Positions 1-64,000 of a stretch of DNA of 64,000 nt are shown piece by piece (the first letter of the stretch is position 1; each line of letters begins with the position of its first letter). The stretch comes from Candidatus Xenobia bacterium. Its GTDB lineage: Bacteria; Vulcanimicrobiota; Xenobia; Xenobiales; QWHO01. A model generated the notes under the pieces. It ran no database searches. It was given only the letters and a program-made list of their open reading frames with translations, and was not told the DNA's origin. A program made the position numbers and the translations under genes. The stretch lies in assembly GCA_045863235.1 (NCBI GenBank), contig BTUM01000001.1:32001-96000 (forward strand), written 5' to 3'.

Positions 1-64
1 GACGGGCCTGGGCGGCCATTTCTTTCAAAAACAGGGGGTCGGACCAGAGCGCCCGCGATTTCAC
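1..64 (-). CDS. 5' end of a gene running off the window, possibly an ABC-2 type permease
   Basis: GGAGG upstream of GTG; N-terminus MKSRALWSDPLFLKEMAAQAR resembles the 'NPxxxKE' start of ABC-2 permeases; promoter just upstream. Confidence 0.45.
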   Translation of the reverse strand, partial: MKSRALWSDPLFLKEMAAQAR

Positions 65-89
65 CAGACTCGATTCACCTCCACGCTTC

Positions 90-118
90 ATTATACCTAC
101 TCGGGGGCTGTTTGTAAG
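90..118 (-). promoter_or_regulatory. sigma70-type promoter
   Basis: Minus strand reads CTTACA-17 nt-TATAAT, upstream of the GGAGG RBS. Confidence 0.6.
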
Positions 119-129
119 TAGTTGTGGTA

Positions 130-1155
130 TCAAGAATTCTTTTCGCCTGCGCTGGGAAGCTCCCCTGGAGGAAAATCTTCAATTCTGGGAATGTAGAGCT
201 CGCGGGTGGGAGCAGCGCGGGGCAGGGGCTCGGCTGGCTCATCCTCGGGACGAGACTGCCCGTCCCGGCCCTGGAGCAGCCATTCCTTAAAGCTGTCCTC
301 GGGAACGTCGAGCAGACCATGGAAGTCTGGAGCACCAGCTGGCCGGATGTTGCCTGCCTTGAGCATGCCCAGCATGTCGGCCGTGGCTGGAAACCAGCGC
401 TGCTTTCCCAGCCAGACGGCGGGAAACCGGACCAGGGCGTACGGCAGCGGAAAGAGGATGGCCTTATGTCCTCCGAGATCGCGCACCAGGCGCAGCAGCT
501 CTTTGTAGCTGTAGACTTCGGCTCCGCACAGGTGGAAGGTCTTTCCAGCCACATCGGGATGAACCAGGCAGGCTCCGATGGCCAGGGCCACCTCACGGGC
601 TGAAACCGGAGCCAGCTCGAAACCCGGGCCGGAGAAGTAAGGCACGGCTGGAGCCCAGCGGAAGAGGTTCTCAAGCGTTCCCAGGAAGCTTGGACGGTCG
701 CTGGGGCCGCCGTAGATGACCGAGGGCCTCAGGATCACCGTTTCAAGCTCGCTGGCCCGCACGGCCACCTCGGCCTTTGCTTTGGAGACGAAATAGGCAT
801 AGGGCAGACCCCGCTCGGCTCCGTTTGCGCTCATCTGCACGAAGCGGCGTACTTCGGCTTGCTGGCACGCGGTCAGCAGGTTGCGGGTGGCCTGGTAGTG
901 GAGCTTGTCGAAGGTGACGCCTCGTTCGGGGTCTTCCCGCAGGACGCCCACCAGGTTGACGCAGGCCTGACAACCCTGGCTGGCAGGAAGCAAGGTGGCC
1001 GGGTCGAGCGCGTCCCCCTGGAACGGCTCAACGCCGGCCACCCGCAGTCGGCTCGGGTCGCGCACCAGTGCGCGAACCTCATGGCCCTGCTCGAGCAGGG
1101 TCTTGAGAACCGGCTCACCGACATAACCGGTTCCCCCTGTTACGAGAACTCGCAC
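130..1155 (-). CDS. NAD(P)-dependent epimerase/SDR (complex I NDUFA9-like family)
   Basis: N-terminal VLVTGGTGYVG Rossmann motif, YxxSK, 'ILRPSVIYG'. Confidence 0.85.
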   Translation of the reverse strand: MRVLVTGGTGYVGEPVLKTLLEQGHEVRALVRDPSRLRVAGVEPFQGDALDPATLLPASQGCQACVNLVGVLREDPERGVTFDKLHYQATRNLLTACQQAEVRRFVQMSANGAERGLPYAYFVSKAKAEVAVRASELETVILRPSVIYGGPSDRPSFLGTLENLFRWAPAVPYFSGPGFELAPVSAREVALAIGACLVHPDVAGKTFHLCGAEVYSYKELLRLVRDLGGHKAILFPLPYALVRFPAVWLGKQRWFPATADMLGMLKAGNIRPAGAPDFHGLLDVPEDSFKEWLLQGRDGQSRPEDEPAEPLPRAAPTRELYIPRIEDFPPGELPSAGEKNS

Positions 1156-1482
1156 TTAGAGGATGCGAATTCCATCCGAGGGCAATTGGTCCTGACCCTG
1201 CCCCTCGGTTTTCTCGGTCGGTTTCATTCGATGGCCCAGTCGCTCGAGCCCGCCCCTGACCTCGTGAGCCAGGCCAGAGGCCCGGTCGTGGAGGCGGCGG
1301 GCCTGGTCGCCGAGCTGCTCGCGTGTTTCGCTGCCGGCCTGGGGGGTCAGCAGGATGGCGGTGGCGGCCCCGACCAGTGTTCCCACCAGAAGGCCAAAGG
1401 TAAAGGCGCCCAGGGCATGACCCTGCGGCTGCTCCTCGGTCTGAGGTTCGATTTCAACCTGGGTTTCGGGTGTCTCTTGCAC
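1156..1482 (-). CDS. YtxH-domain protein
   Basis: 'FGLLVGTLVGAATAILLTPQAGSETREQL' matches the YtxH pattern; start placed at GTG after AAGGAG. Confidence 0.8.
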   Translation of the reverse strand: MQETPETQVEIEPQTEEQPQGHALGAFTFGLLVGTLVGAATAILLTPQAGSETREQLGDQARRLHDRASGLAHEVRGGLERLGHRMKPTEKTEGQGQDQLPSDGIRIL

Positions 1483-1615
1483 AGGAAACACACTCCTTTG
1501 TTTGACGAATCGGTCCAGTTTCACTTTACCAGCGGTGGCCTCCCCCCTTCAAGGTCCTCCGGAGGGATCGTTGCGAATGGCGCGAACGCGGGCCAAAAAC
1601 GCGCTCGAGGTTCGC

Positions 1616-3433
1616 ATGAGAAAGTCTTACGCCGGAATGGATCTGTCCGACAAGGAGGCCGATCCGCTTTACAAGCGTCGCCATTCGCTGGCCCACGTGC
1701 TGGCTCAGGCCATTCAGAATCTGGTCGAGGGCACTCATCTTGGATTTGGTCCTCCCGTCGAGAATGGTTTCTACTATGACTTTCAGTTGCCCCGCCCGGT
1801 CACGGTCGAGGATCTTCCGGCCATCGAGAAGGAAATGCGTCGCATTCTGGCTCAGGACCAGAAGTTTGAGCTGTTGGAGAAGGATCTGGAGACCGCCCTG
1901 GCTGATTTCGAGAAGCAGGGCGAGCACCTCAAGGCTGAGTATGCCCGCGAGCTGGTCTCAGGGGGAGAAACGCTGACCTTCTATCGCAACGGCCCCTTCG
2001 AGGACATGTGTGCCGGCCCTCATGTCGATTCGACCCGGTTCATCCCCACTGACTGCTTCTGTTTGGACTCGGTGGCCGGGGCCTATTGGCGAGGAGACGA
2101 GAAGCGCGAGATGCTGACCCGCATCTACGGGCTGTGCTTCAATACCAAGAAGGATCTCGAAGAGTTCAAGCGAGAGCGCGAGGAAGCCAAGAAATTCGAT
2201 CACCGCAAGCTGGGCAAGGAGCTCGAGCTGTTCATGATCGCTGACGAAGTGGGCGCCGGTTTGCCTCTGTGGCTACCGAACGGCACGGTGCTGCGCGACG
2301 AGTTGGAGGCCCTGGCTCGCGAGAAGGAGCACGACGGGGGTTACGTTCGGGTAGCCACCCCTCACGTCACCGATGGCAAGTTGTTCGAGACCTCAGGTCA
2401 CCTCGAGCACTACAAGGAGGCCATGTTCCCGGCCATGCCGGTGGAGGAGCGTGACTTCTATCTCAAGCCCATGAACTGCCCATTCCATCATCTCATCTTC
2501 GGTGTGAGGCCGCGCTCGTACCGCGAGCTTCCTTTGCGATTGGCCGAATATGGCCAGGTCTATCGCTATGAGCCCTCGGGGGCGCTGGCTGGACTCTTGC
2601 GGGTGCGCGGCATGTGCATGAACGACGCCCACATCTACTGCACTCCCGAGCAGCTCGAAGACGAGTTCCGGGCCGTGCTCGAGCTGCATCGGGACTACTA
2701 CGAGATGTTCCGCATCACCAAGTACTGGATGCGCCTGTCGGTGCACGACCCGGCCAACACCGAGAAGTACGTTGACAATCCCGAAGCCTGGAAGAGCTCC
2801 GAGCAAATCATCCAGCGCATTCTGGACAACCTGGGCATCGAGTATCAGGTGGGCTTTGGGGAGGCTGCCTTCTACGGACCCAAGGTTGATTTTCAGATCC
2901 GCAACGTGGTCGGTCGCGAGGAGACCGCCTCAACCAATCAGCTCGATTTTGCCGTACCCGAGCGGTTCAAGTTGACTTACATCGGTCCCGATGGTGCTCA
3001 GCACACTCCCTACTGCATCCATCGTGCTCCGCTCGGCACTCACGAGCGCTTCCTGGCCTTCCTGATGGAGCATTTCAAGGGCGCCTTCCCCACCTGGATG
3101 GCTCCCCTGCAGGTACGCGTGATCCCGGTGCAGATGGAGAAATTCGGGGAGTACGGATCCCGGGTCGTGGCCGAATTGAAGAAACTGCGATTCCGGGTTG
3201 AGCTCGATGAGGGCTCAGACAGCTTCAACAAGAAGATCCGCACTGCCGCCACCGAGAAGATCCCCAACGTGCTGGTCGTTGGCGAGCGCGAGCAGGAGGC
3301 TACCGAAGTGACCTGGCGTCGCTACGCCGTCAAGGAGCAAAGAACCGTCCCGCTCAAAGAGTTCCTGGCCACCCTCGAGCGCATGCGCAGTCTGCGCCTG
3401 ATGGATAACTTTCCCGATGTCGAGTTGACGTGA
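1616..3433 (+). CDS. thrS: threonine--tRNA ligase (no N-terminal TGS domain)
   Basis: RHSLAH, DHRKLGKEL, KPMNCP, GLLRVR, AAFYGPK motifs; start at ATG 1616 after GAGG (ORF is open from 1502). Confidence 0.97.
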   Translation: MRKSYAGMDLSDKEADPLYKRRHSLAHVLAQAIQNLVEGTHLGFGPPVENGFYYDFQLPRPVTVEDLPAIEKEMRRILAQDQKFELLEKDLETALADFEKQGEHLKAEYARELVSGGETLTFYRNGPFEDMCAGPHVDSTRFIPTDCFCLDSVAGAYWRGDEKREMLTRIYGLCFNTKKDLEEFKREREEAKKFDHRKLGKELELFMIADEVGAGLPLWLPNGTVLRDELEALAREKEHDGGYVRVATPHVTDGKLFETSGHLEHYKEAMFPAMPVEERDFYLKPMNCPFHHLIFGVRPRSYRELPLRLAEYGQVYRYEPSGALAGLLRVRGMCMNDAHIYCTPEQLEDEFRAVLELHRDYYEMFRITKYWMRLSVHDPANTEKYVDNPEAWKSSEQIIQRILDNLGIEYQVGFGEAAFYGPKVDFQIRNVVGREETASTNQLDFAVPERFKLTYIGPDGAQHTPYCIHRAPLGTHERFLAFLMEHFKGAFPTWMAPLQVRVIPVQMEKFGEYGSRVVAELKKLRFRVELDEGSDSFNKKIRTAATEKIPNVLVVGEREQEATEVTWRRYAVKEQRTVPLKEFLATLERMRSLRLMDNFPDVELT

Positions 3434-6400
3434 CCGATTTTCTCGGGAGCCTGGTGCGCAAGCTGCGTGGCAAGAGCGCGCCCGAGACGCACGCCGAGCA
3501 ACCCGAGACGGTCTGGACCCGCGAATCGGTCTCCAAGGAGGCCCGCCTGCGGGTGGTCCCAGGCACGGAGCGAGTGGAGTTCTTCAGCCTGATCACGGGA
3601 GAGCGCCTGTTTGGCCTCCCAGCTCGCCTCACCGGGCCGCCGGTGAAGTCCACCGAGTCGGCCGACCGGGGCCAGAAACAAGTGGTCTTGAGTGTGCCCC
3701 TGCCCGGCAACCGGTCGGTTCGGGTCACCTTCCAGAGCCCCCCCGAGGTCGAGCCGGAGGAGGTGGAGACGGCTCGGGCCAGCCAGGCGCGCGTTCCGCC
3801 CGACTCGAGCATGGTGGAATTTCTGCTCACTCGCGAAGAGCACGAGTTCCGGTACGTGTTCGAGTTCCCCGACGGGCTGTCGGTGCAAGACTTCGAGCCG
3901 GTCCCCGACCGTCGACCGGTCTTCCGTACCGTGCCCCCCGTGGCTCAGATGGCTGCATTTCTGAGGGCCATGACCCAGCATCGTCGCAGTGCCCTGGCCT
4001 GTCTGGAGGACGTGGCCCGCACCTCGGGCTCTCCTCGGACCCGCGACCAGGTTGTCGTGCTGGCCGGACTCTATCCGCGCAGCCACGAGTTCAGCTGCGA
4101 GCGTCTCCGGGCTCTGGAGAAGCTGCTGCGCCGGAGCGGACGCATTGTTCATCCGGCCGTGCTGGCCGCCCTGGCTATCTTCGTCGAGCTCGAGCAAGAG
4201 CGCCTGAGCCCCGATAGCCTCGAGCCCGGAGGGCCGCTGGAGGTGTCGGCCCGATCCTGCTACCTGGTCGCTCGCCACTTCAACGTGGAGCCGAGCTCGA
4301 CGCTCTGGGAGGAGCTCTTCGGCGAGCCCCCCGAGGACGCGCCTGCTGAGGAGCTGCGCGAGGCGCTCAGAAAGAGCACCACCTCGCGCACTCATCTGGA
4401 CATCCTCAGCGACCTGGCCCGCGAGAGCAAGTCGCAGCGCGTGGCCGCCTTCGTCGACGCGGTGCGACGGCGCCTTCCCCTGGGCCAGTTTCAGGTCAAT
4501 GACGAGCAGGTGGCCCTGGGTGCCCTGCTGGCCTCCAGCGGCATTCCCGTGCACGGCAACACGCTGACGGCTCTCTGCTTGTTCGTGGACATCGAAGTGG
4601 GGGTACTGAGCCAGCTGGCTTTCGACCGACTGATCGAGAGCGGGGACCGGGTGGATACGTCGATGTACGCGATGGTGGCCGTGGCCGGCGCCTTTGATCT
4701 GGGCTTGCGGGGTTTCTCCCTCGAGCAGGCCACCGAGGACGGTCTCAAGAGTCTGTTGCAGCTGGCCGGAGGCCGATTGATGGCCCGCTTCGTGAAGGCC
4801 GGGCAGGAGGGATTCTGGTGGGAGTATCTCGGGTCGGCCGCAGAAGTGACCCGCCCGGCCCGCGAGGGTCTGACCTTTACCGGTCACGTGCTGGGGCGCT
4901 TTGCGGTCATCGATCAGCTCAACGAGCGCGATCTCGAGGTTTTTAACCGGGCCGGCCGTCCCATGATGGCCTGCTTCTCGGCGGACTATGATCGCACCAT
5001 CTTGTGGAAGAAGCTGGGGGACGAGGAGCCGTCCGAGCAGGGGAAGTTTACCTTCATCAAGGGCTTCACCGCCTTTAGCTTCAACCGAATGGTGATGGCC
5101 GGGCTGGAGAGCGGCCGCCCCCGCGGCCCGGTTGTGATCGGCGAGCTGGATGCCCGGGGAAACTACAGCTACCGGTTTCTCGAGGATCCAGCCGAGCTGC
5201 CCGAGGGCTGGAATGGGAAACTGGTCGCCTTTCCCGAGGTGGATCGACTGCCCGAGCTGATGTATGAGCTGGGTCAGGATCCATTGCTGGGCCGCAGCGA
5301 GGCTCTGCTCGAGGAGGCCCGTACGTTGGAGCAGGTCCACTCGTCCGTGGGCCGGATTCTGTCGGCGCGGCCAGCTTATCTTTCGCTCATCGAGCAGCCT
5401 GAGCTGCTGGCCAGTCTGCAGCAGCTGGCTCGTTCGCCGGCTCTGGCCAGCGCGACCTCGGTGGTGCTCGACGGACCCACCCGCGAGGGTCTGGTGGATC
5501 TTTTGAGCCGTCCTCAGGGACTCAAGCTGGAAGTCTATGAGCCGCTGGCGCGAGCGGTGGACACTCCCGAGGAGCTGGAGTTCCTGACGCTGCACGTTCT
5601 GTTTGCCCTGGCAGTCTCCGAGGAGGTGCAACTGGAGCGGCGCTTCAAGCAATATGATGAGGCGCGCTTTCGACAGCTCCTGCGCACCCGGCTGCACGGT
5701 CTACTGGATTCGCCCCAGTCCCACACCCGAGCGCTGGCGGTTCGCTTGATGGCGACCGCTGAGGAGATTCGCGACCGAAATGATCGGCTCATCGCGCAGT
5801 ACGAACTCAGTCGCGCTCGTCAGGACAGCGATCCCGAGGTCGTGCTGGGCGCCTCCGAGGCTCTGGGTCGGTTGGCCCTGGAGCAGGTCATGCCCCTGCC
5901 CGAGATCGCCAGCGTGTCTTTGAGCAAGGCGACGCCCGCAGAGCCTGTGGAGACCGTGGAGCCACCCTCCGACCAGGAATTGCACGAGATGAAGTCGGAA
6001 ATCCGGGCCTGGCTGGTGGAGCGCGCTGGCCTCTCCGAACAGGACAAACGCCGCTCCCAGCGCGAGCTGGCGCGCAAGTCCCTGGGCTCGGACGGGCAGC
6101 CGGAAGAGGAGGCGGTGGAGCGCCTGGCTGAGTTCCTGGTGGCCCTCAATCGGGCGGTGGGCACCGAGGGCCACTGCTATTTCTGCATGCTCAGGGCCAA
6201 CCGGGTGGGTCCCATTCGGGCCGCGGTCTTCGACAGCTGGCGGGTGTTCGCGCTCTCCAAAGGCTCTCGCCTCAGTGAACTGGTCTTCAGCACGCCAGCC
6301 CTGGAGCTGCGCATGGAGTATCAGGACTTCTTGGAGGTTCACGGGGCTGAGCTGTCCGAGAAGTTTGGCGGGGAAGCGCCCTTTCTGGGAGGGCCTGCAG

Positions 6401-6972
6401 GACCCATCACAGTCTATCATCTCAATCCCGGAGAGCGTTTCGGAACGTGGAGGCGGCGTGAGTCTTCCTTCGTGGAAGAGCGCCGCGAGGAGTCACCCTT
6501 CTTTCTCAGCCTGCTCGAGCGACTCGAGGAGATGCCCAGGATTTTGCAGGTGGAGCGCGCGGGCGGGGTGCCCTTGAGCGAGCTCGAGAGCCACCTCGCC
6601 TCCTTTACCACCGAGCGGATCATCGAGCCGTGGGAAGCTCGAATCCTGCAGCCTGGCCGCTTTCGCTTCGCCCCCTTTCTGCATCGCACCAGCCTGCGGC
6701 GAGATAAGTTGACCGACGAGGAGGACCTGGAAGACTTCGAGGCTCTGCTCCATCTCTTGCACGGTCACAGCCCTCGCCCTGCGGCCCCGGCTACCCCGGT
6801 CGAGGCCGCCTCCCCCTCCCGGGAGGCCCCTGCCGAGGAGTCTCCAGCCGCTCCCAGCTTCAAAGACCTGGCGGCATCGCTGGCGCAATACTTTGACCTG
6901 CCAAAGCCTTATCAAAAACAGGTGATCAACATCTTGCTCGATGTCGGGAGTCAGTCGATCTACGACCTTTAG
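3430..6972 (+). CDS. large hypothetical protein (1180 aa)
   Basis: Long ORF with G/C-rich third positions; GTGA overlap with thrS stop; no domain recognised. Confidence 0.75.
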   Translation: MTDFLGSLVRKLRGKSAPETHAEQPETVWTRESVSKEARLRVVPGTERVEFFSLITGERLFGLPARLTGPPVKSTESADRGQKQVVLSVPLPGNRSVRVTFQSPPEVEPEEVETARASQARVPPDSSMVEFLLTREEHEFRYVFEFPDGLSVQDFEPVPDRRPVFRTVPPVAQMAAFLRAMTQHRRSALACLEDVARTSGSPRTRDQVVVLAGLYPRSHEFSCERLRALEKLLRRSGRIVHPAVLAALAIFVELEQERLSPDSLEPGGPLEVSARSCYLVARHFNVEPSSTLWEELFGEPPEDAPAEELREALRKSTTSRTHLDILSDLARESKSQRVAAFVDAVRRRLPLGQFQVNDEQVALGALLASSGIPVHGNTLTALCLFVDIEVGVLSQLAFDRLIESGDRVDTSMYAMVAVAGAFDLGLRGFSLEQATEDGLKSLLQLAGGRLMARFVKAGQEGFWWEYLGSAAEVTRPAREGLTFTGHVLGRFAVIDQLNERDLEVFNRAGRPMMACFSADYDRTILWKKLGDEEPSEQGKFTFIKGFTAFSFNRMVMAGLESGRPRGPVVIGELDARGNYSYRFLEDPAELPEGWNGKLVAFPEVDRLPELMYELGQDPLLGRSEALLEEARTLEQVHSSVGRILSARPAYLSLIEQPELLASLQQLARSPALASATSVVLDGPTREGLVDLLSRPQGLKLEVYEPLARAVDTPEELEFLTLHVLFALAVSEEVQLERRFKQYDEARFRQLLRTRLHGLLDSPQSHTRALAVRLMATAEEIRDRNDRLIAQYELSRARQDSDPEVVLGASEALGRLALEQVMPLPEIASVSLSKATPAEPVETVEPPSDQELHEMKSEIRAWLVERAGLSEQDKRRSQRELARKSLGSDGQPEEEAVERLAEFLVALNRAVGTEGHCYFCMLRANRVGPIRAAVFDSWRVFALSKGSRLSELVFSTPALELRMEYQDFLEVHGAELSEKFGGEAPFLGGPAGPITVYHLNPGERFGTWRRRESSFVEERREESPFFLSLLERLEEMPRILQVERAGGVPLSELESHLASFTTERIIEPWEARILQPGRFRFAPFLHRTSLRRDKLTDEEDLEDFEALLHLLHGHSPRPAAPATPVEAASPSREAPAEESPAAPSFKDLAASLAQYFDLPKPYQKQVINILLDVGSQSIYDL

Positions 6973-7083
6973 GCTGACTGTCGAAGAAGTGGATTGCTCG
7001 GTCAGAAGGGCCCGGCCCCCCTCCCGAGGAAGGATTTTCTAACGACCCGGGCCGCGCCCGTGGAGTGAACAGGAGCTTCGGTT

Positions 7084-7785
7084 ATGCCGCATCTGGCCGC
7101 GATGATCAATTCCTCGGTGGGGAAGAAGTTTCTTCAGGCACTCACGGGCCTGGGGCTGTTTGCCTTCGTCATTGTGCACCTGATCGGCAATCTGACCCTG
7201 CTGCTCGGCCCCAGCGCCTTCAACGGCTATGCCTACTTTCTGGAAGAGCTGGGGCACGGCATGGTGGTTCCTCTGGCCGATTGCGGCCTGCTCCTCTTCT
7301 TTGGAGTGCACATCGTGACGGGCATTCGGGTGGCGCTGCTCGACAAGGGCAAGGCCCGCCCTCAGGGGTATCAAGTCGACGGCAACGCCGGCGGGAAGAG
7401 CCGCAAGTCGTTCTCGTCGATGAGCATGATCGTGACCGGGATTTTGCTGGCGATCTTTCTCCCCATCCACCTGTGGAACTTCAAGTACGCCGCCACCACC
7501 GGCTACGGTCCCCCCGAGCACCAGATGCGAGATCTCTATCTGGTGGTTGAGAATCTCTTCTCCCAACCGGTCTGGGTGGTCTTCTATGTGGTGGTGATGG
7601 TCGCCCTCGGCTTTCATCTCTGGCACGGGGTGTGGAGTGCTTTCCAGTCGCTGGGTCTCACCCATCCTCGCTGGCTGCCCTTCCTGAATCTGATCGGGTG
7701 GGGATTTGCGTTCTTGCTCGCGGTCGGGTTCATCTACCTGCCCGTGGCCATGTACTTCAACTACGTGCCCCTGACTGGAGGATAA
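7084..7785 (+). CDS. sdhC: succinate dehydrogenase/fumarate reductase cytochrome b subunit
   Basis: 'SSVGKK..ALTGL..F..VHL.GNL', several TM helices with heme-ligating His; first gene of sdhCAB. Confidence 0.92.
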   Translation: MPHLAAMINSSVGKKFLQALTGLGLFAFVIVHLIGNLTLLLGPSAFNGYAYFLEELGHGMVVPLADCGLLLFFGVHIVTGIRVALLDKGKARPQGYQVDGNAGGKSRKSFSSMSMIVTGILLAIFLPIHLWNFKYAATTGYGPPEHQMRDLYLVVENLFSQPVWVVFYVVVMVALGFHLWHGVWSAFQSLGLTHPRWLPFLNLIGWGFAFLLAVGFIYLPVAMYFNYVPLTGG

Positions 7786-7788
7786 CGC

Positions 7789-9726
7789 TTGAGCCCCGTC
7801 GCTGAACCCACCGTCCGTCTCGATTCCCGCACCCCCCCAGGGCCTATGGCCGAGAAGTGGACGCACTTCAAGTCCCACGCTCGACTTGTGTCACCGGCCA
7901 ACAAGCGCAAGTATCACATCATCGTGGTGGGCACGGGCCTGGCCGGTGGGGCGGCCGCCGCCTCGCTGGCCGAGCTTGGCTACAACGTCAAGTCGTTCTG
8001 CATTCAAGACTCCGCCCGACGGGCCCACAGCGTGGCCGCTCAAGGCGGCATCAATGCCGCCAAGAACTACCAGAACGACGGCGACAGCGTTTTCCGGCTC
8101 TTCTACGATACCGTCAAAGGTGGAGACTTCCGCTCCCGCGAGTCCAACGTCCACCGTCTGGCCGAGCTGTCGGTCAACATCATCGACCAGTGCGTGGCCC
8201 AGGGCGTTCCTTTCGCACGCGAGTACGGCGGCCACCTGGCCAACCGCTCCTTCGGTGGGGCCCAGGTCTCGCGCACTTTTTACGCTCGTGGTCAGACCGG
8301 CCAGCAGCTGCTGTTGGGGGCCTACGGCGCCTTGATGCGCCAGGTTCACGCCGGTGGGGTCGAGATGTTCACCCGGCACGAGTTCCTCGACCTGGTGATC
8401 GTGGACGGGCGGGCCCGGGGCATCATCTGCCGCGATCTGGTCACAGGCAAGATTGAGCGCCATGTAGCCGACGCCGTGCTGCTCTGCACGGGTGGCTATT
8501 CGACCGTCTTTTATCTCTCCACCAACGCGGTCAACTGCAATGCGACCGCCATCTGGCGCTGTCACAAGCGAGGAGCGCTGTTTGCCAACCCCTGTTTCAC
8601 CCAGATCCACCCGACCTGCATCCCTCAAGTGGGCGATTCACAGTCCAAGCTCACCTTGATGAGCGAATCCCTGCGCAACGATGGGCGGGTCTGGGTGCCC
8701 CTGGCGGCTGGAGATAACCGGCCCGCCAACCAGATTCCAGAGCCAGAGCGCGACTACTTCCTCGAGCGCCGCTATCCGGCATTCGGCAACCTGGTACCGC
8801 GCGATATCGCTTCGCGGGCCGCTAAGGCGGTCTGCGACGAGGGACGCGGCGTGGGGTCCAGCAAGCGAGCCGTCTACCTCGATTTCGCCGAGGCCATCGA
8901 GAAACATGGCAAGCCGGTGGTCAAGGAGCGTTACGGAAACCTGTTCGCGATGTACGAGGAGATCACCGGGGAGGATCCGTACGAGCTGCCGATGCGCATC
9001 TACCCCGCTCCCCACTACACGATGGGGGGCTTGTGGGTAGATTACCACTTGATGAGCACCATTCCCGGGCTGTTCGTGCTGGGAGAGGCGAACTTCTCCG
9101 ACCACGGGGCCAATCGATTGGGCGCCAGCGCGCTGATGCAGGGGTTAGCCGACGGTTACTTCGTCATCCCTTACACGCTGGGTGATTACCTGGCCGGCCA
9201 CAAGGCCGGGGGGGTAACTGTCGACCACGAGGCCTTCTCGGAAGCCCAGCACGGGGTGGAGAACCAGGTCAAGCGCCTGCTCGAGATCAAGGGCTCAGCC
9301 ACAGTGCGCAAGCTGCACTGGGATTTGGGTCGAGTGATGTGGGACAGAGTCGGCATGTCGCGCGACGAGGCGGGCCTCAAGACCGCCATCGACGAGATCT
9401 CCGCCCTGCGCGAGGAGTTCTGGAAGAATGTCAAGGTATCGGGCAAGGGGGAGGATTTCAACAAGGATCTCGAGTTCGCCGGCCGGTTGGCAGACTATCT
9501 CGAGCTAGGTGAGCTGATGGCCCAGGACGCCCTGGTGCGCGAGGAGTCCTGCGGCGGCCACTTCCGGGTGGAGTACCAGACCGAGGAGGGTGAGGCTCGC
9601 CGCCAGGACGACAAGTTCATGTGCGCGCAGGCCTGGGAATGGACTGGAGACCCCAAGAAGTCGGTGCTGCACCGCGAGGAGCTGACCTTCGAGGAAGTCT
9701 CGCCCGGGCAGCGGAGCTACAAGTGA
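7789..9726 (+). CDS. sdhA: succinate dehydrogenase/fumarate reductase flavoprotein subunit
   Basis: [41 protein letters not shown]. Confidence 0.96.
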
Positions 9727-9736
9727 GGTACGCGGC

Positions 9737-10489
9737 ATGAGCATGAAAATCACCCTTCGCATCTGGCGCCAGGCCGGTCCGAACGCCCCCGGCAAGCTGG
9801 TGACCTACCCGATGGAGAGCGTGTCGCCGGAAATTTCCTTTCTGGAGATGCTCGATCAGCTCAACGAGCAGCTGATTGCCAAGGGACAAGACCCGGTGGC
9901 ATTTGATTCCGACTGCCGGGAAGGGATCTGCGGCACGTGCGGGCTGGTGATCGACGGGGTGGCCCACGGCCCGCGCCGCGGCTGCACCACTTGCGAATTG
10001 CGGATGCGCCACTACAAGAGCGGCGACAGTATCACCATCGAGCCCTTCCGGGCAGCCGGTTTTCCCATCGTGAAAGACCTGGTGGTGGACCGCTCCGCCT
10101 TCGACCGTATCATCCAGGCGGGCGGCTACGTGGCCGCCAACGCCGGCTCGGCGCCAGATGGCAACGCCATTCCGGTCGGCAAGGAGATCGCCGAGCAGGC
10201 CATGGACGTGGCTGCCTGCATCGGCTGCGGGGCCTGCGTGGCCGCCTGTCCCAACGCCTCGGCCAGCCTGTTTACTTCGGCCAAGGTCTCCCAGATGGCG
10301 CTCTTGCCTCAGGGTCACGCCGAGCGAAAGAGGCGGGTCTTGTCGATGGTGACCCAGATGGATGACGAGGGCTTTGGCGACTGCTCCAACCACGCCGAGT
10401 GCGAAGCCGTCTGTCCCAAGTCGATCTCCATCTTGAGCATCGCCCGGATGCGCCGCGAGTACGTGCTGGCGGCGCTCTTGTCTCACTAG
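9737..10489 (+). CDS. sdhB: succinate dehydrogenase/fumarate reductase Fe-S subunit
   Basis: [25 protein letters not shown]...CP cysteine clusters. Confidence 0.96.
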
Positions 10490-10500
10490 CTTCGTCCCCA

Positions 10501-10556
10501 TCCCTTTTGAACCGCGGAGCCGCTGATTCTGTCACGGTCTCGGCGGTTTGAAGGGA
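10501..10556. terminator. hairpin between convergent sdhB and the CHAT gene
   Basis: Imperfect inverted repeat TCCCTTTTGAACCGC ... GCGGTTTGAAGGGA. Confidence 0.4.
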
Positions 10557-10613
10557 CGGATTTACCTGATCTGAGCCAGCGTCAAGGCGACCAGAACCTC
10601 CAGTCCTGTTCAG

Positions 10614-13600
10614 TTAACGCCAGTCCCCAATCAGGATGAACGGTGCCCAGTAGAACGGGTGGCTGTAGCGCTCTTGCTTCAGGAGGGACACCTGGGCCGC
10701 CTGCAAAGCGGCCGCTTTGGACTTCCCGGCCTTCAAGTTCTGGTAGAACACCACCATCAGGTCGCGGGTGGAGTTGTCCTCCACCTTCCACAGGCTGGCC
10801 ACCATGCTGCGACAGCCGGCGAAGCTAAAGGCGTCCGCCAGGCTGCGCAGGTCTGAGCCGTCCTGGCTGCCGCCTCGTTCGGCCAGGGCGGTCTGGCAGG
10901 CCGACAGGGTGACCAGGTTCAGGTCGCCGCCTTCCGAGTCGAGTCGGGAGTTGGTGATGTCGGTGACGCTCAGCTTGCCGCCTTTGGCCAGGGTCAGGTA
11001 GCTCGCGCGCGGGTCCTGTGGGTTGAGGTTCCCGTGGGTAGCCAGATGCAGGTAGCTGACCCTGGGCGCCTGGACCCCGTCGAGCTTATCCGAGGTGGCT
11101 TGCCCTTCCACGTAGATGGCCGAGCCGGGAAAGATGTCGGCCAGCGCCTTCACTTCCTGGGTGGCTGCCGCCAGACTGCCATCGGGGTTCCCGAAGGCGA
11201 CGAGGGAGCCGTTTTTGTTCGAAGGAGGGCCGAAAATCTGATCCAGGTCGGCGGCCTTGGAGAGCACCACCACCTGCATCTTCTCTACCAGGAAGGTGGG
11301 GCTGCCGTCCGGCCCCTCGGCCATGAGGGCCTGGAAGGGAAGGTAGACCAGGCTGCCATAAGGCACGAAAGCCACCGCCTCCTTGCCGGCCAGATCGGGC
11401 TCGATGGGCTTGACGATGCTCTGATAGAGCCCACCCAGTGACTGCTTGAGGACAGCCGCCTCGGGTCCCTTCCAGCTGAAGGCGCCCGGGTTGCGAGAGT
11501 GGGCCGTGACCTGGCTGCGAAAGGTAGCTGTCAGCTGGTCGAGCTCGCTCTTTTTGACCGCGACCTTGCGTACCAGCAGGTTGTCCTTCGTGGCTTCCAG
11601 CAAGTAGAGCTCGTCCTCGGTGGGGAAGAGCAGCACCACCAGTGTGTTGGCGGGAATGGCTCGTTGCAGCTTGGAGAAGTTGATGGGCTTGATGTCCAGC
11701 TTCTGGAAAGCGGGATACTTCTTCTCCAGGTCCGTCACCGTTTGATAGTAACTCTGCCGACTCTGGGCCAGAAGTTGCGAGACCTTCTGGATCTGGTCGG
11801 TCGAGGCGTTCTTGCTCTTGAGGTTGGCCAGCTCTTTCTCTTGAGCCTGAATGGCCAGCTTCTGCTCGTTGGCCCGGGTGACCAGGGACTGGTCCTCCGA
11901 GCGCATCTTGCCCCGCAGGTCGTCCATGCTGAAGGTGCCGGCCGTCTCGAGCTGCTGGAGACGGCCGATGGTTCCGAAGGCGTCGCTGCCCTTACCCTGC
12001 TCGAGCTGGGCCTTGGCCATGGACTCGTAGAGGTCGCTGGCGAACAATCGGATGTAGTCTGCCGATTCAGAGCCGCCGCCGATGTCGCGGATGTACTCCT
12101 CCACGACGTCGATGGCCTTCTGGTAGTCGGCCACCGCCTCGGCGTGGCGACCTTGCGTTGAGCGCAGCTTGCCGCGACGGTAGTACATGCCGGCCTTGAC
12201 TCCGCGCATCTCGTTGACTGCAGGTTCCTGCAAAAAGCCGTTGATCAAGTCTTCCGAGCTTTTCTCCCAGTTCGCCGGCCGGGCTTTTTCAAAGTAGTCC
12301 AGCTGAGCCACGGTAATGTACTGAATCAACTCGAAGCTGTAGGCGCCAGCAGCCGACTCGGCCGCCTTGGCGAGTCGATCCTTGATGGTGGCGGCATCGG
12401 TCGCAGACAGCGAGCGTTCTTCGTTCTCGGCCAGGAGCTGCTCTGCTTGCAGAAGGTACATAGCGGCCAGCAGGGCGTTCGAGTCTCCGTGGTCGGCCGA
12501 GAGCTGGACGCCAGTCTCCTGCAGCAGGCCCGCATACATTCCTTGCACCTGGGTGTAGGCTTGTTGGCTGTCGCTGTGCAGCTTGAGGAGGTGTTTCTCA
12601 ACGTCCACGAGCTCCTGGCGGGCCTGAGCCAGGAGCTCTCCGCCACTCTCCTGATAGGCCGAGACGATCTTGAGCAGGGCGCGTATGACGGCCAGGCGAG
12701 ACTCGGGGTGGCTATCCATACTCTGAGCCATCTGGTAGAGAACCTGCAGGTCGCTCTGGACCAACTGCTGGATGCGTACATCCTCGGAATCGCGCGCGGC
12801 GACCTGCTCGAGCCAGATGTCCCAGAAGGCTTCGCCCACCCAGAAAAGCTCGGTGGTGAGGGTGGGAGAAGGCTGCAGATTGTGCAGGTGGGCCCAGGTC
12901 TGATCGTGGCGCTGCTTGAGGACCTCGAACGACATCTTGGGGTTTTGTTGCAGCTCCAGCGAGAAGTTCCAGGAGCCGAGTAAGAATTGGGCCACCTGGC
13001 CGTACGTGCCGGGCACCTTGGAAACCAGCGCGCTGGCCGCCTGGATGTGGGGTCGGGCTTTGAGGGGGAGTCCGGCACCGATGGCGGCTCGAGCTGCCAG
13101 AAGCTCAGCAGCCAGCTGATTGGTGGGATCGCCTGCGCCGAACGCGATGAGCTCTTCGGCGAGGGGTAGCGCCTGGTTGGGTACGCCCATCCCGATCATT
13201 GCGGCGATGCTATAGCGCATCTGGCGGTGGAGTTTCTCGGGGGTGGGGTTGCGGGTGGCCAGCTTCTGGAGCAGCGAAACCGCATCCAGGTAATTGCCCA
13301 TACGCAGCAGGAAGACGACCAGCTCTTCCCCATCTCCGGGAGGCCCACCGGTCGTGGAGGGCGGGCCTCCCGTCTGGGGACTCCCGGGTCCTCGAGCCAG
13401 GGGGGTGCCCTGCCAGTGCTCATCGCCGAAGAGCAGGTCGAACTTGGCCAGGTACTGGGACAGGCTGGGGTCGTTCAAGCGAATCTCGAAGACCCGGGCG
13501 ATGATGTTGGCCAGTGCAGCACTGAAAGCTTGCTGCTCCTGGTTCATGCTCGAGTAGGTCATGGCCAGCTGTTGGAAGGTCTGGCCAGCCAGCTCGCGAT

Positions 13601-13754
13601 TCTGCTCGATGAGCGCTATCAGGTCGTCGATTCGCTCTTGCTCGATCAGCGCAACCATTTGCTTGACGAAGCCCAGGGTCGGCGTTTCCTGAGAGCGAGC
13701 GTGGGGCGCCAGGGCGGCCAGGAAGAGCATCAGGACCAGGAACCGTCGGGCCAT
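10614..13754 (-). CDS. secreted TPR/helical + CHAT (caspase-like) domain protein
   Basis: Signal peptide MARRFLVLMLFLAALAPHARS after GGAGG; CHAT motifs LHLATHG, LVTLSACQT, VASLWKV, HPFYWAPF. Confidence 0.9.
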   Translation of the reverse strand: MARRFLVLMLFLAALAPHARSQETPTLGFVKQMVALIEQERIDDLIALIEQNRELAGQTFQQLAMTYSSMNQEQQAFSAALANIIARVFEIRLNDPSLSQYLAKFDLLFGDEHWQGTPLARGPGSPQTGGPPSTTGGPPGDGEELVVFLLRMGNYLDAVSLLQKLATRNPTPEKLHRQMRYSIAAMIGMGVPNQALPLAEELIAFGAGDPTNQLAAELLAARAAIGAGLPLKARPHIQAASALVSKVPGTYGQVAQFLLGSWNFSLELQQNPKMSFEVLKQRHDQTWAHLHNLQPSPTLTTELFWVGEAFWDIWLEQVAARDSEDVRIQQLVQSDLQVLYQMAQSMDSHPESRLAVIRALLKIVSAYQESGGELLAQARQELVDVEKHLLKLHSDSQQAYTQVQGMYAGLLQETGVQLSADHGDSNALLAAMYLLQAEQLLAENEERSLSATDAATIKDRLAKAAESAAGAYSFELIQYITVAQLDYFEKARPANWEKSSEDLINGFLQEPAVNEMRGVKAGMYYRRGKLRSTQGRHAEAVADYQKAIDVVEEYIRDIGGGSESADYIRLFASDLYESMAKAQLEQGKGSDAFGTIGRLQQLETAGTFSMDDLRGKMRSEDQSLVTRANEQKLAIQAQEKELANLKSKNASTDQIQKVSQLLAQSRQSYYQTVTDLEKKYPAFQKLDIKPINFSKLQRAIPANTLVVLLFPTEDELYLLEATKDNLLVRKVAVKKSELDQLTATFRSQVTAHSRNPGAFSWKGPEAAVLKQSLGGLYQSIVKPIEPDLAGKEAVAFVPYGSLVYLPFQALMAEGPDGSPTFLVEKMQVVVLSKAADLDQIFGPPSNKNGSLVAFGNPDGSLAAATQEVKALADIFPGSAIYVEGQATSDKLDGVQAPRVSYLHLATHGNLNPQDPRASYLTLAKGGKLSVTDITNSRLDSEGGDLNLVTLSACQTALAERGGSQDGSDLRSLADAFSFAGCRSMVASLWKVEDNSTRDLMVVFYQNLKAGKSKAAALQAAQVSLLKQERYSHPFYWAPFILIGDWR

Positions 13755-13968
13755 CAGTGCCGACCTCCGCAAAAGGACAGATTGCTGGGTCAGCTTCGTG
13801 CGCCTCGCCTCGCCTCCTGTGCCGATGATGAAAGAGGCCACCCGGTCAAGGGTGGCCGACCTGGAACCTGGACCAGAGGACCTGACGAGAATGTGCTTCT
13901 TGGCGCAAAGCCTGTCGATGCGCTTGATCTGGGGGTCTCTGCAAAGTTACGGGCCCAGACAGCCCCGT

Positions 13969-14418
13969 TTAGCGGCCGAGGAAGTTGCCAACCGTCCCCA
14001 GGAACATCGGGGCTCCGCCGCCCGGCCCGGCACCCGCCGTGGCGAATTGGCCGAAGTTGCCACCGAAAGCGTTGCCGAACATCGGGTTTTGCTGGCAGCC
14101 GCACATCTGGCCTTGCTGCCCACCCATCTGGCCACTGAGCAACTTGCCGACCATGTTCCCGAGCATGAAGCCCTTCAAGAAGTTGATCAAGGTCTTCATC
14201 TGCTGGCCCATCCGGCCCCCCTGCTGGAGGGGATTCTGGCCCTGCAGACCGTTTTGGCCGTTAACTCCGGCGCCGGCGATAGCTCCGGCTCCGGGGGCCC
14301 CGGCGCCAGCTGCGGCGACTGCCTGGGCGCCACCCGCTCCGGCAGCGGCGAATGCCTGGGCCGGCGGAGCGCCGTGGCCCGAAGAGCTCGACCACGAGGC
14401 CGACATCGCGAAAGACAT
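13969..14418 (-). CDS. Gly/Ala/Gln-rich low-complexity protein
   Basis: GAGGT RBS then ATG at 14418; 149 aa; coding-like codon bias on the minus strand. Confidence 0.7.
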   Translation of the reverse strand: MSFAMSASWSSSSGHGAPPAQAFAAAGAGGAQAVAAAGAGAPGAGAIAGAGVNGQNGLQGQNPLQQGGRMGQQMKTLINFLKGFMLGNMVGKLLSGQMGGQQGQMCGCQQNPMFGNAFGGNFGQFATAGAGPGGGAPMFLGTVGNFLGR

Positions 14419-14551
14419 GGAGACCTCTCTGTGACTCATTGCTTCCACCCTTTCATCGTTCTTTATTGACCTCATTGTAGCCAGTCGGAAGGGAGGGATA
14501 AAAGGTGAGGTCTTTAACGAGATGTAAACTTTGTGAACAGGTGATGTCTGT

Positions 14552-15694
14552 TTGTTAAATTCGTCCGCACCGGTTGGTTCCAGGCCGGGCAAACCAGTCC
14601 CCGGGCTCGTGGTGCTGGTCCTGCTGACGGCGCTCTGGTTGGCGATGGTGAGCACGGTCACGGCCCATCGAGGCGAGCGCTCCACAGGTTCAGCTGTGCA
14701 CGACCAGGTGGGCCGAGCGCTTTTGACAAGGCTGGCGCGCATTGCCATCTTCGCGGGCTCCTTGACCGAGGAGCAGCGTCAACGCTGGCGCGAGCAGGTA
14801 TCCGGGCTGATGCCGGAGGGCCCAGAAAGGTCTTTGATCCAGGGGGTGAGACTGGCCCCCGAGGCCGTTCCAGAAGGCTGGTTCCGCGAGCTGGCTCGAG
14901 GCTTGGAGCCGTCCACCCAGAAGCCGGCAGCCGACCGCGACCTGTGGCTGCTGGCTGCCGGCTCGGCCTGGATTGCTGTCGGATTGGCGGGCGGCCTGAC
15001 GGTGGTGGGCTGGTGGCTGATCCGGGGTCGGCTTCGTCAATTACAGGACAGTTCTCCACCGCCACTCCAGCGGGCCTGGTTCCTCTTCGTCTCCTGGCAA
15101 CTGATGGCCATGCTCGTGACGCCGGCTCTGGTCGGGCTGGCCGGTCCGAGTGCAGGTATCAGAACCGGGGTTGCCGTTCAGTTAGCGCTCTACGCGCTGG
15201 GCTGGGCCATGATCCGATTCTTCACGGGCCCCCTTCACCCGACTCTGCGGGGGTTCGGGCAGGGTCTGGCCGCGTACTGGGTGGCCAGTCTGGGGGTGTG
15301 GACATCGGCACGTTTGATCGAGATGCTGACCGGCGAGCCTCTGGTTTCCGGTAACCCGGCCCTGGATATGTTCCGTGACCCGCAGCCGGGAGCACTGATC
15401 TGGCTGGGAGTCCTGGTCGTGCTGGCCGGGCCCTGGTTCGAGGAGCTGCTCTTTCGAGGCCTCGTCTATCGAGCCTTGCGCCCGGCGGCCGGGAGGTGGG
15501 GCGCGGCCGTGATCAGCGCGGCTCTGTTTGCCGTCGCCCACGGTGATCCGAGCGGGTTGTTGCCCTACCTGGTTCTCGGCATCATCTTTGCCCAAACCGT
15601 CGAGCTCACGGGTTCAGTTTTTCCAGCCTTTGTTGCTCACGGGCTCTTCAACGGACAGACGTACCTCTTGCTTTGCCTCCTGTCTGCAGGTTGA
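14552..15694 (+). CDS. CPBP (CAAX/Abi) family intramembrane metalloprotease
   Basis: EELLFRG, FAVAH, AHGLFN motifs; multiple TM segments; start uncertain. Confidence 0.88.
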   Translation: MLNSSAPVGSRPGKPVPGLVVLVLLTALWLAMVSTVTAHRGERSTGSAVHDQVGRALLTRLARIAIFAGSLTEEQRQRWREQVSGLMPEGPERSLIQGVRLAPEAVPEGWFRELARGLEPSTQKPAADRDLWLLAAGSAWIAVGLAGGLTVVGWWLIRGRLRQLQDSSPPPLQRAWFLFVSWQLMAMLVTPALVGLAGPSAGIRTGVAVQLALYALGWAMIRFFTGPLHPTLRGFGQGLAAYWVASLGVWTSARLIEMLTGEPLVSGNPALDMFRDPQPGALIWLGVLVVLAGPWFEELLFRGLVYRALRPAAGRWGAAVISAALFAVAHGDPSGLLPYLVLGIIFAQTVELTGSVFPAFVAHGLFNGQTYLLLCLLSAG

Positions 15695-15748
15695 AGAAAG
15701 CTCCTTCGTCGAAAGGCCAATCCGAATCGAGAGGGTGGAGGTTGGTTC

Positions 15749-16099
15749 TTGTCTTTCGCGTTCGTGGCGCGAACCATCCCGCTTCGCGGCCAGGAGACAC
15801 CGTTTCAGCGCATGGTCGGCAGTTTGAGTGTTGACGGCCTGGTTGTGCTCGACGAGCGGTTTTATATCACGCGTCAGCTGGTTGGGAACCTGCTCAGCCT
15901 GACTCTGCTGGGGCAGGTGCTCTACCCCACGCTCAAGCCGTCCCTGGCTCTGCACCTGGGTGCATTCGCCGGAGCCGGGAGACAGCACCCCCGAGTAGGT
16001 GCCGGCGAGGGCTATGTGCTGGAGGGCTCGGCGATCGCTCGGGGTTTTGCACATGGGATTGACGGGCTTCTGGGCCGCCCAAAGGACCCACAAAGCTGA
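15749..16099 (+). CDS. hypothetical protein
   Basis: GGAGG RBS before TTG; fills the gap between same-strand genes. Confidence 0.5.
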   Translation: MSFAFVARTIPLRGQETPFQRMVGSLSVDGLVVLDERFYITRQLVGNLLSLTLLGQVLYPTLKPSLALHLGAFAGAGRQHPRVGAGEGYVLEGSAIARGFAHGIDGLLGRPKDPQS

Positions 16100-16169
16100 G
16101 ACCGAACTTCGCCATGGGGGCGGAGCATTTGCCGGGAACGGCGAGAGAGCGGTTTTGGCGCGCGAGCAC

Positions 16170-17876
16170 TTGAAGACCGTCATTGTGGCGGCGGGCCCTC
16201 GCCAGCGCGGGGCCTTTGAGCGACTGCTGGACAACGGGCACGTCGAGGTGACGGACAGTTTTGCCAAAGTCCGTCGACGGCTCTCGCAGGGCGTGGACCT
16301 GGTGCTCTGGCCCGCATCCCGGGGCACGGAGCTGGTCAGCGAGTGTCGAGAAGCGGGTCTGACCGTCAGCTATCTCTACCAGCCTAGCTCGGAGGCCAGG
16401 GCCACGCTGTATCTGGGCCAGGCCAGAGTTGGCTCGCACAAGGAAGCCAATCGCTTTCTGGCCGATACCGGCCACTGGTGGGAGTTACGCGAGTCAGAAA
16501 CGGTTCTACACGAGCGCTATCGCAAGTTGCTCAACCGGCTGTCTGACGGCTATCTCGAGGTCGACGCACAGGATGTCATCCGCTGGGCCAATGCGGCTTT
16601 CCGAAGGGCGGTCGGACAGGAAATCGTGGAGGGCACGCCTCTGGAACAGGCGCTCGACCCCGACGATGCTCGCCGTTTGCGTACGCTTCGCCAGCAGCAT
16701 CATCAAGGCGTGGTCATTACCTTTCCCTTGCGGCTCTGCAACGGTCTGACGGTTGAAGTCGATCCCAGCCCGCGCTTTGACAGCGTCGGGACTTACCTGG
16801 GAGCGTCGCTGGTCTTGCGCGGACTCCAGGGCCAGGCCTCGGACCTGGAGCGGGGAAGGGATCTGTTCACGCTTTACTCGGTTGCCTCGGTTCTCACCGA
16901 GGCAAACAAGCTCTACGACGCTTTACAGGCGGTGGTACTGCGCATCCTGGAGTTGATGGGCCTGAGCGGAGGGGGGGTTTTTCTGGCCAGTCCGGGTGGA
17001 CTCGAGCTTCGCGTTCTGGCAGGCCTGGAGTTGGATCGGGTCGCCCTGGCGGCTCTGGCTGAGCTGGCTGCCGGAGTGAGCCAGAAGGCCCGAGTGCTGC
17101 GAGAGTTGCCGCCCGATGAGATGGTCGGAATGACGTTGGGTCGGGCCGGGCTGAAATCGGTCGCTCTTGTCCCACTGGTTCACTCGGGTGAGCAGATCGG
17201 AGTTCTCTGGGTGGTGGCCAGGGAGTCGCGTCGCTTGACTCGTGAGGTGGTCTCGCTGTTGATCTCGATTGCAGCTCAAACGGCGACCAGTATTGTCAAC
17301 CACCGCCACGTCGAGGCTCGGCTCGAGGAAGAGGCGAATCGGCGAAAGTTCTATCGCAACGCCCTGCAGGCAGTGACGAAGGGCAAGCTGATCGTCTGTG
17401 AGCGCCCGGAGGCCGAGGCCACCTGGAGGTCCGCCGGGGAGGATGCCGGCGAAATTGTCGTGGATACAACGGCGGACGTGCCCCGGGCTCGGGACCTGGT
17501 GGAAGCGGTTCTCAAGGCGGAGGGCTTCGCCGAGGACCGATGCTATGACCTGGCTCTGTGCACCTGCGAGGCGGCCGCCAATGTCATCAAGCACGCTAAC
17601 GGGGGCAGGGTCAGCATCCGGCAGGGTCCCGAGGCAGCCTTCGTGCGCATCGAGGACCAGGGACCGGGGATTGACTTTGCCCACCTGCCCGACGCCGTGC
17701 TGACCCCCGGGTTCTCCACCGCGCCTTCCCTGGGAATGGGGTACTCCATGCTGCTCGAACTGGCCGATCGGGTCCACCTGTCGACCGGCGAGGGAGGTAC
17801 CTGCTTGCTTCTGGAGGTGAGTCGCCAACAGGCCGACCCGCTCGACGCTTTCAGCGCCCTGCTCGAAGGGCTCTAG
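16170..17876 (+). CDS. PAS-GAF-HATPase_c protein (RsbW/anti-sigma kinase-like output)
   Basis: PAS-like 'IRWANAAF', GAF 'VPLVHSGEQIGVL', C-terminal EAAANVIKHA, DQGPGI, SLGMGY; start uncertain (ORF open from 15999). Confidence 0.8.
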   Translation: MKTVIVAAGPRQRGAFERLLDNGHVEVTDSFAKVRRRLSQGVDLVLWPASRGTELVSECREAGLTVSYLYQPSSEARATLYLGQARVGSHKEANRFLADTGHWWELRESETVLHERYRKLLNRLSDGYLEVDAQDVIRWANAAFRRAVGQEIVEGTPLEQALDPDDARRLRTLRQQHHQGVVITFPLRLCNGLTVEVDPSPRFDSVGTYLGASLVLRGLQGQASDLERGRDLFTLYSVASVLTEANKLYDALQAVVLRILELMGLSGGGVFLASPGGLELRVLAGLELDRVALAALAELAAGVSQKARVLRELPPDEMVGMTLGRAGLKSVALVPLVHSGEQIGVLWVVARESRRLTREVVSLLISIAAQTATSIVNHRHVEARLEEEANRRKFYRNALQAVTKGKLIVCERPEAEATWRSAGEDAGEIVVDTTADVPRARDLVEAVLKAEGFAEDRCYDLALCTCEAAANVIKHANGGRVSIRQGPEAAFVRIEDQGPGIDFAHLPDAVLTPGFSTAPSLGMGYSMLLELADRVHLSTGEGGTCLLLEVSRQQADPLDAFSALLEGL

Positions 17877-18045
17877 CGCAAAATGTTGTGCGTCGCGCAG
17901 CTCAAGGGGGTATCAGCTGCGTTCTCAGGGAGGCGCGGCTGGAAAGGCCGTGCCCTCAAGCGCGCCAGAAAGGTTCTGTTCCCGCCAGGGCGAAGCACCG
18001 AAACGGTGCGGCGCGACCGTACGACTTCAGCAGCGGGTGACTTTG

Positions 18046-19113
18046 ATGGAAGAAAGCATGTTCTTGGAGAGCCTGGTGTCCGCCTGGGGCGGCGAGGATG
18101 TTTCCGAGGAAAAGCTTTACCCCGACGAGTCCGATTCACCTAATCTCAACGTCCTGATCCGCACGGCTCGCAAGTATCTCGACGACAAGGTCACTCCTAC
18201 CCAGTTTCTGGAGGAGGTCAAGGGCATGATGGCCCGCCTCGATCAGGCTCTTACCGAGCACAGGGCCCTCTACCAGATTCCTGGGATCACCGATGAAGTG
18301 CGTGAGGTGGCCGATCGGGCCGAGGCCGCCTTCGACGAGTTTCGGCGAGGTCTGTCCGATTTTCTGCGTTACTTTGACCAGCAAGATCCGGTGGTGCTCG
18401 AGGAAGGCATCAACACTTGCAAGGTTGCCTCCAAGAAGCTTCGTGATTCCTACCAGAAGTTCGAGGAAATCCAACGTCGCGACCAGATGTCGCGCTGCTT
18501 GATGTGCGGCCACCTCAATCAGTCGAATGTGCGCAACTGCCTGAAGTGCGGAGCCGTTCTGCCCGATGAGATGGAGCGGACGGCTGCCAGCAAGACCGAG
18601 ACTTCCAGTGACCTGGTCATGGTGCCACCCGAATACATGCAACTTTATCAAGCCTGCGACCTGGTGGCCGGGCAGAAAATTCCCACCGAGCAGTGGCGGG
18701 CGGTGGTGGATACCTTTCTGGTCTCCTTTACTCAGTCGAGAGCTTTTGTGGAAGAGCAACTTGCCGCCCAGGCGGAGGCGTTGGGAGAGATCTCCGAGCT
18801 AGAGGGCATCGCCAGTCTGCTTGTGCGCGGGCTGACCGAGGCCGAGAAATCGCTCGATTTGATGCTGCAGTATGAGGAAGATGGGGAGGTCGATCACCTC
18901 AATCAAGGCTGGATGGACCTCCTGAAGGCCACCCGCAAGGTCCAAGAGGCCGGGGTCGGCTTCTACCAGACCCTGGAGGCTCTCCAGCGCGCGGAGGATG
19001 AGGCTATGGAGGCAGTGGGCGAAGAGGAACTGGTCGAAGAGGAGGAGGCCGTCGAGGAAGACTACGGTGGACCGGAGCCGGCCGGGGATCAGATCGAGTT
19101 CGAGGAGGAGTAA
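18046..19113 (+). CDS. hypothetical protein with central double zinc ribbon
   Basis: CLMCGH...CLKCG between two similar helical blocks; acidic tail. Confidence 0.75.
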   Translation: MEESMFLESLVSAWGGEDVSEEKLYPDESDSPNLNVLIRTARKYLDDKVTPTQFLEEVKGMMARLDQALTEHRALYQIPGITDEVREVADRAEAAFDEFRRGLSDFLRYFDQQDPVVLEEGINTCKVASKKLRDSYQKFEEIQRRDQMSRCLMCGHLNQSNVRNCLKCGAVLPDEMERTAASKTETSSDLVMVPPEYMQLYQACDLVAGQKIPTEQWRAVVDTFLVSFTQSRAFVEEQLAAQAEALGEISELEGIASLLVRGLTEAEKSLDLMLQYEEDGEVDHLNQGWMDLLKATRKVQEAGVGFYQTLEALQRAEDEAMEAVGEEELVEEEEAVEEDYGGPEPAGDQIEFEEE

Positions 19114-19116
19114 GCT

Positions 19117-21396
19117 TTGCCCGTCGTTCCCCCGCTGGGCACCGAGCGCTACCTCAACTATCACGAGTTAGCCGAATACATGCGCAGCGTTGAGGCGGCC
19201 GCTCCGCACCTGGTCCGGCTCTATTCGATCGGGACCTCCCCGGAGGGCCGGGCCTTGCTCCTGGCCGAGGTCACCAATCGCGGGTCCGGTGAGGGCCCCG
19301 AGAAGCCCGCCATCTGGCTGGATGGCAACTTGAACGCATCCGAGCTGGTTGGCTCGATGGCTTGCCTGGAAGTTCTGTACCAGCTGGCTGCAGGCCACGG
19401 ACGGGACGAGTTTGTGACCCACCTGCTGGACACTCGGACATTTTACATCGCCCCCCGCCTGGCGGTGGACGGGGCCGAGTACTGCTTGAACACCCAGGAT
19501 GTCGTGCGCTCTGGCATTCGCCTCGATCCGTTTGAGGAGGATCGACCCGGCCTGACCCCGGCTGACATCAACTCGGATGGGCGCATCCTGCAGATGCGGG
19601 TGGAAGACCCTCTGGGGGAGTGGCGTCCGTCACGGCGCGATCCCCGGCTGCTCGTTCCGCGCGGGCCGGGCGACCGTCAGGGCCCCTTCTATCGAGTCTT
19701 CCGCGAGGGTTACTTCGATCTGGAGCATCTGCGAGTCGGTCCCCGTCGTCAGGGCGTCGAGTTCGATCGCAACTTCCCGCACGAGTTCGGGCCCGGGGCC
19801 GGGGCCGGGCCCTACCCCCTTTCCGAGCCGGAGACCCGTTGCGTGGCAGAATTCGTCCGCCATCACCCCAATTTGTGTGTGGCGCTCTCGTGTCATACGG
19901 GCGGAGGTCTGGTGCAGCACCCGCAGACCGATCACATGGCCGAGCGCGATCGTGAGCTGTATGACGCCATGGGCCGGCAGGTCAGTGAGTTGACCGGTTT
20001 CCCTGTGCAGGCTGCTCCTCCCGGCCAGGGTGGGCGCATGGACCAGTGGCTCTATCATGATCGTGGCATTCTGGCCTTTCGCAGCCGTCTGTGGTCGATT
20101 GCCCGGGCCGCGGGCCTGGAGTCCACTCAGCCCTCCCGCACCGAGGTGGACAATTACACCCTGCTGCGTTGGCTGGATCGCGAGCTTCCAGGGCAGGGTT
20201 TCACCCCCTGGACCGCCTGGGAGCACCCCCAACTCGGGCGCGTCGAAGTCGGGGGCTGGCACCTGCTCACCACCTGGGTGAATCCTCCTCCCGGCCTGTA
20301 CCTGCGCGAGGAGATTCAAAAGCACGTTCGGGTGGCTATGCTACTGGCTTCGGCTCTGCCTCGTCTGGGAGCCAGTCGCCTGCGCGAGGAGACGGTAGGG
20401 TGGTCGGACCGACGCAAGGTTCCACGAGGTTCTGGCTCTCAGCCCGAGCCGGCTACGCCGGGCGAGTCCCCCGTCCCGTTGCGCAAAGTTACGCTCGAAC
20501 TGGAGAATCAGGGTTATCTGTCCACCTCTGTCACCCAGCGGATGGCCGAGATCGGTCAGCGCTGCCCTGTTCACGTTGTGCTCGAGCTGCCCGAGGGAGC
20601 CGAGGTGATGCTCGGTCGGGTGCGCCACGAGCTCGATGGGCTCAGCGGAACCGGTTCGGTCCATCACCAGTCCAATGTGGACGTGGTCTGGTTCTCGGGG
20701 GGCGAGGAGCGCCCCCGCGAGCTCCTGGAATGGCTCATTCGCGGGACTGGCGACGTGCGCGTGGTGGCTCGCTGCGAGCGCGCGGGACAGATCAAGTTGC
20801 TGAGCCGGATGGCCAGCGTCGAGCCGCCCGCGATGCCGGTGCCTCCCCCTGCGCCTCCGGTTCGGCCCCCGGCTCCACCAACTCGCGCTCCTCGACCGGC
20901 CATTCCAGAGGTGCCAGTGCCCGGCTTCGGCCCGGCACCCGCGGCTGTGCCAGCGGTGGCTCGATTTGGCGAAAATCCTCCCTTGCAGCCGTCCGCCCCG
21001 GCGCCGGCGGCAGTTGCCCCTCCGACTCCCCCTCCTGCTCGGCCGGCCCCGCCGCCGGTTGCGGAGCCTGTAGCGCCCGCCAGTTCAGGTCGAGTCCTGG
21101 GAACCCCCCCTTCGAAGGCAGGCTCGGCACCACGTCCCATGCCGTCGAACGAGCTGCAGACTCCAGCGACTTCGCAAGATAGTGGAGGTTTTGAGCTACA
21201 ACCTCTTTCGGTGACCCGTGAGTCGCCTTCTCGGCCTCCCCTGGGCTCGCGTCCGCCCGCAACCTCGGGTCAACGGCCAGCCGAGCCCCCATTGAGCTCG
21301 CAACCTCCGGCTCCGGAGGCTCCCGAAGCACCTCCGGCCGCTTCCAAGATCCCGACGCCTCTCTTGTTGCGCCGTTTGCGCGAGAAGAACAAGTAA
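19117..21396 (+). CDS. M14 zinc carboxypeptidase homologue with Pro-rich tail (catalytic residues altered)
   Basis: SIGTSPEGR, DGNLNASE, DRNFP, PYPLSEPET motifs. Confidence 0.85.
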   Translation: MPVVPPLGTERYLNYHELAEYMRSVEAAAPHLVRLYSIGTSPEGRALLLAEVTNRGSGEGPEKPAIWLDGNLNASELVGSMACLEVLYQLAAGHGRDEFVTHLLDTRTFYIAPRLAVDGAEYCLNTQDVVRSGIRLDPFEEDRPGLTPADINSDGRILQMRVEDPLGEWRPSRRDPRLLVPRGPGDRQGPFYRVFREGYFDLEHLRVGPRRQGVEFDRNFPHEFGPGAGAGPYPLSEPETRCVAEFVRHHPNLCVALSCHTGGGLVQHPQTDHMAERDRELYDAMGRQVSELTGFPVQAAPPGQGGRMDQWLYHDRGILAFRSRLWSIARAAGLESTQPSRTEVDNYTLLRWLDRELPGQGFTPWTAWEHPQLGRVEVGGWHLLTTWVNPPPGLYLREEIQKHVRVAMLLASALPRLGASRLREETVGWSDRRKVPRGSGSQPEPATPGESPVPLRKVTLELENQGYLSTSVTQRMAEIGQRCPVHVVLELPEGAEVMLGRVRHELDGLSGTGSVHHQSNVDVVWFSGGEERPRELLEWLIRGTGDVRVVARCERAGQIKLLSRMASVEPPAMPVPPPAPPVRPPAPPTRAPRPAIPEVPVPGFGPAPAAVPAVARFGENPPLQPSAPAPAAVAPPTPPPARPAPPPVAEPVAPASSGRVLGTPPSKAGSAPRPMPSNELQTPATSQDSGGFELQPLSVTRESPSRPPLGSRPPATSGQRPAEPPLSSQPPAPEAPEAPPAASKIPTPLLLRRLREKNK

Positions 21397-21518
21397 AAAA
21401 AGAACGCCCCCGGGGTAGGAGGCGGATCAAGGAGGAACCAGTTCAAACGATTCGCCCGGCTTACTTGGGAAAGCTTCGGAAGGGGACCGAGCGAAGAGTG
21501 CAACCTGCTTGAACTGGT
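21397..21518 (-). ncRNA. candidate small regulatory RNA (~120 nt)
   Basis: Own sigma70 promoter, long hairpin, CCUCCU linker, intrinsic terminator with U-tract; no convincing ORF. Confidence 0.6.
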
Positions 21519-21521
21519 AAC

Positions 21522-21551
21522 AGTCTAACACCTTCTTCGTAACTTTGTCAA
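21522..21551 (-). promoter_or_regulatory. sigma70 promoter of the candidate sRNA
   Basis: Minus strand TTGACA-18 nt-TAGACT with an extended -10 TG. Confidence 0.7.
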
Positions 21552-21563
21552 CCCTCGATGTAG

Positions 21564-21596
21564 TTATTCACACAAGAATTGTGGGAATGTGGATAA
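21564..21596. promoter_or_regulatory. DnaA-box cluster
   Basis: TTATTCACA (21564-21572), TGTGGATAA (21588-21596, perfect reverse box), degenerate TGTGGGAAT between them, in an AT-rich spacer. Confidence 0.6.
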
Positions 21597-21639
21597 AGTT
21601 TGTGGTGGAAAGAGGGATCGTGTGTTCGTTTTGTAGAAC

Positions 21640-22200
21640 ATGATCCCAGTGCTGAAGCGGATTACGGCAGAGAGACAGTTCGAGCTTTTTCCCGGAGCCA
21701 TGCCATACGTTTCGCAGGGAGATGCGGCTCGCGCACTTGGTCAGGATGATGCAGGCAAAGACATCACCCCTCGCATCATTCAATATTGGGAGAGCCAGGG
21801 TCTCCTTCATCCAGAGCTCCCCGTGGAGGGTCGTAGCCGACGCTATACGCAGCAAGACCTGGTGGAGCTCAAGTTTATCAAAACGCTGGTAGTGGATCAG
21901 GGTTACACGGTGCCTTCGCTAAAGGCCAAGCTGGCCAGTTTGGAGGCGCCCTACTACTACGACCCGGCCGATTGTTTCTGGGACCTACCGTCCCAGAGCT
22001 GGAAGAGTCGCAGCGACCTGGCGGTGGAGCGTCTTTCGCAAGTCCGCGAGCAATTGGAGAGTCGCACCATCCAGGCCCTGGAGCGGCTCCTACCAGGGGA
22101 CTTGAAGAGAGCTGTTCGCGCCCTGCTCGACCTGGTACGCGATGCTCTGGAAGGGAAGGCGCTGGCTCCCGCCCGTCGTGCTCCTCGTCGCAAGGGTTAG
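21640..22200 (+). CDS. MerR-family HTH protein
   Basis: 'ITPRIIQYWESQGLLHP...RSRRYTQQDLVELKFIKTL..QGYTV'. Confidence 0.85.
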   Translation: MIPVLKRITAERQFELFPGAMPYVSQGDAARALGQDDAGKDITPRIIQYWESQGLLHPELPVEGRSRRYTQQDLVELKFIKTLVVDQGYTVPSLKAKLASLEAPYYYDPADCFWDLPSQSWKSRSDLAVERLSQVREQLESRTIQALERLLPGDLKRAVRALLDLVRDALEGKALAPARRAPRRKG

Positions 22201-22268
22201 CAGGGGGTGATGCATTTCTTTCCGGAGCGCATTCGCATTTTCTTGCCCTTAACTGGCTGCATCCGAGC

Positions 22269-22919
22269 TCAGTCGAAGTCGCTTTCGCCGGTCAGAAGAA
22301 TCTTGCCTGGCATCAGCTCCACCGGCTCTCCCTGGCTGCAACTGGGATCCTGGCAGGCTCTGGTCAGGTGCAGGACCAGTGCCTCGGGGTCAGTTGCGTC
22401 GGGGTGTTGACTCTGGACGCGGTCGGCGTAGACGTGTAGCCATTTCTGGATCGCCCGGCCGGGGCCGTCCTCGTTCCGCCCAACGACCTTGAGCCGGTCC
22501 ACTTCTCTTGGGCCCCACAGATCGACGAAGTTTTCCAGGGCACGCACGGCCCGAGCGCGATCAAGGCCCCGCAGATCGACCCCTGGAATGCCTGCCGGAG
22601 CTGGCAAACTCGGCGCCTTGTGACGGGCCAGGGGGGCGAAAGCCGTATCCTCGATGCGAGTTTTCTGGGCACGGACCTCGTCTGGCCCGGGGTCGTAGTC
22701 CACCAACCGTACGCCGGAGATCTCCGGATAGTAACGCCGGAACGTTCCTTCGATGGCCTTGAGCATGAAGGCGATGGGCGCTCCCGGACCGCTGCGACGA
22801 GCCTTCAGCTCGATCACGGCATCCTCGTCAACTCGGCTGAGCTGCAGAGTCAGCCCCTCGCGCTCGGCAGCAGGGCCAAGGCGGTCGAGAATCGACCCTA
22901 CTCGCTCCAAATCGATCAA
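22269..22919 (-). CDS. hypothetical protein: degenerate NifU-like N-domain plus Smr-like C-domain
   Basis: 'ERVGSILDRLGPAAEREG...IEGTFRRYYPEISGV' is NifU-like without CxxC; 'VDLRGLDRARAVRALENFV' is Smr-like; 4-nt overlap with upstream gene. Confidence 0.65.
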   Translation of the reverse strand: MIDLERVGSILDRLGPAAEREGLTLQLSRVDEDAVIELKARRSGPGAPIAFMLKAIEGTFRRYYPEISGVRLVDYDPGPDEVRAQKTRIEDTAFAPLARHKAPSLPAPAGIPGVDLRGLDRARAVRALENFVDLWGPREVDRLKVVGRNEDGPGRAIQKWLHVYADRVQSQHPDATDPEALVLHLTRACQDPSCSQGEPVELMPGKILLTGESDFD

Positions 22920-25015
22920 GGGGCTACCTGAACTCCCGACTTACTCGCTCCCACTTCCGCCTTCTCCTTGTGCACCAGCCCGAGATTCATTCGGCCGTGG
23001 GTGAGGTAGGTCTCGTGCTTTTCTTGCACCGACATCTCGAAGTTGGAGGTGAAGGCCAGCGACTTGGTGGGACAGGCCTCGGTGCACAATCCGCAGTAGC
23101 AGCAGCGAGACAGGTCGATGGAGTAGATCTCGGGATACTCAAATCCTTCCTTGTTGACTGGAGACTCGAGATAGATACAGGCGTCCGGACATGCGTCCAC
23201 GCAGACTCCGCAACCCACGCACATCTCGGCCGCGCATCCGTAGCAGCGTTTTCCCTCGCGCTGAGCCATCTCCAGCGAAAAGCCGATCTCGACCTCGTCG
23301 AACGTCTTGATTCTTACCTCGCCCGGGATCTTGGGCTGAGGAACCTGATAGTTCATCGCCCGGAAAGGCTTCTCTTGAGGTTCCACATTCCACGGCTCGT
23401 GATGGTCGAAGTTGACAGCAGGAGGATCCTTGACCATCGACAGGCCGTGGAACTCGCGCTGTACGACCCCCGAGGACTCAGTCGGCATGGTGCCGTCCAC
23501 ATAGGGCGTCAATCCTACAACCGTGTCGTTCACCTTGTCCTTGAGCTGATAGGGGTAGAGGAACGGGAAGTTGCCCGGTTTCACCCCGTGCTTCTCGGCG
23601 ATGGCCAGGCAGCAGCGGTCGGACTGACCGATGGCATTGATGATGGTGGAGACGGTCACGATGTCCCCACAGGCCCACACCTTGCCGTTTGCGCGGGTTG
23701 TCTTGCCGCTTTTTTCGTCCACCACGATGGTTCCGTTGCGCCGGCGCTTGACATCGGAGGGAACCCAGGGCACGTCCACCTCGCGGCCCAGCGCGGTGAT
23801 GATCATGCCGCACTCCAGCACCTGCTCCGAGCCGGGGATCGGTACCGGTTTGCGTCGTCCCGAGCTGTCCTTGTCCCCGAGACGATTCAGGACCACCTTC
23901 ATACCCTTGAGCTGGCCATTCTCGATGACGATCTCATCGGGGGCGGTCAGCCACATGATGTGGACGCCCTCCTCCTCGCCGTCTTCAATCTCCTCTTCTT
24001 CGGAAGGCATCTCCTTGCGGGTGCGGCGGTAGATCATGGTGACTTCGGCCCCCATGCGTCGGCAGGTGCGGGCGCAGTCGAAGCCAGTGTTGCCTCCCCC
24101 AACCACCACCACCTTGTCGGGAACCTTGGTGAGCCGGCCCATCAGCTGCTCTTCAAGAAAGTCCTCGCCGTACCAGACCCAGGGCTTCTCCTCGTTGGGG
24201 AGTCCTAGATGGTAAGGTTTCCAGGCACCGGCCGCGATGATGACCTCGTCGTGGCGTTCTTCGAGCTCCTCAAACATCAGGTCCTGACCGATCTCGGTAT
24301 TGACCTGCAGGGTAATGCCGTCGAGGAAGTGGATGCGCTCCATCTCGCCATGGACCACGTGGCGGGGAAGCCGGTAAAGGGGGATACCCAGCGTCAGGAA
24401 GCCACCGGGCACGGATTTGGCCTCGTAGATGTGGCAGGCAAAACCCCACGAGCGGAGCAACATGGCGCACTGGTAGCCAGCCGGACCCCCGCCGATGATG
24501 CCCACCGACTTTCCATTGAGGGGGGCCCTGGTGCAATAATCCTCGTAACTGAAGCGCTCCTCGGGACTCAGGGTCATCTCCCAGTCTGAATAGACGCGCT
24601 TGAGCTTGCGGATGGCGATGGGCTGAGGCCCGGTGAAGCCGCGCGAGCAACGCTTCTCGCAGGGGGCGGGGCAGACTCGACCCAGCGTGGCCACGAACGG
24701 ATAGGTCTTGCGCAGCATCTCCAGGCCCTCACGCCAGCGGGCTTCGCCCGCCAGGGAGACATAACCGCGAGCGTCGGTATGGGCGGGACACCCTTCGGTG
24801 CAGGGCGCCCAACGGGTGCCGTGGTACCAGTCTGCTTTCTCGGAGATGGTTTGCTCGGTGTGAAAGTCGACCATGCGGAGCATACCACGTGAATTTGCGG
24901 GAATCTTGTCATGCTGCCAGGGGTACTGCACGGTTTCGGTGGGCCGGCGGAAGTTTCGCAGCGTGACCTTCATTCCCGTGAGGATGGCTTTCATGTTGTC
25001 GAGAAGGGTTGGCAT
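22916..25015 (-). CDS. NuoI-like Fe-S subunit fused with a GltD/SudA-like FAD/NAD(P)H oxidoreductase
   Basis: NuoI-like start GMKVTLRNFRRPTETVQYP...SRG; PCTEGCP, GRVCPAPCE, GGGPAG, GGGNTGFD, YRRT; C-terminal CVGCGVCVDACP and RCCYCGLCTEACP. Confidence 0.85.
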   Translation of the reverse strand: MPTLLDNMKAILTGMKVTLRNFRRPTETVQYPWQHDKIPANSRGMLRMVDFHTEQTISEKADWYHGTRWAPCTEGCPAHTDARGYVSLAGEARWREGLEMLRKTYPFVATLGRVCPAPCEKRCSRGFTGPQPIAIRKLKRVYSDWEMTLSPEERFSYEDYCTRAPLNGKSVGIIGGGPAGYQCAMLLRSWGFACHIYEAKSVPGGFLTLGIPLYRLPRHVVHGEMERIHFLDGITLQVNTEIGQDLMFEELEERHDEVIIAAGAWKPYHLGLPNEEKPWVWYGEDFLEEQLMGRLTKVPDKVVVVGGGNTGFDCARTCRRMGAEVTMIYRRTRKEMPSEEEEIEDGEEEGVHIMWLTAPDEIVIENGQLKGMKVVLNRLGDKDSSGRRKPVPIPGSEQVLECGMIITALGREVDVPWVPSDVKRRRNGTIVVDEKSGKTTRANGKVWACGDIVTVSTIINAIGQSDRCCLAIAEKHGVKPGNFPFLYPYQLKDKVNDTVVGLTPYVDGTMPTESSGVVQREFHGLSMVKDPPAVNFDHHEPWNVEPQEKPFRAMNYQVPQPKIPGEVRIKTFDEVEIGFSLEMAQREGKRCYGCAAEMCVGCGVCVDACPDACIYLESPVNKEGFEYPEIYSIDLSRCCYCGLCTEACPTKSLAFTSNFEMSVQEKHETYLTHGRMNLGLVHKEKAEVGASKSGVQVAP

Positions 25016-25034
25016 GTGAATTGCTTCCTGAAGC

Positions 25035-25892
25035 TCAACCGCTTTCCTGCGCCATCTGGCGCAGCAACGACAGGTTGACCGCGTGCATGGTTTCGTGTTC
25101 AGGAGTCTCCAGGATCATCGGGATCGCCGCGAGTCGGTGGTCAGTCACCAGGCGGCGGAAGCCCTCTCGGCCAATCTCGCCCTGCCCGATGTGGGCGTGG
25201 CGATCCAGGCGGCTGCCGAGCGGTTTCTGAGAATCGTTCAGGTGCAGAGCCCAGAGGCGTTCAAGGCCGATCAGGCGGTCGAACTCTTTGAAGGTGCGCC
25301 GATAGCCCATCGAGGTCCTCAGGTCGTAGCCAGCTGCATAAACGTGGCAGGTGTCCAGGCAGACCCCCAACCGCGCGCTCCCGGTTCGGCTCAGCACCTC
25401 GGCGAGGTGCTCGAACCGGTGCCCCAGGCAGTGGCCCTGCCCGGCCGTGGTCTCCAGGAGGAGAGGGAGCGGTGGGGTGGCTCGCAGCACTTGCTTGAGT
25501 CCGCGGACGAAGCAGGTCAGGCCGCTCTTTTCTCCACGACCCAGGTGCGAGCCCATGTGCAGTACCAGACCGTCCAGACCCAGTTGATAGCAGCGCTCGA
25601 CCTCGTCAGTCAGAGATTCGATCGAGCGTGCGTAAACAGTCGGATCCTGGGCAGCCAGGTTGGTGAGATACATGTCGTGGGCCAGCACGGCGGGCCGTCC
25701 GGATGACTCGCGCTCGGCTCGGAAGGCCTGTACTGCGGCCATGGTAAGGGTCTTCCCCTGCCAACGGGCCGGAGCTCGAGTAAAGATCTGCAGGCAGTCG
25801 GCACCGATGGCTCTGGCGCGCTTGAAGGCTCGGGCAAGTCCGCCGGCAGCCGAGACATGGGCACCGAGCGGGGGGCTCACTCCAGCAGCCAC
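25035..25892 (-). CDS. nfo: endonuclease IV
   Basis: LGAHVSAAGG, LETTAGQG, CLDTCH, HLNDS, DRHAHIG, ILETP. Confidence 0.95.
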   Translation of the reverse strand: MAAGVSPPLGAHVSAAGGLARAFKRARAIGADCLQIFTRAPARWQGKTLTMAAVQAFRAERESSGRPAVLAHDMYLTNLAAQDPTVYARSIESLTDEVERCYQLGLDGLVLHMGSHLGRGEKSGLTCFVRGLKQVLRATPPLPLLLETTAGQGHCLGHRFEHLAEVLSRTGSARLGVCLDTCHVYAAGYDLRTSMGYRRTFKEFDRLIGLERLWALHLNDSQKPLGSRLDRHAHIGQGEIGREGFRRLVTDHRLAAIPMILETPEHETMHAVNLSLLRQMAQESG

Positions 25893-26389
25893 AGGATCTT
25901 TTGAAGGCCAACCTGGGGATTGCCCCCGTTCGAGTCGGCCAGGCCGATACTCAGCTCAAAGGCATCGATCGGGTCGGCTGGCAGAATCATGGGATGCAAA
26001 GGTGGGGCTGGCCTGAACGCCAGCTGAACGGGCCCAAATCCGCGCACGGTGGCTTCTGGAAGCCGGAAGTTGGTGCCCGCCAGGGTCACGGCGATCAGAC
26101 CGTCGGTGCCCCCGGGTTGAGTGGCCAGAAGGCAACTCAAAGTCAACTCCTTCAGGCGAAAGGTCCTGCCATCAGCGCTTTTGAAGCGCAGTTTGAAGGC
26201 CGCCAGGCCGCCACCTGCCTGAGGAACGAGGTAGAGAACGCCTTCTGCTCCGTCCTTGGGGTCGGAGTGAAGCCAGGCATTGCGATACATCGGCTCACTC
26301 AGGTTCTGGTGCACCTGGAAGCCGGTCATGCTCTGAGCACCTGGCATGACCGGGATGATTCCGATCATACCGGCAAAGGCATCGCTCAT
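25877..26389 (-). CDS. hypothetical protein
   Basis: ORF overlapping the nfo start; GAGG upstream. Confidence 0.55.
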   Translation of the reverse strand: MSDAFAGMIGIIPVMPGAQSMTGFQVHQNLSEPMYRNAWLHSDPKDGAEGVLYLVPQAGGGLAAFKLRFKSADGRTFRLKELTLSCLLATQPGGTDGLIAVTLAGTNFRLPEATVRGFGPVQLAFRPAPPLHPMILPADPIDAFELSIGLADSNGGNPQVGLQKILWLLE

Positions 26390-26512
26390 CGGGGCGGCGT
26401 TCGCCTCTGAGCCAGAGGTTCCTGGCTTGGTGTCTGGCTTCGGCAGTCACGCGGAGGGGAGGCTTGGAGCCTCGTTTACAGGGAAACGGGCCCGAGGAGG
26501 GAACCCCCATGG

Positions 26513-27151
26513 GTGATCCTTTCATGCCATACTGTCGGCCCGTTCGCGATGAATTGCTACATTGTGGCAGATGCAGATTCGAAAAGAGGCTTCGTGGTCG
26601 ACCCCGGCGATGAGATCGACCGCATTCTGGCTGACATTCGAAAGCACGACCTTAAGATCGAGCGCATTCTGTTGACCCACGGTCATATCGACCATGTGGC
26701 TTACGCTCAGGATTTGAAGGATGCACTGCAAGTCCCAATGTCGATTCATCGGGATGATCTGCCACTCCTGGAGCAAGTTCAGGGTCAGGCCATGATGTTT
26801 GGCCTGCCTCCTGGTCCCAAGCCCTTTGCTGATGGCAGATTGCAGGAGGGAGACGAGTTTTTTGCCGGCCGTCACAGGTTTCGAGTCCTCCACACGCCGG
26901 GACACTCGCCTGGCCACGTGATTCTGGCCGGAGACAAGGTCGCCTTTGTCGGTGACACCCTGTTTGCCGGGAGTATCGGCCGCACCGACTTGCCGGGTGG
27001 AAACTACGAAGTTTTGATGCGGTCCATTCGCGAGAAGATACTCCCCCTGGGAGACCAGCTCACGATCTATCCCGGGCATGGCCCGGAGTCTACGATTGGA
27101 GAGGAACGTCGCAGCAATCCCTTTTTGCAGAAGAGCTTTCATCCCGGCTAG
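26513..27151 (+). CDS. MBL-fold metallo-hydrolase (glyoxalase II-like)
   Basis: THGHIDH, HTPGHSPG, GDTLF, PGHG. Confidence 0.93.
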   Translation: MILSCHTVGPFAMNCYIVADADSKRGFVVDPGDEIDRILADIRKHDLKIERILLTHGHIDHVAYAQDLKDALQVPMSIHRDDLPLLEQVQGQAMMFGLPPGPKPFADGRLQEGDEFFAGRHRFRVLHTPGHSPGHVILAGDKVAFVGDTLFAGSIGRTDLPGGNYEVLMRSIREKILPLGDQLTIYPGHGPESTIGEERRSNPFLQKSFHPG

Positions 27152-27340
27152 CAGGCTTAGGCAAAAGCGCTTGTGGTGGCGGAGCCCGGCTTCGACACCA
27201 CAGGATATTGTGTAGAGCCTGCTGCCGTTGAGCACGGGATGATGCAAAAGCTCTCTTCGAGGACTTTTGCGTCACTCTGCCAGGTCTTGCGGCCGGCGGC
27301 TCTTCTGCTATACTGGGCCAAGTCTTTCCTCGAGGTGAGG

Positions 27341-27961
27341 GTGCTGGGAACAAAGCGTCTGGCGGGTTTGATCCTGATGGGCCAGATACTTCTGGCGGTC
27401 ACGGTCGGGTGCGGTTCCGGGAGTGGCGGAGGGGAAGCCACCCCCACCGCCACTCCAGCCACTGCTACTTCTCCATCCCCGGAGCCGGCTGCATCCCCTG
27501 CCGCTTCGTCTTCTCCCTCCAGCCATCGGTCGGGCCTCAAGTCGGCCACTTTGCAGTCCTCGAGAGGACTTCCCTGGCAGCTGGTGGCCGAGGAGGTGGA
27601 ATGGAGCGATCCGACCCGCCGGGCGCGAGCCCTGAAGGTTGAGTTCACACTGTGGGACAAGGCCAAGCAGAAGAAGACTCTGGTAGCTGCTTCAGGAGCC
27701 GATGTGGATGTCGATTCCGAGCGGGTCGAGTTCCAGGGGCGGGTGACCGCAATCGGCCCCGAGGGAGAGTCGTTGACTGTGAATCGACTGGTGTGGGATG
27801 GGAAGGAACGTCAGTTCCTTGGTGATCGGGGAGTGCGTGTCGAGCGGGCGGGCTCCGTGGTCGAAGGCGAGCGGCTGATTGCTTCTCCAGATCTGCGCCA
27901 TTTCGAGATTCTGGGCGGGGTGCGGGGGGTCATGCAGGTCGAGGAAGGTCCCGAGTCTTGA
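27341..27961 (+). CDS. lptC: LptC-like LPS export protein
   Basis: Beta-jellyroll-like 'WQLVAEEVEW...LVWDGKER...VRVER'; directly upstream of lptB; lipobox-like VTVGC; start at GTG after GAGGTGAGG. Confidence 0.65.
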   Translation: MLGTKRLAGLILMGQILLAVTVGCGSGSGGGEATPTATPATATSPSPEPAASPAASSSPSSHRSGLKSATLQSSRGLPWQLVAEEVEWSDPTRRARALKVEFTLWDKAKQKKTLVAASGADVDVDSERVEFQGRVTAIGPEGESLTVNRLVWDGKERQFLGDRGVRVERAGSVVEGERLIASPDLRHFEILGGVRGVMQVEEGPES

Positions 27962-28767
27962 ACATCAGGCTCGAGCAACTGGTCAAGGCTTACCGCCGCC
28001 GCCGCGTCGTGGATGGCGTCAGCTTGACCGTTGAGAAGGGCGAGGTGGTCGGGCTGCTCGGTTCGAACGGGGCTGGCAAGACGACCACCTTCTCGATGGT
28101 CGTGGGCCTGGTCAAGCCCACCGCCGGCCAGATCTTTCTGGGTGCCCGGGAGGTGACCGGGCTGCCGATGGCCACCCGAGCTCGGCTCGGCATCGGGTAT
28201 CTGGCCCAGGAACCCTCCATCTTCAGGCACCTGTCGGTTGAGGAGAATCTCCGCTTGATCTGGGAGGTGCGCGGTGTACCGGCCGCTCTCCAGGCCGAGA
28301 AATTGGAAGCTCTGCTGGGAGAGTTCTCGCTCAAGCGAGTGCGCAAGAGTGCCGCTTATGTCTTGTCCGGGGGCGAGCGTAGACGGGTCGAGATCGCCCG
28401 TTCGCTGGCCATGAACCCCGACTTTTTGCTACTCGACGAGCCCTTCACCGGGGTCGATCCCATCGCCGTGAACGAGATCCAGGAGATCATCGTGCGTTTG
28501 CGCGAGCGAGGGATCGGGATCCTGATTACCGACCACAACGTGCGTGAGACTCTGGCCATAACCGATCGCGCCTACATCATTCGGGACGGCCGCATCCTGG
28601 TGGCCGGAAATGCCCGCGAGATCGGGAATAGCGAGCTGGCTCGGCAGTTCTATCTGGGCGAGAACTTCCGCATGCCCGATGAGCCCGAGGTCGGCATGGT
28701 GGCCGTGGGAGCGGGTGCAGAGCCCAGGGAGAAGCCGGGGGCGAACGGCGGCGCCAACGGGCACTGA
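27958..28767 (+). CDS. lptB: LPS export ABC transporter ATPase
   Basis: GSNGAGKTT, YLAQEPSIFR, LSGGERRRVEIAR, LLDEPF, ITDHNVRETL. Confidence 0.95.
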   Translation: MNIRLEQLVKAYRRRRVVDGVSLTVEKGEVVGLLGSNGAGKTTTFSMVVGLVKPTAGQIFLGAREVTGLPMATRARLGIGYLAQEPSIFRHLSVEENLRLIWEVRGVPAALQAEKLEALLGEFSLKRVRKSAAYVLSGGERRRVEIARSLAMNPDFLLLDEPFTGVDPIAVNEIQEIIVRLRERGIGILITDHNVRETLAITDRAYIIRDGRILVAGNAREIGNSELARQFYLGENFRMPDEPEVGMVAVGAGAEPREKPGANGGANGH

Positions 28768-28773
28768 ACCGAC

Positions 28774-29907
28774 ATGGTCAAGATCCTCGATCGTTATATT
28801 ATGCAGGAGATGCTCGGCCCGTTTTTCTTTGGACTGGCGGCATTCAGTATCCTGTTCTTTTCGGTTGAGTCCCTGATGGGGGTCGTACGGATGGTGCTCG
28901 ATGGCCACGCGGGAGTTTCCGTCGTGGCTGAGTACATCTGGAACAGGCTGCCCATGGTACTGGTCTACACCTTTCCGATGGCGGTGCTATTGGCTTCCTT
29001 GTTGACCTTTGGCCGACTCTCCGGCGAGTCGGAGCTGGTGGCGATGAAGGCTGGTGGGATTGGATTCCTGCGCGTGGCCTTTCCCGGACTGGTTTTTGCC
29101 TTGCTGATGACGGGCGTGGCCGCATGGATGAATGAGTACGTCGTGCCTCCCACCATGAAGCGGGCGATGAACCTTTTCATGCTTCACCGCCAGCCAGATG
29201 AGATGGAGCAGTCGCTGTTCACCACGCCCCGGAAGTTGGCCAATGGCCAGGAGCAGGTGGTCTACGCCCACAGCCTCAATACCAAGCAGCGCGAGATGCG
29301 CGGCGTGTTTATCCACTTTTTTTACGAGGGACAACGACGCCGCGAGATCTACGCCGAGGTGGCTCAATGGAACGGGCAGGTATGGCTGCTGAAGAACCTG
29401 CGCGAGGTCGAGTTTGGTAGTCAGCAAGAGGCCATCTTCGAAGTGCGTGGTGACGAGGGCTGGACCCCAATGAGTTTGGCCGAGGCGCCCCCCGGGCCCG
29501 AGGAGCTTTCTCGACGTAAGTTTCGGCCCGAGGAGATGAGTCGAGCTGAGATTCTACGCCGGTTGGCCGAGTTTCCCAAACCCGTCACAGGTCCTGAGGG
29601 GGACACTCAGACCGAGAAGGTCAAGAATCGGCTCTGGGTGGCTTACCATCAGAAGCTTTCCATCGCCTGGTGTTGTCTGGTGTTCGGTGCCTTCGCCATT
29701 CCCCTCGGGGTGCGGCCTCATCGGACCAGCACCTCCATGGGCATGGGCTTGTCGGTCTTTTTCATTCTGGTCTATCATGTGATGATGACGCTAGGAATGG
29801 TGATGGGCGAGTCGGGGGCGATCTCTCCCCTGCTCGGTGCCTGGTTCCCGAATCTGATTTTTGGTGTTCTGGGAATCTTTTTTCTCGTCGACGCGTCACG
29901 TAAGTAG
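28774..29907 (+). CDS. LptF/LptG family permease
   Basis: 'KILDRYI', 'RLSGESELVAMKAGGI', 'AWFPNLIF'. Confidence 0.9.
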   Translation: MVKILDRYIMQEMLGPFFFGLAAFSILFFSVESLMGVVRMVLDGHAGVSVVAEYIWNRLPMVLVYTFPMAVLLASLLTFGRLSGESELVAMKAGGIGFLRVAFPGLVFALLMTGVAAWMNEYVVPPTMKRAMNLFMLHRQPDEMEQSLFTTPRKLANGQEQVVYAHSLNTKQREMRGVFIHFFYEGQRRREIYAEVAQWNGQVWLLKNLREVEFGSQQEAIFEVRGDEGWTPMSLAEAPPGPEELSRRKFRPEEMSRAEILRRLAEFPKPVTGPEGDTQTEKVKNRLWVAYHQKLSIAWCCLVFGAFAIPLGVRPHRTSTSMGMGLSVFFILVYHVMMTLGMVMGESGAISPLLGAWFPNLIFGVLGIFFLVDASRK

Positions 29908-29940
29908 AGTCTTCTCGGAACGCGTTCTTGGAGTAGTCAG

Positions 29941-30927
29941 GTGACAACGATCCTGAGGGTAATGCTGGTTTACCTTGTCGTGGCGGCCCTCTCGGGAGGG
30001 ATCGCCTACCTTGGCAACCAGCTTGGGCGCCATGTGGGGCGCAAGAAAATGAGCGTCTTCGGGATGCGCCCACGCCACACGTCCATTTTTGTGACCACCA
30101 TTACTGGAATGATGATCGCTCTTGGAACTTTGACGCTCGCAGCCGTGCTTGCCAAGGATGTGCGCCAGTTGCTGGCCGGCACCGAGGAGCTCGAGCGTCG
30201 TCAGCGCGAGCTCTCCGAGCAGGTTTCCCGTTTGACCGATACGCTGGAGAGCGGCAACCTGATCTGGGGAATCGATCAGCCGATTTTCTTGGGCACACTA
30301 CCCCCTGGCATCCCGGCCGAGAATATCGAAGACCAGCTGCGCAACGCGGTGGCTCGGGCCAATCTGGGGACCATCCTCAAGTACAATGAAATGGCTCGAT
30401 TGAAGGGCAAGTCTGGAGTTCCTGTCGACGAGGTACTGTTGTCTTTTGATTCCCGGCTTCTGCGAGAGTTGGCTGATCGGGTCCGCAATAGCCCCGAGGT
30501 GTTCGGCTTGCGTGTCGTGGCCGGACGCAACTACCTGCTTGGCGATACCGAGCCTCTGGCGGTCCATTTCAGCCTGTTTCCGGTCAAGCGGGTGTTTCGA
30601 GCTGGCGAGGTGGTGGCCAGCAAGATCGTCGACCCTCATAATCCAACCTTCCTCATCGAGTGGTATCAGTTTCTTGAGGAGATCAAGCAAGCAGCTCTTA
30701 AAGCTGGCATGATGAACGGTCCTGATGGGGGACTCGGATTTGAGCTCGACTCGGAGACAATGAATTCCTTGATCCAGAGTATCGAAGAGGAGCCGGGACT
30801 GGCGACGCTTGAGGCTGTCGCCCAGAAGGATCTGTATCAGTCGAGCAGCCTGGAATTGAAGATCGTCGTCCGACCGGCGGGGGACGCCGCACGCAACGGT
30901 CGGACGGCCAGGGTTGAAGTCCGATGA
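29941..30927 (+). CDS. DUF3084-domain protein
   Basis: 'GGIAYLGNQLGRHVGRKKMSVFGMRPRHTS'. Confidence 0.85.
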   Translation: MTTILRVMLVYLVVAALSGGIAYLGNQLGRHVGRKKMSVFGMRPRHTSIFVTTITGMMIALGTLTLAAVLAKDVRQLLAGTEELERRQRELSEQVSRLTDTLESGNLIWGIDQPIFLGTLPPGIPAENIEDQLRNAVARANLGTILKYNEMARLKGKSGVPVDEVLLSFDSRLLRELADRVRNSPEVFGLRVVAGRNYLLGDTEPLAVHFSLFPVKRVFRAGEVVASKIVDPHNPTFLIEWYQFLEEIKQAALKAGMMNGPDGGLGFELDSETMNSLIQSIEEEPGLATLEAVAQKDLYQSSSLELKIVVRPAGDAARNGRTARVEVR

Positions 30928-31358
30928 TCGTGTTGGCTGTCGATCCTGGTCGACGCAAGTGTGGCCTGGCGGTCGTTTCTCTCACTGGAGTGATGGAGCG
31001 GAGCATCGTTCCAACCGAGCAGCTCGAGGTCGTCATCGAACAGATGTATGGTCGGCATTCTCCGGGGGCCCTGGTGGTAGGAGGCAGCACCGGCTCCAAA
31101 GAAGTCATCAAGCGTCTCAAACGTGTTCTCTCTCTGAGTCCGCGGGTGGTGGACGAGCGTTACACCACCGAGCGAGCTCGCAAACGTTACTTTATCGACC
31201 ATCCGCCCCGCGGTATTTGGAAACTGGTTCCGCTGGGCCTGCAAGTGCCGCCTGAGCCCTACGATGATTATGCCGCGGTCGTGATGGCCGAGGAGTTCCT
31301 GGCCGCCGAAGCGGGGAAGAAAGCCGACTCGATTGCGTCGGAGGATGTAGATGCGTAG
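30924..31358 (+). CDS. YqgF/RuvX-like RNase H-fold nuclease
   Basis: 'LAVDPGRRKCGLA', 'VDERYTT', 'DDYAA'. Confidence 0.85.
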   Translation: MIVLAVDPGRRKCGLAVVSLTGVMERSIVPTEQLEVVIEQMYGRHSPGALVVGGSTGSKEVIKRLKRVLSLSPRVVDERYTTERARKRYFIDHPPRGIWKLVPLGLQVPPEPYDDYAAVVMAEEFLAAEAGKKADSIASEDVDA

Positions 31359-32838
31359 ATTGCTGGTCATTTTACTGTTGCTGGCCCTCACCCCGGCCCT
31401 TCCGGCCAAGGAGAAGAAGGATAAGAAGCAGTCCAAGATGCCGTCTCTGGCCGGCATCGTCATGAAGGGCACCGGCGGCAACAGTCCCCTTGGCTACGAG
31501 CCGGTTGCTGGAGCCGAAGTTTCCCTCCAGGGCACCGATCGCAAGACGGTCACCAACGAGGGTGGCTATTACGAGTTCTATGAGCTCGAGGGGGGGGACT
31601 ACACGGTCAACGTGATGGCCGCCCACTATGCGCCCGTCCAGAAGACCGTGCGGGTCACCAACGGGCCGACGCCGACTCTGGCTAACGTGAGCATGCTTCC
31701 CGAGGGAACCATGCTGATCAGCAATACTCCCGTCGGCCCGGGTACTGCCTACGTGGCCTTCGCGGCCCGCCAGATCAATCAGGCCACGACCATGACGGGG
31801 GTTATGAGCCAGGGCTTCCCGCTTCAAACCCAGGAAGCATATCGCGGTGCCATCGCAGCCGGTGCCGATCCGCTGGGCCTGAGCGGCAATCCGGTGGTTT
31901 CCCCCAGCATAGGTCCTGGATTTGCTGATCAGCATGCCATCGACGTCAATCCGAATTCTCTGATGATGATTCCCAGTGGAAACTTGAGCCAGACCGGCTA
32001 TCATACCCTGGGCGTTCAGCCTTACTGGCTTTGCTTCAACGTCAGTGGCACCCGCCTGTACATGAGCGACTCCTCCCAGCAAGTTCAGGTCCTGGATACC
32101 GTCAATAAGAACGTGGTGATCGCGGCCCTGCCGGCCCAGGGAATCGTGACCGACCTGCGCCTATCGGGCGATGGCAACTACCTGCTCGTTTCCGTCATGT
32201 CGGGCTCGCCTGGAGTGATGATGATCGATACTCGCACCAATCAGCCGACGCGCTACCTTCCTCTGCCCCCTATGCGGAGCGGAGGAGTGGGGTACCCGAT
32301 GGGGGCTGTGATGAGCCGGGAAGGGGGGCGGGTCTTCGTGGTGCAGGGGAATCCCCAATCGGGTGAGGTGGTGGCCCTGGACGGCTATACCGGGCAACCG
32401 GTGGGAGTGTGTCCGGTCGGAGCCAGCCCGACCGGCATCGCCATGTCCGTTGATGGGCGGTTCGTTTACACGGCCAATTCGGCCTCGGGGGACATGTCGG
32501 TGGTGGATGCCGCCTCACTGGGGGAACTCGGTCGGGTCCGAGTGGGGGTCAGTCCCCAGAAGGTCGCGGTAAGTCCAAACGGAATGCGGATCTGGGTGAC
32601 CAATAAGGGCTCCAATTCGGTCACCATGGTGGATGGGCGCAGCCACGCCGTCCTGGCCACGGTGCCGACCGGCAGTGGACCGGTAGGCGTAGCTTGCAGT
32701 CCGGACAGTTCACGGACCTTTGTCACATGCAAGGACGCAGGCACGGTCGTCATTCTCGATGGCGCCACCGGCGGGACGCTGAAAACCACCAGCCCGCTGC
32801 CCAACTCTTCGCCTTACGGGATCGCCATCAAGCCCTGA
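31351..32838 (+). CDS. secreted protein: carboxypeptidase-regulatory-like domain plus YVTN/YncE beta-propeller
   Basis: Signal peptide; 'TVTNEGGYYEF'; repeats like 'VGASPTGIAMSVDGRFVYTAN'. Confidence 0.85.
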   Translation: MRRLLVILLLLALTPALPAKEKKDKKQSKMPSLAGIVMKGTGGNSPLGYEPVAGAEVSLQGTDRKTVTNEGGYYEFYELEGGDYTVNVMAAHYAPVQKTVRVTNGPTPTLANVSMLPEGTMLISNTPVGPGTAYVAFAARQINQATTMTGVMSQGFPLQTQEAYRGAIAAGADPLGLSGNPVVSPSIGPGFADQHAIDVNPNSLMMIPSGNLSQTGYHTLGVQPYWLCFNVSGTRLYMSDSSQQVQVLDTVNKNVVIAALPAQGIVTDLRLSGDGNYLLVSVMSGSPGVMMIDTRTNQPTRYLPLPPMRSGGVGYPMGAVMSREGGRVFVVQGNPQSGEVVALDGYTGQPVGVCPVGASPTGIAMSVDGRFVYTANSASGDMSVVDAASLGELGRVRVGVSPQKVAVSPNGMRIWVTNKGSNSVTMVDGRSHAVLATVPTGSGPVGVACSPDSSRTFVTCKDAGTVVILDGATGGTLKTTSPLPNSSPYGIAIKP

Positions 32839-32935
32839 TGGTGCAGGTCCGAAAGAGGAGAAGCGCCCCCTTCGCATAAGTTAAGGCGCTTGACTTTGAC
32901 TTTGCGCGCCCTGTGGCACGCGTTTCGGTGAGGAC

Positions 32936-35533
<2,598 letters not shown>

Positions 35534-35665
35534 GGGCTCCAGGGAATCGGGAGTCAGGTCGGGAGCCCTGCTTCGAGGGTCTGGCTCGGCGGCCGGCGCC
35601 GAGACTCTGAAAGACGCCGATGCGATGGAGTTCCGCCTGTCGTGAGCACTTGTCAAGGAGTAGGG

Positions 35666-36812
35666 ATGTTAGCACAGTACACAACCAACCTGGAACAGCT
35701 GCGCGCCCGGATGAGCCGGATGCGCGACTATCTTTGACCTCGATCAGCATCGCATCAAAGCCGAGGAGCTCGAGCGAAGACTTTCTTCGGAGGGTGTTTG
35801 GGACCGTCCCAGCGAGGCTCGCGTCCTGGTGGTCGAGCTGAATCAGCACAAGCAAGCCATCGAGACCTGGGAAGGCTTGGAGAAGCAGGTCCGGGATCTG
35901 GAAGAGTGGCTCGAATTGGCCAGCGAGGACAAGCCCGAGGAGGTGGCCGAGGTCGAGCGCGTCGCGCGCGAGTTGGAGGCCAATCTAGAGAAGGCGGAAA
36001 CGCGCTCGCTTCTTTCAGGCGATCATGACCAGGCATCGGCAATTTTGTCGGTGCACGCGGGCTCGGGTGGAACTGACGCGCAGGACTGGGCCGACATGCT
36101 GTTGCGCATGTACATCAGGTGGGGAGAGGATGCCGGCTTCAAGGTCGAGTTGGCGGACCGCTCCCCGGGCGATGAGGCCGGTATTCACTCGGGCACGATT
36201 TTTGTGACCGGGCCGCAGGCCTATGGCCTGCTGCAAGGCGAGCGGGGAGTGCATCGGCTGGTACGCATCTCCCCTTTCGACCAGGCGCGACGTCGCCATA
36301 CCGCCTTTGCCAGGGTCGAGGTCACTCCGGAAATCGAGGACGAGCATGAAGTAGAGATCCGCCCTGAGGATCTCAAGGTGGATACTTATCGCTCTTCAGG
36401 GGCCGGCGGGCAGCACGTGAACAAGACGGACTCGGCCATCCGCATCACCCACCTGGCGACCGGCATCGTGGTGGCCTGTCAGAACGAGCGTTCCCAGCAC
36501 TCCAACCGAGCGACTGCCATGCGTATTCTTAAATCCAAGCTCTATGAGTTGCAGCAGTCCGAGCGGATGGAGAGGCTCGCTGCCATCAAGGGAGAGCACC
36601 GCGAGGCAGCCTGGGCCAACCAGATTCGAAGCTACGTGCTGCAACCCTACACCCAGGTCAAGGACCGTCGAACCGGCGTGGAAACCACGGATGTTCAAGG
36701 GGTGCTCGACGGGGGCTTGCAGGCTTTCTTGCGTGGTTGGTTGGAAGCTCGGCGTCGACTGGGGCGCGAGCCGACGACCAGCGACGGAGGCTCGGCTGCA
36801 GATGAAGACTGA
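35666..36812 (+). CDS. prfB: peptide chain release factor 2 with programmed +1 frameshift
   Basis: ATG 35666 after AGGAG; codon 23 CTT then TGAC (35732-35738); +1 frame continues into SPF and GGQ motifs. Confidence 0.95.
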
Positions 36813-37088
36813 ATCTTGCCAGTTTCTTTTTGGAGAGTAAAAAGGTTTTGATGTTCGGGAGGAGTCTTCGCACGGTAAGCGAAGGAGGGGCTCCAAATTG
36901 AATCCTACTCTGAGTTCCGGCCTCAAAAAGCCGACCTTAAGTCGGCAAAGGGAATGGGTTTTCGACTCAAAGAAGGATCCATGTTGTGCACCGTCGAAGG
37001 GGCGGGTGCTTGAGAAAAACTAAAGCAAGTTGACGGGCGAAGGAAGTGTTTGTCGGGAAACCGGCTCCGCTGCTTCGCTTGTGGTGCA

Positions 37089-37114
37089 TAAAGGTTTTGG
37101 TTTGCGGCCGATAC
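37089..37114 (+). promoter_or_regulatory. possible sigma28-like promoter
   Basis: TAAA-14 nt-GCCGATAC upstream of SLH-porin 1. Confidence 0.35.
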
Positions 37115-37298
37115 GGGTTGACTGGAGGTGTTAGAGTATCCAGGCCGCAGTCGTAAAAGGTTGGTCGCGAGGAAAGCTCGATACGAGGCTCAAGGGACGA
37201 ATTTTGAGGAAACTTCTAGGAAGCTCAGACGGTACTCCCTCGGTCCTTGTTGAGGCTGGCCCTCGCCAGACTCAATAAAACAAGGAGGAAGACAAGCG

Positions 37299-40070
37299 AT
37301 GAACAAGCGCATTCAGTCGGCTATCGCCTCGCTGGTCGTTACGGCCACGTTGACACTGCCGGCGATGTCTGCGCCCTTGTTCCCGGACGTGCCCGACAAC
37401 CACTGGGCCAAAGACGCCGTTGCGGCGTTGGCGGCCAAGGGTCTTGTCGAGGGTTACCCGGACGGGACATTCAAGGGAGACCGTGCGGCAACTCGTTGGG
37501 AAGTTGCCATGATTGTTGCGCGCCTGCTTGCCAAGATGGAGCAGGAGCACGCTACTTTCGCTACCAAGGCTGAGCTTGAGGAGCTGCGCAAGCTCGTTAA
37601 TGCTCTGCGTGAAGAACTCGACGCCCTCGGCGTTCGCGTCACCAATCTCGAGGAGAATGTCAGCCGTCTCGACAAGCGCGTCAGCGAACTCGAGCGGATC
37701 ACGTTCTATGGTTACATGGAGGCTCGCGGGACTGCTCAGAGCTTCTCGACGACCTCGGACAGCCGCGCTCGTAATGGAATTACTGCTGGCGCAGCTGTGG
37801 TCAACCCGGCTACTGGCGTAGCCGGTGCCGTGTTCGGCCCGGTGGGCGTGAACTACGGTGGGGCTGCTATCGCCGGTGTGCCGGCCAATGCCATCGGTTC
37901 TGCTACGGGTGCGTTCCTGCGTCCCGAAGTGCACGGTGTCATGCCGGCCATCGATCTGCGAAATGGCCGTCCTCTGACCAACGGAACCGGCTTCACCATG
38001 CGTGGAGTGCTGGGCCTGCGGATTCGTGTGTCCGACGACATTGACGCCGGCGCTGAGTTCTCGGCCTTTACCTCGCAGGGTGACGCTCTGGTTGATGCCT
38101 ATTATGGCGTCACCGCTCCGTTCCTGAATAACCAGTTCCAGGGCAATTTCACGGCCGCCGGTGCGGGCGCGACCGGTTTGAGCAATCAGCCGTTCACCCG
38201 TATGAACCTGGACAACTTCTGGGTGCTGCACAATCCGTCGCAGACCAAGTTGATCCTGGGTTCTTTCGGCGAGACCAACATGGATCGTACGATGTATGTT
38301 GGCACCTGGAATCCGAACGCCTTCGGCAACACCTACCTCGATAGCTATGGCTTCGATGTTCAGGGTCGCGTGGACGTGAGCGATACCGGTGTGCTTCGCT
38401 GGGAAGCCATGGGCACTCGCCTGGGTGATGGCAACGTCGCCGGCGTGGCTCCTGGTAACTACCAGAACTGGCTCCTCGGCGCCAACCTTGGCTTCGAGTT
38501 CGAGGGTGGTCACGTGAAGATCAACTTCGCGCGCGCCGCTCAGGAGCAGAGCGCTGGCGGTCCCCTGACCGTTGGCGCGACGGGTAGTGCCGGACTGGCC
38601 GCCGCTGGTCTCACCCCGACTGGCGCTGGCGTGACCGTCGGCGGGCAGATGCTGAACGTCCCCGCGGGCGCTCTCACCTTCCCGGCCGTTGGTGCTCCGG
38701 TTGGCGCGGCCTTCACGGGCGGCGCGACCTGGAGTCCGTTGCAGTGGGTCAACCCGGCTGGGTTCTTCGTGAACCAGGTCGGAGCTGGCACTGCAAATAC
38801 CGCTGGTCCTGCTTCGACTACCGACCTGCGCCCCATTCCCGGTTGGAACACCGCGGCCGACAACGCCGTGTTGATGCCGACCACGATCGCGGGTGCCTTC
38901 GGTCCCCAGGAGCAGAACATGTATGGCGCTTCGGCTGCCTATACGTGGGACATCGGTGACGGCGACGCTGGGATCTACCTCAGCGGCGAGTATGCTCACA
39001 CCGACTATAGCCCGAACAAGAACAGCGCTTTCGAGCGCGGCGGAGATCTCGGACACATTGAGGTCGGCGCCAACCTGCTCGATGGCGACCTGGACCTGTC
39101 GCTGGGCTACCTGACGGTTGATCCTACCTACGATCCGTTCGTGCTCCAGTATCCTGCTGGCGTTGCTGGCGCGTTCCGCATCCCGGACCTGAATTACTTC
39201 AGCGGGCTGTATTCGCTCCACGACACCAAGCTCTACCCGCACAACCGGGAAGGCTTCCGGTTCAACGGGCAGTGGCGCTTCAATGAGCGCCGGGGTCTGG
39301 CCTACGCTCACGCGCAGTTCCTCAACCAGAAGCGCACCAGCCTCTATGACGTGCTGGTTCCGGGTGGCAGCATCGCGCCAGCCATCCCGACCAACGACGT
39401 CGTGGGCTTCGCTCCCGGTTGGATGGATCCGGTGTTCATGGGCTTTGCCCACCCGAACGTGTATGGCGCTCAGTCCGCCAACTCGTTCGCGCCGGGTTCG
39501 CTGGCTCCCCTGGAGAACAGCCGTGGCCGTCAGACCGGTTGGGGCCTGGGCATCAGCTACAAGTTTGATGACCCGCGCATCAAGATCGACATCGGTTACG
39601 AGCAGAACGACTTCTTCCGTGCCACGGCCCTGGTGGCCGGTCTCGGCGGAAGCCAGAACCACGTGGATATCACCGTTCAGCAGCTGCACGGTCAGATCGG
39701 CTGGGAAGCCAGCGATCAGTGGAGCCTGCGAGCGGGCGCGGATTGGTCTGCCTACGGTGGTCACTATGACCCCGCTGGCGTCTACAACCACTTCGCGTTC
39801 AACACGGGGAGCACCACGTTCCGCAACCTCGACACCGAGCAGATCTCGCCCTTCATCGGGACGACCTTCGACGTGTCGGCCAACACCAGTTGGGATCTCG
39901 ACCTGCGGTTCTTCGATACGACCGACAACTCGGGTGTGAATCCGCTGTTGGTCGGTGGCGCGGTTGCTCCGGGCGCGGCTCCTGCTGGCACGAACAACAT
40001 CGGTTCGACCAGCCACCCGCTCCGCTGGAACGGCTACCAGGTCACGACCGCCTTCAAGGTTCGCTTCTAA
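37299..40070 (+). CDS. SLH-domain / coiled-coil / beta-barrel outer-membrane protein (OmpM/SlpA-like), paralogue 1
   Basis: Signal peptide; FPDVPDNHWA...GYPDGTFKG SLH; heptad stalk; C-terminal KVRF beta-signal; strong AAGGAGG RBS. Confidence 0.9.
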   Translation: MNKRIQSAIASLVVTATLTLPAMSAPLFPDVPDNHWAKDAVAALAAKGLVEGYPDGTFKGDRAATRWEVAMIVARLLAKMEQEHATFATKAELEELRKLVNALREELDALGVRVTNLEENVSRLDKRVSELERITFYGYMEARGTAQSFSTTSDSRARNGITAGAAVVNPATGVAGAVFGPVGVNYGGAAIAGVPANAIGSATGAFLRPEVHGVMPAIDLRNGRPLTNGTGFTMRGVLGLRIRVSDDIDAGAEFSAFTSQGDALVDAYYGVTAPFLNNQFQGNFTAAGAGATGLSNQPFTRMNLDNFWVLHNPSQTKLILGSFGETNMDRTMYVGTWNPNAFGNTYLDSYGFDVQGRVDVSDTGVLRWEAMGTRLGDGNVAGVAPGNYQNWLLGANLGFEFEGGHVKINFARAAQEQSAGGPLTVGATGSAGLAAAGLTPTGAGVTVGGQMLNVPAGALTFPAVGAPVGAAFTGGATWSPLQWVNPAGFFVNQVGAGTANTAGPASTTDLRPIPGWNTAADNAVLMPTTIAGAFGPQEQNMYGASAAYTWDIGDGDAGIYLSGEYAHTDYSPNKNSAFERGGDLGHIEVGANLLDGDLDLSLGYLTVDPTYDPFVLQYPAGVAGAFRIPDLNYFSGLYSLHDTKLYPHNREGFRFNGQWRFNERRGLAYAHAQFLNQKRTSLYDVLVPGGSIAPAIPTNDVVGFAPGWMDPVFMGFAHPNVYGAQSANSFAPGSLAPLENSRGRQTGWGLGISYKFDDPRIKIDIGYEQNDFFRATALVAGLGGSQNHVDITVQQLHGQIGWEASDQWSLRAGADWSAYGGHYDPAGVYNHFAFNTGSTTFRNLDTEQISPFIGTTFDVSANTSWDLDLRFFDTTDNSGVNPLLVGGAVAPGAAPAGTNNIGSTSHPLRWNGYQVTTAFKVRF

Positions 40071-40091
40071 ACTCGAAGCAGCCTGACGGCT

Positions 40092-40126
40092 AAAGAGGCC
40101 CGCCCTTGCGGCGGGTCTCTTTGTTT
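40092..40126 (+). terminator. intrinsic terminator, intron target site
   Basis: AAAGAGGCCCGC-loop-GCGGGTCTCTTT followed by GTTT. Confidence 0.85.
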
Positions 40127-41846
40127 GTGCGCCAGGCATGGCGCGAAGCGACAGGCGTGGCGCACAAACGCCAGCCTGAAGCGAGGAACCCGCCTCTACT
40201 AGACGCGTGCGTTGAACGATTCGGAGTTCCAAGCGTTCGCGGGATAACCGGCGAGCGAAAGCGGACCGGGAAGTGACTTGGAGGTGAAAGTCCTCTGGGG
40301 GCCCTGATGACCGGGAACCCCTAGCCGAACAGCAACTGCGTCGCCGTGAGGCGGGGTGGGAAGGAAGCTGTAAGCAAAGCTCCGGCCTGAGGAACACGAA
40401 CTGCATACGAGGCGTCGACCTGGTGGGCGAGAAGGCGAACTGATTCGAAGCCCAATGGTCATTCGGACCAGGCCGACGTATATGCAGCGGGTAGATGGAG
40501 CGAAGGTCACGCGCCTTACCCTGGGAGAGCTGTCGATCTGCCTCCAGGCAGGCGCCGTCGAAAGACGGCGTAACGGTCAACAGCAGTCAGCATAGGCCAT
40601 ATTAAGCCACCGGTGCGGTGGTGAAGGGCCGAACACCAGAATCAACCGGTGCCAATAGCTCACGTAGAGTGGAGAAGCAGAAAACGGCATGAGATGGTCG
40701 TCTGTGGGATGGAGAGTAGGGTCGGAAACCCGATGGCCGCCCACAGCGCAGCAAGCTCACGCGGCGCTAAAAGGGGCAACACCGGGGAGAGACGATGCAA
40801 CTAGAACTGTTTGATGCAATCCCGGCCTGGCCGGGCACAAGCATCATCGAGAGGATGGTGCGCCCTGACAACATGCTCAAGGCGTATCAGCGAGTGAAAC
40901 GCAACGGCGGGGCACCGGGCGTAGATGGGAAGACCATCGAAGAGCTCGGTGAGAACCTTGGCGTTGCGCTGACGTCCGTTAGTCGAGAGATTGCGGCCGG
41001 GACCTATCAACCTCAGCCTGTACGGACGGTGGAAATCCCGAAGGCAAGCGGAGGTGTGCGCAAATTGGGAATCCCGACGGTTCTGGACCGCGTTGTCCAG
41101 GAAGCTCTGCTCCAAATGCTGACGCCCGTATTCGACCCGGAGTTCTCAAAATCGAGCTTCGGTTTTCGTCCCGGACTAGGCACCCACGATGCAGTCAATC
41201 CCCCATCCATCATTCCCGCGTTCAGGCGCCTCTTTGTCCTCGATACGGCGAGCCAAGTAGCCAGCCCATCCCCGGACTTTCGGGGCGAGTTGCTCTAAGG
41301 TTCGTGCGATGTTCCGTCCCCGTCCCGGTCTCAGTATCAGTCGGGCCTTGGCTCTCAGTCGCTTTTCCCTGTCGGGTGCAATTCTGAGAGGGGCCTTTCT
41401 CTCCGCTGTGACCGAGTAGCCTAGAAACTGCCGTCGCCAAGGCCTGTCTACCGCGCTCTTCTGCTGATTCACGCTGAGCCGTAGCCTGTGGGTAAGAAAG
41501 CGGGTTATCGAGGTCATCAACCGCTGACCGGCACGCTTGGACCGAACGTAGATGTTGCAGTCATCTGCGTAGCGACAGACCTGGACCCCCAACGGGCAGC
41601 TCTATCAGCCGGGAACGGGCGAGGCCCCTGGTGGAACGCAGGAGCCTCACATATGAACCAGGTGATATCGACTCGCTATTTGCGAACCCTTGGCTACGTC
41701 AGCCTCCTCGAAGAGTTGCAGAGACTCAAGTGTTCTGCAAGGTAACGCTTGGCGAGAGGATGCCCCTCTCGTGTGAACCGCCGTATAGGGAACCCTACGT
41801 ACGGTGGTGTGGGAGGTCGGTAGGGTAACCTACCGGCCTACCCGTT
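40127..41846 (+). mobile_element. class C (IIC) group II intron
   Basis: 5' GTGCG right after a terminator; domain V GAACCGCCGTATAGGGAACCCTACGTACGGTGGTGT with CGC triad; domain VI ending CTACCCGTT. Confidence 0.92.
40795..41745 (+). pseudogene. fragmented, partly inverted group II intron reverse transcriptase/maturase
   Basis: Plus strand has APGVDG, IPK..GG.R.LGIP, GFRPG, then breaks; YADD-to-thumb is on the minus strand; C-terminal GRGPWW is back on plus. Confidence 0.9.
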
Positions 41847-42173
41847 TGCGGCCCCGGTTGCGTGCCCTGGAAATGACAGCGAGCAGGGCAGGAAGTACCC
41901 ATGCGAACGGTGAAGGAGATCAGGCCTCGGTTTGAGGGAAAATCAAGCTCGGGACTGTTCGATTCCAGGGTCACGTTGCACCAGAACGTTGACAAGCCTG
42001 GATTTTGGCGTGTTCAGAGGGTGGGACTTTCTTCAAGCGTGCGGGGGAAGACTGCTCTTGGACGGGTTCCGGTCCTGCTGGCGTCTTGCGAGGAAACTTC
42101 AGACACTCGAAAGGCAGGCTGGCTGGCCCCTGTTCTAAGGTAGTCAAAGACTATGAGTGGAGGGCCAACGTCC

Positions 42174-44861
42174 ATGAGACGTCAGCTATGTGGGCTGGTA
42201 GCGCTTTTGTCGCTGACAGCGCCGGCACTGTCTGCGCCTTTGTTCCCGGACGTGCCCGATAATCACTGGGCCAAAGACGCCGTGGCAGCACTGGCGGCCA
42301 AAGGTCTGGTGGAAGGGTATCCCGACGGGACATTCAAAGGTGATCGGGCTGCTTCTCGATGGGAAGTGGCGATGATCGTTGCCCGGCTCCTGGCCAAGAT
42401 GGAGCAAGAGCACGCGACCTTCGCGACCAAGGCTGAGCTGGATGAGCTTCGCAAACTGGTCGAGGCGCTGAGAGAAGAGTTGACCGCTCTCGGCGTGCGG
42501 GTCACGAATCTGGAAGAGAACGTGGAGCGCCTCGACAAGCGGGTCACCGAGCTCGAGCGGATCACGTTCTATGGTGAGATCAATACGCGGGTGGTGGCGC
42601 AGCAGTTTTGGAATACGGGCTCCGGTGGGCAGTTCAGTACCGCCCCCGGAACAACGGTTCCGACTCTGAACTACCAACAGGCTGTTGGGGCCGCTACCGG
42701 TGCTGGCGGTGTCATTCCGGCGGGCAATTTGGCCGCCGGTTTGCCTTTCAACCCCTTCATCTTTGGTGTGTTGACCGCGACTGATTGGCGAGGGGGTCGT
42801 CCCTTTGTCACCGGTACGGGTTTCTCGACTGCGGCATTGCTTGGAGTGCGCGTCAAAGTCAGTGATGACATTGACGCAAACGCCGAGTTCGTAGCCTACA
42901 GCAGCCAGGGTGACCAGGCGGTCGATGCTTACTATGGTGTAACCGCACCCTATTTGTCCAACGCCTTCAATGGGAATACGACTGCCTCCAATGGTACGGT
43001 CGGTCTCCAGTCGGCGAACCAGACTCCGTATACTCGGATGACCCTGGATAATCTGTGGTTGCGGCATAACCCGAGCAAAACCGAGCTGCGCCTTGGGGCT
43101 CTCAAGGACACTCGGTATGACTCGATCACCTATGTCCAACAGCTGAATCCCAACTATTACGGACCGAAGTTCCTGAATGGCTTTGGGATGCAGGTGCGGG
43201 GCGACGTGGCCCTGGATGAGGAAGAGGACATCATCCTCAAGTGGGAAGCGATGGGCACCCGCGTTGCCGATGGTAACGCTGGTATCAATCCGTTGTTTGC
43301 CCCCATCGTCAATCCTGGGACTGTCGGGCAGGGCTACTTCACCCATGCAGAAGGTGGCAACGTTGCTGTCGCCTTTGATGAGGACCGGGGAATCGGCCGG
43401 ATCAATTTCCTGCACATCGCCAACGAGGCGTCTGGTGGCGCGGCACTGCAGGTTGGATTGATTCAGGTTCCCAACTTTACCTTGAACTGGGTGAATCCGA
43501 GCGGGTTCTATGTCAATCAGCTCGGGGGCGCAGCCAATCAGAACGTATCCGGTATTGGTAGCGTGACAGACATCAGACCGATCCCGGGGATCAACCTCCC
43601 CGGTTTGCGGCCGGATGGTTCGATCGCCGCATTTGCTGCCCTGGGCCTGCCGATTGCCGGCATACCCAACGTGGGTGCTCTCGGTCCTCAGGACCAGACG
43701 AGTTACGGTCTGACGTTCAACTACACCTTCGATCACGAGTACGTGCCGTGGATTCGGGCCGAGTATTCTCATAGCGACTACAAGCCGCAGAAGAATTCGA
43801 CCTTTAAGGCCAGCGGCAATGCCTTTCGAGTAGGGGTGGGTGCCTCGTTCCTCGACGAGTCGCTCGATGTTGAAGCGAACTACCTCTCCGTTGACGCCCG
43901 TTACGACCCGTTCATCATCCAGATTCCCCAGGTTGAGGGAATCTCGACGCCCCTGTGGCGCTCGCCTGACTTCAACTACTTCAACAGCATGTACTCGTTG
44001 CATGACACCCAGGTCTACCCACACAACCGCGAGGGAATTCGGGCAGCGCTGACCTGGCGCTTCCTGCCGACCGGCCGGATTAGCCTGGACTATGGGAACT
44101 TGACCCAGAAGCAGTCCTCACTGCAGGATGTTCGGTTCTCGGCCGGGTCCATTGCTCCCGGTACCCCCAATGTCAATGTTCTCGGTTACACACCCGGGTT
44201 CATTGAGCCGGTTTTCGGTGGTTACCATCCGCTGACGTTCGCGCCGGCAGGTGGCAACGCGCTCGCGACGCCCCTCGAGGACAACAAGGGCAAGATGGAG
44301 CACTTTGGTATCGTCGGCGGTTACAAGTATCTGTTCGATGAGGAGAACTCCAATCGTGGCGTTCTTTTCTCGGGCGGGTTCCGTAACTACAACTGGTTCC
44401 GTAACTCCAGCATGTCCACGATCCTGGGTGGCGCTGCCGGCCTGGCTGCTGAGAATCAGAACTTTGTGGACGTCACCAATCGTGGTTATCGCCTTGCGGT
44501 CGACTATGACGTGACCGAGGACTTCACCGCCGGTGTCGGCTTTACCAATGTCGACATCTTCGGTCACCTCGATCCTCTTGGTGTCTACAACGGTTTTGCC
44601 GCAGCCTCCGGGAACTCTCGTTACACCATCATCGATATCAACCAGAAGTATCCGGACCTCCGGCTGGTCTGGAATATCGAGGAGAACATGACCTGGGGTC
44701 TGGATGCGCGCTACGTCTGGATGCAGGATAACGTGGACCCGCGCGTGTTTGCGAGTCCGGGCAATCCCAACGCCAACATTGCGTTCGGTCCTCAGTTTGG
44801 GACTCACCCTTACAGTTGGAACGGGTTCCAGATCTCTTCCTCGTTTAGCTTCAAGTTCTAA
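42174..44861 (+). CDS. SLH-domain / coiled-coil / beta-barrel outer-membrane protein, paralogue 2
   Basis: Signal peptide; SLH/stalk nearly identical to paralogue 1; C-terminal SFKF. Confidence 0.9.
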   Translation: MRRQLCGLVALLSLTAPALSAPLFPDVPDNHWAKDAVAALAAKGLVEGYPDGTFKGDRAASRWEVAMIVARLLAKMEQEHATFATKAELDELRKLVEALREELTALGVRVTNLEENVERLDKRVTELERITFYGEINTRVVAQQFWNTGSGGQFSTAPGTTVPTLNYQQAVGAATGAGGVIPAGNLAAGLPFNPFIFGVLTATDWRGGRPFVTGTGFSTAALLGVRVKVSDDIDANAEFVAYSSQGDQAVDAYYGVTAPYLSNAFNGNTTASNGTVGLQSANQTPYTRMTLDNLWLRHNPSKTELRLGALKDTRYDSITYVQQLNPNYYGPKFLNGFGMQVRGDVALDEEEDIILKWEAMGTRVADGNAGINPLFAPIVNPGTVGQGYFTHAEGGNVAVAFDEDRGIGRINFLHIANEASGGAALQVGLIQVPNFTLNWVNPSGFYVNQLGGAANQNVSGIGSVTDIRPIPGINLPGLRPDGSIAAFAALGLPIAGIPNVGALGPQDQTSYGLTFNYTFDHEYVPWIRAEYSHSDYKPQKNSTFKASGNAFRVGVGASFLDESLDVEANYLSVDARYDPFIIQIPQVEGISTPLWRSPDFNYFNSMYSLHDTQVYPHNREGIRAALTWRFLPTGRISLDYGNLTQKQSSLQDVRFSAGSIAPGTPNVNVLGYTPGFIEPVFGGYHPLTFAPAGGNALATPLEDNKGKMEHFGIVGGYKYLFDEENSNRGVLFSGGFRNYNWFRNSSMSTILGGAAGLAAENQNFVDVTNRGYRLAVDYDVTEDFTAGVGFTNVDIFGHLDPLGVYNGFAAASGNSRYTIIDINQKYPDLRLVWNIEENMTWGLDARYVWMQDNVDPRVFASPGNPNANIAFGPQFGTHPYSWNGFQISSSFSFKF

Positions 44862-44885
44862 GTCAAGAACTCGTCGCGGCGAGAC

Positions 44886-44920
44886 AAAGAAGGCCTCCGC
44901 ACGAAGCGGAGGCCTTCTTT
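44886..44920 (+). terminator. intrinsic terminator
   Basis: AAAGAAGGCCTCCGC / GCGGAGGCCTTCTTT perfect stem. Confidence 0.85.
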
Positions 44921-44930
44921 CATGAGAGGG

Positions 44931-44971
44931 AAAAAAGATGGCCGTCGTTCAACGAACGACGGCCATCTTTT
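44931..44971 (-). terminator. intrinsic terminator for the convergent gene
   Basis: AAAAGATGGCCGTCGTT / AACGACGGCCATCTTTT perfect stem with A-tract. Confidence 0.85.
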
Positions 44972-44992
44972 GTGCGCCAAGCCGGTTGAGAA

Positions 44993-45748
44993 TCAGCGAA
45001 TGATGAACTGCTCTTCGGGTCCGGAGAAACCGCCGCCGCTGCCTCCGCTGGCCTCGAGCAAGACCACGTTGACCCGAATTCGGGTGGAGACGGTGGTGCC
45101 GGGAGCCGTGATCTCGGTGCTGGTCTCGACCTTGGAGGCCACCAGACGCCCCTGGCGGTATCCAAAGTTGGTTGTACCAGTGGCGTTGATCTTCTGCTCA
45201 ACTCCCTCTTGCAACTGGATGGTCGTGGATGGGCAGGAAACCTTGATGACGGCCGTGTCATATCCGCTGACGTGCTCGAAGCCGCCCAGCGTATAGGTAT
45301 AATGGAGTGTCACGTCCTTTTTCCCCGCCGGGTTCCCCTCGTTGTCGTAGAGGGGAATCTCCATCTTGCTTTCGCCCGTCCAGTTGTCATTGACTTTCAG
45401 CTGGTTCTCGGGGAAGGCTGGCTGTGAGAAGGGGAACTCGACGCTGGTGCGCACGATATCCCCATTCTTCTTCATGACAATCTGGATCGTCTGGCCCACT
45501 GAGGGCAACGGGGCGGTCTGATTGTCCTTGCTGATGGTGCCTTCTTGAATCGTGACATCCACGGTCATGAGGCCGTCCGGCGAAACGCCTTTAACGGCCT
45601 GAATCATCGTCATCTCGAGCACCGAGCGGCCTGATTCGGGAGGCTTGCCGTCTTCCTTGATCGTCTGCTCGGAGATGACCTCCGTCTTATAACGGAGCGT
45701 CTCTCCTTCAAGCATTTTGTATTCTAGCGTGATGGTCTCACCGACCAT
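44993..45748 (-). CDS. hypothetical beta-rich protein
   Basis: GGGAGG RBS; 'LEYK..EGETLRYKT', 'LKVNDNW', 'GRLVASKVE' recall DUF6263-like proteins. Confidence 0.7.
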   Translation of the reverse strand: MVGETITLEYKMLEGETLRYKTEVISEQTIKEDGKPPESGRSVLEMTMIQAVKGVSPDGLMTVDVTIQEGTISKDNQTAPLPSVGQTIQIVMKKNGDIVRTSVEFPFSQPAFPENQLKVNDNWTGESKMEIPLYDNEGNPAGKKDVTLHYTYTLGGFEHVSGYDTAVIKVSCPSTTIQLQEGVEQKINATGTTNFGYRQGRLVASKVETSTEITAPGTTVSTRIRVNVVLLEASGGSGGGFSGPEEQFIIR

Positions 45749-46014
45749 GTCATACCTCCCTTTTGAACGCCCAAATGGCGCAGTTTACCGCAAAGTCGGC
45801 TCTATGTTCTCGTTGCTGCTTCTTTCTCCTTTGAGTCTCTGGCTCACCGGCTCAAGAGGATTCGGTCGCGCACGAGAGTAAACTACTGCCCGGGTTGACC
45901 CTGCGGCAAACTTGCCAGGGCGAAGGCCGCAGCGAAACGCGCGCCGAGCAAGTGGCAGTGAGGTTGACCGGGCCGCGCCGGACGCGGTTAAGAACCTCAC
46001 GAAGACGAGGCTCC

Positions 46015-46611
46015 TTGAGCGATTCCGAAGTTCAACTCGTGGAGAGATGCCTGGCGGGCGAGCAGTCGGCCTGGGAGGAGCTGTACCGAGCCTATCAGGG
46101 TCGGGTGCGCCAGATCATCGGTTGGAAGCGCTGGGGTTTCTCTGCCATCGAGGTGGAGGACGGCGTCCAGGAGGTTTTTCTGGAGCTGATACGGTCACTG
46201 CCACGGTTTCGTGGCGAGGCCACTCTCTCGACCTATCTGACCCGGTTGGCGCGCAATCGTTGCATCTCCCACCTGCGTCGCAAAACAGCTCTGAAGCGTG
46301 GGAAAGAGGAGCTCGGATACGCTCTCGAGGAGCGGCACAGCGACGAGGATACTCCCACGGCGCTGGCCATCGAGGAGGGCATGGGACCTGAAGAGGCACT
46401 GATTTCTAAAGAATCGGCCGGCCACGTGGGCCGGGCGCTGGCAGCACTGGGCGGTGAGTGTCGCGAGATCCTTCGTCTGCGCTACTACCGCCAATTGTCT
46501 TATACTGAGATCTGCGCCTCGCTCGATCTGCCACTGGGAACGGTCTGCTCGCGTCTCAAGCGTTGCCTTGGGAAGCTCAAGAATCTGCTCGAGGAGAAGG
46601 AACGAGTTTGA
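46015..46611 (+). CDS. ECF sigma-70 factor
   Basis: 'EDGVQEVFL...FRGEATLSTYLTRLARNRC', 'LSYTEI...LPLGTVCSRL'; TTG start after GAGG. Confidence 0.92.
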   Translation: MSDSEVQLVERCLAGEQSAWEELYRAYQGRVRQIIGWKRWGFSAIEVEDGVQEVFLELIRSLPRFRGEATLSTYLTRLARNRCISHLRRKTALKRGKEELGYALEERHSDEDTPTALAIEEGMGPEEALISKESAGHVGRALAALGGECREILRLRYYRQLSYTEICASLDLPLGTVCSRLKRCLGKLKNLLEEKERV

Positions 46612-46733
46612 GGCTCATGCACTGGTGGTTGAAGCCGTGATGGGGTTGTTTTTCCTGGCGGAGGACGAGATCTTGCCAGCCGGGGAATTTTTTCCTGGCC
46701 GGTTGCGACAGAACTCACAATCAACTTGCTCAG

Positions 46734-48590
46734 GTGACCGACGTGAATTGTGATCGCCCCGACATAGCCGAGAAACTGGTACCGTACGTGGAGGGTGCCC
46801 TGGGGGAGCCCGACCGCACCGAGGTCGCGGGTCACCTTCGACGCTGCGTTGGTTGTCAGGACGACGCTCGCCAGGTAAAAGAGTCAATTTTGACTTTGAA
46901 GGCAGCCGTTCGGACGGGAGTCTGGAAAGAGCCTCGCGAGCACACCTCCAGCGAATGGCTGGCGATGCACTTTGAGGACGAGAGGGCCCGGGAGGCGGGC
47001 TTTCTGCCGTCCTCCGGCCTGACAGAGGAGCAGACTCGCCAGGTGCGGGTGCATCTTGCTGAGTGCCAGGAGTGTCGCGAAGAGCTTGTCATGCTGCGAG
47101 AGCTAGCGTCCGAGTCCATCGTGGAGGCAGCTACGGCCCACCAGCCGCTCCCCCGCGCCCTTCGGCTCGAGATTGAGCGGCTGTATCCCATCCAGAACCA
47201 GACCGAGCGCCCGGTTGCCGAGCGAACGCTAGGCCTGGCTGATCGACTCATGGCCTGGATCAACCCCAAGAGCCTGGTGATGGCCTCTCTTTGCATTGTT
47301 GCGCTCACCTTCAGCTACTCGCTGACGCGGGGAACCGATAGCCCGGAACTGGCCAAGAATCCTACCGCTTCTTCCAGCGAGGTGGCTCTGCTCGATCGCG
47401 AGACCGCTCGCGAGACCGCTCAAATTGCCCCGCCTGACCTGGGGTCGACCACGGCCCAGTCCCAGAAGAAGGAGAAGGATGAGAGCGGACCGCAGAAGGC
47501 ACCTCCCCCCGCAATGAAGACAAGGCCCGATCGCTCTCCCCCCGCCCGCGACGAAAAGCTCGCGGTTGCAGGTGGTCCGCCAGGCGAGAGAGGGGCTGCC
47601 GGGGATTCGACTTCCACCAATGTGGACCGCGCCCGGCCTCAGTCCGCTCAACCCGTTCGCACCGCCTCGACCGCGGCCGCTCCGCGCCCCGCTCCCACCA
47701 CGGCTGGGATCGCGAAGCCCGCTCCCGTGAAGCTGGCTCAGGCTCAGAAGCAGAAGCCTGTCGCGGTGAGGCCAGCCGGCCAGGATCAGGTCCAGAGACC
47801 TGTTGCCGTGGCCGTGAAGCCGGCAGCCGAGCCGGTGGGGGAGCCCACCCCCACTCCCTCCCCCATGGTTGCCATGAATGGGCAGGAAGCTACCAATGCA
47901 CCCGCTGCCGCGGCCAAAGATGAAGGCAAGATCCAGGGCTCGGAGACGGCCGAGCCGGTCGTCGTGGCCGCTGGACCCGTCACGGGTCCGGTTCCCAATG
48001 CCGTGACCGATATGCGCGAAGAGAGCCAGGTCGCCACTCAATCCGAGGGCACCAAACAGGCGGCCCTGCCTCCCGCAGCTGGTGCCCCGGCTATGGGCCG
48101 GGTTTCCGTCCCGGCGGCCTCGACCTCCAGCGCTCCCTCGGCAACCCGCACGAACACGAACAGTGTTCCGGCCTCGAGACGAACCACCGGTGTCGTCAAG
48201 CCGCCCGCCCCCGCAACCGTTCCGGTGCGCTCACTTCCGGATGATAAGGCTGCTGGTTACTCGGTAGCCACCACCGCGCCCAATCAGTCGATTCAGAAGA
48301 CCCCGGCGGACGTTGCCCGTAAGCAAAGCATGAGCCGGAGCGTGGACGGCCTGGCCAGCGAGCAGGTCGCCCTGAGCCGTCAGGCCGCCCTGGGTCCCAA
48401 AGCGCGCTCTGTCGCTCGGCAGATTTCGGCCAATGCTTCGGTGCTGGTGGAAGAGCGCCCGGACGGCTCGGTAACCGTCACCGTCCGCCCGGATCGACCT
48501 TTGAATGCTGAGGAGAAGGACAAACTGCGTCGCCTTCTGCGCAACGAGTTGAATCTGGGCGAGGCCGACACCATCAGCATTCGCCAGTGA
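46734..48590 (+). CDS. zinc-finger (ZAS) anti-sigma factor with long extracytoplasmic tail
   Basis: HLRRCVGC and HLAECQEC motifs, one TM segment, directly downstream of the ECF sigma. Confidence 0.85.
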   Translation: MTDVNCDRPDIAEKLVPYVEGALGEPDRTEVAGHLRRCVGCQDDARQVKESILTLKAAVRTGVWKEPREHTSSEWLAMHFEDERAREAGFLPSSGLTEEQTRQVRVHLAECQECREELVMLRELASESIVEAATAHQPLPRALRLEIERLYPIQNQTERPVAERTLGLADRLMAWINPKSLVMASLCIVALTFSYSLTRGTDSPELAKNPTASSSEVALLDRETARETAQIAPPDLGSTTAQSQKKEKDESGPQKAPPPAMKTRPDRSPPARDEKLAVAGGPPGERGAAGDSTSTNVDRARPQSAQPVRTASTAAAPRPAPTTAGIAKPAPVKLAQAQKQKPVAVRPAGQDQVQRPVAVAVKPAAEPVGEPTPTPSPMVAMNGQEATNAPAAAAKDEGKIQGSETAEPVVVAAGPVTGPVPNAVTDMREESQVATQSEGTKQAALPPAAGAPAMGRVSVPAASTSSAPSATRTNTNSVPASRRTTGVVKPPAPATVPVRSLPDDKAAGYSVATTAPNQSIQKTPADVARKQSMSRSVDGLASEQVALSRQAALGPKARSVARQISANASVLVEERPDGSVTVTVRPDRPLNAEEKDKLRRLLRNELNLGEADTISIRQ

Positions 48591-49504
48591 GCTCCGCACT
48601 GGGCCAGCCCGTGCTGGAAGTAAGCAACCTCACCCGTGCCACCTTTCAGCGCGGCACCAGTATATCGTTTCGGCTCTTTCCGGGAGAAGTCATCGGGATC
48701 ATCGGTCCCAATGACTCAGGGAAGTCCGAGTTGATGCTCGCTCTGGCCGGATTGACTCGGCCCGAAGCCGGGACGATCTTGCTCAGGGGACGTCCGGTTG
48801 GTAAACAAACTCGCCATCGGATCGGCTTCGTGGGTGCTTCGCCTGGCGTCTATGAAGAGTTCAGTTGTGTGGAGTATCTGGAGTTCTTCGCCGAGAGCTT
48901 CAAGCTGGATACTCATTATCGCCCCTACCTGATTCAAGAAGCCTTGCGACTTTGCCGTCTGCAAGCTGCGGCTCACAAGCCCGTGCGCGATTTGAGCTAC
49001 GCCCTGCGGCGTCGTTTGAGCCTGGCCAGGGCGGTTCTGCACAATCCGGCCCTGGTGGTGGTGGACGATTGCTTGACTCGCCTGGAGCGCAATGAAGTAC
49101 GAGAGATGGTTGGGGTGCTCTCCGAGATTCGGGCTCAGGGTAAGGTCTTGGCCCTCAGTTCTCCCCAACTCTCTGAGCTTGCCACCCTCTGCTCGCATCT
49201 GTGCATTCTGGTTACGAATCGCCCCCTGGCTTGCGGCGAGATTCGGTCGCTGATGCAGCAGATTACGAACTACCGGATGATGCAGGTACAGTTTCTGCAA
49301 GGTCTGGCTGAGGCCGTCCGCCACCTGGAGACCTACCCGGGGGTTTTTCACCTGGCGGTTTCCACCCAGACCCATCATCTGGTGCGCTTTTTGTTCAACG
49401 GAGATGACGACGCGTTCCAGAAGCTTTTGGATATGCTCAGTATGAACGGCATTCACGTCGTATCCTACGCTGAGGATCACTCCTTTCTCGGCAAGATGCC
49501 CTGA
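48587..49504 (+). CDS. ABC transporter ATP-binding protein with degenerate motifs
   Basis: Walker A GPNDSGKS; ABC-2 ATPase-like layout. Confidence 0.8.
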   Translation: MSSALGQPVLEVSNLTRATFQRGTSISFRLFPGEVIGIIGPNDSGKSELMLALAGLTRPEAGTILLRGRPVGKQTRHRIGFVGASPGVYEEFSCVEYLEFFAESFKLDTHYRPYLIQEALRLCRLQAAAHKPVRDLSYALRRRLSLARAVLHNPALVVVDDCLTRLERNEVREMVGVLSEIRAQGKVLALSSPQLSELATLCSHLCILVTNRPLACGEIRSLMQQITNYRMMQVQFLQGLAEAVRHLETYPGVFHLAVSTQTHHLVRFLFNGDDDAFQKLLDMLSMNGIHVVSYAEDHSFLGKMP

Positions 49505-49762
49505 CGGAAGGCACACTGGTGTTCGTTTTTGGGGCCAAAAGTGGGAGGAGATTTCATTATCCTGTTGAAAAGCTTGCGCATTTGGGGGAAGAATGGAGAT
49601 GTCGTTTGTAGTGGTGTCGGTGAGAAGAAGCCCGACACGACGGCAAACGGGCACTCAGAAGGAAGATTTGTTTGGAGTTCGGAAGGAGGTGTCGGGCGAG
49701 CGGCGTAGTGCGTTCCGCTCGGAAGTTTTTGTCAATAATGGGAAAGCGAGGGTAACGTTCCG

Positions 49763-50311
49763 ATGTCTTTGCGTCCGCTAGCGTCTCTGATGCTCCTGTC
49801 GGCGCTGATGACCGGCCTTCTGGTAGGTGGTCAGCCGGCACGCGCTGAGGACGACCTCGGTACGGTCAACAAGATCACAGAGTGGGGTCCTTACCGCTAT
49901 AAGCTGTATCAGTATCCCTCTCGCACCACGAGCTTCTTTGTTTATCCAAGAAGCTACGTGACTTTCGATATTCATAATGCGAAATATTGGATGGTCGAGT
50001 CGGCTCGATTCGACTTCGTCCCTGATGGGATCAATGGATGGGAGACCCTTTTCGGCATTGGCTATCGTTCGCTGCGGCCGGAGAAACTTCACATCTATTT
50101 CTATACCCCGGACATGAAGCTTCTTGGTGAACTCCATGAGTTTCGGTGTGGCCAGACCTACAGTATCCCCCGCGATGGAAACGATTATGAGCGCATCGTG
50201 GTGAAGATTGAGTGTGGCTCCCAGATGAATTGGGATCTCAAGATGCTCGTTTGGGACCCCGTCGATCCGGTGATCGCCGAGCCGATTCCGCAGGATACCT
50301 TCCGCCAGTAA
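49763..50311 (+). CDS. secreted hypothetical protein
   Basis: Signal peptide ending ARA; followed by a terminator. Confidence 0.7.
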   Translation: MSLRPLASLMLLSALMTGLLVGGQPARAEDDLGTVNKITEWGPYRYKLYQYPSRTTSFFVYPRSYVTFDIHNAKYWMVESARFDFVPDGINGWETLFGIGYRSLRPEKLHIYFYTPDMKLLGELHEFRCGQTYSIPRDGNDYERIVVKIECGSQMNWDLKMLVWDPVDPVIAEPIPQDTFRQ

Positions 50312-50334
50312 CGGCGACCGTTTCCCGCGTTAAG

Positions 50335-50371
50335 AAAGGCCCGCTTCCAGGTATCTGGAAGGGGGCTTTTT
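50335..50371. terminator. bidirectional terminator
   Basis: AAAGGCCCGCTTCCAG / CTGGAAGGGGGCTTTT. Confidence 0.7.
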
Positions 50372-50398
50372 GTCGTCCATCCCCAACCAATAGCATGC

Positions 50399-51160
50399 TT
50401 ACCGGCGTCGGGCCATCAGGGTCTCATAGACAAAAGGAATGGCTCTTCGGCTGACGACCATTCGAGCTCGGCCTGGCGGCCCAAAAACCAGAGCCTCGAT
50501 TCCCTGGAAGTCGGTTGGCCGAGTGAACCTGGCGCCGAGCTGCCAGCGGGTCTGGGCATCGTAGTGGACCGTCAAACTCCCAATGGTCAGTGTTCCTTCC
50601 AGGAGGGACGAGGGGTTGACCGAGCTGAGGATTCCTTGAGCCAGCAGCGGCCCGTGCTCCATTTCGAACTCGTGAATCACATAGCTCATGGCATCAAAGA
50701 TCGAGCTTGCCAGAAAGCCCTCTCCCGATTGTCCCATTACGGTTATGTTTTCTCCCTCGTGCAACTCGAGCCAGTTGCCTACCTGACCTTCCTTGAAGAG
50801 TACCGAGTCTCTGGGAATGCGGATCCGGACCGGTCCGCCCCGGGTTTCGAGGGTGAGCTCCTTGCGCCCGGGCTGTACCGCTCGAATGCGGCCCGACACT
50901 TGCTCGCGGTCGCTCAGGCTGAGCCAGTTGGCGTTCCCTGTGCCATCCAACCGCAAAATCAGCCTGTCGCCCCGCCGGTAGCGGGCTCGGTCTCCCGTCC
51001 AGACCGCACGAGGACTTACAGGAACGGTCAGGCGCCGACCGTCGACGGCTCGAAGGGTGATCGAGCGCGGCGTGATCGTCAGAGCCACGCCTTCCAACTG
51101 CTCGGCCAGAGCAGCGGCCGTCAGCAGGAGCAGGGTGAGGAGCGAGCAGGCGAGCTTCAG
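50399..51160 (-). CDS. secreted protein with tandem OB-fold-like (DUF5666-like) repeats; probable CTG start
   Basis: Three 'G.I..V......L.L' repeats; signal peptide begins at a CTG overlapping the proA stop. Confidence 0.65.
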   Translation of the reverse strand: MKLACSLLTLLLLTAAALAEQLEGVALTITPRSITLRAVDGRRLTVPVSPRAVWTGDRARYRRGDRLILRLDGTGNANWLSLSDREQVSGRIRAVQPGRKELTLETRGGPVRIRIPRDSVLFKEGQVGNWLELHEGENITVMGQSGEGFLASSIFDAMSYVIHEFEMEHGPLLAQGILSSVNPSSLLEGTLTIGSLTVHYDAQTRWQLGARFTRPTDFQGIEALVFGPPGRARMVVSRRAIPFVYETLMARRR

Positions 51161-52410
51161 ACGCGTATCTGGCCGTCGCCGTCGATGAGATACTTGGCGG
51201 TGGTCAGCTCGTTCAGGCCCAGCGGCCCGCGGGCGTGCATCCGCTGGGTCGAAATGCCGATCTCGGCTCCGAAACCGAACTCGCCGCCATCCGTGAAACG
51301 GGTGGAGGCGTTCACGTAGACCGCGCAGGCATCCACCTCTCGCTGAAAGCGGCGAGCCGCCTCCAGGCTGGTGGTGACGATCGCTTCGGAATGGGAGGTT
51401 CCGTGCCGGGCTATGTGCTCGATGGCCTGGTCGAGCCCGTCCACGACGCGTACTGCCAGGATGAGGTCGAGATACTCGGTATCCCAGTCGCGTTCGTCGG
51501 CTGAGCTGGCCTCCGGGAGCAACTGGCAGGTGAGCGGGCAGCCGCGCAACTCGACGTTCTTGGCCCTGAGCCGTTCGTCTACCCGGGGGAGGAAGCGCTC
51601 GGCCAAAGCCCGGTGCACCAGCAGGGTTTCCAGGGCGTTACAGACAGCCGGCCGGGAGGTCTTGCCGTTGTCGAGAATGGCCAGGGCCATTTCCTGATCC
51701 GCATCATCGTGAACATAGAGGTGGCAGTTCCCCACGCCGGTTTCGATGACGGGTACGGTGGCCGTCGAGATCACCCGCTGGATCAGCTCGTGACCGCCGC
51801 GCGGGATGATGCAGTCGACCAGGCCCGTCATGGTGGCCAATTCATCCACCGACTCGCGACCAGCTTCGGCCACTCCCTGAATCGCCTCCGCAGGCAACCC
51901 GACCTCGCGCAGGGCCTGCTGGAGGAGGTCCACCAGGACCTGGTTGGAGTGACGGGCCGAAGACGAGCCGCGCAGCAAGCAGGCGTTGCCTGCCTTGAAA
52001 GCCAGGCTGCTGGCCTCCACGGTTACATTGGGTCGAGCTTCATAGATCATGGCCAGCACACCCAGGGGCACCCGCATGCGTCGAATTTGCAGGCCATTGG
52101 GGCGGGTCCACCCTTCCATCAAGCCGATCGGGTCGGCCAGTCGCATCACCTCTTCGGTGCCGGCGGCCATCGATTCGATGCGCTGGGGGGTGAGGCGCAG
52201 CCGGTCCATCAAGGCGGTGCTCATGCCCTGTTGCCTGCCCGTCTCGAGATCCCGCTGATTGGCCGATAGAATGATCTCCTGAGAAGCTCGTAGCTGGCCG
52301 GCCATGGCGGCCAGGGCAGCGTTCTTTTGTCCGGTGCTCAGGATGGCCAGTTGACGTGCGACAACTCTGGCTCTCATGGCCCGCTCTCGGACCGGGCTGA
52401 GCTTCAGCAT
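51157..52410 (-). CDS. proA: gamma-glutamyl phosphate reductase
   Basis: IYEARPNVT, IPRGG, CNALETLLVH, NASTRFTDG, GISTQRMHARGP. Confidence 0.97.
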   Translation of the reverse strand: MLKLSPVRERAMRARVVARQLAILSTGQKNAALAAMAGQLRASQEIILSANQRDLETGRQQGMSTALMDRLRLTPQRIESMAAGTEEVMRLADPIGLMEGWTRPNGLQIRRMRVPLGVLAMIYEARPNVTVEASSLAFKAGNACLLRGSSSARHSNQVLVDLLQQALREVGLPAEAIQGVAEAGRESVDELATMTGLVDCIIPRGGHELIQRVISTATVPVIETGVGNCHLYVHDDADQEMALAILDNGKTSRPAVCNALETLLVHRALAERFLPRVDERLRAKNVELRGCPLTCQLLPEASSADERDWDTEYLDLILAVRVVDGLDQAIEHIARHGTSHSEAIVTTSLEAARRFQREVDACAVYVNASTRFTDGGEFGFGAEIGISTQRMHARGPLGLNELTTAKYLIDGDGQIRV

Positions 52411-53483
52411 GGTTGGGCCTCCTTGGCGCGCGGTTGGCGGTGAATCACGAGATTGTCGCAATGGATGATCTCGGGCGAGCCGCGCTTGCCGGACGATTCT
52501 GCGATCGCGCGCTGGATCTCCTCGCTACTCAAGTTCGTGAGCCCTCGTCCCAACTCGAGCAGATCAGGGCCCACCAGGGTCACAAGCTCGCCGACCTGGA
52601 ACTGGCCCACGACCTCTTTGATGCCCACCGCCAGAAGACTCTTGCCGCGCGAGGTCAGGGCCCGAGCAGCCCCGGCGTCGATGTGGAGCTTTCCTTTGCA
52701 GCTGGCGGCAGCCAGCCAGCGTTTGCGCCCGCCCAGCCGGCCACCCTCCTGCTGAAACAGTGTTCCCAGCTCCTCCCCCCGGGCCAGCCGCAGCAAGACA
52801 TCGTCTTCAGCTGCGGCCGCAATCACCATTCGGGTGCCGAAATCGAGCGCCGCCCGGGCTGCCTCCAGCTTGCTCAACATCCCTCCGGTTCCCCCCGCCG
52901 ACAGGCTGGAGTCGACCAGCCGCACCACCTCGTCAATGCGCTCGACTCGCCTGACGACCTCGCCATCGGGGCCCAGCAGGCCTCGAGTCTGAGTCAGGTT
53001 GACGACCAGGTCAGCGTCCACCAGTCCCCCCACCAGAGCGGCCAGTATGTCGTTGTCGCCGAACTTGATCTCGTCAGTGGCCACCGAGTCGTTCTCGTTG
53101 ATGATTGGTAGAACCCCGGCCCGCAACAGAGCTTGCAGGGTGTTGCGGGCGTTGAGGTAGCGCTCGCGCGCGTTGAGGTCGTCGCGGGTGAGCAGAACCT
53201 GGGCCACGGGGATGTTCAACAACTCGAAGAGGCGTTTGTACATGTGCATGAGCTCGACCTGGCCCAGGGCGGCCAGGGCCTGCTTCTGGGCCATGGTTTC
53301 CTCGCCTCGCGGCTTGAAGCTGGCCCGTCCCAGCCCAACCGCCCCCGAACTGACCAGGATGACCTCGCAACCTTGAGCCCGCAGAGTAGAGATCTGGCGC
53401 GCCAGCGGCATGAGCACGTCCCCGTTGGCGTAGCCATCGGAATGCAGCACGACCCGGGTGCCCACTTTGACCACCATCCGCAT
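52404..53483 (-). CDS. proB: glutamate 5-kinase with PUA domain
   Basis: VVKVGT, VSSGAV, INENDSV, FGDND, GTGGM.SK. Confidence 0.97.
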   Translation of the reverse strand: MRMVVKVGTRVVLHSDGYANGDVLMPLARQISTLRAQGCEVILVSSGAVGLGRASFKPRGEETMAQKQALAALGQVELMHMYKRLFELLNIPVAQVLLTRDDLNARERYLNARNTLQALLRAGVLPIINENDSVATDEIKFGDNDILAALVGGLVDADLVVNLTQTRGLLGPDGEVVRRVERIDEVVRLVDSSLSAGGTGGMLSKLEAARAALDFGTRMVIAAAAEDDVLLRLARGEELGTLFQQEGGRLGGRKRWLAAASCKGKLHIDAGAARALTSRGKSLLAVGIKEVVGQFQVGELVTLVGPDLLELGRGLTNLSSEEIQRAIAESSGKRGSPEIIHCDNLVIHRQPRAKEAQPC

Positions 53484-53542
53484 CGGAGCACACTTCGACC
53501 CGGTCAAGCAGGGCACCCTTTCAGGCTGTGTAAACTCACCCG

Positions 53543-54262
53543 ATGAGCCCGCGCGAGCTTTTCACCCTGCTTGGAGTAGGGATTGAGAACAGTCTCTACA
53601 ATGCGCGGCTCAATCTGCGCGAAGCGGCCCTGCTGGGTCGGTGCGCCTGGTGGTGGCGCCTCAAAAGCGGACTCAACCTCAGCTATCTGCTCGATCCGCC
53701 TTTCATGGTCTGCCGGCGGGAGCTGAAGGCCTCCGGCTTGCCTCAAAGTGACGTGACTTTTGGTGAGACGCCGCTCCTGACCGCCTACCGGCTGCTGAGC
53801 GAGCTCTCCGTCGGGCCCTCCGATACCGTGGTGGACCTGGGGTGCGGGCGGGGACAGACCCTGTTGCTGGCTGCCCTGGCCTTCCGGGCCCGGGGTGTTG
53901 GCCTGGAAGTCTTGCCCACCTTCGTGGGGCGGGCCCGCTGGCTGGCACATTCGCTGGCAGTCGAAGACCAGGTGAGCTTTGAGCAGCGTGATTTTCGCTC
54001 CGGTCCTTTGCCCGAGGGAACGCTCTACTTTCTGTCCGCCACCTGTCTTGAGAATGAGTCATGGAGACAGGTTCAGTCCACCATGGTGGAGGCCCCGGCC
54101 GGGGCGCGCGCCCTGGTGGTCTCAAGTCCACTCCCGAGGTTGTGCTGGGAAACGGAGTGGGTCAGGCCGGTGGAATATAGCTGGGGGGTTGCCCAGACCT
54201 ATCTGCAACGGAGACTGGGACCCCCGCCGTTAAAGAGCCGCAAGAGAAGACCAAGGGACTAG
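53543..54262 (+). CDS. class I SAM-dependent methyltransferase (DOT1-like)
   Basis: TFGETP, VVDLGCGRG, GVGLE. Confidence 0.8.
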   Translation: MSPRELFTLLGVGIENSLYNARLNLREAALLGRCAWWWRLKSGLNLSYLLDPPFMVCRRELKASGLPQSDVTFGETPLLTAYRLLSELSVGPSDTVVDLGCGRGQTLLLAALAFRARGVGLEVLPTFVGRARWLAHSLAVEDQVSFEQRDFRSGPLPEGTLYFLSATCLENESWRQVQSTMVEAPAGARALVVSSPLPRLCWETEWVRPVEYSWGVAQTYLQRRLGPPPLKSRKRRPRD

Positions 54263-54379
54263 GAACGCAACCGCCTACAGCCACAGGGGGGGGGTTGCGG
54301 CCGGACTTCTCGATGGCGCAACGGTAGAATCCGCCTGAAAGGTTAAACGCCGGTTCCGGATCGGAAACGGAGACGAGGA

Positions 54380-54901
54380 TCAACCTTCGGAGGAGGCGGC
54401 CGGAACCTCTTCTGCCGGCGTGGTTTCCCCGGCAGGTGGCTCCGCCACCGGGACATCCTTCAGGTTGTCGCGCAGGTTCTCGAGCAGGGCCTTGCGATCT
54501 TCGATATCGCGCGGATAGATCACGACGGAGGAGCGGATGCGGCCAGGGAACTGCTCGCCGGTATTGGGCTCGGTGAAACTCAGGCGGGCGAAGGCTTCGG
54601 CGATCTTGCCGGAGGCCACGCGTGCCCCTTCGTCAGAGGTCTCGGGTAGCACGTAGAGGAGCTGTTGGCCCCAGCGGACTCCCACGTCGACCTGGCGAGT
54701 GGTTTTGGCCGAGAGTCGGGCCAGTGCTTTGAGCACGACGTAGAGCATGTCGGGCTTGAGTTTCTCGGGGATAATCGGCTCGAGCAACAGCAGGGAAAGG
54801 TCGCGGCCGAAGCGCCGCGCCCGGGACATCTCGTCTTCCAGACCCTCCTCGAGATACTCCTCATGGAGCAGGTTGGTCAGGTTATCTCGCCGACTCGGCA
54901 C
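54380..54901 (-). CDS. degenerate GGDEF-domain protein
   Basis: 'DNLTNL', 'EMSRARRFGRDLSLLLL', RQVD...RWGQQL, 'LPET'. Confidence 0.8.
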   Translation of the reverse strand: MPSRRDNLTNLLHEEYLEEGLEDEMSRARRFGRDLSLLLLEPIIPEKLKPDMLYVVLKALARLSAKTTRQVDVGVRWGQQLLYVLPETSDEGARVASGKIAEAFARLSFTEPNTGEQFPGRIRSSVVIYPRDIEDRKALLENLRDNLKDVPVAEPPAGETTPAEEVPAASSEG

Positions 54902-54930
54902 GCTCTAACTCCCCTCCACCCGATTTCGGC

Positions 54931-57900
54931 TCAGCAGACCCAGAGGGCCTCTTCCCCGAGCAGCGAGTGGACCTCACGTTCCAGCCCCGTCCCCTCGCTG
55001 GCTGTGAAGGGTGCCGAGAGCATCATGACGGTCTCTCCCTGCGGGCTCGTCAAATGCAAATAGACTTCTCGATCCCCGCGATTGCGCTGAATAATGTCTC
55101 GCAGTCGCGGGAGCGAATCGCTCTGGAACATCTGCACACGAATGTGGATTCCCGTTCGACTCTCAGTCGATTGGGACCCATTCCGCTTTGCGTCAGCCCC
55201 TGCGAGGCGCTCCAGGCAAAGGATCGACTCGGCCTGGACCTTCACCTCCTCGCCAGGATTCTCCTCCTCTTCGCTATCCTGGCGCCGCTGGCGGGTCTCG
55301 GTTGTGCCCTCCACGAGCAGCATGGCACCGTCCTGCAAAAGGACGCCAAATTTCTCGTAGGCTTGAGGTCGGAGGCTGACCTCGATCGAGCCCGTAAAGT
55401 CCTCCAGTTGCACGAAGGCCATGGTGGTCTTGAAGCGGGTGACGATCTTGCGCACCGAGGTAACCAGCCCACCGATCTTGATCTTGGTACCGGTCTCCAC
55501 CGAGCCCAACTCGGCGATCACGTGGCTGGCTCGCGTCTTGAGAACGTCCCTGACCTCACTTAGGGGGTTGTCTGACAGGTAAACCCCCAGCATCTCCTTC
55601 TCCCAGCTGAGCAGGGTCTTTTTGTCCACCTCGGGGCACTTCTTGGGTCCCATCTGGGCGAAACTGACCTTGCTTTCACCGATGGCGTCGAACAAACCGA
55701 ACTGTCCGCTGGACTCATCCCTCGCAAGACGCTGGCCATACTCGATGCAGGCGTCCAGGCTGTGAAGCAGGGTGGCCCGCGTCTCACCGAACGAATCCAA
55801 GGCCCCGGCTTTGATCAGGCCCTCCAGGATGCGCTTGTTGCAGACTCGCAAGTCGACCCGCGCACAGATGTCGGCAAGATCCAGGAACTTGCCGTCCTTC
55901 TGGCGCGCCTCCAAAAGGTTCTCCACCGCCCCCTCGCCGACGTTGCGAATGGCTGCCAGGCCCCAGCGGATGCCGGCCGACACCACCGAGAACTCCACCA
56001 TGGACTCGTTGACGTCGGGTGGGAGAACCGAGATTCCGCTCTGCGTGCACTCGGCGATGAAGAAGCTGACTTTCTCGATGCTGGATACGACGCTGGTCAA
56101 GAGAGCGGCCATGTATTCCTGGCGGTAGTTGGCCTTCAGGTAAGCGGTCTGGTAGGTGACCACGGCATAGGCTGCCGAGTGGGATTTGTTGAAACCGTAG
56201 GCGGCGAATTTCTCCATGGTCTCGAAGATGTCGGCCGCGACTTTCTTGTCCACACCCAACCCCACCGCGCCTTCGGTGAAGATCTTTCGGTGTTTCTCCA
56301 TCACGTCGGCCTTCTTCTTGCCCATTGCCTTGCGCAGCCCATCGGCCATCGCCATGGAGTAGCCGGCCAGCACGTTGGCGGTCTGCATGACTTGCTCTTG
56401 GTAGAGGAAGAAGCCGTAAGTCTCCTTGAGGATGTTCTCGAGCCGCTCGTGAGGATAGACGATGGCTCCGCCCTTGCCATGTCGGCGCCGAATGAAGTCG
56501 TCGACCACTCCGCCTTGCAGCGGTCCAGGACGATAGAGGGCCAGGAACGCCACGATGTCGGAGAATTTGTCCGGCTTGAGCTGCTTGAGATAGCGCTTCA
56601 TACCGTCGGACTCGAGCTGGAACACGCCGTTGGTATCGGCCTCCGAGAGAAGCTGATAGGTCTTGCGGCACTTCTCGTCTTCCGGATCGTCGTGGTTCAA
56701 GGCCGTCAGGTCGAGCTTCTCGCCCCGCGAGCGCTCGATGATGCGCAGGCAGTGGTTGATGACGGTCAGATTGCGCAGGCCCAGGAAGTCCATCTTCACC
56801 AGGCCGACCTCGGCCACGTCGTTCATGTCGAACTGGGCCACCACTTCGTCCCCGTTCATCTTTTGCAGGGGAACGATGGTGGATAGTGGCTGGCTCGACA
56901 TCACCACTCCGGCGGCATGAATGCCAGCGTTACGGGCCATTCCCTCCACTTTGAGGGCTTGCTCGATCAGCCGGCGCGCGGTCTGATCCTGATCGTAGAG
57001 AGCCTTGAATTCCGGTGTCTCCAGGGCCATCTTGAGATCGACCCCCGGTCCCGCTGGCACCGTCTTGGCAATCTTGTCCACGTCCGGCAGGGGAACGCCC
57101 ATCACTCGCCCGATGTCGCGAATGGCAGCGCGAGCTTTCATCCGGCCGAAGGTGATGATCTGGGAAACGTACTCGTGGCCGTACTTCTCCCGCACGTAAC
57201 GGATGACTTCCTCGCGTCGCTCCACGCAAAAGTCGGTGTCGATGTCGGGCAGCTCGGTGCGCTCGGGCGAGAGGAATCGCTCGAACAGCAGGGCGTGCTT
57301 GAGCGGGTCAAGCTGGGTGATGCCGGTCAGGTAGGCTACCAGCGAGCCGGCTGCCGAGCCGCGTCCCGGTCCTACGGGAATGCCGTGATCGCGGGCGTAG
57401 CGGATGAAATCCCAGATGATCAAAAAGTAGTCTGGAAAGCCCTTGCCGATGATGACTTCGAGCTCGGTTTCCAGACGTTGCATGTATTCTTCGCCCGGGT
57501 TCTCGGTGCCAAAGCGCCACACGAAGCCTTCGCGGCAGAGCTGTCTCAGCATCTGGTCGCTGGTGACCCCATCGGGGCAGGGAAACTTGGGCAGATAGAC
57601 GGTGGAGAGGTCCATCTCCAGGTTGCAGCGCTCGGCAACCATCAAGGTGTTGCTCAAGGACTCGGGCAGATGACCGAAGCGTTGGGCCATTTCCTCGTAG
57701 CTCTTGAGGTAGAACTCCGGAGCCGCAAAGCGCATGCGGTTGGGATCGTCGAGAGTTTTCCCGGTCTGGATGCAGACCAGGGTATCCTGCACGGAGGCGT
57801 CGTCACGGGTCAGGTAGTGAGCGTCATTGGTGGCCACGAGGGGCAAGTTCATGTCGCGGGCCAGGCGGATCAGCTCGTGATTGGTCTTGTGTTGCTCGTC

Positions 57901-58437
57901 GATGCCGTGGTCCATCAGCTCCACGAAGAGATTCTCGCCAAAAATGTCGCGCAACTCGCCCAGCCGGCCCCGTGCCCCCTTCAGGTCGTCTTCCAGCAGG
58001 GCGGCATTGACCTCGCCCCGCAGGCATCCGGTCAGGGCCACCAGGCCTCTGGCATGCTTCTCCAGGCGGGCCCGATCAACCCGAGGTTTGTAGTAGTAAC
58101 CTTCCAGGTGGCCGGCGCTGACAAGCTGCAGCAGGTTGCGGTAGCCTTCGCGGTCCTGGGCAAGCAGGGTGAAGTGATAAGGGCGGTCATCCTTGCGGGA
58201 CTCCTTATCGAACATGGTGCGCTGTGAGACGTAGACCTCGCAACCGATCAGGGGCTTGATGCCAGCCTTCTTGCAGGCCTTGTAGAACTGCAGCGCACCG
58301 TACATCACGCCATGGTCGGTCATTCCCAGAGCTGGCATGCCCAGCTCAGCAGCTCGGCCCACCAGGTCGGGAATGCGGTTGCAGCCGTCGAGCAGGCTGT
58401 ACTCGGTGTGACAGTGGAGGTGAACAAAGGAACTCAC
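54931..58437 (-). CDS. dnaE: DNA polymerase III alpha subunit
   Basis: HLHCHTEYSLLDG, GRGSAAGS, PDIDTDF, KMDFLGL, YGFNKSH, internal clamp motif QFGLF. Confidence 0.98.
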   Translation of the reverse strand: MSSFVHLHCHTEYSLLDGCNRIPDLVGRAAELGMPALGMTDHGVMYGALQFYKACKKAGIKPLIGCEVYVSQRTMFDKESRKDDRPYHFTLLAQDREGYRNLLQLVSAGHLEGYYYKPRVDRARLEKHARGLVALTGCLRGEVNAALLEDDLKGARGRLGELRDIFGENLFVELMDHGIDEQHKTNHELIRLARDMNLPLVATNDAHYLTRDDASVQDTLVCIQTGKTLDDPNRMRFAAPEFYLKSYEEMAQRFGHLPESLSNTLMVAERCNLEMDLSTVYLPKFPCPDGVTSDQMLRQLCREGFVWRFGTENPGEEYMQRLETELEVIIGKGFPDYFLIIWDFIRYARDHGIPVGPGRGSAAGSLVAYLTGITQLDPLKHALLFERFLSPERTELPDIDTDFCVERREEVIRYVREKYGHEYVSQIITFGRMKARAAIRDIGRVMGVPLPDVDKIAKTVPAGPGVDLKMALETPEFKALYDQDQTARRLIEQALKVEGMARNAGIHAAGVVMSSQPLSTIVPLQKMNGDEVVAQFDMNDVAEVGLVKMDFLGLRNLTVINHCLRIIERSRGEKLDLTALNHDDPEDEKCRKTYQLLSEADTNGVFQLESDGMKRYLKQLKPDKFSDIVAFLALYRPGPLQGGVVDDFIRRRHGKGGAIVYPHERLENILKETYGFFLYQEQVMQTANVLAGYSMAMADGLRKAMGKKKADVMEKHRKIFTEGAVGLGVDKKVAADIFETMEKFAAYGFNKSHSAAYAVVTYQTAYLKANYRQEYMAALLTSVVSSIEKVSFFIAECTQSGISVLPPDVNESMVEFSVVSAGIRWGLAAIRNVGEGAVENLLEARQKDGKFLDLADICARVDLRVCNKRILEGLIKAGALDSFGETRATLLHSLDACIEYGQRLARDESSGQFGLFDAIGESKVSFAQMGPKKCPEVDKKTLLSWEKEMLGVYLSDNPLSEVRDVLKTRASHVIAELGSVETGTKIKIGGLVTSVRKIVTRFKTTMAFVQLEDFTGSIEVSLRPQAYEKFGVLLQDGAMLLVEGTTETRQRRQDSEEEENPGEEVKVQAESILCLERLAGADAKRNGSQSTESRTGIHIRVQMFQSDSLPRLRDIIQRNRGDREVYLHLTSPQGETVMMLSAPFTASEGTGLEREVHSLLGEEALWVC

Positions 58438-58582
58438 GGGCCTACTCCTCGAGGGGGTCTGGAAAAATTTTCCTCAGCCCGGCCTGAACACCTTTCGAAC
58501 GAGCGTGCTGTTGCGCAACGGTAACATTCCATCAACCCCGAGAGGGGGCCTTTCGGTCTATCCTCTCGACCTGGAGGACCCT

Positions 58583-60847
58583 GTGAAAATCGTGCCGCTC
58601 ACGCATCCGGCCCCGATCAGCCAGCCCCTGCGGGCCGGTCCGGCTATCTCCTTGTCCGCCGATTCCTCCTCCACCAGCGGCTTCGACCTGGCCCGCATCC
58701 TGGCCGAGACGGCCCCCAGGGCCGCTTCGTTGGCCTCCAAAATGAAACACGAGTTCGTCGAGGGTGAGGTGCTGGTCAAACTGCACCCGGGTCTATCGGC
58801 TCGAGATCTGGGTGGCTTCGCGGGGGACTACGGGGCCAGCGTGATCAAGCAGTACCGCATTCCCGAGTCCATGAAAGGCAAGATGCAGGGCGAGCTGGTG
58901 CGATTGCAGCTGGCGCCTGGAATGAGCACGGCTCAGGCGCTGGCGGCCATGGAGGCCGACGGTCGCGTCAGCTATGCCGCCTCCAACGATATCGTGACGG
59001 CCACGCCGGAAGAGCCGGTCCCCGAGCGTTCTTGCTGCGCTCCGCCCGAGAGCCAGCCGACCGAGCCGCGTTTGCCCAACGATCTGGATGCACGCCAGTG
59101 GGCCCTCTCCAATACCGGTCAGACGGGCGGTACGGCCGGGGCGGACATCGGCGCTCCCATGGCCTGGGGCATCGCCACGGGCCAGCGCCAGGACGGACCG
59201 ATCATCGCCCTGGTCGATTCGGGCATCGACTACAATCACCCCGATCTCAACGCCAACATGTGGCGCAACCCGGGCGAGACGGCCGATGGACAGGACAATG
59301 ACGGCAACGGGATCGTAGACGACGTGTACGGGGCTTGTTTTCATCCTCATCACGGCGACCCCAAGGATGACAACCGACACGGCACTCACATTGCTGGCAT
59401 CATCGGGGCAGACACCAACAACGGCCAGGGGGTTGCCGGGGTGATGTGGGAAACCCGGCTGATGGCGGTCAAGTTTCTGGAAAAGAGCGGTCGGGGCAAG
59501 ATTTCCGAGGCCATTGAGGGCATCCTCTACGCCACCGAAAAGGGGGCGCGCATCACCACTCAGGCCTGGGGATCCACCGTGCACAATCAGGCGCTCTTCG
59601 AGGTGCTGGGAGCCTCGCCGGCCCTGCATATCTGCGCTGCCGGAAACGACCGCCAGGACAATGATACCTTCCCCATCTACCCGGGCAATTTCGACCTGCC
59701 CAACATGATTACGGTGGCCTCCTCAACTCATGAAGGCAAGCTCTCTCCCTTTAGCAATCGGGGCCAGAAGACCGTGCACCTGGCGGCTCCCGGCCTGGAG
59801 GTCTACAATACCGTCCTGGACGGGGAGTACAAGTCACTCGGTGGCACAGCCGCGGCAGTCGGTCACGTGGCCGGGGTGGCTGGACTGATCGCGAGTCGCT
59901 GGGCCGATTCGAGCAACGACCAGATCAAGACCAGAATTCTGAGCGGGGTTACCCCCCTGCCGGGCAACGAGGCCGACCGGGTGGCCACGGGTGGCATCTT
60001 GAATGCCCACCGCTCGCTGGAAGAGGACAATGTGGCTCCCGGTCAGCCCGCCGGGCTGCGGCTGGAGCAGTTGAGCAACCGGGGCTTCAAGCTGGGCTGG
60101 ACGGCTATGGGCGAGGATGGCTGCGGCGGTGCCCCGGCCACCCGTTACGAGCTGCGCTACTCCGCTTCGCCCATCGAGGAAGAGGGTGGGATCGACTTTG
60201 ACCTGGCCTCTCGCTCGGGAGTTTCGTTGAGCCGTCCCGGAGCGGTGGGGAGCCGCGAGCAGGCCACCGTCACCCTGAGTCCGTCCGGCGCCAATCGCCG
60301 ACTGAACGTGGCCCTGGCTGCAGTGGACAACGTGGGCAATCGCTCCACCCTGGCGCGCACCATTGTGGACGTTCCCGGGGTGCCGGTTGTTTTCGAGGAG
60401 CAGTTCGAAGCAGGCTCACCGGGTTGGATCGCCGAGGGTACCTGGGCCATGACCGAGCTGCCCGGACGGGGCAAGGTTTGGACCGACAGTCCGGGCGGGT
60501 CGTATCAGGACTCGCGCAATGACAGCCTCACATCGCCCTGGATTCCCCTGCGCGGCTGGCGCGACTGCAAGCTCCACTTTGAATCCCGTCACACCATCGA
60601 GAAAGAGCACGACGGCTGCAAGCTGGAGGTTCGTTCCAAGGACGGTTCCTGGGTGGAACTGGCCAACTTCGACGGCCACTCGGACTGGACCAACCGCGAG
60701 TTTGACCTCTCTTTCTTGAACGGCAAGGAGATCCAGGTGCGCTTCCGCTTGCAGACCGACGACTCGCGCACTTCGGACGGTATCTACGTGGACAACTTCG
60801 TAGTCACGGGTCGCAAAACCACCGAGGAGGAGCCGCCCGCTCCCTGA
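58583..60847 (+). CDS. S8 subtilase homologue with FN3-like and immune-inhibitor-A-like C-terminal domains (catalytic Ser absent)
   Basis: LVDSG, HGTHIAG, AAGND, GTAAA; GTG start after GGAGG. Confidence 0.88.
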   Translation: MKIVPLTHPAPISQPLRAGPAISLSADSSSTSGFDLARILAETAPRAASLASKMKHEFVEGEVLVKLHPGLSARDLGGFAGDYGASVIKQYRIPESMKGKMQGELVRLQLAPGMSTAQALAAMEADGRVSYAASNDIVTATPEEPVPERSCCAPPESQPTEPRLPNDLDARQWALSNTGQTGGTAGADIGAPMAWGIATGQRQDGPIIALVDSGIDYNHPDLNANMWRNPGETADGQDNDGNGIVDDVYGACFHPHHGDPKDDNRHGTHIAGIIGADTNNGQGVAGVMWETRLMAVKFLEKSGRGKISEAIEGILYATEKGARITTQAWGSTVHNQALFEVLGASPALHICAAGNDRQDNDTFPIYPGNFDLPNMITVASSTHEGKLSPFSNRGQKTVHLAAPGLEVYNTVLDGEYKSLGGTAAAVGHVAGVAGLIASRWADSSNDQIKTRILSGVTPLPGNEADRVATGGILNAHRSLEEDNVAPGQPAGLRLEQLSNRGFKLGWTAMGEDGCGGAPATRYELRYSASPIEEEGGIDFDLASRSGVSLSRPGAVGSREQATVTLSPSGANRRLNVALAAVDNVGNRSTLARTIVDVPGVPVVFEEQFEAGSPGWIAEGTWAMTELPGRGKVWTDSPGGSYQDSRNDSLTSPWIPLRGWRDCKLHFESRHTIEKEHDGCKLEVRSKDGSWVELANFDGHSDWTNREFDLSFLNGKEIQVRFRLQTDDSRTSDGIYVDNFVVTGRKTTEEEPPAP

Positions 60848-61374
60848 TGGCCTGGATCTTTGGTTACGGCTCCATCATCTGGAATCCGGGCTTTCCCTAC
60901 CTGGAGCGCTCGTTGGCCCGGGCCGAGGGCTGGAAGCGTCGTTTCTGGCAGGGCTCGACCGACCACCGCGGCGTGCCCGAGCGGCCCGGTCGGGTGGTGA
61001 CGCTTGTGCGCGACCGGCGCGAAAGTTGCGTGGGGATGGCTTATCGGGTCGATCCAGCCCAGGCGACCATCATCTCCGAGCGGCTCGACTACCGAGAAAA
61101 GGGCGGATACCAACGCCTGGAAGTCCAGCTGCATTTGGCCGACTCGCGCCAGGTCCAGGCTTTGACCTACGTGGCCCGGCCGGGCAATCCAGACTACCTC
61201 GGGGCCGACCGGCCTCAGGTCCTGGCCCGTCAGATCTTGCAAGCGAGCGGGCCATCTGGCCAGAACTGGGATTATTTGCAGCGGCTGGCTCGGGTACTGC
61301 GCGACCTGGGCGTACACGATCCCCACGTTTTCGGACTGGAGAGCCTGTGCCAGCGCTTACTCCGGGGAGGGTAA
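60847..61374 (+). CDS. ChaC-family gamma-glutamylcyclotransferase
   Basis: WIFGYGS, FWQGSTDHRG, PGRVVTL, LDYREK, GPSGQN. Confidence 0.92.
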   Translation: MAWIFGYGSIIWNPGFPYLERSLARAEGWKRRFWQGSTDHRGVPERPGRVVTLVRDRRESCVGMAYRVDPAQATIISERLDYREKGGYQRLEVQLHLADSRQVQALTYVARPGNPDYLGADRPQVLARQILQASGPSGQNWDYLQRLARVLRDLGVHDPHVFGLESLCQRLLRGG

Positions 61375-63543
61375 CCGCAGGTAGGCGCCCTGGCGCAGCT
61401 CGACCAGGTAGACCGGGCGTCGCCCGTCCTGGTGGCCCGGGCTAAACGAGCCCGTCACCCCATGAAAGGTGCGTGTGGCGAGGTCCGCGCGAATACGGGC
61501 TCGGTCCCCTCCGCTCCGCTCCACCGCCTGGATGGTCACGTTGAAGGCATCATAAGCGGCCGCTTCGCGGTGGCCTGGTTTGAAGTTGAAGAGCTTTTGA
61601 AACTCGCTCGAAAAGCGGGTCACTTCGGGCAGGGGCGAGTCGGGGTCGAAAGGAGTGGACATCAAGAGGCCGTCCAGCTCAGGCGTCCAGAGCTCGGCCA
61701 GGGTTGAGTTGTAAGGTGCCACGTGGCAGGCCACCAGCGTCTTGAGCCCGGCCTGGCGAAGCTTGCGCGTGAAGGCCGCTACCAGTGTCGCTCGATAGTC
61801 GGCCAGGAAGATGCAGTCGGCCTGAGAGGCCTTGATGGCTCGGATCTGGCGCGAGAAGTCTGGATCGGCCAGGTTGAAAGTGATGTTCAGCACCACCTTG
61901 CCGCCCTGCCCCTCGAATTGTTGCTGGAACTCCTGGGCCAGGGAGGCGCTCAGCCGACTTTCCTCATCCACCATGATGGCCGCTCGCTTGAGGCCCAGTT
62001 GCACGGATCGGGCTGCCAGAACTTCAATGCGCTTCTTGTGGGTATCCGCCACGGTGAACACGTAAGGGCCGATGCTGGCCACCCGAGGGTCGGAGGCCAG
62101 GGGCGAGACCATGGGAAAGTTGGCCACATTGAGAAAGGGCGCCAGCGCCATGGTGCGCTGACTGTCGAAAGGACCGATTCCGGCCGAGTAGTCGCTTTGC
62201 TGGGAGACCTGCTGGGCTTGTTCCAGGCCCCGATCCACCAGTGATCCGTCGTCCAGGACGTCCAGTACGGCCGGCCGGTCCGGGTGAGCGGCGTTGTAGT
62301 GGCGCTGGGCCAGTAGCAATCCATGCAAGATCTGGTAACCGTCTCGTCCGGCCGAGCCGGTGAGCGAGGTCAACACGGGCAGGCGCAGCACTTTCCGGCC
62401 TCCGGATTGGGCCCGCGCGTTCTCGAGCAGGATACCCAGGGCTGCCTCCTCGGGGTGATTGGTGGCTTCTGAACCGAGAGTCTGCAGAACTTTGTCATAC
62501 TGGCCCTGGTCGTAGAGAGCCTGGCCGGCTTCGCGCAGGGCGGAGGTGGCCATGAACCGCTCGTAGGCGTCGTGGATCTCGGGAGGGGGCTTCTCCTGGC
62601 CCATGCGAGCCATCAACACAAAGAGTCCCGACAACACGGCGATGGTGGCCAGGGCCAGCATTCCGGCCAGCCAGGTTGGCGCCTGGCGCCGTCGCCGCTC
62701 GCGCCGGTCGCGTCGCCGCAGCACGGTTGCACGCGGCTCGATGACTTCCAGAGCTGAGCGCATGGCGGCGATCAGGTCGCCCGTATTGGCGTAGCGGTCC
62801 CTGGGCTCGGGCTCGAGACAGCGGTTCACGATGGCCACGGTAGCCGCGCTCAGGTCGCGTCGGTGCTGGTCGATGCGATTGGTGCCGTAGTTTGGGCTGG
62901 GGTGCTTGCCGGTGAGGGCGAAATAGAGCGTGGCTCCCAGCGAGTAGACGTCCGAGCGGGCATCGGTCTGGTGCAGGTCCTCCCACAGCTCGGGGGGGGC
63001 GTAGCCGGCCGAGCCGGAGGCGTGGGTATCGCGCCTCTTGTCAGGTCGGTAGTAGCGAGCCAATCCGAAGTCAACCAGCTTGACATGGCGCCCCCCGTCG
63101 CAGACGATCACATTCATGGGTTTGAGGTCCCGGTAGATGATGGGGCGCTCCTGCCCGTGCAGGTAGTCAAGCACCAGGGCGATCTCCAGGCCCCAGCGCA
63201 GGGCATCGGCCTCTGATACGGGGCCGTCCTTTTGCACCAGGTGCAATAGCTCGGGACCCTCGACGTACTCCATGACCAGATACTGGCGATCGCCGTCCAC
63301 GAAATAGTCGATCAGCTCGGGGAGCTGGCGGTGGCGCAGAGTGCTGAGCATGGCCGCCTCTTGCTCGAAGCTCTCGCGGGCCTGAGCGGCCAGAGCGGGG
63401 TCAGAGCAGAGCATCTCTTTGAGGGCCCAGCGCTTTCCGGGCAGGCGCAGATCCTCACAGAGGTAGACCACCCCCATCCCGCCCCGCCCCAGGACGCTGA
63501 GGATCTTGTAGCGCTGCTGCAGCAACTGGGGTCTTGTGCTCAA
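61357..63543 (-). CDS. Hanks Ser/Thr kinase - TM - periplasmic LivJ-like ligand-binding domain
   Basis: LGRGGMGVVY, YRDLKPMN, DFG, APPE; TM; 'SLTG', 'IGPFDS', 'AYDA', 'FHGVTG'. Confidence 0.92.
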   Translation of the reverse strand: MSTRPQLLQQRYKILSVLGRGGMGVVYLCEDLRLPGKRWALKEMLCSDPALAAQARESFEQEAAMLSTLRHRQLPELIDYFVDGDRQYLVMEYVEGPELLHLVQKDGPVSEADALRWGLEIALVLDYLHGQERPIIYRDLKPMNVIVCDGGRHVKLVDFGLARYYRPDKRRDTHASGSAGYAPPELWEDLHQTDARSDVYSLGATLYFALTGKHPSPNYGTNRIDQHRRDLSAATVAIVNRCLEPEPRDRYANTGDLIAAMRSALEVIEPRATVLRRRDRRERRRRQAPTWLAGMLALATIAVLSGLFVLMARMGQEKPPPEIHDAYERFMATSALREAGQALYDQGQYDKVLQTLGSEATNHPEEAALGILLENARAQSGGRKVLRLPVLTSLTGSAGRDGYQILHGLLLAQRHYNAAHPDRPAVLDVLDDGSLVDRGLEQAQQVSQQSDYSAGIGPFDSQRTMALAPFLNVANFPMVSPLASDPRVASIGPYVFTVADTHKKRIEVLAARSVQLGLKRAAIMVDEESRLSASLAQEFQQQFEGQGGKVVLNITFNLADPDFSRQIRAIKASQADCIFLADYRATLVAAFTRKLRQAGLKTLVACHVAPYNSTLAELWTPELDGLLMSTPFDPDSPLPEVTRFSSEFQKLFNFKPGHREAAAYDAFNVTIQAVERSGGDRARIRADLATRTFHGVTGSFSPGHQDGRRPVYLVELRQGAYLRLPSPE

Positions 63544-63618
63544 GCTGCTAGGCAGTTTCTGTGAGACCGAGGGGGGGACCTTTCTGCATCCTCGCCCGCC
63601 CGGACCGGCGCGCGACGA

Positions 63619-63837
63619 CTACTTGCGCGGCTGGCAATCGATCACCCGGCAGCCGGTGACCGAGGTCCCGACCAGGCTGTGCACGATCTTTTCTGCAGCT
63701 TCCTGGCCCGCTTGCAGGGCCTGGGCATGATCGCTGGCCTCGACGGTGACCTGGACCAGTGACCTGTCCACTTCCGGCCCGCCGTGGAGCTGGCAGGTGA
63801 CCACCCACTGTCTCTTCTTTGCGAACAGGCTACCCAC
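63619..63837 (-). CDS. small hypothetical protein
   Basis: 72-aa ORF overlapping the upstream gene end; GAGG RBS. Confidence 0.5.
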   Translation of the reverse strand: MGSLFAKKRQWVVTCQLHGGPEVDRSLVQVTVEASDHAQALQAGQEAAEKIVHSLVGTSVTGCRVIDCQPRK

Positions 63838-64000
63838 CGGTCAGCCTCACCTCGGCCGTTGCTGGATCGAGTTCGAGTCCAAGCACCGTCCGGCCGAGCT
63901 CGGGATGGCGCAGCAGAAGCTCGGCCAGGGGGCGAACGATCAGAGTCTCCACGGCTCGCTGCAGGGGACGCGCCCCGTAACGATGGTCATAGCCTTGCCG
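63830..64000 (-). CDS. C-terminus of a ClpA/B/C-family AAA+ ATPase (partial)
   Basis: GYDHRYGARPLQRAVETLIVRPLA motif, ending TGG-stop. Confidence 0.85.
   Translation of the reverse strand, partial: RQGYDHRYGARPLQRAVETLIVRPLAELLLRHPELGRTVLGLELDPATAEVRLTGG

Follow-up and report, generated by a model that had tools for sequence, protein, structure and literature searches.

NuoI (Nqo9/TYKY) of complex I, represented here by the E. coli chain 7awt_I, combines an amphipathic N-terminal helix with YP and RG motifs and a 2x[4Fe-4S] domain. What donates electrons to complex I without NuoEFG is a standing question: for the 11-subunit enzyme NuoABCDHIJKLMN (PMC3144371; Desulfitobacterium, PMC11238625), no designated partner was found in one study (PMC3144371) and ferredoxins were proposed as the donor in another (PMC11238625). 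In the Mbx-like operons of Thermotoga and proteobacteria, a GltD-like protein stands in the NuoI position and is proposed to provide an NAD(P)(H) site (PMC4758237). Related cassettes occur in StnC of Sporomusa StnABC (8oh5_C) and NfnA of NfnABC (9bov_A, 9n5u_A), within a NuoG/HydA-like chain that feeds a soluble bifurcating module; the FAD of StnC oxidizes NADPH and is non-bifurcating (PMC10482914). In the literature that we searched, we found no split NuoI in a true complex I. Here we analyze a split NuoI, termed NuoI*, encoded in a 64,000-nucleotide stretch of a Candidatus Xenobia genome (the window).

A NuoI Interrupted by a Flavoprotein Cassette

The NuoI* gene (22916..25015, minus strand) starts with ATG, contains no internal stop, and encodes 699 residues, against 189 for the canonical NuoI of the same genome, about 545 residues being inserted ahead of the first Cys motif. 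The protein is a NuoI (residues 1–50 and 596–699) interrupted by a circularly permuted GltD/StnC-type cassette with FAD, NADP(H), and 2x[4Fe-4S] sites. An assembly artefact was rejected on two grounds: among the 120 homologs listed, 53 span 90% or more of its length (identity 40–98%), and contigs from public runs extend across both junctions. Contigs from two RNA runs (X3 and X5) also cover the gene, which does not show transcription, and a promoter and terminator scan gave chance-level results. The AlphaFold model has a pLDDT of 90.7 and a pTM of 0.88, with residues 21–40 near pLDDT 60; fold searches with the whole model returned flavoproteins only among the matches listed, which says nothing against NuoI.

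The N-terminal part (residues 1–50; 24866..25015, minus strand) comprises the amphipathic helix (H2–23 in the model), the YP and RG motifs, and the first strand. Searched alone, it had no Pfam match, and all eight of its NCBIfam matches were NuoI models, at weak E-values (0.002–0.064). It aligns without gaps to residues 1–44 of the genome's canonical NuoI (36% identity, pairwise E-value 6e-10), and the hydrophobic moment of its helix is 0.62 versus a 95th percentile of 0.49. A profile of the NuoI N-terminus run against all open reading frames of the source genome matched NuoI* and the canonical NuoI only. The C-terminal part (residues 596–699; 22916..23230, minus strand) contains a 2x[4Fe-4S] domain and a conserved E660. 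Its cysteines (C599, 602, 605, 609, 638, 641, 644, and 648) form two CxxCxxCxxxCP motifs, C599–C609 and C638–C648, present in all 44 full-length alignment rows on which our conservation counts for NuoI* are based. Across about 70 residues, the domain shares 46–48% identity with its counterpart in E. coli NuoI. Four NuoI families lead the matches to residues 594–699 (E-values 3.5e-22 to 1e-17); HycF/HyfH (7e-16) and FpoI (1e-12) rank behind them. Folded alone, the C-terminal fragment gave a mediocre model (pLDDT 64), and with this query NuoI-type chains made up 42 of the 50 fold matches listed, FwdF tying at the top (Z 8.3 vs. 8.1). A sequence-only reading had assigned both termini to NuoI, and profile searches on the separate parts bear this out: each scores best as NuoI and not as a generic ferredoxin or hydrogenase subunit. 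NuoI* stays below the curated whole-protein NuoI score (TIGR01971 or PRK05888); against the TIGR01971 cut-off of 113 bits, the N-terminal part reaches 13.6, the C-terminal part 74.8, and the whole protein 75.5. Both models expect a chain without interruption.

The middle of the protein is GltD/NfnB-like (PF14691, PF07992; TIGR01316 E-value 3e-80). Its core (residues 67–476; 23588..24817, minus strand) consists of an FAD and an NADP(H) Rossmann fold, and is followed by a linker that is variable in the alignment (residues 477–554; 23354..23587, minus strand), the split point of two-gene homologs (loci L070–L075), and by a permuted GltD head (residues 555–595; 23231..23353, minus strand) ending in C591 and C594. 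The permutation is evident from Pyrococcus NfnL, whose residues 6–48 align to NuoI* 555–597 and residues 48–466 to 68–472. The same reading had seen a complete GltD-type module inside NuoI; the module is there with every motif that had been named, but it is circularly permuted, not colinear. Cluster ligands in the core are C72, C76, C115, C119, C123, and K139; R215 and, in the NADP(H) fold, YRR (329–331) and R387/R388 are further characteristic residues. Each of the 44 rows retains all 15 cysteines of these motifs, including both C591 and C594, together with K139, R215, YRR, and R387/R388 (one Lys at 387); some distant homologs have His at the K139 position and lack YRR. C591 and C594 would supply the remaining ligands of the cassette's distal cluster, the assignment of individual cysteines to individual clusters being our assumption. 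Because the permutation joins the ends of the cassette at the distal cluster, C594 and the first ligand of the NuoI domain, C599, are five positions apart.

The best sequence and fold matches are StnC and NfnA (E-values 1e-91 to 9e-81, Z 33–35; VIA-align Z 35.0 for the core against 9bov_A and 8oh5_C), which share with NuoI* the permuted order, the Lys ligand, the flavin-side Arg, and YRR. The hallmarks of this type, two Rossmann folds, seven Cys plus a Lys ligand, and a permuted head, were all found; K139 corresponds to K170 of StnC and R215 to R239, and Ala82 occupies the position of C114. Unlike the StnC/NfnA cassette, that of NuoI* is housed in NuoI, and its electrons would go to a quinone site and a proton pump. 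NfnB/SudA (5jca_L, 4ylf_B) and the glutamate synthase subunit GltD (6s6s) have the same cassette fold (Z 25–28), but are colinear, with Glu at the proximal cluster, and genes for their NfnA or GltB partners do not adjoin that of NuoI*. We thus rejected NuoI* as a GltD or an NfnB/SudA, given its permuted order, its Lys instead of Glu ligand, and its scores below the curated cut-offs (TIGR01316 279 vs. 472; TIGR01318 222 vs. 483). PRK12771 (384 bits, cut-off 516) was discarded, as was PRK13984 (275 bits vs. 946). The latter, presumably the Thermotoga protein of Mbx-like operons, is an end-to-end fusion with ferredoxin (profile 50–142) before GltD (193–598), whereas the ferredoxin of NuoI* comes after GltD.

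A Second Complex I Operon without nuoI and nuoEFG

The source genome encodes a complete 14-subunit complex I (complex 1), with its own 189-residue NuoI and NuoEFG, and a second operon, nuoABCD-H-JKLMN, located outside the window (G000:C1:350615-361029). An inventory of the genome thus finds nuoBCDH in an operon that, on inspection, has neither nuoI nor nuoEFG and in which nuoJ begins at the end of nuoH. The NuoI* gene lies 294 kb away among unrelated neighbors, in line with the initial observation that it stands outside any nuo operon. In operon 2, NuoB, D, H, K, and L score above curated cut-offs; NuoA, C, and J have Nuo best matches at scores below cut-off, and NuoM and NuoN were identified by translation and similarity. 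NuoB2 has the tandem Cys and NuoD2 the GPQHP and DRLDY motifs. A search of NuoD2 for NiFe motifs, which we took to be RxxC and DxCxxC, found none, and a group 4 hydrogenase or Mbx identity for the operon was therefore rejected. Like the Mbx-like operons, this system would fill the NuoI site of a complex I-like membrane assembly with a GltD-type flavoprotein; its partner is a true NuoABCDHJKLMN set as opposed to an Mrp-type Mbx operon. Genes of the futalosine pathway for menaquinone are present in the genome.

Homologs of NuoI* occupy the nuoH–nuoJ slot typical of NuoI in relatives outside the class, namely in four of the eight loci examined in the phylum, one of which shares the hemL–polyprenyl synthase–nuoA start of the operon. 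Within the class the gene is relocated, and the slot is empty in all 18 operons that show both nuoH and nuoJ; nuoB is absent from the operon in two genomes (G040 and G108). The NuoI* gene tracks NuoD2 in 41 of 44 class genomes (29 with both, 12 with neither), counts that overstate the support because kin are not independent. Of the three exceptions, two (G106, 65% complete, and G090) carry the gene but gave no NuoD2-type match, and G094 (78% complete) shows the reverse. In G001 (62% complete) the gene is present, and a NuoD match was not obtained. Identities of NuoI* and NuoD2 also correlate (rho 0.88, 28 genomes), which reflects shared ancestry and was not counted as support. In seven genomes of family f2, NuoI* is the only NuoI-like match at E ≤ 1e-14, and a NuoG ortholog was not found in them. 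NuoF-like genes do occur in five of five single-NuoD genomes tested, so that another input module is possible there. Among 80 metagenome GltD-like loci, three join the NuoI N-terminus to GltD, and the same three are the only ones beside nuo genes; NuoI* and NuoH share one frame in two of them. A single reading frame of NuoH and NuoI* is seen in L106, L107, and P0424, which hints indirectly at contact between the two.

Assembly, Electron Donor, and Direction

The empty slot and its occupation in relatives, the tracking of NuoD2, and the seven genomes with a sole NuoI indicate that NuoI* is a dedicated, relocated subunit, not a swappable one, and very probably it assembles into complex 2. Because complex 2 is without the usual NADH-oxidizing subunits, it is probably fed by NADPH through NuoI*. 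We thus propose, with a probability of about 0.65 and judging from sequence, that NuoI* serves as both the NuoI and the electron-input module of a proton-pumping NADPH:menaquinone oxidoreductase. The two NuoI parts would refold around the cassette and take the place of NuoI on NuoB/C/D/H. Hydride would pass from NADPH to the FAD, and single electrons would then run from the Lys-ligated proximal cluster to the distal cluster, to N6a, which we take to be the entry cluster of NuoI, to N6b, to N2 on NuoB, and finally to menaquinone, with proton pumping by the NuoH/A/J/K/L/M/N arm. A single polypeptide carrying FAD and four [4Fe-4S] clusters would in this way replace NuoEFG and NuoI. Use of NADP(H) rather than NAD(H) is likely; YRR suggests NADPH specificity, and K139 a non-bifurcating flavin, in both cases by likeness to StnC.

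The same complex might run in reverse, the proton gradient driving electrons from menaquinol to NADP+ to supply NADPH for biosynthesis, and this is the alternative that we consider a serious, if minor, contender. Direction cannot be read from sequence, and the Mbx study interprets the GltD-like subunit as a site of NAD(P)+ reduction (PMC4758237). Families f1 and f3 retain complex 2 alongside the canonical enzyme, and PntB was not found in three of the five genomes tested; it is present in the other two (G000 and G040), and this pattern does not settle direction. Against reversal, complex 2 is the only complex I found in the seven f2 genomes, and GltD-like modules usually pass NAD(P)H electrons to a partner (PMC8097209). 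The forward direction therefore appears the more probable of the two, though not overwhelmingly so.

It is improbable that NuoI* is the NuoI of complex 2 with a flavin that prefers NADH, bifurcates, or exchanges electrons with ferredoxin, NADPH not being the main donor. GltD-type enzymes using NADH do exist (PMC8097209), R215 corresponds to the flavin-side Arg of both NfnB and StnC, and the C114 of StnC is replaced by Ala. However, YRR and R387/R388 are invariant in the 44 rows apart from the single Lys, the closest solved relatives are the NfnA/StnC chains, the cluster ligand agrees with that of non-bifurcating StnC (Lys) and differs from that of NfnB (Glu) (PMC10482914), and no NfnA-type partner gene was seen adjoining that of NuoI*.

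The suggestion of the sequence-only reading that NuoI* is swappable, replacing NuoI and NuoEFG of the canonical complex and so switching its membrane arm between NADH and NADPH, fares worse still. The gene is indeed transcribed apart from both operons, and its N-terminal part resembles canonical NuoI, but complex 1 possesses its own NuoI and NuoEFG, the gene follows NuoD2 and is retained in genomes for which no complex 1 was detected, and homologs are located in the type-2 operon. Least credible is a soluble NADPH:ferredoxin-type oxidoreductase descended from NuoI* that has given up its place in complex I, or a subunit of an Ehr/Hyf-like cluster on contig C69: the gene stands alone and its cassette and 2x[4Fe-4S] tail resemble PRK12771, but operon 2 would be left without any NuoI, the NuoI N-terminal part is conserved, the C69 cluster carries its own fused ferredoxin/small subunit, and NuoI* is missing from 12 of 12 class genomes without a NuoD match.

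Origin and Significance of Inserted NuoI Proteins

In Vulcanimicrobiota, Actinomycetota, and certain metagenome lineages, the inserted cassette precedes the first NuoI Cys motif; in Dehalococcoidia it lies between both motifs. A single origin of all NuoI-inserted cassettes was rejected by an AU test (p 0.006, 42 vs. 37 rows) run after inspection of a quick LG+G4 tree from which three long rows were left out. Two-gene forms have SH-aLRT supports of 89–93 (quick tree, 82/83 rows), which do not choose between fusion and fission. On balance we favor the view that these proteins define an undescribed, self-fed class of complex I, made of 11 genes, devoid of NuoEFG, and bearing an NADP(H) site inside NuoI. 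Such an enzyme would pump protons as an NADPH:quinone oxidoreductase or, run backward, use the gradient to supply NADPH. The class may have arisen more than once through one mobile permuted flavin cassette entering two NuoI loops, sometimes as two genes or fused to NuoH.

NuoI*-type proteins are currently labeled "FAD-dependent oxidoreductase" or "glutamate synthase beta subunit-like", and because of these labels their operons look broken; the present analysis corrects this annotation. Unlike the 11-subunit enzymes described so far, these would have a donor site built into NuoI, and since the predicted site is part of NuoI*, the donor question becomes addressable with a single 699-residue protein. 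If the proposal is true, these lineages hold a hard-wired answer to how an 11-subunit complex I is fed, namely a proton-pumping enzyme running on NADPH through a wire shorter than the canonical one (FAD and five clusters), and the input module of complex I would have been replaced repeatedly by domain insertion.

NuoI* Is a NuoI Interrupted by a Flavoprotein Cassette

The NuoI* gene, a single open reading frame of 699 aa (window 22916–25015, minus strand), was scanned against NCBIfam in three separate parts. Residues 1–50 matched eight families, all of them NuoI, at weak E-values (0.002–0.064); for residues 594–699, NuoI models ranked best (3.5e-22), with HycF/HyfH (7e-16) and FpoI (1e-12) behind them; the central part was GltD/NfnB-like, and none of the three parts reached the curated NuoI cut-off. 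The NuoI-like character that the sequence-only reading gave to both termini is thus borne out, and the C-terminal ranking disfavors a generic ferredoxin or hydrogenase subunit. Because both ends align to the canonical NuoI of the source genome (residues 1–44 to 1–44, ungapped, 36%, E = 6e-10; residues 597–679 to 56–151, 39%), the insert takes the place of nothing more than a short loop leading into the first Cys motif. At least 90% of NuoI* was covered, at 40–98% identity, in 53 of the 120 homologs listed, and a GltD motif preceded both ferredoxin motifs in 54 of 58 close rows. Each of the two junctions is spanned by contigs of public runs (X2 record 6 and X3 record 13; X5 record 20 and X3 record 11). 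Among the representatives, P0058 has a degenerate NuoI N-terminus, and P0136 a shorter cassette from which most of the NADP(H) domain seems to be missing. The search gave one stop inside each of two matches (L049, G048:C7; L050, G052:C13); given open frames of 710 and 715 aa, it probably falls at the gene end.

The inserted module had been described as a complete GltD-type unit. Its family stands but its order does not: Pyrococcus NfnL 6–48 aligns to NuoI* 555–597 and NfnL 48–466 to NuoI* 68–472, an arrangement that identifies the cassette, at the sequence level, as a circular permutation of the GltD/NfnB-type order. The closest solved relatives by sequence are NfnA (9bov_A, 9n5u_A) and StnC (8oh5_C), with E-values of 1e-91 to 9e-81, and the same chains rank first when the AlphaFold model (pLDDT 90.7, pTM 0.88) is compared by fold (Z 33–35). 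Counting along the printed alignment, K139 corresponds to StnC K170 and R215 to R239, whereas StnC C114 is replaced by Ala82. In an alignment of 50 rows, six stop short of the ferredoxin; the 44 that are full-length all keep fifteen cysteines, K139, R215, and YRR. As an effect of the permutation, C594 lies five residues ahead of C599. We take C591/C594/C72/C123 to form the distal cassette cluster, C76/C115/C119/K139 the proximal one, and C599/C602/C605/C648 to be N6a. According to PMC10482914, StnC K170 is a ligand of the cluster adjoining FAD, where NfnB has Glu, and this FAD is the NADPH-oxidizing, non-bifurcating flavin; N6a and N6b are carried by NuoI (PMC10212512).

A Complex I Operon without nuoI and nuoEFG

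The source genome (97.6% complete) has three NuoD-family loci. Canonical complex I is encoded in full by nuoA–H on C31 and nuoI–N on C71, its 189-aa NuoI scoring above cut-off; this operon is broken between nuoH and nuoI, with unrelated DNA after nuoH. The second, an Ehr/Hyf-like cluster on C69, has its own ferredoxin subunit. Operon 2 (C1:350615–361029) reads nuoA-B-C-D-H-J-K-L-M-N, nuoJ starting where nuoH ends, and lacks nuoEFG. Between its nuoK and nuoL lies one opposite-strand, metallopeptidase-like ORF with an HExxH motif (C1:355231–355750). Operon 2 NuoB, D, H, K, and L score above curated Nuo cut-offs; NuoB has the tandem Cys and NuoD the quinone-site motifs, with no NiFe motifs. The nuoBCDH set that the proposed docking calls for is present, and the absence of nuoI or nuoEFG that was queried holds for operon 2 but not for the genome. 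Among all ORFs of the genome, a NuoI N-terminal profile matched only canonical NuoI and NuoI*, whose gene, as first noted, lies outside any nuo operon, 294 kb from operon 2. Futalosine-pathway genes are present and point to menaquinone as the quinone.

Around the NuoI* gene, a 216-aa ORF (22269–22919, minus strand) overlaps its stop codon and, below the naming bar, weakly resembles a NifU C-terminal domain lacking CxxC together with an Smr-like domain; it is found downstream in f1 and f2 genomes and not in the f3 loci seen. An Endonuclease IV gene (25035–25892, minus strand, above cut-off) lies directly upstream; as it is absent from close relatives L027 and L030, we place it outside the NuoI* system. 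A facing MerR-type regulator (21640–22200, plus strand) is retained in most in-class loci. In G060, a PF02621 futalosine-pathway menaquinone gene (C1:2754699–2755472) immediately follows the NuoI* homolog.

The Slot between nuoH and nuoJ

Eight loci belong to the phylum but not to this class; in four of them, a NuoI* homolog occupies the slot between nuoH and nuoJ of an operon without nuoEFG, as one 632-aa chain (G002) or two genes (G005, G013, G035); it lies between nuoC and nuoJ in G004 and is standalone in G001, G008, and G015. The G035 operon and operon 2 share a hemL–polyprenyl synthase–nuoA start. The gene is standalone in all 22 in-class or close loci examined (overlapping sets of 10 and 12). 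Both nuoH and nuoJ were visible in 18 of 20 in-class regions fetched; in all 18 the gap was at most 201 bases, with no match to nuoI or nuoEFG. In family f4 (G040, G108; L090, L092), the counterpart of operon 2 lacks nuoB between nuoA and nuoC. With the slot vacant across the class but occupied in other classes, the position of the gene is best read as a relocation, and the suggestion of a swappable subunit finds no support.

Among 44 class genomes, which include kin and are not independent, 29 have NuoI* and the operon 2 NuoD, 12 neither, two only the NuoI* gene, and one only that NuoD. Seven f2 genomes have one NuoD, and NuoI* is their sole NuoI-like match at E ≤ 1e-14; no NuoG ortholog was found in them with the query used, and NuoF-like genes occurred in five of five single-NuoD genomes tested. 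In a metagenome control, a NuoI N-terminus was joined to GltD in three of 80 loci with a GltD-like gene, the only ones beside nuo genes. In L106 (2652–5669), L107 (3300–6311), and P0424, NuoH, split NuoI, and cassette share one frame of ~1005 aa. In the two-gene forms L070–L075, gene one is the NuoI N-part with the GltD core (476–527 aa) and gene two the permuted head with the NuoI ferredoxin (144–187 aa); a low-complexity acidic/basic ORF separates them in L073 and L075. Records of relatives are named Vulcanimicrobiota or Ca. Eremiobacteraeota, and three close ones Burkholderiales, probably mislabels; going by one source label, the class is probably Xenobia.

Further afield, 27 of 150 representatives listed matched a junction profile from position 14 or earlier, from sources including Ca. 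Subteraquimicrobiales and Actinomycetota; 17 sequences were inspected, and P0234 proved a false lead. In P0143, the cassette lies between the two Cys motifs of NuoI; these are ~500 residues apart in 107 of 120 relatives, and seven rows are named Chloroflexota or Dehalococcoidales. A GltD-core tree leaves the NuoI inserts ungrouped, and a single origin was rejected by an AU test (p = 0.006; 42 vs 37 rows, quick LG+G4 tree, three long rows left out, run after tree inspection). Some distant forms have His at the K139 position and lack YRR, so their nucleotide may differ.

Proposed Role and Precedents

These genomic data strongly support NuoI* as a subunit of complex 2, the product of operon 2 (probability about 0.9), and we consider it likely that it prefers NADP(H). 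Electrons would most likely enter from NADPH at the cassette FAD, pass through the two cassette clusters to N6a and N6b, and reach menaquinone via N2, while the membrane arm would pump protons; we lean to this forward direction over the reverse by roughly two to one.

In the portions available, PMC4758237 describes Mbx-like operons of Thermotoga and proteobacteria in which a gltD-related flavoprotein stands in place of NuoI and acts as the NAD(P)+ site, PMC3144371 an 11-subunit complex I without designated partner, and PMC11238625 ferredoxins proposed for it. Dehalococcoidia 11-subunit complexes are reported in PMC4959651 and PMC5736913, whose available portions mention no insert; those of PMC8097209, PMC13399641, and PMC11484240 hold nothing on a cassette within NuoI, in a search mostly outside subscription journals. 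Within that literature, and with PMC4758237 as partial precedent, the complex I variant with a cassette-bearing NuoI is new, and the role of NuoI* in it is directly testable.
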